From assembly GCA_965113315.1 (NCBI GenBank), contig OZ220370.1: a stretch of 64,000 nt of DNA; one strand, given 5' to 3'. Position 1 is the stretch's first letter. Every line of letters starts with the position of its first letter. Position numbers and translations under genes: made by a program. Shown here piece by piece: positions 1-64,000 of this stretch. Below the pieces are notes generated by a model that was given only the letters and a program-made list of their open reading frames with translations, had not been told where the DNA came from and did no database searches. Origin of the DNA: Podarcis vaucheri. Lineage: Eukaryota.

Positions 1-107
1 AGAGGATGGTCTGATAAAATATAACCACAGTAGCCTTTGCACTTGAAATATTTTAATTTTCTGTTGATCTAGGATTCAATGAGGCATTCAAGTAGTATAT
101 CCAATTA

Positions 108-274
108 CCGTATTTTTTGCACCATAACACTCACTTTTTTCCTCCTAGAAAGTAAGGGGAAATGTCTGTGCGTGTTATGGAGGGAATGCCTACAGGTGGC
201 ATGCCTACGGAGTTTCCTCCTCTAAAAACTACGTGCATGTTATGGTCGGGTGCGTGTTATAGAGCGAAAAATAC
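108..274. mobile_element. Tc2/pogo-like MITE (CCGTATTTTT termini), short variant
   Basis: TA followed by CCGTATTTTTTGCACCATAACAC at the left; GTGTTATAGAGCGAAAAATAC at the right with terminal GG lost. Ends match the copy at 18816-19179. Confidence 0.85.
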
Positions 275-977
275 ACCTTCCAAGCTTTTTATATGCTGTT
301 TACCCCCAAACAGAAGCAGACAGTAGAAATCATTAGCTAAATAATGGTATGAAGATAGGATTTAAGGCTATGTAGACTGGCACCAAAGAAAATAACCCTA
401 ATACATTTAACACCTTTCTACTATTTCACACACCTTTTTCTCAAAAACAGAGCTTAGAAAAGCATTTCAGCAGAGCTTTTAACCGATGACTGAAGTTTTC
501 CGATGCACAAGTTAGTTTATTTATTTATTTATTGAAAAAGTAATGCCTCTTTTCCCCCTGAATGTTAAAATGGGAACCATAACACAAACGTTTTCTGAGT
601 AAATTCTCGGGATATAATTACAATTATTGAGAACACTCTGGTTTCTACCAGATGTTGGGTAAAAGAACAGAGCAAGAAAACTGTTTCCATTTTCTCTTGT
701 TATCAGTATCAAAACAATAGTTTCTGTTTTCATTGTGACAAGCAAACCCTTATTCACATCCTCTACACTGCAGAACAGTATAACAGAAGAGGCCTGAACC
801 TAAGTATGTAATAGAAGCAATGATAATCTTGCAGATAATCTTCCATTTTTAAGTGCATAAAATGCAAGGAAATAAATAATCACACACATACACACATGAA
901 AAAGCAGAATGGATCAATGATACAAATATAGCATTCTACTACTTCCTCATCTTTAGTACCCCTGCTAGAAGTTTGTA

Positions 978-1330
978 CAGGCAACTCTCCATTTACACAT
1001 GTTCTATTTGAGTGTGACCACACATACAGTGCCAGGAACCCAGAAGTGGATCCCAGAAATGGAGAGCACCCTGGAGAGCCTTCCTGGCTCATGTGGAGAC
1101 CCTCCCCATAGCCCATAGAGGATGCCCTTTTTGGGTTCTGTGAAGGGTCTCCTCTCGAGCTGGAAGCACAAGCAGGGCTTTGCAGAGGCCTCCTGTCTAA
1201 CAGCTGACATGGGGGTAGTGTAGCAGCCACTTTCCTGCATATCAGCTGTGTGAGCCGGAGGGACAACGTGGCTTGCTCAGCTGATGTGCGGGAAAGCTGG
1301 CCTATGAAAGGGAAATATGCTGATTGTACT
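978..1330. mobile_element. Old mariner/Tigger-like MITE remnant
   Basis: Starts TA-CAGGCAACTCTCCATTTAC; GC-richer than flanks; internal inverted repeat CTTTCCTGCATATCAGCTG / CAGCTGATGTGCGGGAAAG. Right end unclear. Confidence 0.35.
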
Positions 1331-1729
1331 ATCTGTGTACCTTTTGCTATCTCTATGACTGAACTGGTTAAAGAGAGGTAATTGGAAATTCATTGGCTAA
1401 AGGAAAGGCCTTGAAAAAATGAGTTTATACATTGTAAATTAAATAACACAAAAATGTTCAAAAAGCATCCTCATGGACAGGAGAAAATACTCCTGTACCT
1501 AAAAGTTAATTGACCACAACAGTTTCAACTATGCAATTCCTGCTCTGAGCATACTTTTATAATAAAACCTTTATGATAAGTATTCCCTAGCAATAAATAG
1601 TTCATCCATATGCACAGCAACAACCAGACTGGGCTGAAAGCACAACCTGTGACTTTAAAGTTACAAATATAATATATACTGGTGCTAACTAGTAGTCTCA
1701 TACCTTCTTCTCCTCCCTTCCCTTCTAAA

Positions 1730-2074
1730 AAAGGTAAGTCCAGTTGCGAACGACTTTGGGGTTGCGGCGCTCTTCTCGCTTTACTGGCCGAGGGAGCCAA
1801 CGTTTGTCCGCAGACAGTTTTTCTGGGTCATATGGCCAGCATGACTAAGCCGCTTCTGGCAAAACCAGAGCAGTACATGGAAATGCTGTTTACCTTCCCG
1901 CCAGAGTGGTACCTATTTATCTACTTGCACTTTGATGTACTTTCGAACTGCTAGGTTGGCAGGAGCTGGAACTGAGCAATGGGAGCTCACCCCGTCGTGG
2001 GGATTCGAACCGCCGACCTTCTGATCGGCAAGCCCTAGGCTCAGTGGTTTAGACCACAGCGCCACCCACGTCCC
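1730..2074 (-). mobile_element. Sauria SINE (near full length)
   Basis: Reverse complement begins GGGACGTGGGTGGCGCTGTGG (A box) and contains GGTTCGAATCC (B box); body matches the copies at 32659 and 45922. Confidence 0.93.
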
Positions 2075-2494
2075 TTCTAGAAAGTAAATAAAACAAAGCA
2101 CATAATGTCATCACATTGATGAGTGCCTCACTTCTGCAAGCCACATCCAATTAAGGTGGGAAGGTGGGATTCTCAACACAATGATATCACATCAGAGTTT
2201 CTCTTTCGCTCTCTCTAGACATTACCAGCAGAGAGAATATTAGGAGACACATCATTGAATGCCAGGTTCTGCCCACAACTGCACAATTTTATACAAATCA
2301 GTGCGGCAAGATTTAATATCTGTTGAGTTACAAAAATAGATAAAGCCAAAACAAGCCACTGTTATGGCCAAGTGAATAAAGTAAAATAAAACAAAACAAT
2401 CCAACTGCTACATTACTAAAACTTTACATAAAATAAGAGACTTGGCTTTGCTAAGTGTGTCTTTCTTTGCACAACTGTATTATACAAATCTCAC

Positions 2495-2808
2495 CATACC
2501 GAATTCCTTTCTACTATCTATGGCAACAGTAAATGAATGCCAGTTAAGTTGAATTCTCCAATTTGAGATGTAATCCTGCCAATATAAGCATAATATCCGA
2601 AAGCAAAGTTACTAGAATTTCCCTTCATATCCCAGGATGATTATTTAATGTTTCATAAAGAACAGTCTATGAATTTCCTGAAAACTTTACTGTTTTTGCA
2701 ACATCTGTAACTACTCAAAGCCTCCACTCTACACAATCATCACTATTCATTGAATGAAATAAAGGTTCATTGGTAACAGATATATAAGTACACAAAGCCT
2801 TCTGTACC
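2495..2808 (-). other. Probable non-coding (5' UTR) exon of a minus-strand host gene, tentatively NCOA1-like (unverified)
   Basis: Acceptor ctgac...cttttttactttcaatgcag|GG at 2808, with a weaker alternative ttttcag|GA at 2677. Donor ATG|gtgaga at 2495, alternative CG|gtatgg at 2500. Unique sequence with no long ORF. Gene guess rests on recollection only. Confidence 0.45.
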
Positions 2809-3097
2809 CTGCATTGAAAGTAAAAAAGTTTAATACGAAAGTCAGAGCATGAATTTAGTAAATGATTAGGTACCTCTGAAGAGACACAGCTATAGACAGA
2901 CAGACACTCTATCACAGTTGATAAATTAAGGCTGTGCATTTACTAAAGGTTGCTAAACAAATGCAAGCATAAAAATAATAAAGAGGTTGGGTAAGTAAAT
3001 AATACAATTTAGGTATATTTTGACAACTGTATCTAGGCCCAAAAGAGCCAACACTGGCTTTGGGCTACATCGTTCCACCAAAGAAATGTTTGCTATA

Positions 3098-3630
3098 CAG
3101 TGGTACCTCAGGTTATGAACAGCCTAGTTAACGAAGATTTTGGATTATGACCACTTCAAACCCGGAAATGAGTGTTTCGGGTTGCGGTTGTGGTTTTTTT
3201 GTGTACGAACCGATGTTCAGGGGTACCGCCACATTTTCCCATCCTCCAAGGCTTCTCTCTCCTTCCTCCATGAGCCTGGGAGGCCCCTGGGTTGTTGGTT
3301 CTTTGGCAGTGGCGGTGGGGGGAAAGCAGTGGGCAGTGGGTCAGGCATGGAAGGCGGAGAAGGAGGGCCGAGAGCGGCGGCGGCAGAGCTGCCACTGCAC
3401 AAAGGCACTTTGTTCTGCTTCAATAGGCAGCGCGATACCTCCCTTTCCATTGGAGCCGCCCCAATCCCATTCCTACTTGCGTGCAAGCAGGAGGGGGCAG
3501 GGATCCCTCAACTGGGAAGGGAGGCTTCGCACTGCATGAGAGATCCTTGCCCCCTCCTGCTTGCACGCAAGTAGGAGTTGGGATCGGGGCTGCTCCGATA
3601 AGCAGCACGAAGCCTCTCTTCACAGCTGAG
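3098..3630. mobile_element. Tc1/mariner-type MITE, left end plus GC-rich cargo, right TIR missing
   Basis: TA-CAGTGGTACCTCAGGTTA terminus shared with the 15071 family; GC/CpG-rich interior with a ~55-bp inverted repeat. Confidence 0.65.
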
Positions 3631-3998
3631 AGATCCTTATTCTTATGTCAGCACCCATGAGAGTTACTTAACCCATAGGGTTAAGCATGGGAATGCAGAA
3701 ATTTGCATACATTTGGATAATATTGTCTTCTCTCCCAGTGTTCCTTCCTTCTTTTTCACTCTGCCTTGGCCCAGCCCCACTCTCACAAAAACAAAGCAGC
3801 AACCAAAAACGAAATCCCATGACAGAGGCAGAAGTAAGGTATGGCATTTACTGAGCATGCTAGAGCAATTTATTTTCATCAGATGAAAATGAAATGCCAA
3901 TGTTTCAATTTGAGAAATGATCCAATTGGTTCTTCATTTATATAGAAAGGCACTATTTAATTCAATGTATCTGGTAGGGGCATTGATTCTGTTTAGTG

Positions 3999-4253
3999 CA
4001 GGGGTCAGCAAACTTTTTCAGCAGGGGGCCGGTCCACTGTCCCTCAGACCTTGTGGGGGGCTGGACTATATTTTTTTTTGGGGGGGGGACGATGACGAAT
4101 TCCTATGCCCCACAAATAACGCAGAGATGCATTTTAAATGAAAGGACACATTCTACTCATGTAAAAACGTGCTGATTGCTAGACCATCTGCGGACTGGAT
4201 TAGAAGGCGACTGGGCCGGATCCGGCCCCTGGGCCTTAGTTTGCCTACCCATG
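3999..4253. mobile_element. hAT (Charlie-like) MITE
   Basis: Termini CAGGGGTCAGCAAAC ... GTTTGCCTACCCATG; perfect 8-bp TSD GTTTAGTG (3991-3998 / 4254-4261). Confidence 0.9.
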
Positions 4254-4695
4254 GTTTAGTGATTAACTGTATGGTAAACAGGTTTATGTAAAATTAACCT
4301 AGTTGTTACTTACAATAAACTTTTTTTACAATAAAGATTCAAATTTTTTTTTAAATACAATTTGCCAGGAAACAAATCATCCCCCACAAGAATACAAAAG
4401 TTACCCAAATCTGATTTACACTGAATTAGACCCTAGCCTGGTTTTTGTTATCTATCATACACCAGTCACCTCCTATCTGAACTACAACAATATGTTGTAC
4501 ATAGGACAGTCTTTAAATATAGCGTGGAAGTTTCAGTTAGTTCAGAACACAGCTGCAAGATTGCTAAATGGGACAGGAAGGTATATCTCACTAAACCTGT
4601 ACAAGCTTCATAGGCTCCTAGTCTTTTTCCGATTCACATTGCTGTTGTTGTTTTTTTTTTTTTTACTTTTAAATCCATTCACAGCTTGAATCTAT

Positions 4696-4912
4696 TGCAG
4701 ATAGGTAGCCGTGTTGGTCTGCCATAGTCAAAATAAAAAAATTCCTTCCAGTAGCACCTTAAAGACCAACTAAGTTAGTTCTTGGTATGAGTTTTCGTGT
4801 GCATGCACACTTCTTCAGAAGTGTGTATCTGAAGAAGTGTGCATGCACACGAAAGCTCATACCAAGAACTAACTTAGTTGGTCTTTAAGGTGCTACTGGA
4901 AGGATTTTTTTT
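4696..4912. mobile_element. Penelope-like element (PLE) remnant with inverted terminal-repeat arms
   Basis: Begins GGTAGCCGTGTTGGTCTG; 77-bp inverted arms at 4743-4819 / 4828-4904 with 1 mismatch; 13-bp TSD AGCTTGAATCTAT (4683-4695 / 4913-4925); contains a hammerhead core. Confidence 0.8.
4825..4862 (+). ncRNA. Minimal type I hammerhead ribozyme motif (PLE-associated)
   Basis: GUAU-CUGAAGA-A-GUGUG(CAUG)CACAC-GAAA-GC-UC^AUAC. Complete CUGANGA and GAAA boxes, 4-bp stem I, 5-bp stem II, palindromic AGCU stem III, predicted cleavage after C4858. Confidence 0.75.
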
Positions 4913-5130
4913 AGCTTGAATCTATGTTGAAGGATCGATTGCCACCCTATGTACTTATCCAGACCTTGAAGATCTTCTCAAGCCCTTCCTTGGATGCTCC
5001 ACCAATTGAGGTGCAAGCCCTTCACAGAGGTTGCATCCCCGCTACAGACTGCCCTTCCCAGAGCAGACTCTCTGGTACCCACACTGATGTCATTTCTGTC
5101 ATTTATCCCATTCTGTCATTTATCCCACCT

Positions 5131-5274
5131 GTTAAATAGCTCTGCTGGTAAAGCATGAGACTCTTCATTTCAGAGTCGTGTGTTTGAACCCCACATTGGA
5201 CAAAGGATTCCTGCATTGCAGGGGATGGACTAGACAACTCACATGGTCTCTTCCAACTCTACAAATCTACGATT
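5131..5274 (+). mobile_element. tRNA-Lys-derived SINE with CR1-type 3' tail
   Basis: Head TAGCTC..GGTAAAGCATGAGACTCTT..CAGAGTCGTG resembles tRNA-Lys(CTT); tail GGACTAGA...CTTCCAACTCTAC..TCTACGATT resembles a CR1 3' end. Confidence 0.8.
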
Positions 5275-6455
5275 TCACAATGTCAAGTAAATATATTTTT
5301 AACTTATCAGGCAAGATGGGCCCAACTTTTTTAAATTACATATTTTTTTTATTATACTTAAGTATCTCAGTTCTAAATACCCTCATTTTCCTTTCCCTTC
5401 TTCATTAGTCTTGCCCCTCCTCTGTCCAAAAGATGGCCATAGCATGACCATTCCCCAGGAAAAGTTGTGAGTGATCAGCGATCGAATGCTGTAAAAGACA
5501 GCAAAATGTTAAAGATTCGTTTCAATTCACTATACCTCTCCCACACTGATTTTTATATAAACAACCTTAAAGCAATGTATTAGAAAAGGGAATGTGCCTT
5601 CCGCTGTCTGACTGAAAGCCAATAATGCTCATGAATTTTTTAGCTAACACACAGATGCCACTGGGAAGACAATGTAATAAACACATTAGGCAGCAAATGG
5701 GCAGCAGGAGCTCTTTACCACATATTGTAACCATCAGATACATGACTAAGATTCATGATCATGATTACTGGTACTTAAAAGCACATGCCTTAGCATCTCT
5801 GTCTCTAAAATAAAAGGCTTCCTTTCAAATACTGAGAACTTCAGCTCTGGCAAATCCAAATATCGTTTTTCTACTTTAAGCTATAACTACAACCAGGAAA
5901 AAAATTAGCTAGTCTGACATCAACACAAAATGGCTTCTAGTATCTGTATTCCCATACACTAAGGTTCTTAATATAGCTGTTCACTGAGCTGCTTACATAT
6001 TAGACTACGTCAGCCACCTCTAATAAGCCCCTCTAATAAGCCCCAAAATAGCAGGAGAAGGTTTTAACACCACAACAGAAAAGAAAGTTGCATTCTTTGA
6101 GTAATGTACAGGAATTTTGATTCAGTCTTCACTCATTCTGCAACTGATGCAAGGCATTTTGCTTGATCAAAAATCACAGCAAAAAGCCTGAATGCTTTTA
6201 AAAAGAAAAGTGAGGTCTGAGGAAGGGACCAACACAATCGATGTTAAGTCACGTAACTTCTTTTTTAAAAATCTACTGCTATTGCTGACAGCCATTTCAG
6301 ATACTCGTTTTACAAAATGACAATAAACAACAGCTGAATTATCGCAAGTCTTCCACTGAGAAGCCAGGAGCACTACAGAGATTATTGTGAGAACAAAATC
6401 CTTTTTCTTAACCACATTATAAACATGTACACTGTATTAATACGTCAAGACTACT

Positions 6456-6457
6456 GA

Positions 6458-6493
<36 letters not shown>

Positions 6494-6512
6494 AAAAGAA
6501 AGAAAGAAAGAA
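6456..6512. repeat. (GAAA)n microsatellite
   Basis: About 14 GAAA units with one interruption. Confidence 0.97.
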
Positions 6513-7189
6513 TGAATTCCATAGGGTTAGGAAGAAAAGGGGATATAAGTACTGTTAACTGATGTGTTATTTCATCTAGGTTTTGCTGAGCATGAAAATG
6601 AGATAAAATGTAATATGCTACAAAATATGCAATACGCTACAAACTATAAGTAGAATTAAGTTCTCTATGGCCATCAACTTCAAGTAGCATTTGACTGAAG
6701 TAATACCTGAAGTGTTTTCAGGACAGTTGTTGCTTTAAATATACAACTCAGCCTACCCCAATTGCTATACAAAATATAGACCCATCACAGAGAAATTTGA
6801 ATTATGAAGAGGAAATCCTTAAATGCTGAACATACAAAAATGCTGCATGCAAAAGTATAATATCATCTGGCTAAAAAGTTCTCTTCAGAAATCCAATAAA
6901 AATAATAAATTAATCAGTTGTAATTCATGAGCTATGGCGTTTGCTAAACATCTTTTCAATGTGATATTTTGTATTTCTTTTGCAAACAAACAGGAGACAT
7001 TCATTCTAGTCTGCAAACTGCCAGGATGTGGAGAGCAGGAAAACAGCACACCCCTACACTTTGCGGAGTCAAGTTAGGACGCAATCTGTACACATTAAAA
7101 ACTGGAGTCTTATTACAATTTTGGCCAAATGTTACCCAAGGTAGTAGCAAGGTAGAAACATATTCTGCAGCTTCCGAAACAAATCCAAA

Positions 7190-7345
7190 ATGTCACTGCG
7201 ATGTACTTTGTGTGGGGCTACCCTTAGGTCTGAACCATTAACTTCAGTTGCAGCAGTTCAGCTGCTGATGGGAATAACCTTATGACAGTATGTAACACCT
7301 GTACTGTCTGTATAGGTTCAAAATTTTGATACTCATGTTCAAAGA
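7190..7345 (+). mobile_element. Short decayed L2 fragment
   Basis: HCDVLCVGLPL resembles the L2 motif YCNALYVGLPL. Confidence 0.5.
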
Positions 7346-7828
7346 TTTGTATTCAAAGCAATGTTGAGTAGCTTCCTTTGTGAGCAGAACAACCTGTTTA
7401 TGCAACAGGGCTCCCCCCACCCAAACTGTTTTGGGGGTTCTTAACAACCTCCCATCAGCTACTTAACTGGCACAGAATGAAATCACAGCATGATTTACAA
7501 AATGGAACTTAAGCTACAAATCTGTTACGCTTAAACCTTTCTTGGTGCAGATACCTATTTGTAACAGAGCAAGTCCAAATATCAACCATAAAGTACACAA
7601 AACCTTTTGCAACAAAACCACAACCAATGAATTTCAGCTGAGATGGAGGCTAACAAATTATATGATTTTCATTTTATTTTATGTCTCTTCATGAATTGGA
7701 TTAAAATTGAACAGAGATGAAGCTCAACACAATGTACATTTGTATTTGTTTTACATAACACAGACAAAAATACCATATTTTTGTGACATTACCATTCTGT
7801 ATGTGCTGGTAGAGAACCTTATGTCATA

Positions 7829-8059
7829 CAGTCATACCTCGTGTTGCGTTAGGATCATGTTGCATCTTTTCGGCTTGCGAACACGGTGTATACTTCCGGG
7901 TTTTGCTGAATGCGCAGAAGCGTTCTGCGTGCTTTGCACATGCACAGAAGCACTCTATTGTGCTCCGTGTTTGTGCAGAAGCACCACTCTAGTTGCGGGC
8001 TTTTTGGGGTGCGAACGGCACACCGGAATAAATCATGTCCGCCACTAGAGGTACCACTG
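7829..8059. mobile_element. Tc1/mariner-type MITE
   Basis: TA-CAGTCATACCTC ... GAGGTACCACTG-TA; CpG-rich interior. Confidence 0.85.
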
Positions 8060-8249
8060 TATTTTCGAATAAAATGTGGACTACACTGTATCATCTTAAA
8101 ACTAAAATCGGAAACATACCATAGTTCTTAATAGAGAGATAAGATACAAATTTATCAGAGCCTGAACTTCTAAAAATTGGGGCAAAGCTGTACTTTCACT
8201 GCAAGCATTGTTATTCAGATTTTACATGAAGCCTAGCATGCTTTAGGAA

Positions 8250-11200
8250 ATTTACTGGTACATAGAAAACAAAAATCATTGAGCACTGTCATGCAGGCTT
8301 ACAAAGCAATCTAATAAGACACCCCTAACCACATAATCATGTGCCACATTTTTAGAGTAAAAAAGCAAAGAAGGTTCATCAAACACAGCCTGCAGAGGCA
8401 AAAATGAAAGTGCAGCCACATGTCATATGGTATAATGAAAGGGGGAAATGTAAATTAAGAAGTCTATAGGATCACCATTCTGTCACTCCTGGGAAAATGT
8501 ATTTCTAACCACTAATGGAAAATCAGCTAGATCCAAGTACATGAGTTCTTTGACACTGAACTGATAAGACTCCTGTCTCATAGAAAAACTTCTTGGCAAT
8601 TGTAAGGAGCAAAAGAAAGATAAACCCTCCACCATCCATGGAAGCTAATAAAATGTCTATGGACTTCAAATTGCATATCATTGTTTAGAATCAAGACGTG
8701 ATAAGCATTAAATCTGTCAAGCCCCTTGGGGGAGGGGAAAATAGCACTAGCTCTTTTTAATCTCCTAATAAAGGGGTTTGTAAATAAGTTACCATGACTC
8801 TTAAGCATGCTGTCAAACTTCTTAAAGATATAGAACCTATAAAATATTGCTAAATTTCGCTCTAGGACTATGAACTGTCTTTTCAAAATTACTATTTGCT
8901 ATATTACATTTCCACAATCCCTGAAAAATGCATGATGTGAAAATAGGAATTAGGGAAATTCTGTTATCAGTATACCCGCAGAACTGACAAAAAATTCTAA
9001 AATTATGGAACTCTTCTCCATGACATCCAGTTAGGAGGGCCAGTGAAGCTGACCCTTCAGAGAGAGTACAATCCTATCCAAACAGGCTATGTTTCAACTC
9101 CTGAATCAATATGTCCACTGACCACTAGCCTGAACTGAGTCTATCCTGTTTGAATTAAGTCAAGCTGGTTATCCCACATCCAATCTATGAGTGTTATGAA
9201 CATATGACTGACACCCAACTCTGGATGATCTCTCTCAACGGTGTCATATACATAAATGTGTTAAATTACATCACTCACTAGATGCAAACTGAAAAGTGTC
9301 CAGTGCAAATTCCCGAACTAAAATGTTCAGGAAGATTTTCCAATTTACATTGTTTTAATTACCTCCAAGTATCATCCTCTAGATCACCCAACTATATAGG
9401 ACAGAATCCACTGCAAAATACTGCCCTCTCCCATGGGCACTATTGGCCTATATCCCAAAAAGTGTAGTGGCAGAATAGGATTCTGAAGTAGCAAGCACTA
9501 GGTTCCACCATTGCAGATTCAAGATTTCTCATGATAAGCAATTTAAAACAAACAAACAAACAAAACAAAAGCCATGTCTGTTTCTTGCCACCCCCATCTA
9601 CACCACTTTCCCCTTCATTTCTGGGGGGGGGGGGGGACTTAACCTAACATTGCCAGAAGAGCCCTAAAAGAATATGCACATTTATTACGCAGAGGCTACT
9701 GATAATAGTACATATATCAGAAGCCTCTGCAACTCCATGGGGAACATTGCTCCAAATCTGGCTAACCAGGTGAACCACCTGGCTTGGCTCACTTAAGATC
9801 CTAGCACAATGCTATTGCCTTTGTTGCAATTGTAGTTGTTTCCCAGCTCTTAATGACATATCTTACCCCTTTATCTTTAAGGTAAATGCCCAAGCACTGA
9901 CCCACACAGCAACAATATTGGCATATACTCTTCCTCAACCATGATAAGGGTTTTTATCTTTAGCCCACTGAATGACTAGGGTTGCAGTTCTAGCCTGCTG
10001 CCTATTTATTGTTTCCCACTCTTGATAGGCTTTAAAGCTATCTGAGTCTAATCTCAAATAAAAGTGGAAGAATGCATAAACCACTGTATAAAATACTTTT
10101 AGAAATGCCTCTTTCTTTGGTAGAATATAGCTGAAATCTTGGGATACAATAGTAATCTGATACAAAACAGCACTTATAAGAATAAACAACCTAATCATAA
10201 GCCTGTTTGACTCAGTAGGACCCCCCAAGTAATGGAACCTTTCAATAAGTGTACTCAGAACCAGAGCCTTTGACTCACATACCATCTAAGAACAGAATAA
10301 TACCAGGCCTCAAAATATATGGGCAAAGAAGGAGGGCAGTCACAGAACTTGGAGTGTGTGGGGGTCTATTTCTAAAGGCCAGAGGTTTCGTTCATTCTTA
10401 ACCATAAGTAATATATTTATTATCAGGGACAGCAACTGAAGACATTACAGGGGACGCTCGGGTTGAAAACGTGATGGGGGGGGCACGTTCGCAACCCGCA
10501 GCGTTCGCAACCCGCAGCGCCGCGTCTGCACAGGTCGCGATTTGGCGCTTCTGCGCATGTGCAAAGCGCGATTTAGTGCTTTTGCACATGCATGAGCGCC
10601 GAAAACCGGAAGTAACCCGTTCCAGTACTTCCAGGTTTTGGCGCGTCCATAACCCGAAAACGCACAACCTGAAGCATCTGTAACCTGAGGTATGACTGTA
10701 ACTTGTATCCCTCTAAGTCTGTGGTTTTCTTAAGATCTCTAAGGATAAGGCCCATGAACAACCAGACCAGCGTGCTGAGAATCAGTTTTAAAATTGATGC
10801 TACTTTGCAGTCCACAACCCAATCACCTATATAACATACAGACCCCACAGCTATTGAAAGTATGTTGAGAAGTATCATGATCATTGCCTGGCTTGCAAGT
10901 TTGACATACGGAGAAGCAATCATATGATGGCTTGATTTCTTAAAAGTGAACTCTAAATGATTATTTGATAGAGTGAAATTTATCCTACACTTGCATGTAC
11001 CATTTATCTACACTAACAATACTTAATTGTACCTTACCTTTATTACATAAATGTAACATGTTATAATATATATTCTAATAGGCATGCAAGGAAGAAAGCT
11101 CAAGATTCTTGCACAGGAGAAATGCAAACAATGTTAACATATATAAAGCTAGGAATGCATGGTAAATCACATTATCCTTCAGAATCCCATGACTAAATCT

Positions 11201-12110
11201 CAAGGAGCACTTCACAATGCAGTGAAACCAGTAGGTAGAGAATTACACCAGACATTTTAGCAAAGGTGCTGAATAGAGTACAACCTTTCAAGTAAGTCCA
11301 GGGCAGTTATTACCTCACAACATTTTTAGTAGTCAGCCTGGAAGGTGATGATGGAGGGAAGAACCATGTTTGATCAACCTTCTCTGCCTGATCACCTAGA
11401 TGCAACCCTGAATGACCCTCAGTGCATGTCATACCTATGACCTCTGACTCCCCTTCTTCAGGGAATGAGTCCAAGGGCTTGGAATGGAGAGGAAATTTCC
11501 CTCAGGGACAGATCCAGATGTACATAACTAACCTGAAGCACTTGTGCAAGAGGAGCCTGTTGTTCCAGTACCTTTCTGGCTGGAGGATGTCCTGTCATCT
11601 GCCTCTGACTCACGACGATTCCAGCTCAGAAGCCTTAGTGGAACCATAGTCTCCCCTACTACATCAGATTGCTAGAGCAGTTGCCCCTTTTAAAGCAAGA
11701 GTCTCCTCTCAATGAAAGTAGAAGTAGCAACCAATATTGAATCTTAAAAAGGGACTGCAGCTCTATCTAAGCATGACTGTCACGAGAGCAACATCTGAGC
11801 TCTGCTCTAATGGGACTTTTCAATCTGATCTCTTCATGGAAACCTTGCCTTGCCTATGTACTGTTAAAGACATTGCACCAAGCAGTGCACACCTGCTATT
11901 ACACAAGACCTCCCATATATTCACCCAGCTTTGTGCTGCCTTCTGGAGTGGTCAAGCAGCCAATACTCAAACCCACTATAAAATGTGGGAGGCATGCATG
12001 GGCCTCCCATTTTGTGTAATGGCCACTATGTGTAGACACTGGGTGAGTGGTGCAGCAAAGAGGGCAGAGTCCCAGATCTATCATTTACCATGTACACAGA
12101 AAAGCCTCTG
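8250..12110 (-). mobile_element. Highly decayed DIRS-like (tyrosine recombinase) retrotransposon remnant
   Basis: Minus-strand peptide remnants in DIRS order: IGDWVVD (RT N-terminus, ~10830), INRQ...IQWA (RNase H, ~9990), NLFTNPFIRRLKRASAIFP (YR N-terminus, ~8770), SVKELMYL (YR box I-like, ~8545). Many stops; boundaries approximate. Confidence 0.45.
10448..10698. mobile_element. Tc1/mariner-type MITE
   Basis: TA-CAGGGGACGCTCGGGTT ... AACCTGAGGTATGACTG-TA; shares the CAGTCATACCTC end with the 7829 copy, in opposite orientation. Confidence 0.85.
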
Positions 12111-15070
12111 ACTAGTCCTAACACTATTTTGTTCATTGTTTCTTTGCAAAAATATTCTGCAATATGAAATGAGAAATGTCAGAACACAATACAACTTAAA
12201 TAAATATAACTAGATAAACTTAAGTTTTCAAGCAAAACATCTAAGGAAATTGATGTGGCCATTTTAAGGGGAAAATGAATAACTTCAAGGTTCATAAATT
12301 AATATGTTTCTTAATTGTGAACTCTTCAGAGACATGCTTTTTTAAAGTAAGAAATAGTGTATATACTTCAGCTCTGCCCTAAACCCTGGGAATACTGTAA
12401 TATGTAAAGCTAATAAAATATCTTACTTTTAGTCCCAAAGGGAAAAACCTTTAATATTAGATGAGTTAATTACCATGTGGAAACCAACCAACATTTCCCA
12501 AAAACATTGGCTGGATCTAGACACATCAAAGTAGCATTGCAAACTTTGTATGAGAAACCAAGTCAGCAAAAACGGAACTCCACAGCACCAACTGGTGTCA
12601 CAGTGTTAGAATGCATAAACAATGCATACAAAGTGCTTTTTCTTTGCCAATGTAGCTGAGTCCATTAACAAGGTATGCTGAATATAAACTACATGTCCTG
12701 TCACAAGAACAAGAAAACAGCCCACTCAACAAGCATAATACAATTTTCATTGTTCTGAGTCATTGTATTTGTTGTGTGGCCCAGATCTATGGGCCTATGC
12801 AAATAAATCATTCAGGTTCAAGACACACCAACCAGCATCCAACAATTATTTCCTGCCAATTCAAAATATAATAACTTCCAATGTCCACTATATTAATGTT
12901 TCAATCATTATTTCTCAACTTTCTCAGATTTACAAGAGAATACACACACTCACTCAAACCCACACCCCACACCAAAGTCTTAACATAATAAAAGCATTTC
13001 CTGCCTCCATAGAAATAAATTATTTAAGGAGATACTAAGCATCAGAGCCACTATCTTAATCTTAATCTATATGCAGGATAACCTACAATGTGCCTATTTG
13101 CACTACAGTAACAGTTATGTCCCCACCCTTAACTTAAAAGCGCGGGGGCGGAGATTGCATAAATTAGGTTTAGTTGTATTTGAAAGTATTGATCACATTC
13201 ATGAGTACAATGCTATAGAAACGATTGTTGTTGTATACATTTTCCCCTTAAACAATAGTAACAGTGTTCAGCAGCAGAAAATGCCAACTTGACAACGCCC
13301 ACCTTCAAACACTTACAAGGAAGAAAAGGGGCAAAGAATACCATTTTCACAGTTACAGATATATTGGATTAAATAACAGAGGAAGCCTATTGATATGTAT
13401 CAAGCTGAGAATTCTAAGTGTTTCTTCCCTCAAGGTTAAGAGAAAGGTAACAATAGCCAACATAGTTAAATGCATCAAAATGTGCAACATCAGACAAATA
13501 CACAAGATGAAGTTTAAGTGCATGTCCTTGTACAAAGAGAACTAGACAGACTTAAGCTCTAAGTATTAGAAAATGAAGTTATCAGGTGTAATTGTGTTTA
13601 CCACTATAGTATTTGACCTATTTAAGCACTAGGCTAGCAAGCACAAAAACCAAGAGAGTGCACCTTCCTTTTCCCTTAGATTTGTAATTAGTAGGCTTTT
13701 TAATTTTCTTTTTTTAAGAGCCTCACTAGATACTGCATTGTAATTACAGCATTGCAAGAACAATGCATACCCCCCTGAGATCTTCCTCCTCCTGAAAATA
13801 GAGCATATATATACTGCTTAGATTATTTTGCTGTGCTTCACAAAATTCTTAGTGTTCGACATTTTCTACTACACACTATGTATGCGCATGTATATATATA
13901 TATATATATCTTTCAATATAACTGTTACAAGGCAACTGCAAGGTTATCAGTAGTCACTTTCAAAAAGGAGGGGAATAAGAATATGCTTGAAATCCTCACT
14001 CTATCTGCTAAGGAATGCTGTTGCTCAATTGTCATGCTCTGCATCTTTCACATTACACAGAAAACATGAACATACCAAATATGAAGTCATTGCACTTCTG
14101 AAACACACCTTGCAATCTTCCACAGACTCTGCAGTTCAATGTAAAATCTCACCAGTTCTTCTTTTATCTTCAGCCTGTAATATAAGTAAAACCCACACCC
14201 TGCATACTGGCTGTTTTACAAAAGCAAGCAGCAATGAGCAGAGATAACATATTAGAATATCTGTTCTGCGTTAACTTAAACCAACATTGCCTTGATGTAA
14301 ACCAAAACACATGCTGAGTGAGGATGTGCGCACATAGCAGCTTATCTCCTCTCTCATCTGCTTCTAATGACAGCTGATAAACTAGCCACAACTAATCCTT
14401 TTCTAGCTGGTGATCAAATAGACAATCCAGTATGGTGGAGCACTCGAAAATTCCTCCGGCTTCTGTTCTACTGCTGCTCTAAAAAGCAGTTTCCTTTTCA
14501 TTGAGATAATAGCCTTTTCTGCAGTCACATGACTCAGAACCTACATTAGCACAGCGTTATGATAATAGACCTCACCCCCCCACACACACTTTCTACTGCT
14601 ATTAAGGAGGGCATCTCTTCTAAAACCCACTTAAAACATTTTGCAGAGTGAAGTGCCAACATTGTATATCTCCTTGGGAAAAAACACACACAATGAAAGC
14701 ATTCTGATGCTATGTCTTCTCAATAATGCATACACCATAACTATAAACACTTAATACAGACTGAAAACAAATATTACGCATGATGTTTATTAGGCATAAG
14801 TAATTATTTAGTTTATGAACTCTAGATTTCTAGCCTTGATTTAAGTTTAACCATATTTATTTTTTCCTCTGTAACACTTAACACATAAACCCTTTGTAAA
14901 TTTGCTCCTATATGCACACTGTAAAAACAATAAATATGTTTTCGGTTCTGCACTAGCCGTGATATTTCTTCAGTTCCCCTCCCCTTATGGCGGTGAAAGT
15001 TTTGCAAACCTAACTAACTTTCCAGTTGAAATCCAGATCACTGAGGCAGTTTGCTTCAAATTCAAGAGTA

Positions 15071-15290
15071 CAGTGGTACCTCAGGTTAAGAACTTAATTC
15101 GTTCTGGAGGTCCGTTCTTAACCTGAAACTGTTCTTAACCTGAGGTACCATTTTAGCTAATGGAGCCTGCTGCTGCGCTGCCAGAGCACCGCCAGATTTC
15201 TGTTCTAATCCTGAAGCAAATTTATTAACCCGAGGTACTATTTCTGGGTTAGTCTGTAACCTGAAGCGTCTGTAACCCGAGGTACCACTG
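15071..15290. mobile_element. Tc1/mariner (Tigger-like) MITE, family copy 1 of 5
   Basis: TIR CAGTGGTACCTC(A/G)GGTTA with TA TSD; near-identical to copies at 19190, 33087, 45641 and 61422. Confidence 0.93.
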
Positions 15291-15341
15291 TATGTATTTT
15301 CTTACAAAAGTGACGATTTGGAAGGTTCATCTACTCAATTT

Positions 15342-15530
15342 TTAATTATTGCATTTATATTCCACCTTTTCCAGTGATTTCTCAAGTTACATGGTTCTCT
15401 GCCTCCTTGTTTAATCCCCAGAACTCCCTGAGGTAGGTTAGGCTGATGCCGTTGAGTGGGCCGAGGTCACCCTTGAACTTAAAAGATTTGAACCCTGGTC
15501 TCCTAGGTCCTAGTCAGACTCTCTAACTAC
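15342..15530 (-). mobile_element. Old CORE-type (Squam3/MIR-like) SINE
   Basis: CCCTGAGGTAGGTTAGGCTGA...GAGGTCACCC...GATTTGAACCCTGGTCTCC (B box on the minus strand); related to the 62291 copy. Confidence 0.7.
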
Positions 15531-16397
15531 TCAATAAACAACTCCCCCAAAATACAGATGATTTTTGAAGTCTTGTAGTATCAGAAAGTCATGTGTATTG
15601 AAAGCGTGCAAATTTCATCTTTTAGGAGTTTTTTTTGTTGTCACACTGCTACAAAGAAACAGTGTGAAGGAATCTTGGTTTGAGAATAAGATGGGCCAGA
15701 ATACAGAAGAATATAGCCAATATCTGTATGTAATATTTTGAAACCTTTTAAAACACGAAATTCTATTTATGTGCACAGACTAGAAGTGTGAAAACTTTGC
15801 AGTAAAGATACATTTCAGCAAAACAGTGTTATCAGGGAAAAATATAGTTTATATAATTTTACTAAATATAAATATGAAGTGGTCATAGTAATGATATTAC
15901 TCTTAATATCCAGCCACAGCACAGACAAGATTCCTAACAGGGAACATTACCAATTGTAGTTTAGATTCTCATCCACTATGCTTCTCCAGCTCTAAGGCCA
16001 GGTTTGAAAAATTGCTTTAATTCTCAGGTACCAACCTTGTTCAGAGCTGGAAAATATTTAAAATTGCTAGGTATTGACATGTTTTGGCTTTCTGAAGTTC
16101 TGGTTTAAGATACCTTCTTGCAGGAGAATATATAATCAGACTGCTTAAACACCCTATGCCTTCGATAAATTAAAAATAAAATTGTTTTCCCTTATGTTGT
16201 ACTAAAATTTGCAGTACATATTTTATATTTAAAGGTGAGAGTGCCATGCATGATACCCCTACAATCCTGAAGAATAAAGGTCTAATGGATGGGATGCATA
16301 GCAATATTAGCTGTCACATTTCTTTTATCCATGCAGATCACTTGCTTTAGAGCCCCCCACCCCCCCTTTAATTTCTTTTCCTGAGAAAAGGGTGGCA

Positions 16398-16790
16398 AGC
16401 ACTCTGATTAAATTTGCAGATGATATGAACATGGGAGGAATAGTGAGCACTGCTGAGGCAGATCTAATATTCAAGAACAGAAAGGCAGTGAAAAATAAAA
16501 TGAGCTTCCACAAGGATAAATGCAAAGTAACCCGCTTGGGAAGTTAAAATTAAAGGAGCATGTACAAAATGAGAGCATGTTGGCTAGACAGTGGTACTGA
16601 ACTGCAGACAGATGTTGAGTTAACAGCGGCTGTAGATCTAAGGCAGACACTACAATACAGTGGTAAAAGGCATACTGGCAGTATTGCAATGAAAAATAAA
16701 GGGAGCAGAAATACCGTAAATAAAAAGAAAGCCCTAAATGCCAATAGAACATAAAATAAAGAGCCTTCAACAATGCACAGCTGATAGAAT
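16398..16790 (+). mobile_element. Decayed CR1 LINE reverse transcriptase fragment
   Basis: Translates to STLIKFADDMNMGGIV...MSFHKDKCKVTRLG, matching CR1 KFADDTKLGG...MKFNKDKCKVLHLG. Confidence 0.8.
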
Positions 16791-17796
16791 AACAGCAAAT
16801 AGGACTGGGGGAACGCAGATGCAGAAGAAATTACTAACCCATATCAACATTTGGTGAAGTTGCCACATGAATATAGCACCCATCAGAGTTCCAGCGATGT
16901 CATATTTAGTGTCTCAGTGAACAACCAGTAGCAGTGAATATGGTTCTCATCAGCTCAGTGACAATGACTATAGGATACTGGGGTCCACTGCTCTATTTGA
17001 TGTAGCCTAAGAAGCAGCAATTTTGGCTCAAAAGCAAAAACTGCAGTTAAGTAGAACACTGGGACCATTCAGTCACAATGTCAAACCATGGTTTTGTGTT
17101 ATGTGACCAAGCCATGTGACTGAGTCCTGGGCAGACTCAGGTTTGCACAAAACCCCTTTGACGTCTGCTCAGCTGCTGATTCTTACTTCCTAGTTTGTTT
17201 GAACAAGCAAAGTATGGTTTGCTACAAACAAGGATAAGAAGTTTGGAAATGTAGGGTGTGAATTTAGGAGAGAGGAAATGGAACCATGCAAGTGTTTCTT
17301 CAGTTCATATCAAACTATAGTCTGCCACTGCCTCTGAAGGGGCCTGCTATTAGTGATAGAATAAGGCATTTATGGGAATATAATAATTGAGGAACCATAA
17401 TCTAGGCCCAAGATAATCTAAGTTCAGGTGCGGTATCAAAAACTCAAAAGAGTTTTTGACGTCAGATAGAGGTAGAAGACAAACTAACACAGTTTACAAG
17501 AGAACCTGAATCAAACCACAGCACAGTGCAGATCAAGGTATTATTATATTTTCTTATTTATAGCTGCCCTTCCTCCCAGAATAGCCCAGAGCCAGGTAGT
17601 GTCATTTCTACACTGAGACACCCACAGTTTGTGCATGTATGTGTAAAGGATAAAGATGTCAGGAGATGCAACAACTGGTTGGACTAGATACCCTTTGAAG
17701 TTTCTTCCAAATCTACATTTTTAAGGATGATTGGCACAGACCAGTGAATACAATGGTCAGAACTGACCAAAATACTCTCAAAGCAAGGTTCTATAC

Positions 17797-17930
17797 AGAA
17801 TAGAATCTTAGAATTGTAGAGTTGGGAGGGACTACAAGGCTCATCTTGTCCAATCCCCTACAATGCAAGAATCTTTTGCCCAAGACCACAACTCTGAGAT
17901 TAAGAGTCTCATGCTCTACCAACTAAACTA
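17797..17930 (-). mobile_element. tRNA-Lys-derived SINE with CR1-type tail
   Basis: Reverse complement reads TTGGTAGAGCATGAGACTCTTAATCTCAGAGTTG followed by a CR1 tail CCCAACTCTACAATTCTAAGATTCTA. Confidence 0.8.
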
Positions 17931-18815
17931 TCCTTCATGGACATGTAATAATTAGAGGGTACTCTGTAAGCAAACAAACAAATCCTATTCCATTCATTCA
18001 TTTACCGTTCCGTTCCATACATCAAACCACTATGACAAAGTCTTGATTACCCATTTCCTCCCATAAGGGTTTAATATCCTGCATTACTGCAATGTCAATG
18101 CCTGGCTAAAAAAGCATTTCTGAAACCATACAGCAGATTCTTCTCTTAGATATGTGCAGGACATGTATGAAGGAACTGAGCTAGTTACTGGATTGCTTGT
18201 AATGGAAATGTGTCTTGCCTGTATGCCTTGTTACAACTTGTATGTGGATTGTTATAAGGTTAACCTGGAGTCGTACCAGATGCCCTGAGGTTCATTAGGC
18301 ATTTGTCATTGTTGATGTGTCTAACAGCACATCTCTCTCCTAGGGTGGGAAATTTAAAAGCTTTGAGTAGGTACCTCAATGGGAACAGCATGACTGACTA
18401 GAGGGGTCTATCAAAAGAGAGAGTGAGGAGGTGGGTAGAGCAAGAATATATCGTGTTTTGGGATGTCTAAGAGAAGGGCATGAAGGATAAAGTCTACTTG
18501 TGAGTAAGGAATACTAGTAAAACTACAATCTGTTGTTAACACTAGCCTAATAAGCCGCCAAAATATTGTAGAATAGGCTACAGGATCACGTTTATCCAAT
18601 TTTGGTTGGGTTTTGCTGCAAAAGCAGTATGTTGGGTTTCAGTAATTTTGGGGTATCATTTTCTCTCTCTTTTTCACATTTATATGTCTGTTGTTCTCTC
18701 AGCTTATTCCAAACACTCCCATGCCTTTAGATTTAACCTCACACTATCCAAGGAGGCTCCAGAGATAGGGAACCTTGGGATGTTGCTTGCTATGGGGCTG
18801 CCTGGCAAATAATTA

Positions 18816-19179
18816 CCGTATTTTTTGCACCATAACACTCACTTTTTTCCTCCTAGAAAATAAGGGGAAATGTCTGTGTGTGTTATGGAGCGAATGCCTG
18901 CGGGTGGCGGGGGGGATCTGCTGCAGCTGTGAGCAGAGGATCCATGGTTCCCCTTCCTTCCCTCCTCCGTGGTTACAAAGCATGGATCCACATGGATCCT
19001 CAGGATTTTTGCATTGGGCTACCCCAAACTCATTGTCAGATCACATGTCTGTGGCCACAGCATGAACCACAAAAATCATATATCCACTATTTCATTTAGA
19101 ACATTTTTCCCTTGTTTTCCTCCTTTAAAAACTACGTGTGTGTTATGGTCTGGTGCGTGTTATAGAGCGAAAAATACGG
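18816..19179. mobile_element. Tc2/pogo-like MITE
   Basis: TA-CCGTATTTTTTGCACCATAACAC ... GTGTTATAGAGCGAAAAATACGG-TA. Confidence 0.92.
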
Positions 19180-19189
19180 TATTCACTTA

Positions 19190-19415
19190 CAGTGGTACCT
19201 CAGTTTAAGTACTTAATTCGTTCCGGAGTTCCGTTCTTAACCTGAAACTGTACTTAACCTGAAGCACCACTTTAGCTAATGGGGCCTCCCGCTGCTGTTG
19301 CACCGCTGGAGCACGATTTCTGTTCTCATCCTGAAGCAAAGTTCTTAACCCGAGATATTATTTCTGGGTTAGCGGAGTCTGTAACCTGAAGCGTATGTAA
19401 CCCGAGGTACCACTG
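19190..19415. mobile_element. Tc1/mariner (Tigger-like) MITE, copy 2 of 5
   Basis: TIRs CAGTGGTACCTC / GAGGTACCACTG with TA TSD. Confidence 0.93.
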
Positions 19416-21733
19416 TATTTGGTAGTGGAGATTACCTCAATTGAGAGTACAGGAGAGGGTACACTCTGTTGTTACCAGGTCTCCTTTCCCAGGCAGTACG
19501 GGACCCAGGGTGGCTGGGATGTGTCCATCACAATATGTATCTGTAAAATGTATATTTGAAGTGTGTAATACAACCATACATCTCACTGCTCCAAAGAGAT
19601 GGAATAGTTAATAGTTTCATTTTAGCTCACTATGTAGGCCAACACTAAGCAAAAATATCATTCATAGTAAATAAAGGGTGGGGGGAGAGATAAATGCAGC
19701 TCAGGCAAACTTTGCTACACAGTGCCAATGGTATTCGGATCTTACTGTTATTTTTACACAAATAAGATAATGGGGGTGGTGGTGAGAAATAATGTGTGCA
19801 TAGTTCCAGTTGAAAATGGAAACTGTTTTATATTGACACAGAATATTGAAAAGGGCTTTTAAATTCATCCACAAATTATTTTTAAACTAACAATTTAAAG
19901 TGACTACAATTAATATAAACTTTACACCTAACTCTGTAAATATTCAGCTTCTGGAAAAGTCTACAGTCTTGGATAAGTCAGGTTTTTCTCCCTTCTGAGA
20001 ATTTGATATTATTTGAAATGGTAAACATCAGAAAGGATATTTAATAAATATTATTTGTAAGTTTGAGTTGCACCTAGAGTCTAAAAATGAAGGCAAAAAT
20101 GCTAGAAACTTGTCTTACAGTCACTTTTAAAATCTAGCAAAGACATACACTACAAAAGAAGTTCATACGCTATCAAAATGTGGAACCACCCTTTTTTTTA
20201 ACCTTTATTCCATAACACGGGAGTTCTTTGCCATTAAATTTACACTAGAAAGCCAATGTCAAGTTCAACCTTATAAGGATATATCGTTTGAGCCTGCTAG
20301 TCACACAAATCTTAGAATGCCTGGCATTTGCAACCGGAGTAACGCAGCAGTGGAAGTGCAGAAGTGCAGAAGAAATGGAGTATCTGCCCTCACTAGTCAA
20401 AAGATACCTAAAAAATTATGGTGGTGACATGAGTATTTTAAACAAGCCAATGACATTGAGGAGCTGTAGAGTCCTCACATGGTCCCATCAAATAGTCCCC
20501 AATACTAATCAACAGTTGCAAGAAGATGCTTCTGTCAAGGAACAACTGCATTCAGCCACTTGATATATTAAAACAAAAAGTCGTTACAAGTATCTGCTAA
20601 CATCAGACAATTGCTTGAACATTACTCACTCTGTATTTAAAAGCAACTAAATAGTTAACAAAAATTTGCACAGACACGTCCATAGTGGACTTTGTGCTTT
20701 GTTTTCCCTAAGTTCAGAAGGTCTGTTTACTATGTTTTGAGTGGGTGGGAGTGTTTCTGGTGTTGTAATTCTCTCTAGTTATGACAAGACTACTTCTGCA
20801 AAAAAGAAGCAGCGTTGGTTGTTCGGAACGATCCAATTCAAACTCAGATCTGTATTCGATTTGAAATCCTTTCGCAGGAATCCTTTGACTCTTTAGAGCT
20901 TTGCAAAGGATACTGTACATAGTTGACAATAATTTGCAGACTACAAAAGGAGATGGAACTACTAGCTTGGAAACTCCATGGATTGTTCCCTTTGCTAGCA
21001 AGAAACAGATTAGATAGCATAATAATAACAACAGATAGTGTAATGATAAAATAATCATAGTAGCACACACACACACACCGCTGCTACTTGTAAGATTTAT
21101 CCCATTGGTCTGTTTTAACATTTGGTTTTTAATTTAAAAAAATTAATTGATAGGTTTTCTGTTTTTACTAATGTATTTCTTTGTAATTATTTAAAGTTTT
21201 TTCTTCTTAATTTTTTTTACTGTGTTTTATGTAAACTGCTTTTGTGTTTTCCATGGTTTATAAATATAATCATAACCATAATGTGCTGCTTTAGATTCTA
21301 TTGCTGTTGTTTTATAGTATATGTTTTGTTTTATTTTACTATTACTGTATTTCTGTTTCTACTATAAAACTGTCCTGGGAAAGTTTATTGGAACAAAAAA
21401 ATATACAACGTTTGTTTGTTGCAGGTGGCATTTTCATCGATAAATATGATTAATAATTATTATTTTGTGTGGGAGAGTTATTGGCTTGGAGGGGGCTTGT
21501 TCTTGATTTTATTGTGTATTTTGAGTTTTTATCTTGTATTTTATGTTGCGAAGCCTATTGAAATGATTTGGCCTTACACCTGAGAAACTATTGAAATTAA
21601 TATAATCTAGAGAAAGTCTAAACCTGGTACTGAACAGTTTTGTTCCCTTTTTAGCTGTATCATATAAATGCATACTTGAGCTGCTTTCCAAGTTTAAATT
21701 AATTCTAAACACTAATTAGTATTCCTTTGTTTA

Positions 21734-21865
21734 GGTAGGTAGCCGTGTTGGTCTGACGCAGTCGAAATAAATTTCAAAAATTAAAAAATTGTCCAATAGC
21801 ACCTTAGAGACCAACTAAGTTTGTTCTGGGTATAAGCTTCATTGTGCATGCACACTTCTTCAGAC
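21734..21865 (-). mobile_element. Penelope-like element remnant (single arm, degenerate hammerhead)
   Basis: Homologous to 4696-4819; imperfect TSD AGT(A/G)TTCCTTTGT(T/G)TA. Confidence 0.78.
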
Positions 21866-22731
21866 AGTGTTCCTTTGTGTAAGTCAGGTCTTCCAGCCAA
21901 AAAAAAAAGAGTGTTTGTCTCATCAAAATTCCCCTTACGGACTGCATAAGGAGCTGTCAAGCTATTGAAATATATACTGAACTACTAAAATATTCAAGTG
22001 TAATGAACAGAGCAAGTAACACTTCTCAGAAGAGCTCAGACTTTGATAATCATATGGATGGAGTGTGTAAACATGCAATATCAGCATGAAACACTAGCAC
22101 AAACAGAAGCATAAGCATCAAGGAACTTCAGCATGCTTTTCAAGACTTTCTGTCATTAGACATGAGGAACATTTGCCCAACCTTTAATGCAAAACTGCTG
22201 TAAGCTAAAGTACGGCCACACAATTTTCCATTACTTTTACTGTAAGTTTTAAGGAAATACTAGTAAATTATTACATTATTATTAAAGAAGGCAACAAACA
22301 TGCCTCCCAGGGAAGAGCATTCCACATGTGAGGCGCCACCAATGAAAAGAGCCAATATTATGTTGCCACCCTCCAATGGAGGGGGCGCATGAACTAGGGC
22401 CTCAGATGATAATTCACGGCTTCAGGTTGATGCTTGTGAACTTTCAAGACTGATAGAAAGCAAAAGATATGCGGTCCTACGTGCCTGGATTACTACAAAA
22501 GTCTGAAAATCAAATACTCTTTATTTTCTACCTTGCACTAAGAATATGGCATTATTAACACTGAGCGGGCCATGGAATAGAATGCTAGGTTAAAGAAGCG
22601 TAATGTTGTGTATGTTTATTCAGCAGTAATTACTACTGCGTCTATTTGGAATAAGTGTATTCCTTTGGACTACAGTCTGAGGCTAATCTTTTACACACTT
22701 ACTAGATGGTAGATCAGTTGAATAGGGTTTA

Positions 22732-23075
22732 CAGTGGTGCCTCGCAAGACAAAATTAATCCGTTCCACGAGTCTCTTCGTCTAGAGGTTTTTCCGTCTTG
22801 CAAAGCAACCCTATTAGCAGCTTAGCGGATTAGCGCTATTAGCGGTTTAGCGGCTATTAAAGGCTTAGCGGCTATGCGGCTAAAAGGCTATTAGCGGCTT
22901 AGCGGCTTAGAAAAGGGGGGGGAGCGGAAAAAAATCGGAACACTCGCAAGGTGTTTTCGTCTTGCAAAGCAAGCCCATAGAGGAAATCGTCTTGCGAAGC
23001 AGCTCAAAAACGGAAAACCCTTTCGTCTAGCGGGTTTTCCGTCTTGCGAGGCATTCGTCTTGCGGGGCACCACTG
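22732..23075. mobile_element. Tc1/mariner-type MITE with internal TTAGCGG-like minisatellite
   Basis: TA-CAGTGGTGCCTCGCAAGAC ... GTCTTGCGGGGCACCACTG-TA. Confidence 0.92.
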
Positions 23076-23177
23076 TACTTCTGAATAAACATGCATAGTA
23101 TTGCATGCATGTAACCTAGAAACATATACCTTGGCTTGCTCTAGAAATGGAGAGAACAGGGATTTACTGTTACAGAT

Positions 23178-23215
23178 ACACACACACACACACACACACA
23201 CACACTACACACACA
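23178..23215. repeat. (CA)n microsatellite
   Basis: Interrupted CA run. Confidence 0.95.
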
Positions 23216-24531
23216 TGCTTAAAGAATATAGGTACTGTCTCAGGAAAATCCACAAAATCTATAGGGAATTAGATAGGTTGCTGCACTCTGCACCAATAGC
23301 TATTCTAAAAACTTCTCAAATAGGAATACTACAGTAGTCAACTGAAGAGCTGTGAGGTGCAGGTGACTGACGCTAAACCCATTCTCTCTAGATGAAGGCA
23401 CAATTAATCAGAGGAAGAAAATAAAATGCGGGCCTGGTTGCAGCTTATTAACAGCTCATTCAGAAGTAGTCTTGAGATGCAAAAACCTTAGAAAACCACA
23501 TCAGCAATCATCAGCTGACTATCTACTTCTGAAGTTGGATTTCCCAACCCTATCACTTCTGTTTTGCCTGAAACTAACACTGTCCCCAACAAGATCTTCC
23601 AGGCACTGCTTAAGAACCAAAGCTGCTCTTCCCATATATGATCTTCACTGAAAACCAGAATTCTCATTATCATGCCACATTTAAAAACTCCACTGAGTCT
23701 TTCACAAGGCTTCAGATTGATCTTAGAAAGTAAGGAAAGAACAGAACCAGGATTATAAAATGTATGCCTGTGAATACAAGTTTCTAGAGAACCTGAAGAA
23801 GAGTGCTATTGTACTCATGTGCTGCTTGTGGGCTCCTCTATCAACTTGCTTGGCCAGTGTGAGAAAAGGGTGCTGGATTAGAGGAGCCTTTGGTCATCAT
23901 CACCATCATCATTTTTAATTTGTATACCATCTTTCTATCTTACTCAAGGTGGTTTACAAGCTGAAGAAACAAAAAATGTACATCTTATAACAATCTAATG
24001 CAATACAAAAATGTGATAATAAAACATAACTTTAAAATAAGCAACCTACATCAAAAAAGTAACAATCTTTAGAATAGTATAAAATAATAGTATCAGCATA
24101 TAAAAGTTAAACAGAAATTCACTCTTAACAGTTACGATAAGTAATTTCTAAACTATCATCAATAAAACAATGGCAAGCCACAGTACATAAAATAATACAA
24201 CAAAAATCGAGAAGCAGATACTAGAGGTTGGAGCAAGGCAGGTGGAAGAAAGCCTTGCATCCTATATGATACAAGCCATGATTTTGAGCTCATAATCTTA
24301 CAGCATGAGTTTTATAAAATTAGAAAAGAACAGAGCCAACACTCACACACTACTTTAAACCACAATTAAAAATAATGTCTGAACCCGGGCTTGTGGTTTA
24401 CCTCTCTGCAAAACAGGTCATGAGCTTTAACCAATGGTTGTACTCTAGCAGCAGAACAGTCCTATACTTCTCTACTCAGAAGCAAGACCCACTGAGTTCA
24501 ATAGGACTTGTTTCCAAGTAAGTACATACAG

Positions 24532-24848
24532 CAGTGGTTCTCAAAGGTGAGGCATGCCACATGGATGTGGCAAGAGATGTTGGCAAGTGTGGTGGCAAGA
24601 CTCAAGGACAATCAATATTATATTTTGGGATTGATTCGTGTTCTTATGTATCTTCATTATTTTATACTTTTTGGGGAACCTATGATCATATTATAAAGTA
24701 GCTGTGTACCACGTTATAAATCAAGCACTGCTGGGAGTTATTTTTGTTTTGTACTGTTATTTCTTATCAATAAAAAAATTCAGCGTTGAATGAGCAATTT
24801 TTTTATTCTGATACAGTGGCCCAGATAAAAAAAGTTTGAGAACCAGTG
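24532..24848. mobile_element. hAT MITE nested in a ~90-bp palindromic element
   Basis: TIR CAGTGGTTCTCAAA / TTTGAGAACCAGTG; 8-bp TSD (A/G)CATACAG. Confidence 0.85.
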
Positions 24849-27800
24849 GCATACAGGATGGCATCCTTAAAGGTTTCTCAGCATGAACCATTTTGTCTAC
24901 AGAACTACAACATTTTCAATTTCTCCAAACACTGTACCTGCAACTTCCCAAATCAATACATACAAAACAGTTCAATGCACATATTCAGAGCAACTGCTAC
25001 AGAAGGGCTACATGTGCATAGGAAGGACATTAACAATGCTTTACTACTAAATTTCACTTTCAAGGATTTCAAAGATTCATTTTCCATCTTCTGACTAATT
25101 ACTTATTCCCTCAGAGAATTTCCAATTTTCATGAAATTTCTAAAAAATAATTTTGTTAACCTTCCCCTGCTTTCATTGTACTAAGCTGAATTACACATTT
25201 AAATCCTAGTTCCTCTCATTTTTTTCATATATATGGGGGGTTATGTATCACTCCTACTATATTCCACATTTGCATAGGTCTGTAACGTTTTTCTTATGGA
25301 AAAATAACAATAAAGATCTTTAAAATTATTATGTAGAAGTTTGTCAGCAAAATCATTATCAGTAATTTCTGTTTAAGCTTCCATCTCATCTGTTTTTCCT
25401 TCCACTTTTGTAGATTTTTAGTGTACAGAAGAATGCAGAATACTTTTGAGACTGTACTCATGTTCCTATGATAAGCCTTTAAGGCAACTGCCTGAAAGCT
25501 TTCAGCAGCAACTTTCTGGGACAGGTACAAACATGGCCAAAAAGCAGTGATTTGTCTCAGGAGACGTGTTTACAGGAATTAAATTAATCTTAGTACAGGC
25601 TTCAGCATGATTTTTTTCAAAAAAATTAAAAAAAATCCTTTGGTGTGTGAAATGAGGCCCATTCTGAGGCTAAAACAGAACTTCCAGTAGAAATTACAAC
25701 TACAGATGTAATTAGCAGTCAATACATTCCCCCCACTTCTGATTACAACGCAGTTGGGAGAGTGAAGGTGAAACTAGCTGACTCATAAACCGAACAGAAC
25801 ATATAACCAGACTAGTCAAGGTAATTAAAAATGTGTGGGCATCCCTTAAAAAAAAAAAAGCTTGTATGGGAGAAGGACAATTATTGCAATATTTTCTCTC
25901 CTATGCACTAACAGCCTAATAAATACATGAAGATAAAATGCAGAACATGTACATTACTAGTCAGATTTGCCAAATATATAATTAACTTACTCAAACACTT
26001 TAGCATGGTTTGTCTTTTCAGATGGTCCCAACATTACACCAAGAAGCACCCACTAAAGACAGTAACATCTAGATGCCAGACACATTTATAAAAGAAGTCT
26101 TCTGGAAGAAAATGCGCTTGAAATCCACAATTTGCTTAAAATTTTGGCTGTAGAATTGGTTGTGTGTTATTTTTAGCAGCTGTCTTGCACGTATACACGC
26201 TCCTACAATGGTCTATTCATGCAAACAGTGTAACAGTGGAAGAAAGTCACAGCTCAGCTTCTACAAGTACTGATTTCTGGTTTCACCTATTGCTCAAAGA
26301 AACCACCCTGGATCTTTCACAAGTGTTCTCCTACAACAGTTACATGAGCAGGTGAAAGCAAGGTTATTAACCAGCTGTAAGTAAGGCACAGTAATTTCTC
26401 AGATCTCTTGATAAAAGAGAATCAAAACAACTCCTGGACTTGCAAATCACTAGGATTAGAGAAGACTACCGATGTTTTCAAATCATAGAATCAGAGTTGG
26501 ATTACAGTATACAGTAAATGTTAGTTGTCCATTCATTCAGTTCAGAATGATCTTCTGTTCAAAGGTTAGCTTGGCAAAGTGGCCAGGAAATAATTCATTC
26601 TACAGAAGTGTAGGTTTTTTGCTTGTTTGTTTGTTTGCTAAACCTCTTAATGGTCAGACAAAAATTAGAACAACCTAATTGAAAATGCATGCTGTATTAC
26701 TGATGTCTCCTGAGCACATGGTGTAATATAATCATAATAGTTTTGAAAGGGTGAGAGGCTGGTGGTATGTTAAATCATGCCATCTGTAGGTGCTTTATAT
26801 AGTTCCATTTGCTAATATCAAGCCATAAGTTTACAGTACTGCTCCTATCATAACCAAGCTGGGGGGGGGTGTTACTATGTTTAATATTTTACCAACGCTC
26901 AAAGCATTCTTTTTGTTAAGAGTCGGATAGTTATGCAGAAAAATCCCACACAGTTTAAGAATACATACCTTGCGAGTTAGTAGTAGTTGTCTTTTTATGT
27001 TGTAATTCCATGTCCAATCACATTTACGTTCCAAGAGAGTGAACTGGGTTGTACAATGGAGTAACTACTTGTCATCCTCTCCCCTTAACATACTAGGAGC
27101 TTAAGTAGCTCCATATGTTTGCTGTTTAGTGATGTGTATAGTTGAGCAGAGCAATTCAAAGAAGAAAAATAAACCCTGTCTCTCAAAGTTCCTCTCATGA
27201 TCTCCCCTTCAGGTGGGTCCCTGAAGCCTTAACTGCTAATAGGAGACTAATGGCAATCAGAAATTGGCATCTGATCCATTTTCTACAATACTTCAGTGTT
27301 GTGCTACATTGAGAGCATTATAGCAAATTTAAAGGGTGGATCAGATCTAGCCACCCAGTGCATGGGGCCCAAATTACACTACAGAATGGGTCCAGCTCGG
27401 ACTTTGGGATCCCGGGACCTGCCCAAGGGAGTTTTGTGCTGATGTGGGCCTGAAGCTGCATGAAGGAAATGCTGTCTAAACACAATTCAAAATTTAAAAA
27501 TATTTTAAAATGGATTAACAAACATGTGTCTATGTCAGGTACAGTTTAGAACAGATCTTTGTAAAAATTACTTGCTATGCTTTCTTTAAAAACAATTGTT
27601 AACTCAGTTACATTCTCACAAACTGAAAGGTCTATGGAATGGCAATATTGTTTCCAGGTAAATAATCCTATGGGGTGGGGGGTAGGTGGGGGGAAATCCC
27701 TGCTCACTGCAGACGCGTCTTCAATGCAGCCACCAGCAAGCCAACTTCATTTGAGTATGATGAATCTTTTATTTTCTAAATCAATGATGGTCTATGTTTA

Positions 27801-30800
27801 TGAACCAGCGGGTAAAACTAAGTGTTGTGTATAAAACACAGGACTGTGCCAAAAACCTACATACATCCTGACATTACACTGCACCTTTTTCCACTCCTGT
27901 CTGCAACAGCCAATAGCACAAATAAATGTCATAAGAATCCAGATAACAAAGGGACCACAACTGTTTTAAAACAAATCATCTATTTCCACAGAATATCACA
28001 GGTGGTAGTGAACATCACTCTCACTAGTAAGTTGTGTGGATGTATTAATGATCCTGAGAATGTGAGCAACTACATGCATTCTCCTTGCAGATAATTACTC
28101 AATCCAAGTTAACTCCCATGATCCTCTATGTATCTGTGGCACACAGTACAGGAACCCCAAGTAATTGGTATGCCATTCTCTACCAGACAATCTACTGACT
28201 ATGCATAAAGTTCCTAAATGGTCATGGAATACTTGCAGTGCCCCCAAGTTCATCTATGTGCTCATCCAGGCAAACATTCACAATTAAATGGGTCATGTAG
28301 AGCACTGCCACAAAACTACTGATGTCAAGGTCAGCATGCCTCTGAATATCAGTTGTTAGAAATCCCAGTTGGAGAGAGTGCTGTTCACATTATATCTGAA
28401 TGAATTCTAAGAGTCATTTGTACCACAATGGATTGATAAAATAATATTAGTATTGTTTTCAAACAGCTCCTTAAAGACCTCTCCAGAATATATTCTAAAG
28501 GAAAAAACTGAACTGTTGAAGTACACAACCTGGAGAAGAGTACTAATGTACACATTGTATATCTCAGCATTACCATATTGCATGCTGATCCAAGTAAAAT
28601 TTACAAATTAAAAGAAACTGTATTACTGCAAAAAATAATAATATAAAAATAGAACACGTCGCACAGGAAAGGAATGCATATGGATTCAAACATTTAGGAA
28701 TGCTCATACTATGTAAATATTCTGAAGTACACAAGACCCATGCTGCAAGAGGAGGCTGAAATGTCAGCTTTCAGATCTTCCTCGTTTTTTTGACTCTTTG
28801 CTTTTGTAGAGTTCATGGTACCTATTTGTTCATCATCACAATCTTCAAATGTAAGCCAGCAAAATGCACAAAGTAAAAATGCTGTCAACACACTCTATGC
28901 AATTTGACGGGCTCAGTGCAATCTCCGTGTGATAGAAAAGAGCTAAAGAAACGGCTAGAGAGTTCCTAATTCAGGTCAAATAGTAATTAGCATAGTTTGT
29001 TCAGATATTAATAATGTAATATATAATAGCCAGCGATTGAGTCACATGATATTGTTCACTACTTTCTAAAGTAGGGCAAGTACTCCACACCAGTATTGCG
29101 GGGGGGGGGGGAGCAGTGTCACAGCCAGCCCAAATTCTTCCCCTCTGTCTAAGCAACACTTATTCTCTGCTCCATCTTTAAAGGGACAAAGAAATGAACA
29201 CATATAGAATTCTCTAGTATATGCATTTATATTGCTTATTATCACAAGAATAGAGAGGGGGCCACCAATACACCCCAGGATTATGTACTCAATTATGCAG
29301 ACTGTGTTGTATTTATGTTAAGGAAAGTAAAATCAGAATATCATTTTCACTTGTTAGGTCTACTGGGACCAGAGGCAGGCTGGGCGTCAAAACCTGTCCT
29401 GTAATAATTCCGATACCAACAGCCTTGTGTAGGCGGACTATCTTGCAATCTGTTAGCAGCAGCACCTTAGCATGAAGCCTATTTTTTCAGAGAACTACAA
29501 AGGGAATTGTACAATCAACCACTAGAAAAAAAACCCCAATGCCTTCGTCAACACCAAGTTGAAGTTGAAGAAGCCATTGATTTATATTATCTCAAATTAA
29601 CTTTTGCATCTTTAGAGGTTACTAGATTAAAGGACAACGTGTGGGTAATCATGCTAGAAGCATTTTCAGTTTTGTTTTAAACCACAAAGTATAGCATTGA
29701 ACAAGTTCATGTTTTATTGCCCCATTCAAGATGTAGAGTGTATAGAACTTGCAACCAGCAACATGATAGAGCACAAATGGTATTTTTGCCACTAGGGAAA
29801 GGTTAAACAAAACACTTCTCAAAGGAAAAACAGTTGACAGGAAATGTGATCTGCATATCCACATACCCAACAGTACTAAAAAAAACTGAACAGCTAACAA
29901 GAATTGCCTTGCAGCTTGACAGGAAAACTCACTGGTCAGGAAGCACTGAAAGTATTAATAAGAGAGCAAACTGCATATCTGGTGATGTCACGTTTCACAT
30001 CAAAAAGCTGATGCTTGACCCAGATAAACATTTACTATAAATATTTCATTGAAAATTAAATCCAAAATAGTGAAGCTATTTTGCTTACTTCAAACCACAA
30101 ATGAATCTAAAAACAATTCCACAATGACACTTTTCACAATAACTTCATGATTCCATTATATTCCTGAAACAACCCAGTACTCCTCACTTTGCTCTCTATA
30201 CTTTCACATAAATTTGAAGCAAGAGAACTTGTGCACCAGTTTTGTTTGCCTAAGAACAGAAAAACATTTCAGGAGACCAGACTTTGTATAAGCAAAAAAG
30301 CAGTCGTCATTTTCCTGACCTAGTTCAAACTTAGATCCAACTCTGAAGATATTTACTATAGAACAAAAAGGTAACAGGTTTAAACTCACCTCTGGGAATA
30401 AATTGTGTGCCACTTGTTTTAGTTTTTGGAGGAAAAAGCATGAATATTAAACCACTACACTTACGAAAGAAAAAGAAAAATGTTCAAGTCAAAAGCAAAC
30501 ACAGATCTGCATGACCTCTCTCTCTTTTCCCGGGGTTAGGAAATCTATGAAGAAAGAAGAGAAATGAAGCTGTAGTGCAAGGCACATTGGCCTGGAAAAT
30601 TGCTCATCACTTTCAGTTCCAGAACATGGTTGTGCAGAATCAAAACTAGGCACAATCAAAATCTTAAAACCTTTTATTTACACAATCAAGGAGGAAAACA
30701 AGACAAATGATTTAAGAATTAAAGAAAACAGTGTTAAGCAGTCAACTGGGGAGGGGTGGGAGCCACGATGTAAAAAGATGCTTCGATCAAGCTAATGAAT

Positions 30801-31539
30801 AATTCAAATAGGTGGAATTTTCTCAGTTGATAACGCTGCACTGATATTTGAATAGCCAGCTTCCCTCGGAGTCCAAGTTGTAACAGAATTCAGGCCAAAT
30901 TATTACTAAGAACTGGGACACTGTGGGAGGGGATACAACTCTAAGGAGAAATGCAAGTTGAAGAAAAAGACTAAGGGAGTCCTTCTCTGGAACCAGAGAA
31001 TGCTGTCCAACAAGATTGAGTATAACAACATTTCTCTCACCCCACCCAAAGCAGCAAACAGCAACAATTATAGGCTAGAGCCACTACCCTGAAACTAGGA
31101 CGCAAGGCCATTTTGCAATTAGACAGGGATGCAACATAAATAAATCCTAATAAAATTTGAACCATATTCACAATCCGTATCACCTGAGCGTGAATATAAA
31201 TGAAAATAAAATGGAAGGAAAAAGTTCAAGATACAGTGGATTCTATTTCCCTCTTGTCTGATTATTACATTTCCAGAATAGACATACATACAGAAAATAC
31301 TCCATTCTTTCTTTCTTGGTACACTGGGCAGGAATTAACATATAGATTCCTGTTAGAAACTATTCTTACACTAAAAATGTCCCAGGTAAAGGAATAAAGA
31401 GAAGCTGGGTTATGAAATGTGGACACGGGTAGCTGTGTATGTGTGTGTACATCTACACGCAGAGATCTACTGCTGCTCTACTAGCTACATTCAATTAACT
31501 GTTAAATAAGTAAATGCTATTATTAATGTATTTCTTATT

Positions 31540-32500
31540 TAGAAACTGCCCTTTATCCAAAGATCCCAGAGAAGTGTACAACATTGAGAACATAATTTAC
31601 GCAGCATAATAAAAACAAAATACACAGCATAATAAAATAATGATTATAACAGTCTCTCTCTGCCCCCGCCCCCCAATTTAACAGGCTATATGTTATGTAA
31701 TGGCAGAAGGCCTGGGTAAAGAGGAATGCTTTCACCTGGCACCTATATGTAATGATGGTGCCAGGCAAGCTTGTCTCTTTTTATATATGATATTTATGTT
31801 AAATTACTAGGCAAGCTTCTCTGATGAGAGCATTCCACAGACAGGGAGCCACCACAGAAAGCGCCTGTTCTTGTATTGTCACCCCAGGAACCTCCTCAAG
31901 GAGAGGAAACATCTGAAGGCAGCCCTGTTTAGGGAAGTTTTTAATGTCTGGTGCTTTGTTGTGTTTTTAATATTCTGTTGAGAGCTGTCCAGAGTGGCTG
32001 GGGAAACCCAGTCAGATGTGTGGCATACAAATTTATATTATTAATTATAATTAATAATTATTATCATTAACATGGAGAAGGGCCTTGGGTGACAATCACA
32101 GGTTCCAGGTCAGTTCGTATGGCGGGGGCAGTTCTTAAGGTATTAATGTCCTGATTAGTGTAAGCCTTTATAGATCAGCACCAGCACTTTGAACTGGGCC
32201 CATAAATTAACTGGCAGCCTGTGTAGTCGGGCCAGGATCGGTGTTATATGCTCAAATAATCATGCTCTGGTGAGCAACTTGGCCATCAAATTTTGCACCA
32301 GCTGAAGTTACCAAACAGACTTCAGAGGAAGCTTCATGCATAACACTTTGCAGTAATCCAACTTAGAGGTTACCAGAGCATGGGCCACAGAGGTTTGGCT
32401 ATTCCTGTCGAGATTGGAAGCTCCTGCAGCCAATCGGAAGCCATGGAAGCCCTGTCGGACTTTCGGGTTCCAAAGAACACTCGCAAACTGGAACACTCAC
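31540..32500 (-). mobile_element. Decayed L2-clade LINE 3' part, with an opposite-strand LINE tail nested at about 31914-32068
   Basis: Minus-strand VAHALVTSKLDYCKVLCMKLPLKSVW and RCQVKAFLFTQAF; the nested piece ends in an (ATT)-rich tail. Confidence 0.8.
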
Positions 32501-32658
32501 TTCTAACTAACTCTGATGTTGTTTCCCTAATTGAAAAGTTACTATCTTCATTGATTTAGTAAATGAGGAACATGTAGCTCTTGAGGTGTTGATGGATTCC
32601 CTGCTGCAGAAGCTCCTCCAAGCATGGCTAATGCTGAGGGATGATTTTAGCTGGAGCA

Positions 32659-33008
32659 GGGACGCAGGTGGCGCTGTGGGTTAAACCACAGAGCCTAGGA
32701 CTTGCTGATCAGAAGGTTGGCGGTTCGAATCCCTGCGACGGAGTGAGCTCCTGTTGCTTCGTCCCTGCTCCTGCCAACCTAGCAGTTCAAAAGCACGTCA
32801 AAGTGTAAGTAGATAAATAGGCACCGCTCCAGCAGGAAGGTAAATGGTGTTTCTATGCGCTGCTCTGGTTCGCCAGAAGCGGCTTAGTCATGCTGGCCAC
32901 ATGACCCGGAAGCTGTACCCCAGCTCCCTCGGCCAATAAAGCGAGATGAGCGCTGCAACCCCAGAGTCGGTCACAACTGGACCTAATGGTCAGGGGTCCC
33001 TTTACCTT
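32659..33008 (+). mobile_element. Sauria SINE (full length), nested in an old hAT MITE (~32560-33045)
   Basis: GGGACGCAGGTGGCGCTGTGG (A box), GGTTCGAATCC (B box), 3' end CAGGGGTCCCTTTACCTT. Confidence 0.95.
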
Positions 33009-33086
33009 AAAACAGCATCCAGAAGGCCAGGGGTTCCCCATTACTGAAATATACCACCAAATTCAATAGGCACCACAACACAAATA

Positions 33087-33331
33087 CAGTGGTACCTCGG
33101 GTTAAGTACTTAATTCGTTCCAGAGGTCCGTTCTTAACCTGAAACTGTTCTTAACCTGAAGCACCATTTTAGCTAATGGGGCCTGCTCCTCCTGCTGCTG
33201 CGCCGCCGGAGCACAATTTCTGTTCTCATCCTGAAGCAAAGTTCTTAACCCGAGGTACTATTTCTGGGTTAGCAGAGTCTGTAACCTGAAGCATATGTAA
33301 CCTGAAGTGTATGTAACCCGAGGTACCACTG
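33087..33331. mobile_element. Tc1/mariner (Tigger-like) MITE, copy 3 of 5
   Basis: Perfect TIR CAGTGGTACCTCGGGTTA with TA TSD. Confidence 0.94.
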
Positions 33332-34827
33332 TATAAATTATGAGGTAGACACTGATTGAAAACCACTATATGCTGTTGTTAAAATTTGTATACCACCCTT
33401 CACCCAATGATCATAGGGTGGTTCACAACATTAAAATACAAAATGAGAACACAACACATTCTGAAACACTGGCCCAAAACCACAAGGTTTTTCCTGGGGG
33501 ACAGGTAAGTATAGCCTGGAGGGATAAATTATACCTTAATGCACAAGTTTTAGAGTAAGCCACCATCAAGCTACCTCATGTGATTATTCTAATTTCCCTC
33601 AAGTCAGCTGTCTGAAGACAGGACTATATGACAGGAGTTGTGTTGTCCTCCCAGTCTGGACTTTGTCATCTGCTTTGGTTGTGGATCTGATGTGTTGAGT
33701 GGGGTAGGGGCTACTTCAGGGGACAGACTGCTCTTTGTCAAGGGCAAGACACCCAAAACCGCCAAAGACATTGTATGGAACTGTAATAAATGAAACTTTA
33801 AGAAATTGTGCTTGAGCTTGCTTTTCTCTCCTCTCTCCTATCCCTTTTTTCTAGTATGTCCTCTCTTTTTAGATTGTGAGTCGGAGAGCAGGGACAGTCT
33901 TAGGACTGATTTTCTGTAAGCTACTCTGACAGCCTTTTCACCCAAAGGGCAGGAGGTATAAATGCTGCAAATAAATAAAGCACATTAAACAGTTCAAAAA
34001 AACAAAAAACAAATTCATCATAGTGAGCCAGAAAGCTATGAACACACTTATCCTTTCTGACTCAGACAGAGACAATTAATGAATCTTCTCACATCACTAA
34101 GTATGTATAAATTGGATTTTAACCAATTTCAATAGTCACTGCGCCTTGCTTTGGGAGAAATGCCACCCTCAGGCTAAAGCTTGACTATCAGATTCCTCAG
34201 AGGTATATGAGGCAGCTGTCAAAAGAGTATTTTGCCCAAGTTGTAACCAAAACAGGAGCACTCCATTTCTGCTTAGATAGTATTGTTTTAGCTCAGAGAA
34301 ATGGAGGAAACCCAAACACAGAGGGGTATTCTTGGGCTGATTTCTTTTTCTTTTCTTTTTTGAGTGTGCAGTTATCTGCCAAAGCAGCCTCATGAGTAGG
34401 CAAAAGGCATTTTGTGCAGCGCCATAATCCTGGATGACCTCCCTCATATTTGGCAGTAAGCCACAGCCATATAGCCAGCACAATCATGTCTCACCACACT
34501 ACAGGCAAGAATTGCTGAGAATAGTAGGTATAATAGGGAGTTATTTTATGCTCAGTTTATGTACATAAATTCAGCCACAAAACACACTAAACACATGCTG
34601 ATTGCAGCTAAAATTGCTGGATGTAATAAGAACACACCAATAATAATTTCTTATCCTACAAAAGCAGTGGTGTCAAAAGCCCATTCAGCCATAAACCTAA
34701 CAGGAGGAACTTTGGATGAGAACTCTGTGCCTAACCTACCTGTTCTGAAAATGAAGTGGAACGCCATTGTATGCTGCCTTAAGCTCTGCCCAAATAAGAC
34801 AAAATGCAAAACTAATAGAGAAACTAA

Positions 34828-34916
34828 GGCTGCAATCTTGACTTCACTTACTGGGGAGTAAGTCACATTGAATTCAATGGGATTTACTTTTCAGCAGACG
34901 TGGTTAGGGTTGCAGC
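34828..34916. repeat. ~90-bp imperfect palindromic element (MITE-like), uninterrupted copy
   Basis: GCTGCAATC ... GGTTGCAGC ends with central CATTGAATTCAATG; related copies near 22679, 24455, 44457 and 45620. Confidence 0.7.
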
Positions 34917-35974
34917 AACTGCTTGAATACTTCAATACAATACAATTTTCACAAATGAAGTTTAAAACATACGAAGTTTCCCTCAGCGAGAGCAACTAAC
35001 AAGCAGACTCAGTTACTAAACTCATGATTCAAATTTCAGCCAACCAGGTTCATCATGTGAAAAACTGATGGTCATCGGAATCCATCCTAGTTTGTACAAA
35101 CAGAAATACAAGACAAGAAATAACAACAACAAAACAACATTGGGTCTATGTAAGCAACTACTGACTTCTAACACTAAAGAACCTGTGCATGACATACAGT
35201 TTACTTTATCACTCCCAGTAAGGTTAGCAGGACATCTCATTTTCACAGCAGTTTATATTTCTTTGTATTTAAAATTAGCAGCTAACTTAAAAGATAAAAT
35301 GAGTAGAGAAAAAGGACTTTGCCAGCTGCTTGCTTCTATATATGGTGAAAGGGCATCTTCAAGCAAATGAGTCATCTCATGAGTATCATTACATACGTAA
35401 ATCCAGACAAGGAAAAGTATGGGCAATCCTAAAATTTTTGTGCCTAATCATTCTTTTAAAAAGTTAAAATTAAACTTGGGCTGAATTTTAAGAAGCCCCA
35501 TGTTCTCTTTCAAACAATCCAACTTTAATTTTTTAAAAAAGAGCATTCACTTGTTTTTTCTGCTGAGCAAGTCTTCAAAGTCCTGGGAATGTAATTCATT
35601 TTGGAGTGTATCCCCAAAACATACAACAAAAATGCAGTGCTAGTCGCTTATCAGTAACTTTAGAAGATACTGTTTCCAATGAGTGTCATTTGCATTAGTG
35701 GGAAGGTCCGGAAGGGTAAACGTGACAATGAAGACTGCCACAAGTTCCCACTCATTCTGTTTCGTGAATATCCTTATGAAGAAAACAAAAGAAGGCATGT
35801 ACAGAAGACTTTGGCAGTATGCGTGACTCTTTATAAACCCAAAGTACAGTACAGCTTTATTTCTTGGCTATAATTTGATACTACATTCCATGTATCAAGG
35901 AAATGGGTCCCCTGCTGGTGTAGGAGGATGGCAGAGGCAATCTATTTGCAGAAGCCAAGGGCTGCAAGCTCCTA

Positions 35975-36101
35975 TGGTAGTGCTAATAACACCAAGGTTG
36001 CAGGTTCGATCCCGATTTGGGGTAGCTGCACATTCCCATATTGCAGGGGGTTGGACTAGACGATACTCAGGGTTGCTTCCAATTCTACAATTTTATTATT
36101 C
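35975..36101 (+). mobile_element. tRNA-Ile-like SINE with CR1-type tail
   Basis: GTGCTAATAACACCAAGGTTGCAGGTTCGATCCC resembles the 3' half of tRNA-Ile(AAT); followed by TTGCAGGGGGTTGGACTAGA...CTTCCAATTCTACAATT. Confidence 0.7.
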
Positions 36102-37139
36102 CAGGGAATGTTGGCACTACAGGAGCAGCACACAGGTGTAAGCCTCAAGAATTAAACAGTAAGCAGATGTGTGTGGAGACATACAGAACCGCCAAATATT
36201 TTGTTTTAGAATTTTGTTGCACATCTCTGGCATTTGAGTGGAAGCGTGATTCACAAATGCTTGTAATTAATAATAAAATTAACCAATCAATCTAATCCTG
36301 ACAGGGGTTTCCCAAGGTCTCAAGTCATAGTCATACCCAGCACTATTATCAGTGAGCCTTTTGCCTAAAGACTCCAGGGGCTATACTTGGAACATTTGCA
36401 TGCTGTTTTATCCAGCATATGTAGATTACAAATTAGAGGTCTGAACTACTTGTGCAAGCTTTGTGCAAATGCACTGTCAACCCATCTTATGACAGCCAAC
36501 TTACACATCCTGGCCACCAGTTGCATGGCTAGCCAACTACAGAACTGCAAGGGGCGGAGAACTTGCCTTTTCTTTCTTGATCTAAACTAGTCCACCCTCA
36601 TTCCTACTTCTGCCTCCTTTCAAGTAGTACTCTTGACTTCACACACACCTGTTCAGACTTCTTGATTAGAATTTTCACTTTGCAATTCCCATTCTGCTCC
36701 TCCACGACCCAAAGTATTGGTTGGTTTGCGCAATGCACCCTGCACTGGGTGTATGATGGTAGTAGACAGGGCATGTCTGTGCATGTCTCCAATATCTCCC
36801 CCCTCCCGCCACCGCCGCCCCCCGGCTTGTATTTCTGCTTAGTTGAGGAACAGAATTGTGGATCAGAACACAACAGCACAGTCCCCACATTCTGTCAAAT
36901 TCCAATATGATGGAGGCACAAACAGGCCTTCCTGCAAAGGCCTGGTATATTGCTTGCAGACTCACTGTTAATGCAAAGGGAGTGGAGAGAACAGGGCAAC
37001 TATGCCCTATAATTAATCTTCCATACACAGATGCTACACCTGTGGAAGACTGGAGCAAGCATCTGTTATTTTAAAAATACTCATATCAGTGGAAAGTGGG
37101 ACTCTCTTATGCTGGTTGCAGGCCTTCCTCAGGAGCCTC

Positions 37140-38330
37140 TTTCAAAACATGATGTTATTCCTTGGTCATCGATGTGTGGTCCTCCATAGTGGGGGTCAAT
37201 GATGTCCCCCCATAGTGTTTAACATCTACAAGCAGCTCATTTCTTCTTTTTATCCAATACCAAGGAAGCTGTTGATGTTTTCAATCAGTTCCTGGAGGCA
37301 GGAATAGGCTTGATGATGAAAGCTAATAAACTGAAGCTTAATCAAAAGAAAGCAAAGGTGCTCCTGCTCAGGAAGGAGGCGCGGCTCTTGCGGGCTTTTC
37401 CCCAAGAGGGAGAAGGGACTGACTGGCCACGTCAGTCCCTTCTCCCTCCTCATAGAAAAGCATGCAAAAGCCGCACACCCTTCAAAGAGAGTGCAGCTCT
37501 TGCTGGCTTTTGTGGGAGGTGGGGGAAGGGACAGAGGGCAGCCCCTCAGTCCCTTCCCCCACCTCCCAGAAAAGTCCCCAAGAGCCGCACTCCCTTTCAC
37601 TAGCCATGTGGAGCATGTGTGCGGTTCTTGGGGGCTTTTCCCCCGAGGAGGGAGAAGGGCAGCCCGTCAGTGATGGGCTGCCCTTCTCCCTCCTGGGGAA
37701 AAGCCTGCAAGAACTGCACACATGCTCCACATGGCTGGTGAAAGGGAGCACTGAGCAAAAAAAAAAATTTCATTTGCATTTCCCTTCTAAAAACTAGGTG
37801 CATCTAATGGTCAGGTGCGTCATGTGGTGCGTTGGATTGTATACCTTGCAGTATGGTTATTCAATTGGTGGCCAGGAGTGCTTTTGCCCAGTTTAGGATA
37901 GTGCAGCAGTTAATCTCCTAAGGAGGTAAGATGTAGTTAAAGAGCACAAGTCTTCAGTTGATCCAGAATGCAACAGCAAGGATATTAGTAGGTTCTCACT
38001 CATGGGCAATATGACACCTATTCTATCTTGGCACGGGTTGCCAATCTGTCTCCAGGCACAATTTAGTGTTTATGATTACCTTTAAAATCCTAAATAGCTG
38101 GCATCCAAGATCACCACATCCTGTAACAACTTGCTCATTCATGAAGATTAAGTGAAGAGGCCCTTTCTGTGTCCCATTGATGGTGGAAGCATAGTAGCTT
38201 GGAACAAGAGAAGGACTTTTGAGTGGATTCCTCAGTATTATGGAACACTGCACCCCATGAAGCATAGTTGGGATACTCTTTGGATGTTTTCCACCAGTTA
38301 GTGAAGACTTTGTAAATTATTCTGGCAAGC
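37140..38330 (+). mobile_element. Decayed L2 LINE fragment split by a MITE-derived insertion
   Basis: MMKANKLKLNQKKAKVLL matches L2 WMRANKLKLNPDKTEVLL; homology resumes after ~37830 (CAGAATGCAACAGCAAGG = QNA.AR). Confidence 0.65.
37376..37823. mobile_element. Truncated Tc2-like MITE with GC-rich inverted-repeat cargo
   Basis: Right subterminal CTAAAAACTAGGTGCATCTAATGGTCAGGTGCGTC; interior homologous to 44045-44300. Confidence 0.75.
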
Positions 38331-39591
38331 TTTTAGCCTATCACAAAGCTAATGTTTTACCTTGGCTTACCACTGATAGGTTGTTAGGAAGAAGGGAACC
38401 ACAAGGCGGGGTTCAGAAGCATGGCAAGCCACGCTCTGGCATGTTTCATGCAAAGTACAGCTACAGCAGGAGCAGAAAATGGATGCCTTTAAGCAGCATG
38501 AACCAAAGTGGAAACATTTAAGCAGCATGAACCAGCACACTGCTTGTTCACAAACCACTATTTCTTCTAAACTAGAGTTCAATCTGACAAACAAAATTGA
38601 CTACTGAGTACCCAACAACTACTGACTGCTTGTCCTAATGGTGTTGCAGGAGGGGGGAGAATTGCAACAAACTGGAGGATGGAAACACGTGGACACTAAA
38701 AATGATTATATTTTCACATGCACTTTGCTTCTGATGAGTGTGCATTTTTCAGTTTCATAACAGCTGAATGAGAATTATATAGAGGAAGGAGAAACAGAAA
38801 CATCTGACTTTCTTGCAAACTATATACGACCTTTGCTAAAAGCTAAACAAACTATGAAACTGCTTTGACTAGAGTGTAAAATGAATCTTCTAATTGGCTT
38901 AGGAAGCTAATTAGTAAGAGAAGCTTTAGCTCTTAAAAACTAATGTAAACTCTCAGAGCTTTTCAAGAGCTGTAAAGGGTTTCATTAATGATTAATAAGA
39001 GCAAACGAAATAATTCCAGTTTTGAGAGCTACAAGCAATGTAGTTCAAAGGTCATTAATTGAACCTACATTGGGAAAGTGGGAAAGTTTATTAAACAATT
39101 ACCACTGTACAAGGGCCACAATAAAACCTCACAGGAATTACATGTATATGCAGTTAGCAAAAAATATTGGGTGATATCCACCATTAAGGCATATTCAGAA
39201 AATACAAAATGAACATCAGTGGACTCAAGTATCTTAAGTCCACTGATTTCAATAAATTCACTCTGAATATTACTAATGATGGACATTACCTACATTACCT
39301 TTTTCTTCTATTTGGGGACAGAATTAAATCTTGCAACTAAATTGGATGTGTATCTGGAAAATTATCTTGAAAACAACAGGTAGGGGAAATTGTGTTTCTG
39401 AATGCAGAACTTTCAAAGTGTGTACCACTTCAGAGCATACTGTCCATGGTTAGTCAGAAACAAGTCCAACTGTATTCAGCAGTGAGGCTTACTGTCAGGT
39501 AATTGCGAAGGAGGCTGAAACTGTAACCATTACTTTTCTTTGCAATCAAAATAATTTTAAAATCAGCTAGATTTAAATCAATCCATCCTGC

Positions 39592-39603
<12 letters not shown>

Positions 39604-39641
<38 letters not shown>
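39604..39641. repeat. (TA)n microsatellite
   Basis: About 19 TA units preceded by (CATA)3. Confidence 0.97.
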
Positions 39642-39643
<2 letters not shown>

Positions 39644-40431
39644 CACAAAGATAAACTTCCCATTCTGAATGCTTACAGCTGATTGATATTCTCACCGGCA
39701 AAACCTGCAAGTGAAAATCTGCAACACATACCGAAACAAGATTAAGCAGACAGCAGCAAAGCAAGCCATTTTGCAAAAGAACTTGCTAAATGTTGCCTGC
39801 ATAGGAATCAAGATGAGTATGCACCTCCATTTTTAGCTTACCTCAATTCACAGTACAGCGACAGGCTGCCTGTGAGTGCTTTGGAGCCGCCTTAGAGCAG
39901 GCTTTGGCCTGTCGCTGTACTGTGCACTGGAAACTTGTCTTTCAACTTCATACTCAAATAAAGATCACACTGACATCACAAGCTCTACTGCGTCTGCACT
40001 ACCTCCACTCGTTCCAAATATGACTAACATCAGAATACCCACACATGCCCCCACTGAAAATGAACACACAGTAATAATGCACGATGAGGCTGCATCAAAA
40101 TTCATCAACTGCAAGGAAATGAAGTAAAGAGCAGAAGCTTATATCATGGTTTCAATTGGCTAAATTCAGGTATACAATGAAGGAACAGAACTTTCTCATA
40201 GAATTCATGCGATTTTTAGGAGCTCCATCTATAAACATCAAATTTAACACCAAAATTTCTGCATGCATGAATATATTCCCTTTACTTCAGAAAGACCAGT
40301 GAGTGGGAGTGGTACCAGAACTAATAAATATGGGATTAGTAACATTTGAGGTTTCCTTGTTTTTTCCCCTTATTTGGACATGATCTTTCAAACATGGGCA
40401 GAGTGACCATAGGCAAAGGAATCTCCAGACT

Positions 40432-40566
40432 TATGGGGTAGCCAATATAATGCCATCCATGTAATGTTGGAGTTCAACCCACATCAGTCCCAGTCAGCAT
40501 GGAAAATGGTTAGGGATCAAAGTAGAGTCCAACAAATTATGGAGGGCACCATGTTGGCTATCCTTG
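40432..40566. mobile_element. Old hAT-like MITE (family of the 63472 copy)
   Basis: GGGGTAGCCAATAT ... ATGTTGGCTATCC termini; interior similar to copies at 59644 and 63472. Confidence 0.6.
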
Positions 40567-42489
40567 CCATAGGACTTAGCAACTCCATTTCTCCCCTTCT
40601 CCAATATGTGCCTGTGTGCAGGCAACATAGCAGAGTAGCTTAGGGAATTAGAGGTCTATGTATCGTGGGGTTATGAGATGGGGATACCTGTTCCATATTA
40701 ACTGCATGTTGTGTTACTTACATGCATGCTGGAAGCAGAGGGGCAGGGCAGAATCAGGGCTCTGTTAGGGATTACAGCGATCCCTCCAAGGTTGAGCATT
40801 GCACCTGTACTAGGACACATTGTATTCTCACAATCCTACCCTGATAGAGACTTGAGATAAAATAAGAGAAACTATGTTCAGGATGCTTACATAACTCCCT
40901 TGTTGTTTAGAATACACATCATGGTGTGTATCTCCGGAAGTTCTTTATATGTAATACCTGGAAATGGGGCGATTAAAAAAAAAAACCACCACCCACCGAC
41001 TAACGATCAGGAAAAATGCTTTATTTCTTTATGGGGAGAAACCAATTTAGTTCAAACTCCATGATTAATTTTCTACTGCTTAAGGAAACAGTGTTCAACA
41101 CACAGAGCACTCATACATTTAAACTTAACAGGTGTTAAGTTGTGTTAAGCTAAACCAGGCCAACCGCTTTAGAAAACGATGTAACATCTTATGGAAGCTA
41201 GTTTCTTGAACAGTCAGACCTACTACTGTTGTTGCAGCTGGTAATTAAATTACTGCACCTGACAGCATTGACAGGCCTACAGTCAATGCTTGACACCTCT
41301 AATGTAGTGTACAAGACCAGGAATAGCAAAACTGGTTTCAGAAATTCTAACAGGGCTTCAAGTCTGAGGCACAACTAGGAAGACTGATGAAGTATGACTG
41401 GCTGTTAAAACAGTACTATCTTTAAAAAAGCAATTTTAAAATCAAGTGTAAATGCAATATATTGTACAGTACATCAATGCAATATATTGTGCAAAGGACC
41501 TGGCAAAAATGAATATACTAGCACTGGTTAAATATAGTAGTTGTGTAGGCAAAGATGTCTTTTTTCCCTTTTCATTGCCAGTTGCATCTTTTTACAGAAC
41601 TCTCGTTGTGGTTCATATTAATCTTAAATACAGAAGCAGATAAAATATTCATCCACAGAAATCCTACTTATGGATTGTCAAACACAGTACACCTTCTTCA
41701 TCATCCACATAGATCCCCTTCCCACCACTGCTCATCGGGGCAGGTACTATTTAAAGAAGCTGATTTTGACCTATGGCACTAAATTTTTTATCCTTCCTCC
41801 TTTCAGCCCACAACATTTGCTACATTCCTGCAAGAATGGAAAGGCAAACCAGCTGCTATCCATCTCTGAGAGCTGGCCAAAGTCTGAGCCTGGACATCTT
41901 AGATTTTTAATTTAAGCCGACTTTCTGTTGCTATGATCAAATGTGTATATAGTATAGTTTTCATATGTACTTTAACCCAAGAGACAGGCTGGTTTCAACA
42001 TATGTTTCAAAAACACAGCTTCTAGATAAAACTTTGAGCTTTCATTCTCTTATGAAAGAACACATTTTGTTAGACTGAGAGATTCTTATTCTTTTTAGAA
42101 GAAGGCAGCAGTATTCAAAACCAGATTTGCTTCCACCGAAGCCTGTCCCCAATACACTCCAGGGCTAGAACAGAGCTGGAGTTCCAATAATTAACATACC
42201 ACTTTGCAGACCAATAACAAAGCAGGATAGAAGAACTATGAATCCACATTTTCAGTCTTAACTGTCTAACAATGAGCTCTGGGGAAAGCATCAATTATTA
42301 GATTAGAATCGTTAGGAAATGGTTAGCTTTGGGGGGGGGAGAGAGATAATAAAAAACCAAGTATATCTGACCATTAAAAAGTAGAGTCTTCACCCATACT
42401 CATTACTAGCTAAACGGCTATGCTCACTACGTTTTATCTCAACTTACCACAAAGAATGGAACCACATTACAGCAGGTAACTGCCTAGAA

Positions 42490-42840
42490 CACTTAAAAAG
42501 GAGGTATCTGAACCAATCCGGACCCTGCTATCAGCATCTGGGGCCCCTCTCCATATGCCTCATTGAGAGGGCTGGAGGGCAGCAACACAAGGGCCTTTCC
42601 TGCAGTGGCTCCCCGTTTGTGGAATGCTCTCCCCAGAGAGGCTCACCTTTAGGTGCCAGGTGAAAACGTTTCTCTATAACAAGACTTTTGGTTGACTGAA
42701 CATTTTGTATTGGGAGCTGTTGTTATTGTTTTATTATGTATGTTGTATTCTCATTTTGTATTTTTATGTTGTGAACAATCGCTCACTAATGGAACCCAGT
42801 CAGATGGGTCGGGTACAAATTATTATTATTATTACTATTA
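42490..42840 (+). mobile_element. L2-clade LINE 3' end(s)
   Basis: GGGCCTTT...GTGGCTCCCCGTTTGTGGAATGCTCTCCC (RAF..APRLWNALP-like); ends in (ATT)n. Confidence 0.7.
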
Positions 42841-43810
42841 ATATCTGATTTATTTAAAACATTTTTATCCTACTCTTTGGTAAAAAAAGGCTCTGAGAAC
42901 ACAAATGTCAATCAAACGATTCTTACAATATAAAATACATGGCACAAAAAGGAAAAAGGATTGGGGAGGAGGAAAATGGATAACTTGGCTACTTTGCATT
43001 AGCTACAGAGTTTATGTAGCAATCAGCTGGAATGGAAAGATTTCAGGGAGATGAGAAGCCAAAAGCTGCTGCTCTTTCAGCAGAGCTGATGAAAAGCCCC
43101 TACACTCCCATCTCTCTCCCCCTCCTATAGATTGATGGAATAACTGTGGTTGATAGTTGAGGTAGGAGCCTGATATTTTAAAAATGCAGACACGATTTGC
43201 AACAAAACATGTCTACATACCTATTCAAGTTTGAACAGAACATTTTACTGGCCTCAGTAAAATAAAATAAAAAACAAGGACCAAACATTTTTCTGCAGAA
43301 GTTATGAAAAGGCCTATATGCCACAAATACCAAGATGTCACTCTCATTAAGTATGATTAAAAGGTGTCTGGCACAGAATCCAGTTTTCACAACAGCAGTT
43401 AGCTGTCAAGCCATAGCAATGTGTGGTAGAAAACAACATAACGACAATGATTGTGCTGAGGCTATGAATCCTGCCCTGTAATCAAACTATATACTTCAAA
43501 AGTTGATAATATAGAATAAGACAAAAAAAATATTCTTCTTGCACAGAACTAGACATGTTAAGACTTTTGTATTTAAAATGAAAATTACTGTCCTTATAAA
43601 AGTCTAGTACAACTATGCCACAACTCCAAAAATTTGCTTTTGGAAAGTGTTCAACATATTTTGGATGAAAGAAAGCATAGTGAAAGGAGAAATAAGTTTT
43701 TTTGTGTTTAACTATGAAACTTGAAATAATTTAAAATACTGTACACTAAGTGTTCACACAGATACATTGTTGCAGTCCTATGTATCAATGCATCCATAGT
43801 ATTACGAATA

Positions 43811-44305
43811 CCGTATTTTTCGCTCTATAAGACACACCAGACCATAAGGCGCACCTAGTTTTTGGAGGAGGAAAACAAAACAAAAAATTCTGAATCCCAG
43901 AAGCCAGAACAGCAAGAGGGATCTGGCTTCTGGGATAGCCTCTTGCTGTTCTGGCTTCTGGGATAGCTGCGCGAAGCCTCTTCAGGGCAGCGGGATGAAG
44001 GCTCCCCCTGCGCAGAAGAGGCTGCGAGCGGCTATGAAGCGGCTATGAAGCCCTCTGTCCCTTCCCCCACCTCCCGCAAAAGCCAGCCAAGAGCCGCACT
44101 CCCTTTAAAGAGCGCGTGGAGCGTGTTTGTGGCTCTTGGGCCCTTTTCCCCAAAGAGGGAGAAGGGACTGACGGGTCACGTCATTCCCTTCTCCCTCCTC
44201 GGGGAAAAGCCCCCAAAGAGGGGCTAGGCATGGCTCTTTAAAGAGCATGTGGCCCTTGCTGGCTTTTGCGGGAGGAGGGGGAAGGGACAGAGCCGCTCTC
44301 TCTCA
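43811..44305. mobile_element. Truncated Tc2-like MITE with GC-rich inverted-repeat cargo
   Basis: TA-CCGTATTTTTCGCTCTATAAGAC terminus; internal inverted repeats; no right TIR. Confidence 0.82.
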
Positions 44306-44456
44306 TAAATGATTACTTTCCTTGATATAACCCTGGATAATTACAAAACAACTTTATTGTTTTATAACCTAGAAGAAATATATTGCTTGCAATTTATTTC
44401 TGATGTTTTCATTTCATCATTTTATAACAGACGTCACCTTTAAGTCTAGAAAATAC

Positions 44457-44540
44457 AGTGTGATCCTATACCTATCTATTCAGAAGTAAGCCTTACTGAG
44501 TTCAGTGGGACTTACTTCCAGGTAAGTGGATACAGGATTC
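44457..44540. repeat. ~90-bp imperfect palindromic element
   Basis: ATCCTATAC...AGTAAG..ACTGAGTTCAGT..CTTACT...ATACAGGAT. Confidence 0.7.
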
Positions 44541-44805
44541 CTCCCCAAGTCATACAAAATTATGGGAGTTATTAAGATCTACTATACAAGACTGGCACAA
44601 GGCAAGTCAAAGTGGTTGACTACTGATTCTAGACATTTTGATTAATGTGTATTTCAAGGGGTATTTTTACACCCTTCTTAACCGAGTTGCTGTATTAAAT
44701 CAGAATATGACTAAATCTAAACCACATTTACTTAGGAGTCACTGAATTACTGTTTTGGGATTCCCATGTTCATTAAGCAGAATAGTTATAGCAACTTATG
44801 AGTTA

Positions 44806-44929
44806 AGCAGAGGCTTGACCAACCATATGTCAGGAGTGCTCTGATGGTGTTTCCTGCTTGGCAGGGGATTGGACTCCATGGCCCTTGTGGTCTCTTCCAA
44901 CTCTATGATTCTGTGATTCCATGATTCTA
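44806..44929 (+). mobile_element. CR1 LINE 3' end
   Basis: GGCAGGGGATTGGACT...CTTCCAACTCTATGATTCTGTGATTCCATGATTCTA, ending in the CR1 octamer repeats. Confidence 0.85.
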
Positions 44930-45640
44930 AGTTTACTTGGAAGAATTTTAGTGCAATAAACAAATAAATTAAGGATTAGATGACTCAGTATTATAGACTG
45001 ATGTGTGCTCTTATATTCGCATTTGTACCAGTCTCCAATTATTGGGAGAGACTGACAATAGATAACTTGGCACCACAGAGATGCAGACTTAGCAGCTTTC
45101 ACTGACTGGGGAAGAAGGAAGGGAAGTAGGCCTCTGTACAGGTTCCCCTGTCCACCATCAGACACAGCAAGATAGGGCAGAGGCATGGGCCCAGTTATTT
45201 GAAATTATATTCCCACTAGTGTCAGCGTCTAGGACATGGGGTTCATCAGAGCATTCTAGTGCACACAGGTACTGAAGGCTACAATAATAACTCTCATCCA
45301 ACAGTTCTAACTGTTGATCAGTATGTACAGTACTCGTAGGTCACATATCACTTACCAGCTTTATTTTCTTTTTAAATTCTGTAGTAGTACCTTTATCAGT
45401 ATTTAAATCATTAGTTTTCAAAAACAGCTTCAGGCCTATTGATCACACTGTAATATTTCCTTTTACTAGTGTTTTTTGGGGGGATTCAATTGAACTAAAC
45501 AATATGACTGCAATAAAAAATGCAATTCAACGCACAAACCCCTTGAAGTTGGTTAGTATTCACCAAACCAAAGAAACAGATAGTAAAGAGTATTTGTGGG
45601 ATAAAATGTCCACTATAAAACACTATCATATGCCTAACTA

Positions 45641-45881
45641 CAGTGGTACCTGGTGTTAAGTACTTAATTCGTTCCGGAGGTCCATATTTAACCTGAAACT
45701 GTTCTTAACCTGAAGACCAATTTAGCTAATGGGGCCTCCTGCTGCTGCCGCGCCACCGCAGCACGATTTCTGTTCTCATCCTGAAGCAAAGTTCTTAACC
45801 TGAAGCACTATCTCTGGGTTAGTGGAGTCTGTAACCTGAAGCGTATGTAACCTGAAGAGTATGTAACCCGAGGTACCACTG
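45641..45881. mobile_element. Tc1/mariner (Tigger-like) MITE, copy 4 of 5
   Basis: TIRs and TA TSD; inserted into a ~90-bp palindromic element. Confidence 0.93.
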
Positions 45882-45921
45882 TACTCATAAGGAAGCTCCA
45901 CTAAATTCAGTGAGACTGCTT

Positions 45922-46256
45922 CACAGAGCCTAGGGCTTGCCGATCAGAAGGTCAGCGGTTCAACTCCCTGCGACGGGGTGAGCTCCCATTGCTCGGTCCC
46001 AGTTCCTGCCCACCTAGCAGTTCAAAAGCACGTCAAAGTGCAAGTAGATAAATAGGTACCACTCCGGCGAGAAGGTAAACGGCGTTTCCGTGCGCTGCTC
46101 TGGTTCTCCAGAAGCGGCTTAGTCATGCTGGCCACATGACCCGGAAGCTGTACGCCAGCTCCCTCGGCCAATAAAGCGAGATGAGTGCCGCAACCCCAGA
46201 GTCGGTCACGACTGGACGTTAACAGTCAGGGGTCTCTTTAGCTTTATTTACCTTTA
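45922..46256 (+). mobile_element. Sauria SINE, 5' truncated
   Basis: Matches the 32659 copy from CACAGAGCCTAGG onward; ends TTTACCTTTA. Confidence 0.93.
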
Positions 46257-48299
46257 CTTCCAGAAAAGTACATAGGATTGCAGCCTATATCTTTTGCTTG
46301 AAAATACTGAAACAGTTTGAAATAGTGTCAATACAGATAAAACCATCATGGTGATGGATATTTTAAGCTTATTTTTAAAAAGCACAAAACCAGACACAAT
46401 AACATTCTAGTCCCAACAGCCTAAACTAGTATGCGAAAAGCACCTCCATCTTTAACAGTTGCTAAATAAGTTCTCTTTTACAAGACTTGTGACAAAACAG
46501 ATTTCATTTTCTTTTTTATAGCTACACTAATTCAGAGTTAAGAATCAGCATGCCCCTTCATTTTCTGAGGACTAAACACTCCGGGTGATATTGAAAGGTA
46601 GTTTATACACAGAACAGAGCCACTCTAAGCAATGGACTTATCTTGTAAACTACAATCTATGATAAAACTACAATGAAGCAGAAATCATAAGAATTTACAA
46701 CAGTAGTTGCTTTATGTGTTAGCCAAATATCTAATGAGGCAAGGGTGAATTTTACCAAGTGAAAACACAAAATAAACTGGTTTTACTGTTTTATTTAAGG
46801 CATGATGACTCCTTACACTAATTTTAACTTACAACTTCAATCTGTGGTTACAAGGCAATAAACTGAGATAAACTTGTGTTTGAACAAGTACTATATATTC
46901 ACAATACTGAAATCAGAATGTAGTTTTCTAAATCGCAATGTACAGAGTTATATCACTATGTAGAAAAATGAAAACAGCAATGATAGAACTAAGGCTAAAA
47001 TACAAAGCAGTCAAACACGCATGCTGTGATGCTCTCCCCAACAATGTTCACCTGGTGCCTACTTTGTTACCTCTTCAGTGCCAGACAAAACCCTTTTTAA
47101 TCTCCCTTTTTATCTCCCATAAAATTGTAATTAATTTTTAATCCATGACAGAATAAGTTTAATGCTGGCTTTATTCAACTCTTTAAAAAATATGTTGTTG
47201 TTCCACTGTATTAACTGTATTTTGTTTTTGTGCATCTGTGACACTCCGGGGGGTGTGCGGAGAGAATTCAAAAGATAGGATAAAAATCCCTAAAAGAATG
47301 ACAGCACTGCCTCCACAGCGCTCCACTAACTCCACAGACACCACTGCAGCCAAATGGTCCAGATATAATTAAGGAACCAGGGTAACCCTAAAGTTGCAAA
47401 CCTGAGAAACGATGAAAAACAGCAAGAATGACCTGTGTCCCAAGTGTCTCTGGGATACAGATCTTTCTGCCTTCATATTACAATATAGACATAAATAACT
47501 GTCAGATTCTGCAGCTGTGTCACTATTTCCTCATGATCCCTTGATTGTTTCTATTATCCCCTGAAGCACCTTCCCTGTGCCAGTATGCAATCCAAAACCT
47601 ATCCACTCGTAACTGGTCCTTCTATCTACACCTATGGTTCTTGAGGCAGAAAGATTAGTAAGACCCAAATCATGCCAAATATGAGCAATTTTTGTCTGTT
47701 AAGCAGGACAAGTCAGTAGATTCTGCAAAATGGCTGCACTGATCATCCTCATAGCTCTTGGAAGCAGACAGCACCACACATTTGCATCACCACAAATATA
47801 ACTTCAAGAAGGGCCACTCTTCCATTCTCTAAAATGCCAGCCATGTGGAGCTGCTTACTCGTCTCCTTCCCAACAAGAAGCAAAAGCTAATAAATGTCCT
47901 CTATTGCTTCTCTATAAATTCAGCACATGCAAAATGAGCTTCTCTGTTAGGAATGCTGCAAAAACTAAAAAAGTTTCATGACTCTGCATTTTAGATGTCC
48001 ATCTGTTCTGTAGTGCAAACAGGAAGTTTAATACTAAAAAAAAAAATTGGGGGGGAAGGGGCCCAATGAAAGGTTTTAAGTACACTCTCCATTTCCCTCC
48101 TTTCTTGGGGCAGGGGCAGGAAATGTTTATCTTCAACAATAGGTCACATTCTCCTCACTATTACAGCTATATTGATGCAATGGAAATAACCCAGAACACA
48201 AATTTTAACCGAGGGTATACACTGAGCGAATAACCACAAAATTTACAACTAAACAGACTGCAGCAGTACCCTATGACTTATACTCTGGCAAACTGCCAC

Positions 48300-48560
48300 C
48301 TGCATAAAGCAGCCTGCTAGAAGGATTTGCACTGGCTGCCAATGTGCTACTGGGCCAAGTTCAAGATGTTGGTACTAACATATAAGGCCCTATGCAGCTA
48401 AGAACCAGGTTACTTGAGAGACCACGTAATTCTTTATACACATTGTAGATCACTGTGGTCTGTGACTGTGAGAGTTTCTTCCGCAAGTTCCAAAGATCTT
48501 AGAAGTCCACTCTGTAGTAACTTGGAGCATGGATTTTAGTGTGGCCAGCATCTGCTCTCT
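48300..48560 (+). mobile_element. Decayed L2 fragment
   Basis: TTGCACTGGCTGCCA...CAAGTTCAAGATGTTGGTACTAACATATAAGGCCCTA (LHWLP...FKMLVLTYKAL). Confidence 0.7.
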
Positions 48561-51297
48561 AGGAGCCTGCACATTGGCTCATTTGTGCTGTGTCATAGTT
48601 CAGCATAGCACTGCATGCAAACCAGGCCACAAGCTAGCATTTATTAAGCTACACACCAGTCCGCTCAGTTTTATTTCCAGTTCAGTAATAAAAAAATCTC
48701 AAGAACTGTTATATGTTATCCAATGCCTTAGAAAAAGTCTAAGTAGCAACTTTTTGCAGCAATGCTTGATTCGGCTCTCTCATATCGCTTACACTGTCTT
48801 CTCGTATGCAATGCCAATAACACAACAAGACTTGTTTTTGGGGGGCGGGGGGCATCTTTTCAACATGCGAATTAGTGTTGAAGCTACAATGATACTGGTA
48901 GCTTGTGTCTCACAGATGCAAACACCCACCAACCACTAACCACAAATGGTAGCAAAGTGCTTATTTGCCTTATGTAGCCCAACTGGAAATTTGGGTGGGG
49001 AATTATTTGGGACAGGCATAGTCGAAGTTATTCCTAGCCCCAAATCTGTCACCCTTCATAAAATAAGCTTGCAATTTACTTGAAAGAAAGGAGAAGCAAT
49101 ACAGAAGTTTTTGCTTTGCTGGTCCTCTGCTACAATGTGGCATGACTCTTTGGGATTCAAATAGTGTACTGCTGTGCCTGTTACATAAATTTACTTGAAA
49201 AGGAAGAGTAGCACATTGCCTGAATCTGAAAGCATTTCATTCATTCCACAGGGACATAGCAAGTGAAGCTCTTTGGGGATTAAGGTGACATTTGTGTGCA
49301 CTTCCTTCTAAGCAAGCGTACTTGAGGAGCAACAACGTCACACTGTTGGCAGAAGTAGTGTTCACAAAACTGCAGCAGCAACAGGACCCTTATTCCCCCC
49401 TCCATGAACATGCACACACTGTGTGGTGTGCTGATTAAAAATTACACTTCTAAATAACTGAACTTCACTGCCAGAGGAAGAAGATGCTACAGCTGCATGT
49501 AGGGCTTTGACATCCCTTCTCAGCTTTGCTATGGAACTGATCTCCATGAATCCCCCATTAGCAATCCTTTAGTGGGTCTAACATTTTTATCAATTATTTC
49601 AAGAGATCTACTATGCTGTAATAATAACTTTCTAATATTTTCTGAAAGCAAAGAAGCTGAAGCTCATGCCACTATCAGTACAAGAAGAACAGCCAAGTTT
49701 TGATGCAACTACATGTGAAAAATCATAGCAATAACTGCTTTGTATGCCTCTGTGGCATGGCTGCTACCTTTCACCCATTGCTAGTGTGGAAGTAACTATT
49801 ATCAGCAGCTCAAAACTGAAGTTCTGGACACTGCCACCAAATCTTGGGATTCCAGCCTTGCAGAAACAGCAGGGGTACATACCAAGCCTCGGTGATAGAA
49901 ATAAAAAGGTCAAAATGCATATTTTAAGCTATACAAAGAAACTGCAAGAGACATTCTTGTTTGAACATACCATTTCACTTGCTTGCTAGCCGTAACCTTC
50001 TGGCTGCAACTGAGAAAAATACTGGGCACAAACCAGAGCATCAATACTTACGAATCATCAAATACTTACAAATCTGAACTACAACAATCATTTTAACACA
50101 ACACCAAGTGAGTTAAGTATTTGCATATATTTTTACTACTAGAATAAAAAACAAATGGGACCTATAACAACATGTTGCCAGATGAAGTACACTCGATTCC
50201 ATTCCACCTCCCCTTTTTTTATCTGCCAACCCAACTGTCAGTCAGCACTGCATAGCTACTGAGCATACTCATCATTCCTAGAAGCCCCCCCCCCCCATTT
50301 ACTGTACTTACACAAACTTTACATGCCCAAGTCTGTAAGGAGGTGCCTTTTGTGGGGGGGGGGTAGTGCCATTCCAGTTACATAAGCACTCACAGTCTGA
50401 GCATCAGAAATTGAGAAAATAACAATGCAAAAGCTGTTTCCAGCAGAAGCTTAAAACAGCAAAGTCAGCTGCATCATCACACTGAAGTGTCCTTAGATCT
50501 TTTAACAAGCTGGTAGATAAACAGAGCTAGAAAATTAAATTTTCTGAAAACCAAGACAAATCTACTGGCCTTCATCCAAGAATCAGTGTCATTGTCAGGC
50601 CCTGTATTTAATTAGCACTATTTACTGTCAAGCACTCACTTGGGTAGATCTTTTACCATCCTCAGTAAGGCTTATAGCAAATACTTGGGGGGTTGGGGAA
50701 GGATCTGGCTTCAAATATGCACCAAGTCATCTCTGAAGAGGTAAGAGTTCAGTTGTCCTGTTTGTGGCCACAAAATTAAAATCTTACACGTTCTTCACAA
50801 ATTAAAGTGACATTTCTCTCATCTGCAAATCTGCAACACACCTTCTCTACCTGAACTTAAGATTTAATTTAGAAAAACACTTTTCTATTACACAACTATT
50901 ATTTTAAACTGAAAATCCAGATTTAGAATAAGCAACACTATTTTTTCTAACATTCCTATTCTTTGAATCCATTTCTAGACAAACCACACACTTCCATAAA
51001 GAATACTTAACATGCAAATTATCTGCCATGAAGGTCTGATTTTGAAACCATTTTATTTCATTCAACAAGATATATTAAATTATAACATGTGTCATCCATG
51101 CAGCTGAAGCATAGGGTTGGCACCCAATGCGGCTATTCTACACTCACAAGAGAACTTCCCCCTCCTCTCACTTGCACCCTCTGCATAAATGGAATACATG
51201 ACCATCTACGATTCTGCGATTGTCCTCCTCACCCTGCTTTCACCCTAAGGTCCCAGGGTGAGTTACAACAATTAAAGCACAATCTGCTTTATTATAT

Positions 51298-53368
51298 TTT
51301 TTATAAGATATTTATTAAGATTTTCAAAGTATTACAAAATAAAAATAAAAAAGTAAGAAAATACAAAATAAAAATAGTTAAAAACAACTCATTCTTTCCA
51401 TTACTTATTTTTCATTAGCTTATTTCCCGGACCTCCTCACACCTCCCTTTTTTGTATTCCAGTTCAGTTTGTTGGTTCAGCAAATCCTTACCCTCTTTGT
51501 TTATCCTAGTCTTTAATCTTAAGCTATTGTAACATTAAATTTTTACCTATTAATAATCCATTTTTCATATTCCTTTATAGTATTACAGCTGAAAACCCCT
51601 TAATTTCTATCCAACATCATTCTAACATTCATTAATTTTACAATATTTCTGTAAATAGTCTTTAAATTTCTTCCAATCTTCTTCCACCGACTCTTCTCCC
51701 TGGTCACGGATTCTGCCAGTCATTTCCGCCAGTTCCATGTAGTCCATCACCTTCATCTGCCATTCTTCCAGGGTGGGTAGATCTTGTGTCTTCCAATACT
51801 TTGCAATGAGTATTCTTGCTGCTGTTGTGGCATACATAAAAAAAGTTCTGTCCTTCTTTGGCACCAATTGGCCGACTATGCCCAGGAGAAAGGCCTCTGG
51901 TTTCTTCAAGAAGGTATATTTAAATACCTTTTTCAATTCATTATATATCGTCTCCCAGAAAGCCTTAACACTTGGGCACGTCCACCAAAGGTGAAAGAAT
52001 GTACCTTCAGTTTCTTTACATTTCCAACATTTATTATCGGGCAGATGATAGAGTTTTGCAAGCTTGACTGGGGTCATGTACCACCTGTATGCCATTTTCA
52101 TAATATTCTCTCTTAAGGCATTACATGCCGTAAACTTCATACCTGTGGTCCATAACTGTTCCCAGTCAGCCATCATTATGTTATGTCCAACATCTTGTGC
52201 CCATTTAATCATAGCAGATTTCACCGTTTCGTCCTGAGTATTCCATTTCAACAGCAAGTTATACATCTTTGACAGAATCTTAGTTTTGGGTTCTAACAGT
52301 TCTGTTTCTAATTTTGATTTTTCCACCTGGAAACCAACTTTCTTGTCCGAATTATATGCCTCCATTATCTGATAATAATGAAGCCAATCTTGCACTTTGT
52401 TTTTTAGTTTCTCAAAACTCTGCAATTTCAGTCTATCTCCCTCTTGTTCCAGAATTTCCCAATATTTTGGCCACTTGGCCTCCATATTGAGCTTTTTCTG
52501 TGCTTTTGCTTCCATCGGTGACAGCCACCTTGGGGTTTTGTTTTCCAATAAATCCTTATATCTTATCCAGACATTAAACAATGCTTTCCTGACAATATGA
52601 TTCTTTAATGCTTTATGTGCTTTGACCTTATCATACCACAGATATGCATGCCATCCAAATACGTTGTTAAAACCTTCTAAATCCAAAATGTCTGTATTTT
52701 CAAGAAGCAGCCATTCTTTCAACCAGCAAAAAGTTGCTGATTCATAATAAAGTTTAAAGTCTGGCAGGGCAAATCCACCCCTTTCCTTTGCATCAGTTAA
52801 TATCTTAAATTTTATTCTGGGCTTCTTGCCCTGCCAGACAAATCTAGAAATATCTCTCTGCCACTTCTTGAAGCAATCCATTTTGTCCACAATTTGCAAT
52901 ATTTGAAACAAAAACAGCATTCTAGGCAATACGTTCATTTTTATCGCAGCAATACGACCCAGCAGTGAAAGCTTCAAGTTTGACCAAATTTCTAAATCTT
53001 TTTTCACTTCGGCCCAGCATTTTTCATAGTTGTCTTTAAATAAATTCCCATTTTTTGCTGTCATATTAATCCCCAGGTATTTCACTTTCTTAACCACTGT
53101 CAAACCTGTCTCATTCTGAAACCTCTCTCTCTAGATCGGTGTTAAATTTTTCTCTAAAACCTTAGTTTTTAACTTATTCAGTTTAAATCCTGCAACCTGA
53201 CCAAATTCTTGAATCAGTTCTAAAACCCTTTTAGTACTAGATTCTGGCTCCTGTAATGTCAATACTAAGTCATCCGCAAATGCTCTCAATTTGTACTGTT
53301 TAGCTCCAACTTGTATACCTTTAACCAACTGGTCCCTTCTAATCATATTCAACAAAACCTCCAGGACC
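51298..53368 (-). mobile_element. 5'-truncated L1-clade LINE insertion
   Basis: 21-bp TSD GCACAATCTGCTTTATTATAT (51277-51297 / 53369-53389); ORF2 C-terminal half plus ~320-bp 3' UTR. Confidence 0.93.
51622..53355 (-). CDS. LINE-1-like ORF2p fragment (RT C-terminus to Cys-rich domain), one in-frame stop, no native start
   Basis: ORFs 53131..53355 and 51622..53103 are in the same frame, separated only by TAG at 53133-53131. Motifs: RAFADD, GFKLN..KT, KYLG, GGFALPD, CWKC...HLWWTC. Confidence 0.9.
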
Positions 53369-53656
53369 GCACAATCTGCTTTATTATATGCAGGCTTGAT
53401 GCAACCAAGTTAGTGGACCGAATCAGTGCACAGGTGTGCACTTCTCTCTCTCCACCTATGTTAAATAGCTCCTGGTGTTTCAATATCTGAAGCAGAGGGG
53501 CAAGAGCTGTAACTAGTCTACCTACACCTTTTATGCAAGATCCAGGTATCTGTGTCTAAAACCAAGAACATATAGTCCTCTTAACACTAAAAAAGGAAGA
53601 GATGGGTGCAATATGGAGCAAAGGTATGACTGTCCATTCTTAATTTCTGTTTACAT

Positions 53657-53800
53657 CAGGGGTCAGCAATTTTTTTCAGCAGGGGGCCGGTCGACTGTCC
53701 CTCAGACTTTGTGGAGGGCCAGACTATATTGTTTTTTTGGGGGGAATTAACCAATTCCTATGCCCCACAAATAACACGGGCCTTAGATTGCCTACCCATG
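53657..53800. mobile_element. hAT MITE, internally deleted relative of 3999-4253
   Basis: Same termini; perfect 8-bp TSD GTTTACAT. Confidence 0.9.
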
Positions 53801-56800
53801 GTTTACATGGCCAGCTCAGAACAAGATGACCATTGTAACTCAAGTCCTGGTGCTTGTGACAGCCAGGACAAAAGACTACGGCTGGAGTGTTCTCATAGTT
53901 CACTGTGCCAGTTCCAGAATGGTGTAGCTCAGGGCCCCCAAATCAGGCCCCTTGGGGATCTGTCAGACTTTGGATCCCACAAAAGCAAAGCTTCCACCGC
54001 AGGTCTACCTCAAAACACCTGATTTCAAGACTTGCCATTGGTTACTGAAAGCACCTTTCTTGCCACTTGGGCAACCTCCATACACCACCTGCGGTGTTCT
54101 CTTTGCCAGTGGAGGCCAGCACTTAACACTATGCAACAAAATGGTTGCAGTAAATGGCATCAGGTAGCTCTTGTGAGACCATGAAAAAAGAAATGATTTA
54201 TTCATCTGCTAAGGAATAAATCTCTCTGATCAATCCCATTTACGGTTCAATCAAAAATGTATGTTACAAAAATGAGCTCCTCAGCTGAAACATGCCCAAG
54301 AATGATACCAATAAAACATCACATGATACATTGTTGTGGGCTAGAACCTGCTTTGTCAATGTATGTCACAATAAAAGTATTAACCACAATCTAGAGAAAG
54401 TTAGTCACATGAAATCGTGCAGAACTCAAGATGACAAATTAATCAGTCATTACTAGGTCTCACTGATTTCAACATGAATACATTATACTATCTGTCTCTG
54501 GATCAGAGATTTTGTTCAGTGGTACCTTAAACAATCTGTTGTAGTAGGAAAAATATGAGTAAAACAGCTACCCTCCTCTGACATTTTGGTAATACTTTTG
54601 TATATGCTTTTTCTTCAGCATCAACATATTATGTGAGCATATGCTGATATTATATCTAACTGAAGTTTATGCCAAATATCAAATGTGCAGCATATTTAAG
54701 CCAAATTGCTATCTCTATGGAATAACACAATTTCACGCACATTACTTTATTAAAATCTATACTCACCTACCAAGTCAATGGATTAAACATAAAAGGTCCA
54801 TTAAGGGAGAAGTATTTTCTTTCATGTTACAGACAATTTGGGGCGTATTGGGTAGGGAGCAGAATCTAAGAACGCTTTACATCTTCAGGAATATTGTATT
54901 CTGTTACTTAAGCCTGAACCATCACTTACATAAGATTTTGCACAGAAGATGCTACTATACCTCCTTCTTGAAATCTACAGGTCAAATCACACTAAGGCTG
55001 TTTTAATCTCTGGGTGCTTAAGAAGTTTCCTCTCCAGTATTTGCACATCCCTGTGGGACTAACATGCACCATTACTGGCTACAGTTCTCAGGATATCATT
55101 CAGAGGCATCTTGACAATGAAATATTAAACCTACTATCCAGGTTTTTCAGCCTGCAGTACATTCAAAGTATCAAATTTAATCTAGACAACAAGTCTCTTC
55201 TATAACCAATCCAAGATAGATCACTAGTCTACTATGCAACTAGCCTGGCCTTGCTAGATTATGTCTGTGCCAGCAATACTTCTCAAATTGTCTACAAAAG
55301 ATACAGACTGTATCTAGACATAACAAACTATTATTTATCTATTACATGAACAAGTCCTGGGTTTGTTTACCACCACCCCTGCCCCTGTATCCTCCAGCAG
55401 TTGTGAGACGATTGGAAGCCTAGCATTATGTCCAAACCCTAAACTGTGGTTTATTTTATTATGATTTAATTAAGACATCTTAATAAATTATGGTTTGAAC
55501 TTGTTTCAACAAACCATACAGTTTGTCTGGGTTTGGACACTACATTAACTTTTGGTTAGTTAAAAATGAAGCAAAAGCTTCTAATTGTATCCTCACAGCC
55601 ATTATGGTGGAGAAGGGAGGCAAGAGCTGATGGGCCCAATAAATGCACATGCAGGAACTACAAGGATGTCATCACAAAAATCACTGATAACTCATCACTG
55701 AATAATCTAAATATCACTTTTCAATCCTCAGACTTCTCGACCTTTGTCTCTGGTATGGTTGATCACTCTCTCTTACTAACTTACTAAACAGGTTTAACTT
55801 AGTCATGATCATTCATCTTAATGGGTCTGCTCTAGGTAAAACTTAGTTGAATACCACACAAGGAGGATATTTGTTCATTCCAACTAAATTATGTCTTTCA
55901 CATGCAACAACCTCAACTTCCTCTCTGATGGCTAGATGCTCATTATGCCAAGCACAACCCATGACTTGTGTAGCAGGTAAACCATTTTTTTGTGGAACAT
56001 TCTGTACAATACACTGAATAGCCCCCACACCGTTGGCTTTCTATTTGAAACCAATTATTATTTATTGAGCTTCTTTACTATGGAATTTCGGATCTGTTAG
56101 GAGGGGTATAGTCTGCCTAAGCTTCACCCTGCTGGCTCACTCACATTATATTGTCACTTTGTTATCTGGGGCTTCCCTCTTGCTTGTAAACTGAGTGCCC
56201 TCCAAGCTCCCTTGCTAAAGTTATAGTCCTGGCTAGCCTCTCCCAGCTGTTACAACTCCAGCCAATCAAATCAGGAGGTTCTCCTTTGAAAAACAGAGAG
56301 TTGTGGCTCAACTACTGGGCTAAAAGAAATTCCAATGAACAAAAATTTGAAATGGGAGATTCAGGTCAATTTAGCCACCTTATAATGGTACAGTATGTCA
56401 CAGGAACAGAAAATAGGTAACGAATTCATCAAATTTAAGATGAGGATATAGGCAGTTCAAGACCCCCTTGGAATGCAAGGGTCTGATTGATTGAAGTATA
56501 TAAGTGAGTACAAAAGATTGATAAAATTAAATTACAGCTTTTCTTTACATTTTAAGGTCACAACAGTTGCAAAAGAACTATTAGTAGGCTCCAAAAGGGT
56601 AACTAGTACAAGGGCTTAAAACTTTCCTGTGGGATATTTCACAGCACCTTTCAATAGGAAGGTTCCTGTGCCAGATCATAAACTGCTTTTGATAATCCCC
56701 TCATATTCAAACTCTGTTTAGAAAGATATGGTGGAGAAGCACACTACATTTTGTAAACTATAGTCCTCAAGTCTACAGCTACACTCTAATGCAGGTGCTT

Positions 56801-57049
56801 CCATTGTGACACCCACAGGTACACAGGGATCCATAGAGATCTTCCCTGGTAACTGCAGGGTCCCCTCTGCCCAGATGAAATTAGGCTTGAAATAATTATT
56901 CTATTGTACCAATAAGAATAATAGATTGTTTTGTGTGTGGTGCCATGACAATTCCTCTAGTGTGAAAATATGTCCATGGACCAAGAAATGGTTGGCAACC
57001 CTGGCCTTAACATCTCAGACATCAAAATTATATATATCACACACACATA

Positions 57050-57777
57050 CCATATTTTTCGCACCATAGGACGCACTGGACAATAGGACGCACTTTGTTT
57101 TAGAGGGGGGAGAACAAGAAAAAAAAATTCTCCCCCTCTCTGCCCGGCGCCCCTTCAGTGAAGCGGCAGGAGGCGCTGCACAGAGAGGGGGAGAACTTTC
57201 CCCCTCTTGTTTTCCCGCTCTAAAACAAGGTGCCGTTTAAGGTGCGTTCAGGCGGCTACCTTGGAAGCCTGGAGAGCGAGAGGGGTCGGTGTGCACTGAC
57301 CCCTCTCACTCTCCAGGCTTCAGGTTCCTTTCGACCTGCTCTTTGGGGCAGGGGAAGCCCACCACCAGCCCCAAAGAGCAGGTCAGGGAGCAGCGGAAAG
57401 GCGCAGCGGAGAGGCTCCTGCCATGGCCGCGCGTCACCTCTCCAGCAGGGAGAGGGTTGCGGGGCTATGGCTTCTTTAGCCCCCCACGCGCGCTCTCCCG
57501 GCTGCAGAGGTGACGCGGGGCTGTAGAGGCTCCTGCCATAGCCGCGCGTCACCTCTCCAGCCGGGAGAGGGTCGCGGGGGGCTGCTTTAGCCCCGCGCGC
57601 GCTCTCCCGGCTAGAGAGGTGACGCGGGGCTGTAGAGGCTCCTGCCATAGCCGCGCGTCACCTCTCCAGCCGGGAGAGGGTCACGGGGCTATGGCGTCTT
57701 CGCTCCATAGGACGCACACACATTTCCCCTTCCTTTTTGAAGGGGAAAAAGTGCGTCCTATAGAGCGAAAAATACGG
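57050..57777. mobile_element. Tc2-like MITE with CpG-rich tandem/inverted cargo
   Basis: TA-CCATATTTTTCGCACCATAGGACGCAC ... GTGCGTCCTATAGAGCGAAAAATACGG-TA. Confidence 0.92.
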
Positions 57778-58403
57778 TAATTGCCTGATTTAAGAAGCCT
57801 GAATTTCTAGGCCAGTTCAGATGCAATGAACAAGGCACTGTGTTTATTTGCTCTCACTTCTTGCATACTCAGCTTTCCTTCCTCACTTTCCAATTTACTA
57901 ACACCTTATGGTTTGTCTACAAATGAGAATTCTAGATCATTGTTTAAACTGGTTTTACAATTCTGCTTTGCCCAGTTAGGATGCTAACAGCAAACTAAGG
58001 TCTGAAACGAAACTGGGCGTGAGGGAGGAGAATGCGTGCAAGTGCAGAGCTCATTTACATAGCATAAAACCATGGTTAGGAGTTACAGCTGGACCAACTA
58101 AATGTGTGTGACCATACAAGAGGATTTCCATTACCCCAGATAGATATAGGTGTGATCAAAGTGGATACAATCTTTCCCTCACTGTCTTATGGTGCTCTGA
58201 CCTCTGATTAAATGTTTAGTGCATTGTAGCCAACAAATCATTTTCATGTATGAGGCCAAAATTTCAGCAAAAAAATAAAAAAAATAAAAGATCAGCAGCT
58301 TTCTCAAAGAACAAAATGGATAGTTTATGGATACAATTACATAAAACTACATTTTCATTCATAAAATAGCTATTTTAATATGCATTATTTAAAGACAACT
58401 TAC

Positions 58404-58483
58404 CAAGACTCAATGAGGCAGTCAAATCAATAGCACAGGTTATGTGTCTGAAAGGTTCAATATTCAGATACATCTCAAGCATG
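58404..58483 (-). other. Probable 80-bp exon (likely 5' UTR) of the minus-strand host gene, tentatively NCOA1-like (unverified)
   Basis: Strong acceptor tttgtttgtttttgttttatag|CA and consensus donor TTG|gtaagt; unique sequence. Confidence 0.6.
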
Positions 58484-59423
58484 CTATAAAACAAAAACAA
58501 ACAAACTGTAAATATTCTCTATTTACCACTGATTATGTCATTCATGCTAAAACAAAATAACTAGAGTATTCGGCATTCCCAGTTATTACAATTCCCTCAA
58601 GCATTTCTAAATAATTCTACTGTAACAATGTGGCTGTGTCCAGGCATCACACTAAAAAGTGTTTCAGCATTATGTGACTAAGTCTAGCCATCTTTAAGTT
58701 GTACATTTCCCTTCTGATGTCTTCGTCCTGCACCACTCAGAGGTGTCGTTCAGAAGCTTTCACTTCTACTTGCAGTTAACCATGACTTGTCATGTTGTCC
58801 AAACTGTGAATTGTGGTTAATATAAAATATTCTTGGTTTCAACAAGGCAGTTTATTTAAAAAAAACAAACCTTGAAAATTAACCATAGTTAGTTTTAATC
58901 ACACCAGATGACACAAACTGCAGTTAAAAGAATGTGAAAGCAAAATGTTAACAACTACTAATCCTGGCTGTGCAAAAAGGGGAAGGAAGCCTGTACAACA
59001 TCCGAACAAGACCCAAATGTTTGTTTAATGTACTCTATTTGCAGATAAGATGATCTAACCACAGAATTCTGCTGCTTGAAAATAGGGTTCAAGATACTCA
59101 ACAATCTGCCCCCTCATTCTATCACACGGCTATACTGAATACAGTAAGCAAATGACTGAATATGCCACCCAAACCCTAGATATGTGCACTTAGAAACACG
59201 TCCTACTGTTGAAGTGAGTGAGCATGCACAGGATTGCAGGCCTGCCTCTGCTCAGAACATCTGAGTGACTCACCAAAACACAATGTTATTTATTCTGAAA
59301 AAGATAGAGACATCCTCCAGAATTCTGCAGTATTCAAATGCACACAGAGTTCTCACACAAGTAGGAATAAAGTAGGATGCAAGGACTGTTGAGCAGTCTC
59401 TACCTCCATAAGCTCACTGGGCT

Positions 59424-59587
59424 CCAGTCCTAGACTAAATGGTACCCGGGGAAAGAAACAGATTTGGTGTGCATTTCTGAATACCTTCTTTCAATGCATT
59501 TGTTGCCTGTTTAATAAATTTGATGCACCATTTGTAGACAACATTTATCATTGACAATAAAATTTGCAGGAAAGGAAAGGGAAAAAA
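59424..59587 (+). pseudogene. Short retroposed fragment (mRNA or LINE 3' end)
   Basis: 16-bp direct repeats ATAAGCTCACTGGGCT (59408-59423 / 59588-59603), two AATAAA hexamers, A-rich 3' end. Confidence 0.6.
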
Positions 59588-59643
59588 ATAAGCTCACTGG
59601 GCTGGGACATCTGCACTGATGTAAATTAAAGTAAGCTTTAGAG

Positions 59644-59783
59644 CAGAGGTGGGGAAGCTACTGCCCTCCAATGTTGCTGGTCTACAATTTCAACCATCCC
59701 TGACCATTTGGTCATGCTGGATGGAGTTGACACGGCTTAGAATCCAACAACATCTGGACAGTCACAAGTTCCGCCCATCTCTG
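59644..59783. mobile_element. hAT-like MITE
   Basis: CAGAGGTGGG ... CCCATCTCTG termini; TSD CTTTA(G/A)AG. Confidence 0.75.
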
Positions 59784-60944
59784 CTTTAAAGAAAAAACTA
59801 GCAGTCTTACTGTATCATTTTACAGTCACTAAATAGATCAAAATCCCAGCACCCCCCCCAAAAAAAAAACACCTAGGCACAAACTTCACCATTACAGGAC
59901 CAATTTACAACTTCACAAGTACAGTATGAAGTTTCAGAGCTAGAATTGAACATATTCACTTTTTAAGTTCTTGCAAATTCTCACACTAACTTTTTGTGAA
60001 TAACTTCACAAATTAAACATAGAATTCCAACCCTTCTTCCCAAGAAAGGGTGTTACATTTCTTCAGTTTATGTAAACATACATTTTCTACAAATTTTCTA
60101 CAAATTTAAACTATATTTATGCTATAGTGTATACATATTTTACACACACACACCCAAGTCAGTCCACCAACTCATTCTACACTGAAAGCTGAAAGGAGTA
60201 AGATGCAAGTATACTATTAGAAAAATATTTAGACCCTTGACAAGTTGCTAAATTGGACCATGAATATGTAGAATATATATTCCTACAAACTCCCAAATCC
60301 ACACAAGTGATGGTTCTTCATGGTACGACTGTGAAGAATGAAATGTTTCTTTTTCAACCTCAATATCAAGTTATAAAGCACTAGCATGTGCATGGATGGG
60401 TTGGAGAAGAGAATTACAAAGATTTTAAGCACTTTTATTAAACACCTTGGGATTTTCCTACCCCTGGCTAAAGGTCTCCCTGCACAGCTTGATTTCTACA
60501 TGTCATTTTCACCCACCACTGAAATGTCAACCTCATGTTTTTACTCAGACTTAAACCAGGCACTGTGAGGACCAGTCATGTATACTATTACACCCTCCAC
60601 ACTAACCATCACCATCCTGCATAAACAAGGAAATAAATTATTATTTTATTTCACAGCATTTATATGCTACCTCAATAAGGATATCTAGTATGGAACAGCA
60701 GGAAATAATTCTCTAGCACAGTACTGTCTATGAAAAAACACAGGAGAACGAATAGATGCAGAGGTAGATGGAGGCAACATGAACATCCTTATGGATTTTA
60801 CACCCAAAAGGTATCAATACCACAGACTGCAAACTCTTGGCATAAGCTTCAAAGTAGAATGTCTGCATCCATGTCCCTCACAATGAATATGACTAACATT
60901 TGAAATCCTAGGATATGAAAGAAAGATTATGTGTTAATAGGATG

Positions 60945-61420
60945 CAGCCTTACCACAGTGATTTGTGCTCTGGTAACCTCCTGTTAGAACTACAGTAATG
61001 TGGTGTGTGTGTGCTGTATGCGTGGTTACATTTGAAGACAATCCCAAGAGGTTTAGTTAGTGCAGAATGCAGCTGCCAGTTCAGCTGGATGGAATCACAA
61101 ACACCAATTCTAAAGGACTTACATTGACTGCATGTTCACTTCTAAGCCAAATTCAAGGTGATGGTCTATGAAGGAATGCCTTTCCCAGAACCAACCTGCT
61201 CTTGCCCCAATATCTTCAGAAGCAGCTCTTCTCTGCATACTACTGGTGGTGGTGGGTGTATATTACATTGTGATGCAAAAAAAAGAAGCAACAGATTTAT
61301 TTGTGGTGGCCCTGGTATTGGAATGCCCTTGCTCTAGTTCTAGTAGTTTGCTTGGCACTGACACTATTATCATTTTGGTGCCGAATACAGACTCACCTGT
61401 TTGCCTGAGCATTTGCAATG
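60945..61420 (+). mobile_element. Decayed L2 fragment
   Basis: GCTCTGGTAACCTCC..TTAGAACTAC (ALVTS.L.Y) and TTAGTGCAGAATGCAGCTGCC (LVQNAAA). Confidence 0.7.
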
Positions 61421-61421
61421 T

Positions 61422-61646
61422 CAGTGGAACCTCGGGTTAAGAACTTAATTCGTTCTGGAGGTCCGTTCTTAACCTGAGGTACCACTTTAGCTAATGGGGC
61501 CTCCCACTGCCGCCACGCTGCTGCTACACGATTTCTGCTCTCATCCTGAAGCAAAATTCTTAACCCGAGGTACTTTTTCTGGGTTAGCGGAGTCTGTAAC
61601 CTGAAGCGTCTGTAACCTGAAGCGTCTGTAACCCGAGGTACCACTG
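61422..61646. mobile_element. Tc1/mariner (Tigger-like) MITE, copy 5 of 5
   Basis: Same body as the other copies; left TIR and TSD slightly mutated. Confidence 0.9.
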
Positions 61647-61889
61647 TATTGGTATATTTATTGTCCCAGGGTGAAGAGCCTGCTCCGAAGTGGTAGTCAA
61701 CTAAGTTTTACTCAGCGCAAACACACTGAAATTAATGAACACAACTAAGCATAACAGGTTTACTCTGGGTAAAATTTGGTTTAAGATGTTTTCAAACTGC
61801 TATTGTTATTTACAGTTTATCATTTTATTTCAATATCAAGTTTGCTGTTTTTAGTTGACTTTTTGTTGTAAATTGTATGTTGCACTCCA

Positions 61890-62230
61890 CCCTGGATAGG
61901 GCTTTGTACACCAAAGCCAGCACCTTGAATCTAGCCTGATAGCTAATTGGCAACCAGTGCAATTCTTCAGCACCAATGTAATATGATGTGACTATTTCAT
62001 CCCAGTGAGCACTCAAGCCTCTGCATTTTGCACCAGCTGCAGTTTCCAGGGCAACCCCAAGGACAGTCCCACATAGAGCACATTGCAGTAATCCAATCTG
62101 GAAGTTACCAGCACCTGGACAACAGGCTATCCTTATCACGAAACGGCCTCAGCTGTCTTACTAAATCTGATAAAAAGCACTCCTAGATACTGAGGCCTAG
62201 AGAGATGGATCCAGGAGACCAAGACTGCTA
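61890..62230 (-). mobile_element. Decayed L2 fragment
   Basis: Minus-strand ELHWLPISYQARFKVLALVYKAL. Confidence 0.8.
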
Positions 62231-62290
62231 TGGAAGTGAGTGACTTTGCCCTCAAAAAGTGCCTTGCAAACAAACAGCAACAGTCTTCCG

Positions 62291-62540
62291 AAAGATGAAG
62301 AAGAGTTTGGATTTGATATCCCGCCTTTCACTCCCTTTAAGGAGTCTCAAAGCGGCTAACATTCTCCTTTCCCTTCCTCCCCCACAACAAACACTCTGTG
62401 AGGTAAGTGGGGCTGAGAGACTTCAAGAAGTGTGACTGGCCCAAGGTCACCCAGCAGCTGTATGTGGAGGAGCGGAGACGCGAACCCGGTTCCCCAGATT
62501 ACGAGACTACCCCTCTTAACCACTACACCACACTGGCTCT
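62291..62540 (-). mobile_element. Squam3-like tRNA/CORE SINE (young)
   Basis: Reverse complement AGAGCCAGTGTGGTGTAGTGGTTAAGAG (A box), GGTTCGCGTC (B-box-like), GGGTGACCTTGGGCCAGTCAC (CORE-like); (CTT) tail. Confidence 0.88.
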
Positions 62541-63471
62541 CTGAGGTCTAAAATAGACCTCAGAGGTCTAAAATAGACCTCAGAAAATACAAAAAGGTTC
62601 AACTGGACAACTTGAAGATGCAACAGAATCAAAGAATTGGGCCTTCTTCATTGCCCTTATTGCCATGCAGAAAGACTCATGCAATAAATAAATAATTACA
62701 AGGATGGGGAACCTTTTCAAGCCTAAGGGCCACATTCCCTTCTGAACAACCTTCTGGGAGTCAATTGCCATTAGTGGACAGAGCCAAAGGCAAAAGTAAA
62801 GTGAATGCAAATTTTACATATGTACAGTAGCTTAGTTTTTCCAAACATCTCTTCTCTATCCTCCATCCAGGCAAACAAGAAACATCATTCAAGGACACAT
62901 TCCAGCCACACAAAAACATTCAAGGGTGGTGTGGAGCAGGGTAATATGAGCCGTGTTAGTAATGCAGGAATATAAGCTAATCACTAAATGGCACCTTAAA
63001 CTTAGGTTATGGGCACCACAATGGAATGTCTAAGCATCTTTTTTGTGGTGAAATTTATTTGCTTGGAAATAAGCCCCGTTGTGTCCAGTGGCGCTTTCTT
63101 ATCCTCAAGTAAGTGCACCTAGGATTGCAGCTCACGTGGCAGCACAGACACCAAGTCTGCCGTCATGTGAGCCAGCTAATTCACACAGCAGTGCAGAAGC
63201 ACAAGCTACATATCTTTTGTTGTGGTGCTGCCACAAGCTAGATGGAGAGGTCAGTCATCAACCTGGCATCCAGAGATCTCCACGACTGCAAAATGTACCT
63301 GGGACACTGGGAATTTTGAACACTGAGTATGCGGTATGGCCGGGAAGGGGGTGTGGCCCAGGGACAGTCTTAAGGGACAGATAGAGAGGATTATAGGGCC
63401 AAATTGTGCCCCACCCCGAGTTCCTCACTACTGAACTATTACTCTGCAGATAAACCATTGTTCCATTAGAG

Positions 63472-63596
63472 CAGTGATGGCCAAACTTGGCCCTCCAGCT
63501 ATTTTGGGACTACAACTCTCATCATCCCTAGCTAACAGGACCAGTGGTCAGGGATGATGGGAACTGTAGTCCCAAAACCAAGTGTGGCCATTACTG
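63472..63596. mobile_element. hAT-like MITE
   Basis: CAGTGATGGCCA ... TGGCCATTACTG TIRs; perfect 8-bp TSD CATTAGAG; internal inverted repeat TTTTGGGACTACA / TGTAGTCCCAAAA. Confidence 0.9.
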
Positions 63597-64000
63597 CATT
63601 AGAGGAAATGAAATCCCATCGAGAAAAGACTATCTACTCAACTTCTGGATACAAGAATCACCTGCTAACAGGACCCACGTCACATCAAGATTCACCTTTA
63701 GCTTACTGGCCTCATGCCCTCTTTCAACCCATTATTACTTCCAGTCAGCAATGGAATTACACTGCTATCTTTCTCTTGCCTGGATACTTTATCAAAATAG
63801 TATCTGGTGGCCCTCTCACAAATTATGTGGTCAACACAGCAACAGCAACAGCTTCCTCCAAATAATCAGCAGTGGTTTTCACAGAGGAAGATGTATATTC
63901 AGTCCTCTACAGGAAACAGTTATTGCTGTTGTACAGGTGCACATCCTCCTTCATGCTGCTTGGTACAAAACAGTCCGTCCCCCCGGCCCCCAGTAGTTTT

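Follow-up and report, generated by a model that had tools for sequence, protein, structure and literature searches.

Background

Minimal type I hammerhead ribozymes were described in metazoan Penelope-like elements (PLEs) by Cervera and De la Pena (2014, PMC4209133). Those ribozymes and the family analysed here share the core, an extra base between positions 9 and 10.1, a G10.1-C11.1 pair, a 4-bp helix I, a palindromic helix III, a location in the pLTR, thousands of dispersed copies and opposite-strand pairs 100-700 bp apart. The described ribozymes, reported there in fish Neptune elements, turtles and snakes, cleave weakly as dimers. With respect to them, our family has a shorter helix II (5-6 bp) that is a perfect palindrome, and its copies are nearly invariant, as in a young burst.

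The closest biochemical system is the Poseidon element PAc of the green anole (Frangieh et al. 2024, PMC11167929), whose protein in vitro cuts both strands and extends them. In that work, two internal start sites of reverse transcription define the tail, the uncleaved RNA is the template, with no reads at the cut, and ribozyme mutants left insertion unchanged; the authors do not connect the findings to head-to-head insertions. Our family resembles PAc as a lizard-type PLE with a hammerhead at the pLTR-ORF boundary, two internal start sites and an apparently uncleaved template, whereas it differs in its Neptune-type zinc-finger linker, in a ribozyme contained entirely in the 5′ UTR (ATG at +101, the A of TCAGTG being element position +1) and in its start sites, which are the T-tract and codon 10.

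Insertions with inverted pLTRs (Arkhipova et al. 2013, PMC3846280; Craig et al. 2021, PMC8557442) are, like ours, head-to-head, with a tail of 30-40 bp at one end, duplications of 8-10 bp and a TATA box and initiator in the pLTR. The two papers suggest self-priming or endonuclease resolution as their origin, whereas the counts given below point to two primings followed by run-off, and the insertion considered here comprises the transcribed part of the pLTR only. Non-LTR retrozymes (bioRxiv 10.64898/2026.07.22.740005) are likewise derived from PLE pLTRs, hammerhead-bearing and non-coding; they are head-to-tail arrays, whereas our copy is head-to-head, its family including one array of five units.

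We call window the whole stretch of DNA analysed, 64,000 nt in length. An original prediction, made from the letters alone, had placed in it an intact and potentially active hammerhead within a Penelope-derived mini-element. In our reading, which we consider probable, this is the 5′-UTR hammerhead of a young Neptune-type PLE, and the copy in the window is likely an inactive passenger in a head-to-head insertion, likely twin-primed on uncleaved RNA.

The hammerhead motif

The motif had been described base by base, and every base of 4825-4862 was found where it had been placed. Its features are:

4825..4862, plus strand: intact minimal type I hammerhead motif, with the consensus features given in PMC4209133; predicted cut after C4858
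4825-4828 with 4859-4862, plus strand: stem I, GUAU with AUAC, a 4-bp helix I
4829-4835, plus strand: core CUGAAGA
4836, plus strand: A, the unpaired base between 9 and 10.1, not mentioned in the original prediction
4837..4850, plus strand: stem II GUGUGCAUGCACAC, a 14-nt palindrome that folds as 5 bp and a CAUG loop
4851-4854, plus strand: GAAA
4854-4857, plus strand: AGCU palindrome, the reduced helix III
4858, plus strand: C17

The core CUGANGA ... GAAA ... UH is present, with C or U at position 17 across the element family, and the G10.1-C11.1 pair is G4837-C4850. Helix II has 5 bp and a 4-nt loop by folding, or 6 bp by complementarity, which is slightly short of the published range of 7-8 bp. 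On all sequence tests save this slightly short helix II the motif is a PLE minimal hammerhead, as had been proposed, a parent-type element is present in the genome (see below), and the proposed cut after C4858 agrees with the motif layout. The ribozyme adds one more family to an already described class.

The exact 38-mer has 7,715 copies in the genome (0 for the reversed control), which bears out the predicted genome-wide dispersal. In the window the loose core pattern had 8 matches, with 5.0 expected, and the 33-mer had 0 matches in 100 shuffles. The shuffles of the 33-mer, the genome copies against the control and the stem covariation between families together show that the motif is not due to chance. 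Folded alone, the 38-mer is unremarkable (z -0.44). The Rfam search of the window gave no family at the gathering score, and among 24 weak matches at 4300-5400 there was no hammerhead model. A microRNA precursor was considered and rejected (best 62 bits, against a gathering score of 90 for MIR1222); these were generic hairpin matches.

Layout of the insertion

The motif lies in an insertion of 217 bp with head-to-head arms and a 13-bp target-site duplication:

4683..4695, unstranded: target-site duplication, left copy, exact direct repeat of 4913-4925
4696..4819, minus strand: left arm, tailed, element +7 to about +131, 95% identical over 125 nt to the full-length copy L171
4785..4822, minus strand: defective second hammerhead, which retains its core and stem II but lacks the 5′ strand of stem I, removed by the junction
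4820..4822, unstranded: three extra bases at the head-to-head junction; the centre varies from copy to copy
4823..4912, plus strand: untailed right arm, element +2 to about +91, with the T-tract as its end
4913..4925, unstranded: target-site duplication, right copy, exact 13-bp repeat

The tail of the left arm (about 4696-4734) consists of the first 10 codons of the element ORF. In the minus-strand hammerhead a substitution at 4792 also destroys the AGCU palindrome of helix III, and the promoter region upstream of +1 is missing from the insertion. All features of the inverted insertions of EN+ PLEs are present, namely head-to-head pLTRs, a tail at one end and a target-site duplication. A non-LTR retrozyme was rejected as a description of this locus, as it needs at least two complete head-to-tail units and the window has one intact copy with a partner on the opposite strand.

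The parent element

Long copies extend upstream into a GIY-YIG frame; scores were obtained for 150 of 7,201 candidates, with identities of 95-100%. The full-length copy L171, a partial tandem, has an intact ORF of 910 aa for a reverse transcriptase with GIY-YIG (L171:3882-6614). Its protein matches RVT_1 (E 3e-12), with YIDD, and GIY-YIG (E 3e-5, residues 808-855), preceded by a CX4CX2C linker at residue 770. A second open frame, of 880 aa, is found at L172:3377-6019. U at position 17 and A at +76 mark the two copies as members of a minor subfamily, and LINE-like sequence surrounds each of them.

In element numbering, TATATAG is at -30, the hammerhead at +4 to +41 with its cut after +37, the T-tract begins at +85, the ATG is at +101 and the tail ends at +131. 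Hence the hammerhead sits in the pLTR of this element, wholly within its 5′ UTR. In PMC8557442, Neptune is defined by a C-terminal GIY-YIG preceded by a CX2-5CxxC linker, and the Neptune/Nematis layout given there matches L171, the CX2-5CxxC motif being present in Nematis as well. We consider the element a putative young Neptune-type PLE, one linker motif giving the clade assignment.

Covariation with other hammerhead families

Besides the window family, two older families with decayed hammerheads were found in the genome:

L181, L189, L196, L206: family B
L210, L211, L216, L221, L227, L228, L234: family C

Twelve candidates outside the window family were fetched, of which L220 (no pairing) was left out of the alignment; beside the remaining 11 there was no ORF. 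Stem II of families B and C differs in sequence, with UGUA or UGGA loops (4-nt or non-palindromic). All four family B loci resemble the 5′ UTR of the window family (E 2e-8 to 0.08), the single likeness by which family B may be linked to PLEs. L181 looks head-to-head too.

In an alignment of 13 rows from the three families, which count effectively as three independent families and in which the search pattern had imposed the core and the closing pair, 6 of 10 stem pairs changed on both sides, with a covariation score of 0.40 (0.18 when shuffled, at most 0.13 when slid). Hence stems I and II covary between the families. The original prediction had proposed stem covariation across copies as a check. 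Within the window family there is none: the fetched loci, which were partly chosen by exact patterns, hold about 190 instances of the motif, 126 of them identical and the rest with scattered changes or junctions. The check does not discriminate here, since the family is too young to covary. The covariation between families supports selection on the fold at the level of the element, rather than for the copy in the window.

Where the copies start and stop

To a sequence anchor downstream of the cut there were 11,785 matches genome-wide, of which 100 were listed. For the sample we took the matches listed first on contig C1 together with their partner arms, which gave 107 arms from 5.9 Mb of C1, all with an exact or near-exact anchor. 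Since the upstream reference ended at -185, longer arms were pooled. The 5′ end fell at -2 to +6 in 40 arms, at -3 to -40 in 5, at -41 to -184 in 10 and further up in 21; it fell at +7 to +33, mostly at head-to-head junctions, in 29 arms, at +34 to +42 in none and beyond in 2. Precisely, the 5′ ends of short copies cluster at +2/+4, and their 3′ ends at about +92 to +100 or at +127 to +140. The 13 nt upstream are kept in 3,005 of the 7,715 exact motif copies, point changes explaining part of the loss, and the upstream flanks of solo copies are unrelated. RNA reads from organism A, maybe a relative (about 12-26% of four runs), cease to match the reference at these positions too, namely +2, +4, +91 and +132 to +134.

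From the motifs and the DNA ends we infer that +1 to +4 is the transcription start, and the cluster would be read most simply as one defined 5′ end of the RNA, 30 nt below a TATA box. With such an end, the usual template would retain an uncut ribozyme, in agreement with the ribozyme mutants of PMC11167929. In the four RNA runs no read pile-up marks the start (one was listed, at -12, in one run), and none lies at the ribozyme cut; the latter is no evidence on cleavage, because ordinary libraries lose such ends.

The strongest of the competing explanations, although in our judgement an unlikely one, is that the ends at +2/+4 mark drop-off of the reverse transcriptase at stem I, or a splice acceptor. 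It is favoured by the 13 of 107 arms that begin at +4, the first base of stem I, by the acceptor-like TTTCAG before +3 and by the Drosophila Penelope intron, which ends at helix I (PMC4209133). However, structure should halt the enzyme on its 3′ side and not after read-through. An acceptor is at odds with the unrelated upstream flanks of the solo copies, which have no common exon, and no spliced joint into +3 was listed in the four RNA runs. The TATATAG at -30 also speaks against this explanation.

Matches starting at the cut site numbered 76, compared with 30 at +40 and 22 at +36, a small excess that concerns at most 0.6% of the anchors. Thirty of the 76 were preceded by AG, as expected of joins via stem I microhomology, and 8 such loci among 30 fetched were judged by eye to be joins of this kind; AT is self-complementary in itself. 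In the 50 listed of 52 loci with a small centre, both arms met at +38 in 12, at +39/+40 in 4 and at AGCU in 10. As a sign of occasional template cleavage, the excess is weak and ambiguous.

How the arms pair

Sixty-four of the 107 arms formed 32 head-to-head pairs, of which 28 joined a tailed arm to a T-tract arm, one joined two tailed arms and none two T-tract arms, three having a deleted or tandem end. Pairs of opposite kind thus made up 28 of 29, against 0.5 expected (P about 1e-7). Over all fetched loci, 30 of which had been picked by likeness to the window copy, 113 of 115 pairs had exactly one tail (107 scored, and 6 of the other 8 by eye). The one tail/tail pair of the sample lies in the region of L096, L097 and L098 (C1:5.16-5.20 Mb), insertions whose common flanks suggest local duplication. 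Duplications of 8-16 bp were present in 29 of 32 pairs, and in the control 19 of 992 mismatched flank pairs reached 8 bp.

If two RNAs were used and the site were chosen independently on each, half of the pairs would be of the same kind; this was not observed, hence either one RNA is used twice or the complex is asymmetric. The +76 variant is common to both arms in 8 of the 9 pairs that carry it, which would fit one RNA, two RNAs or gene conversion. Microhomology between priming site and target appeared present by eye; its count was noisy and centred near zero, and we make no claim of it.

Somewhat less likely than drop-off, in our view, is that the head-to-head copies arise when a single cDNA or antisense template primes itself or folds back, as proposed for rotifer Penelopes. 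The idea is already published (PMC3846280), and it is suggested by the palindromic junctions (157 loci centred on stem II, and AGCU in 10 of the 50 listed small-centre loci) and by some junctions, as at L039/L040, that read as fold-backs. Against it, among the 28 tail/T-tract pairs the T-tract arm was longer at the 5′ end in 15, the tailed arm in 8, and the two were equal in 5. In those 15 pairs, and in the window copy, each arm holds sequence absent from the other, and a single fold-back cannot make such pairs. Moreover, the outer ends fall on two start sites framed by one duplication.

Host gene and strand

The following features were found beside the window:

L137:2016-2285 and about L137:6370-6458: first two NCOA coding exons
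L140:5000-7000: CpG island, 5-7 kb right of the window, which may be the NCOA promoter

To the left of the window, and both on the minus strand, are a bHLH exon of the NCOA family at a distance of 7.7-8.0 kb (Pfam E 2e-31) and the start exon of the same gene at 3.5 kb. Among 225 frames searched against Pfam the NCOA exon was the single convincing match; a PDB search with it returned nothing. From its N-terminal sequence we take the gene to be NCOA2. If the CpG island is its promoter, the whole window would lie in 5′ introns of this gene, and the insertion likely lies in a 5′-UTR intron, transcribed on the strand of the broken ribozyme copy. Thus the intronic location originally proposed is likely, but the gene reads the strand opposite to the intact motif. 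RNA data queried with window positions 2500-6500 gave no match among those listed. Two exon-like stretches, 883-1389 (minus strand) and 3739-3833 (plus strand), have plausible splice signals and no protein match, and are possibly untranslated exons or chance; the 169-aa frame of 883-1389 had no homologue among longer proteins.

Fate of the window copy

Positions 4728-4819 form with 4828-4919 an inverted repeat of 92 bp, 96% complementary, which the original prediction had missed. Whichever strand is transcribed, the RNA is predicted to form a single long hairpin (-166 kcal/mol, z -24, 0 of 200 shuffles), and the predicted probability that the ribozyme stems pair within it is below 1e-18. These energies take no account of tertiary contacts, co-transcriptional folding or proteins. 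Owing to the hairpin lock, and because the host transcript is probably on the strand of the broken copy, cleavage at the window locus is unlikely, and by the folding model the copy is most likely silent. For genome scans this is a caution, since an intact ribozyme motif may be buried in its own antisense copy.

The two palindromes had been expected to aid dimerisation of the ribozyme, and AGCU is in fact the known dimer element of PLE hammerheads. For stem II the expectation is not supported: two stem II palindromes are predicted to form a 14-bp duplex of -28.0 kcal/mol, which outcompetes the double hammerhead (-11.1 kcal/mol) and leaves helix III as short as before, and families B and C lack such a stem II. 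Exactly at the centre of the stem II palindrome 157 loci are joined, and this palindrome appears to act as a site of DNA joining, rather than of a ribozyme-activating dimer.

An array of five head-to-tail units of 101-104 nt, each from about the start site to the T-tract and with an intact hammerhead, was observed at L131 (G000:C1:5631954-5632401). The array is retrozyme-like and was likely made by template jumps; shorter tandems occur at L066, L067, L075 and L126/L127. By nearest-neighbour energies the double-hammerhead fold in a tandem array has a predicted probability of about 6e-19, so the tandem layout by itself does not predict activity in the window family.

We therefore regard as improbable the view of the original prediction, that the window copy is an active self-cleaving intronic RNA dimerising via both palindromes. 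It has in its favour the intact core bases, the stem covariation among three families, and the cleavage of PLE hammerheads, which is weak in dimers (PMC4209133) and is also seen with the aid of protein (PMC11167929); in a transcript beginning inside the right arm alone, stem II is predicted at P 0.75. Nevertheless, the hairpin sequesters the motif, the host gene probably reads the strand of the broken copy, the insertion lacks the promoter upstream of +1, there is no tandem partner, and an active dimer would face competition from the stem II duplex.

Nor is the notion of a mini-element as a separate family supported, since the short copies, each with a junction of its own, resemble what the autonomous element would leave by run-off. 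That a non-autonomous fold-back element, either MITE-like or a palindromic master copy, spreads as the entire 217-bp unit is largely refuted and the least probable of all the explanations: it has the 92-bp inverted arms and 40 scored places 94-100% identical over nearly the whole unit in its favour, but both the centre and the T-tract end vary among the 30 closest copies, arm lengths range from below 100 to above 700 nt, duplications range from 8 to 16 bp, the tail is one-sided, palindromic RNA would be a poor template and the arms are plain pieces of the autonomous element.

Proposed mechanism

The reading that we prefer is twin priming with run-off at the start site, which we hold to be rather likely on the end counts and one in vitro paper. 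The endonuclease would nick both target strands about 12-13 bp apart, and reverse transcription would start from each 3′-OH, in one case at the tail site and in the other at the T-tract; most simply, both primings would use one RNA, with strand displacement. Both cDNAs would run off the RNA 5′ end some 90-130 nt later, and run-off after so short a distance would explain the excess of tiny copies. Their 3′ ends would then anneal via microhomology, often in the ribozyme stems, with short template jumps followed by fill-in. If the ribozyme acts at all, it would do so in the RNA of the element itself rather than at the window locus, and then slowly, in dimeric form or aided by protein.

In twin priming of the mammalian L1, both target strands prime cDNA, and a join by microhomology leaves an inversion. 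The L1 arms are adjacent and non-overlapping, whereas here both arms copy the same 90 nt, so strand displacement or a second RNA would be needed. A more specific form of our scheme, which we put forward tentatively and judge slightly more apt to fail than to hold, is that one uncleaved RNA serves twice as the template of a dimeric Neptune protein, the rear enzyme displacing the cDNA of the front one, with run-off at the capped 5′ end like the retroviral strong-stop. The hammerhead stems would then hold the two cDNAs together at their join, or receive the jumps from which tandem, retrozyme-like arrays are built.

If the one-RNA form were true, a single mechanism would explain the one-sided tail, the inverted pLTRs, the tiny copies and the birth of retrozymes; the genome would have been seeded with about 2,000-4,000 long RNA hairpins, and the ribozyme would cut a fraction of a percent of templates. 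A young and abundant family with an intact master ORF is a natural data set for counting insertion ends, and such counts make the origin of PLE inverted repeats and the role of the ribozyme in the template testable in the existing in vitro system. Among the papers listed in a search of the openly available literature, none dealt with twin priming in PLEs or with the window family.

Other features of the window

An older solo tailed arm of the same family lies at 21738-21864 (minus strand), with 80% identity, a degraded hammerhead and an imperfect duplication of about 12 bp. At about 5125-5260 there is a weak tRNA-like Rfam match (5131-5202, 21 bits, below threshold), and this region is presumably the head of a tRNA-derived SINE. 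Finally, an open frame of 502 aa at 51622-53130 (minus strand) reads like the C-terminal part of a LINE ORF2.
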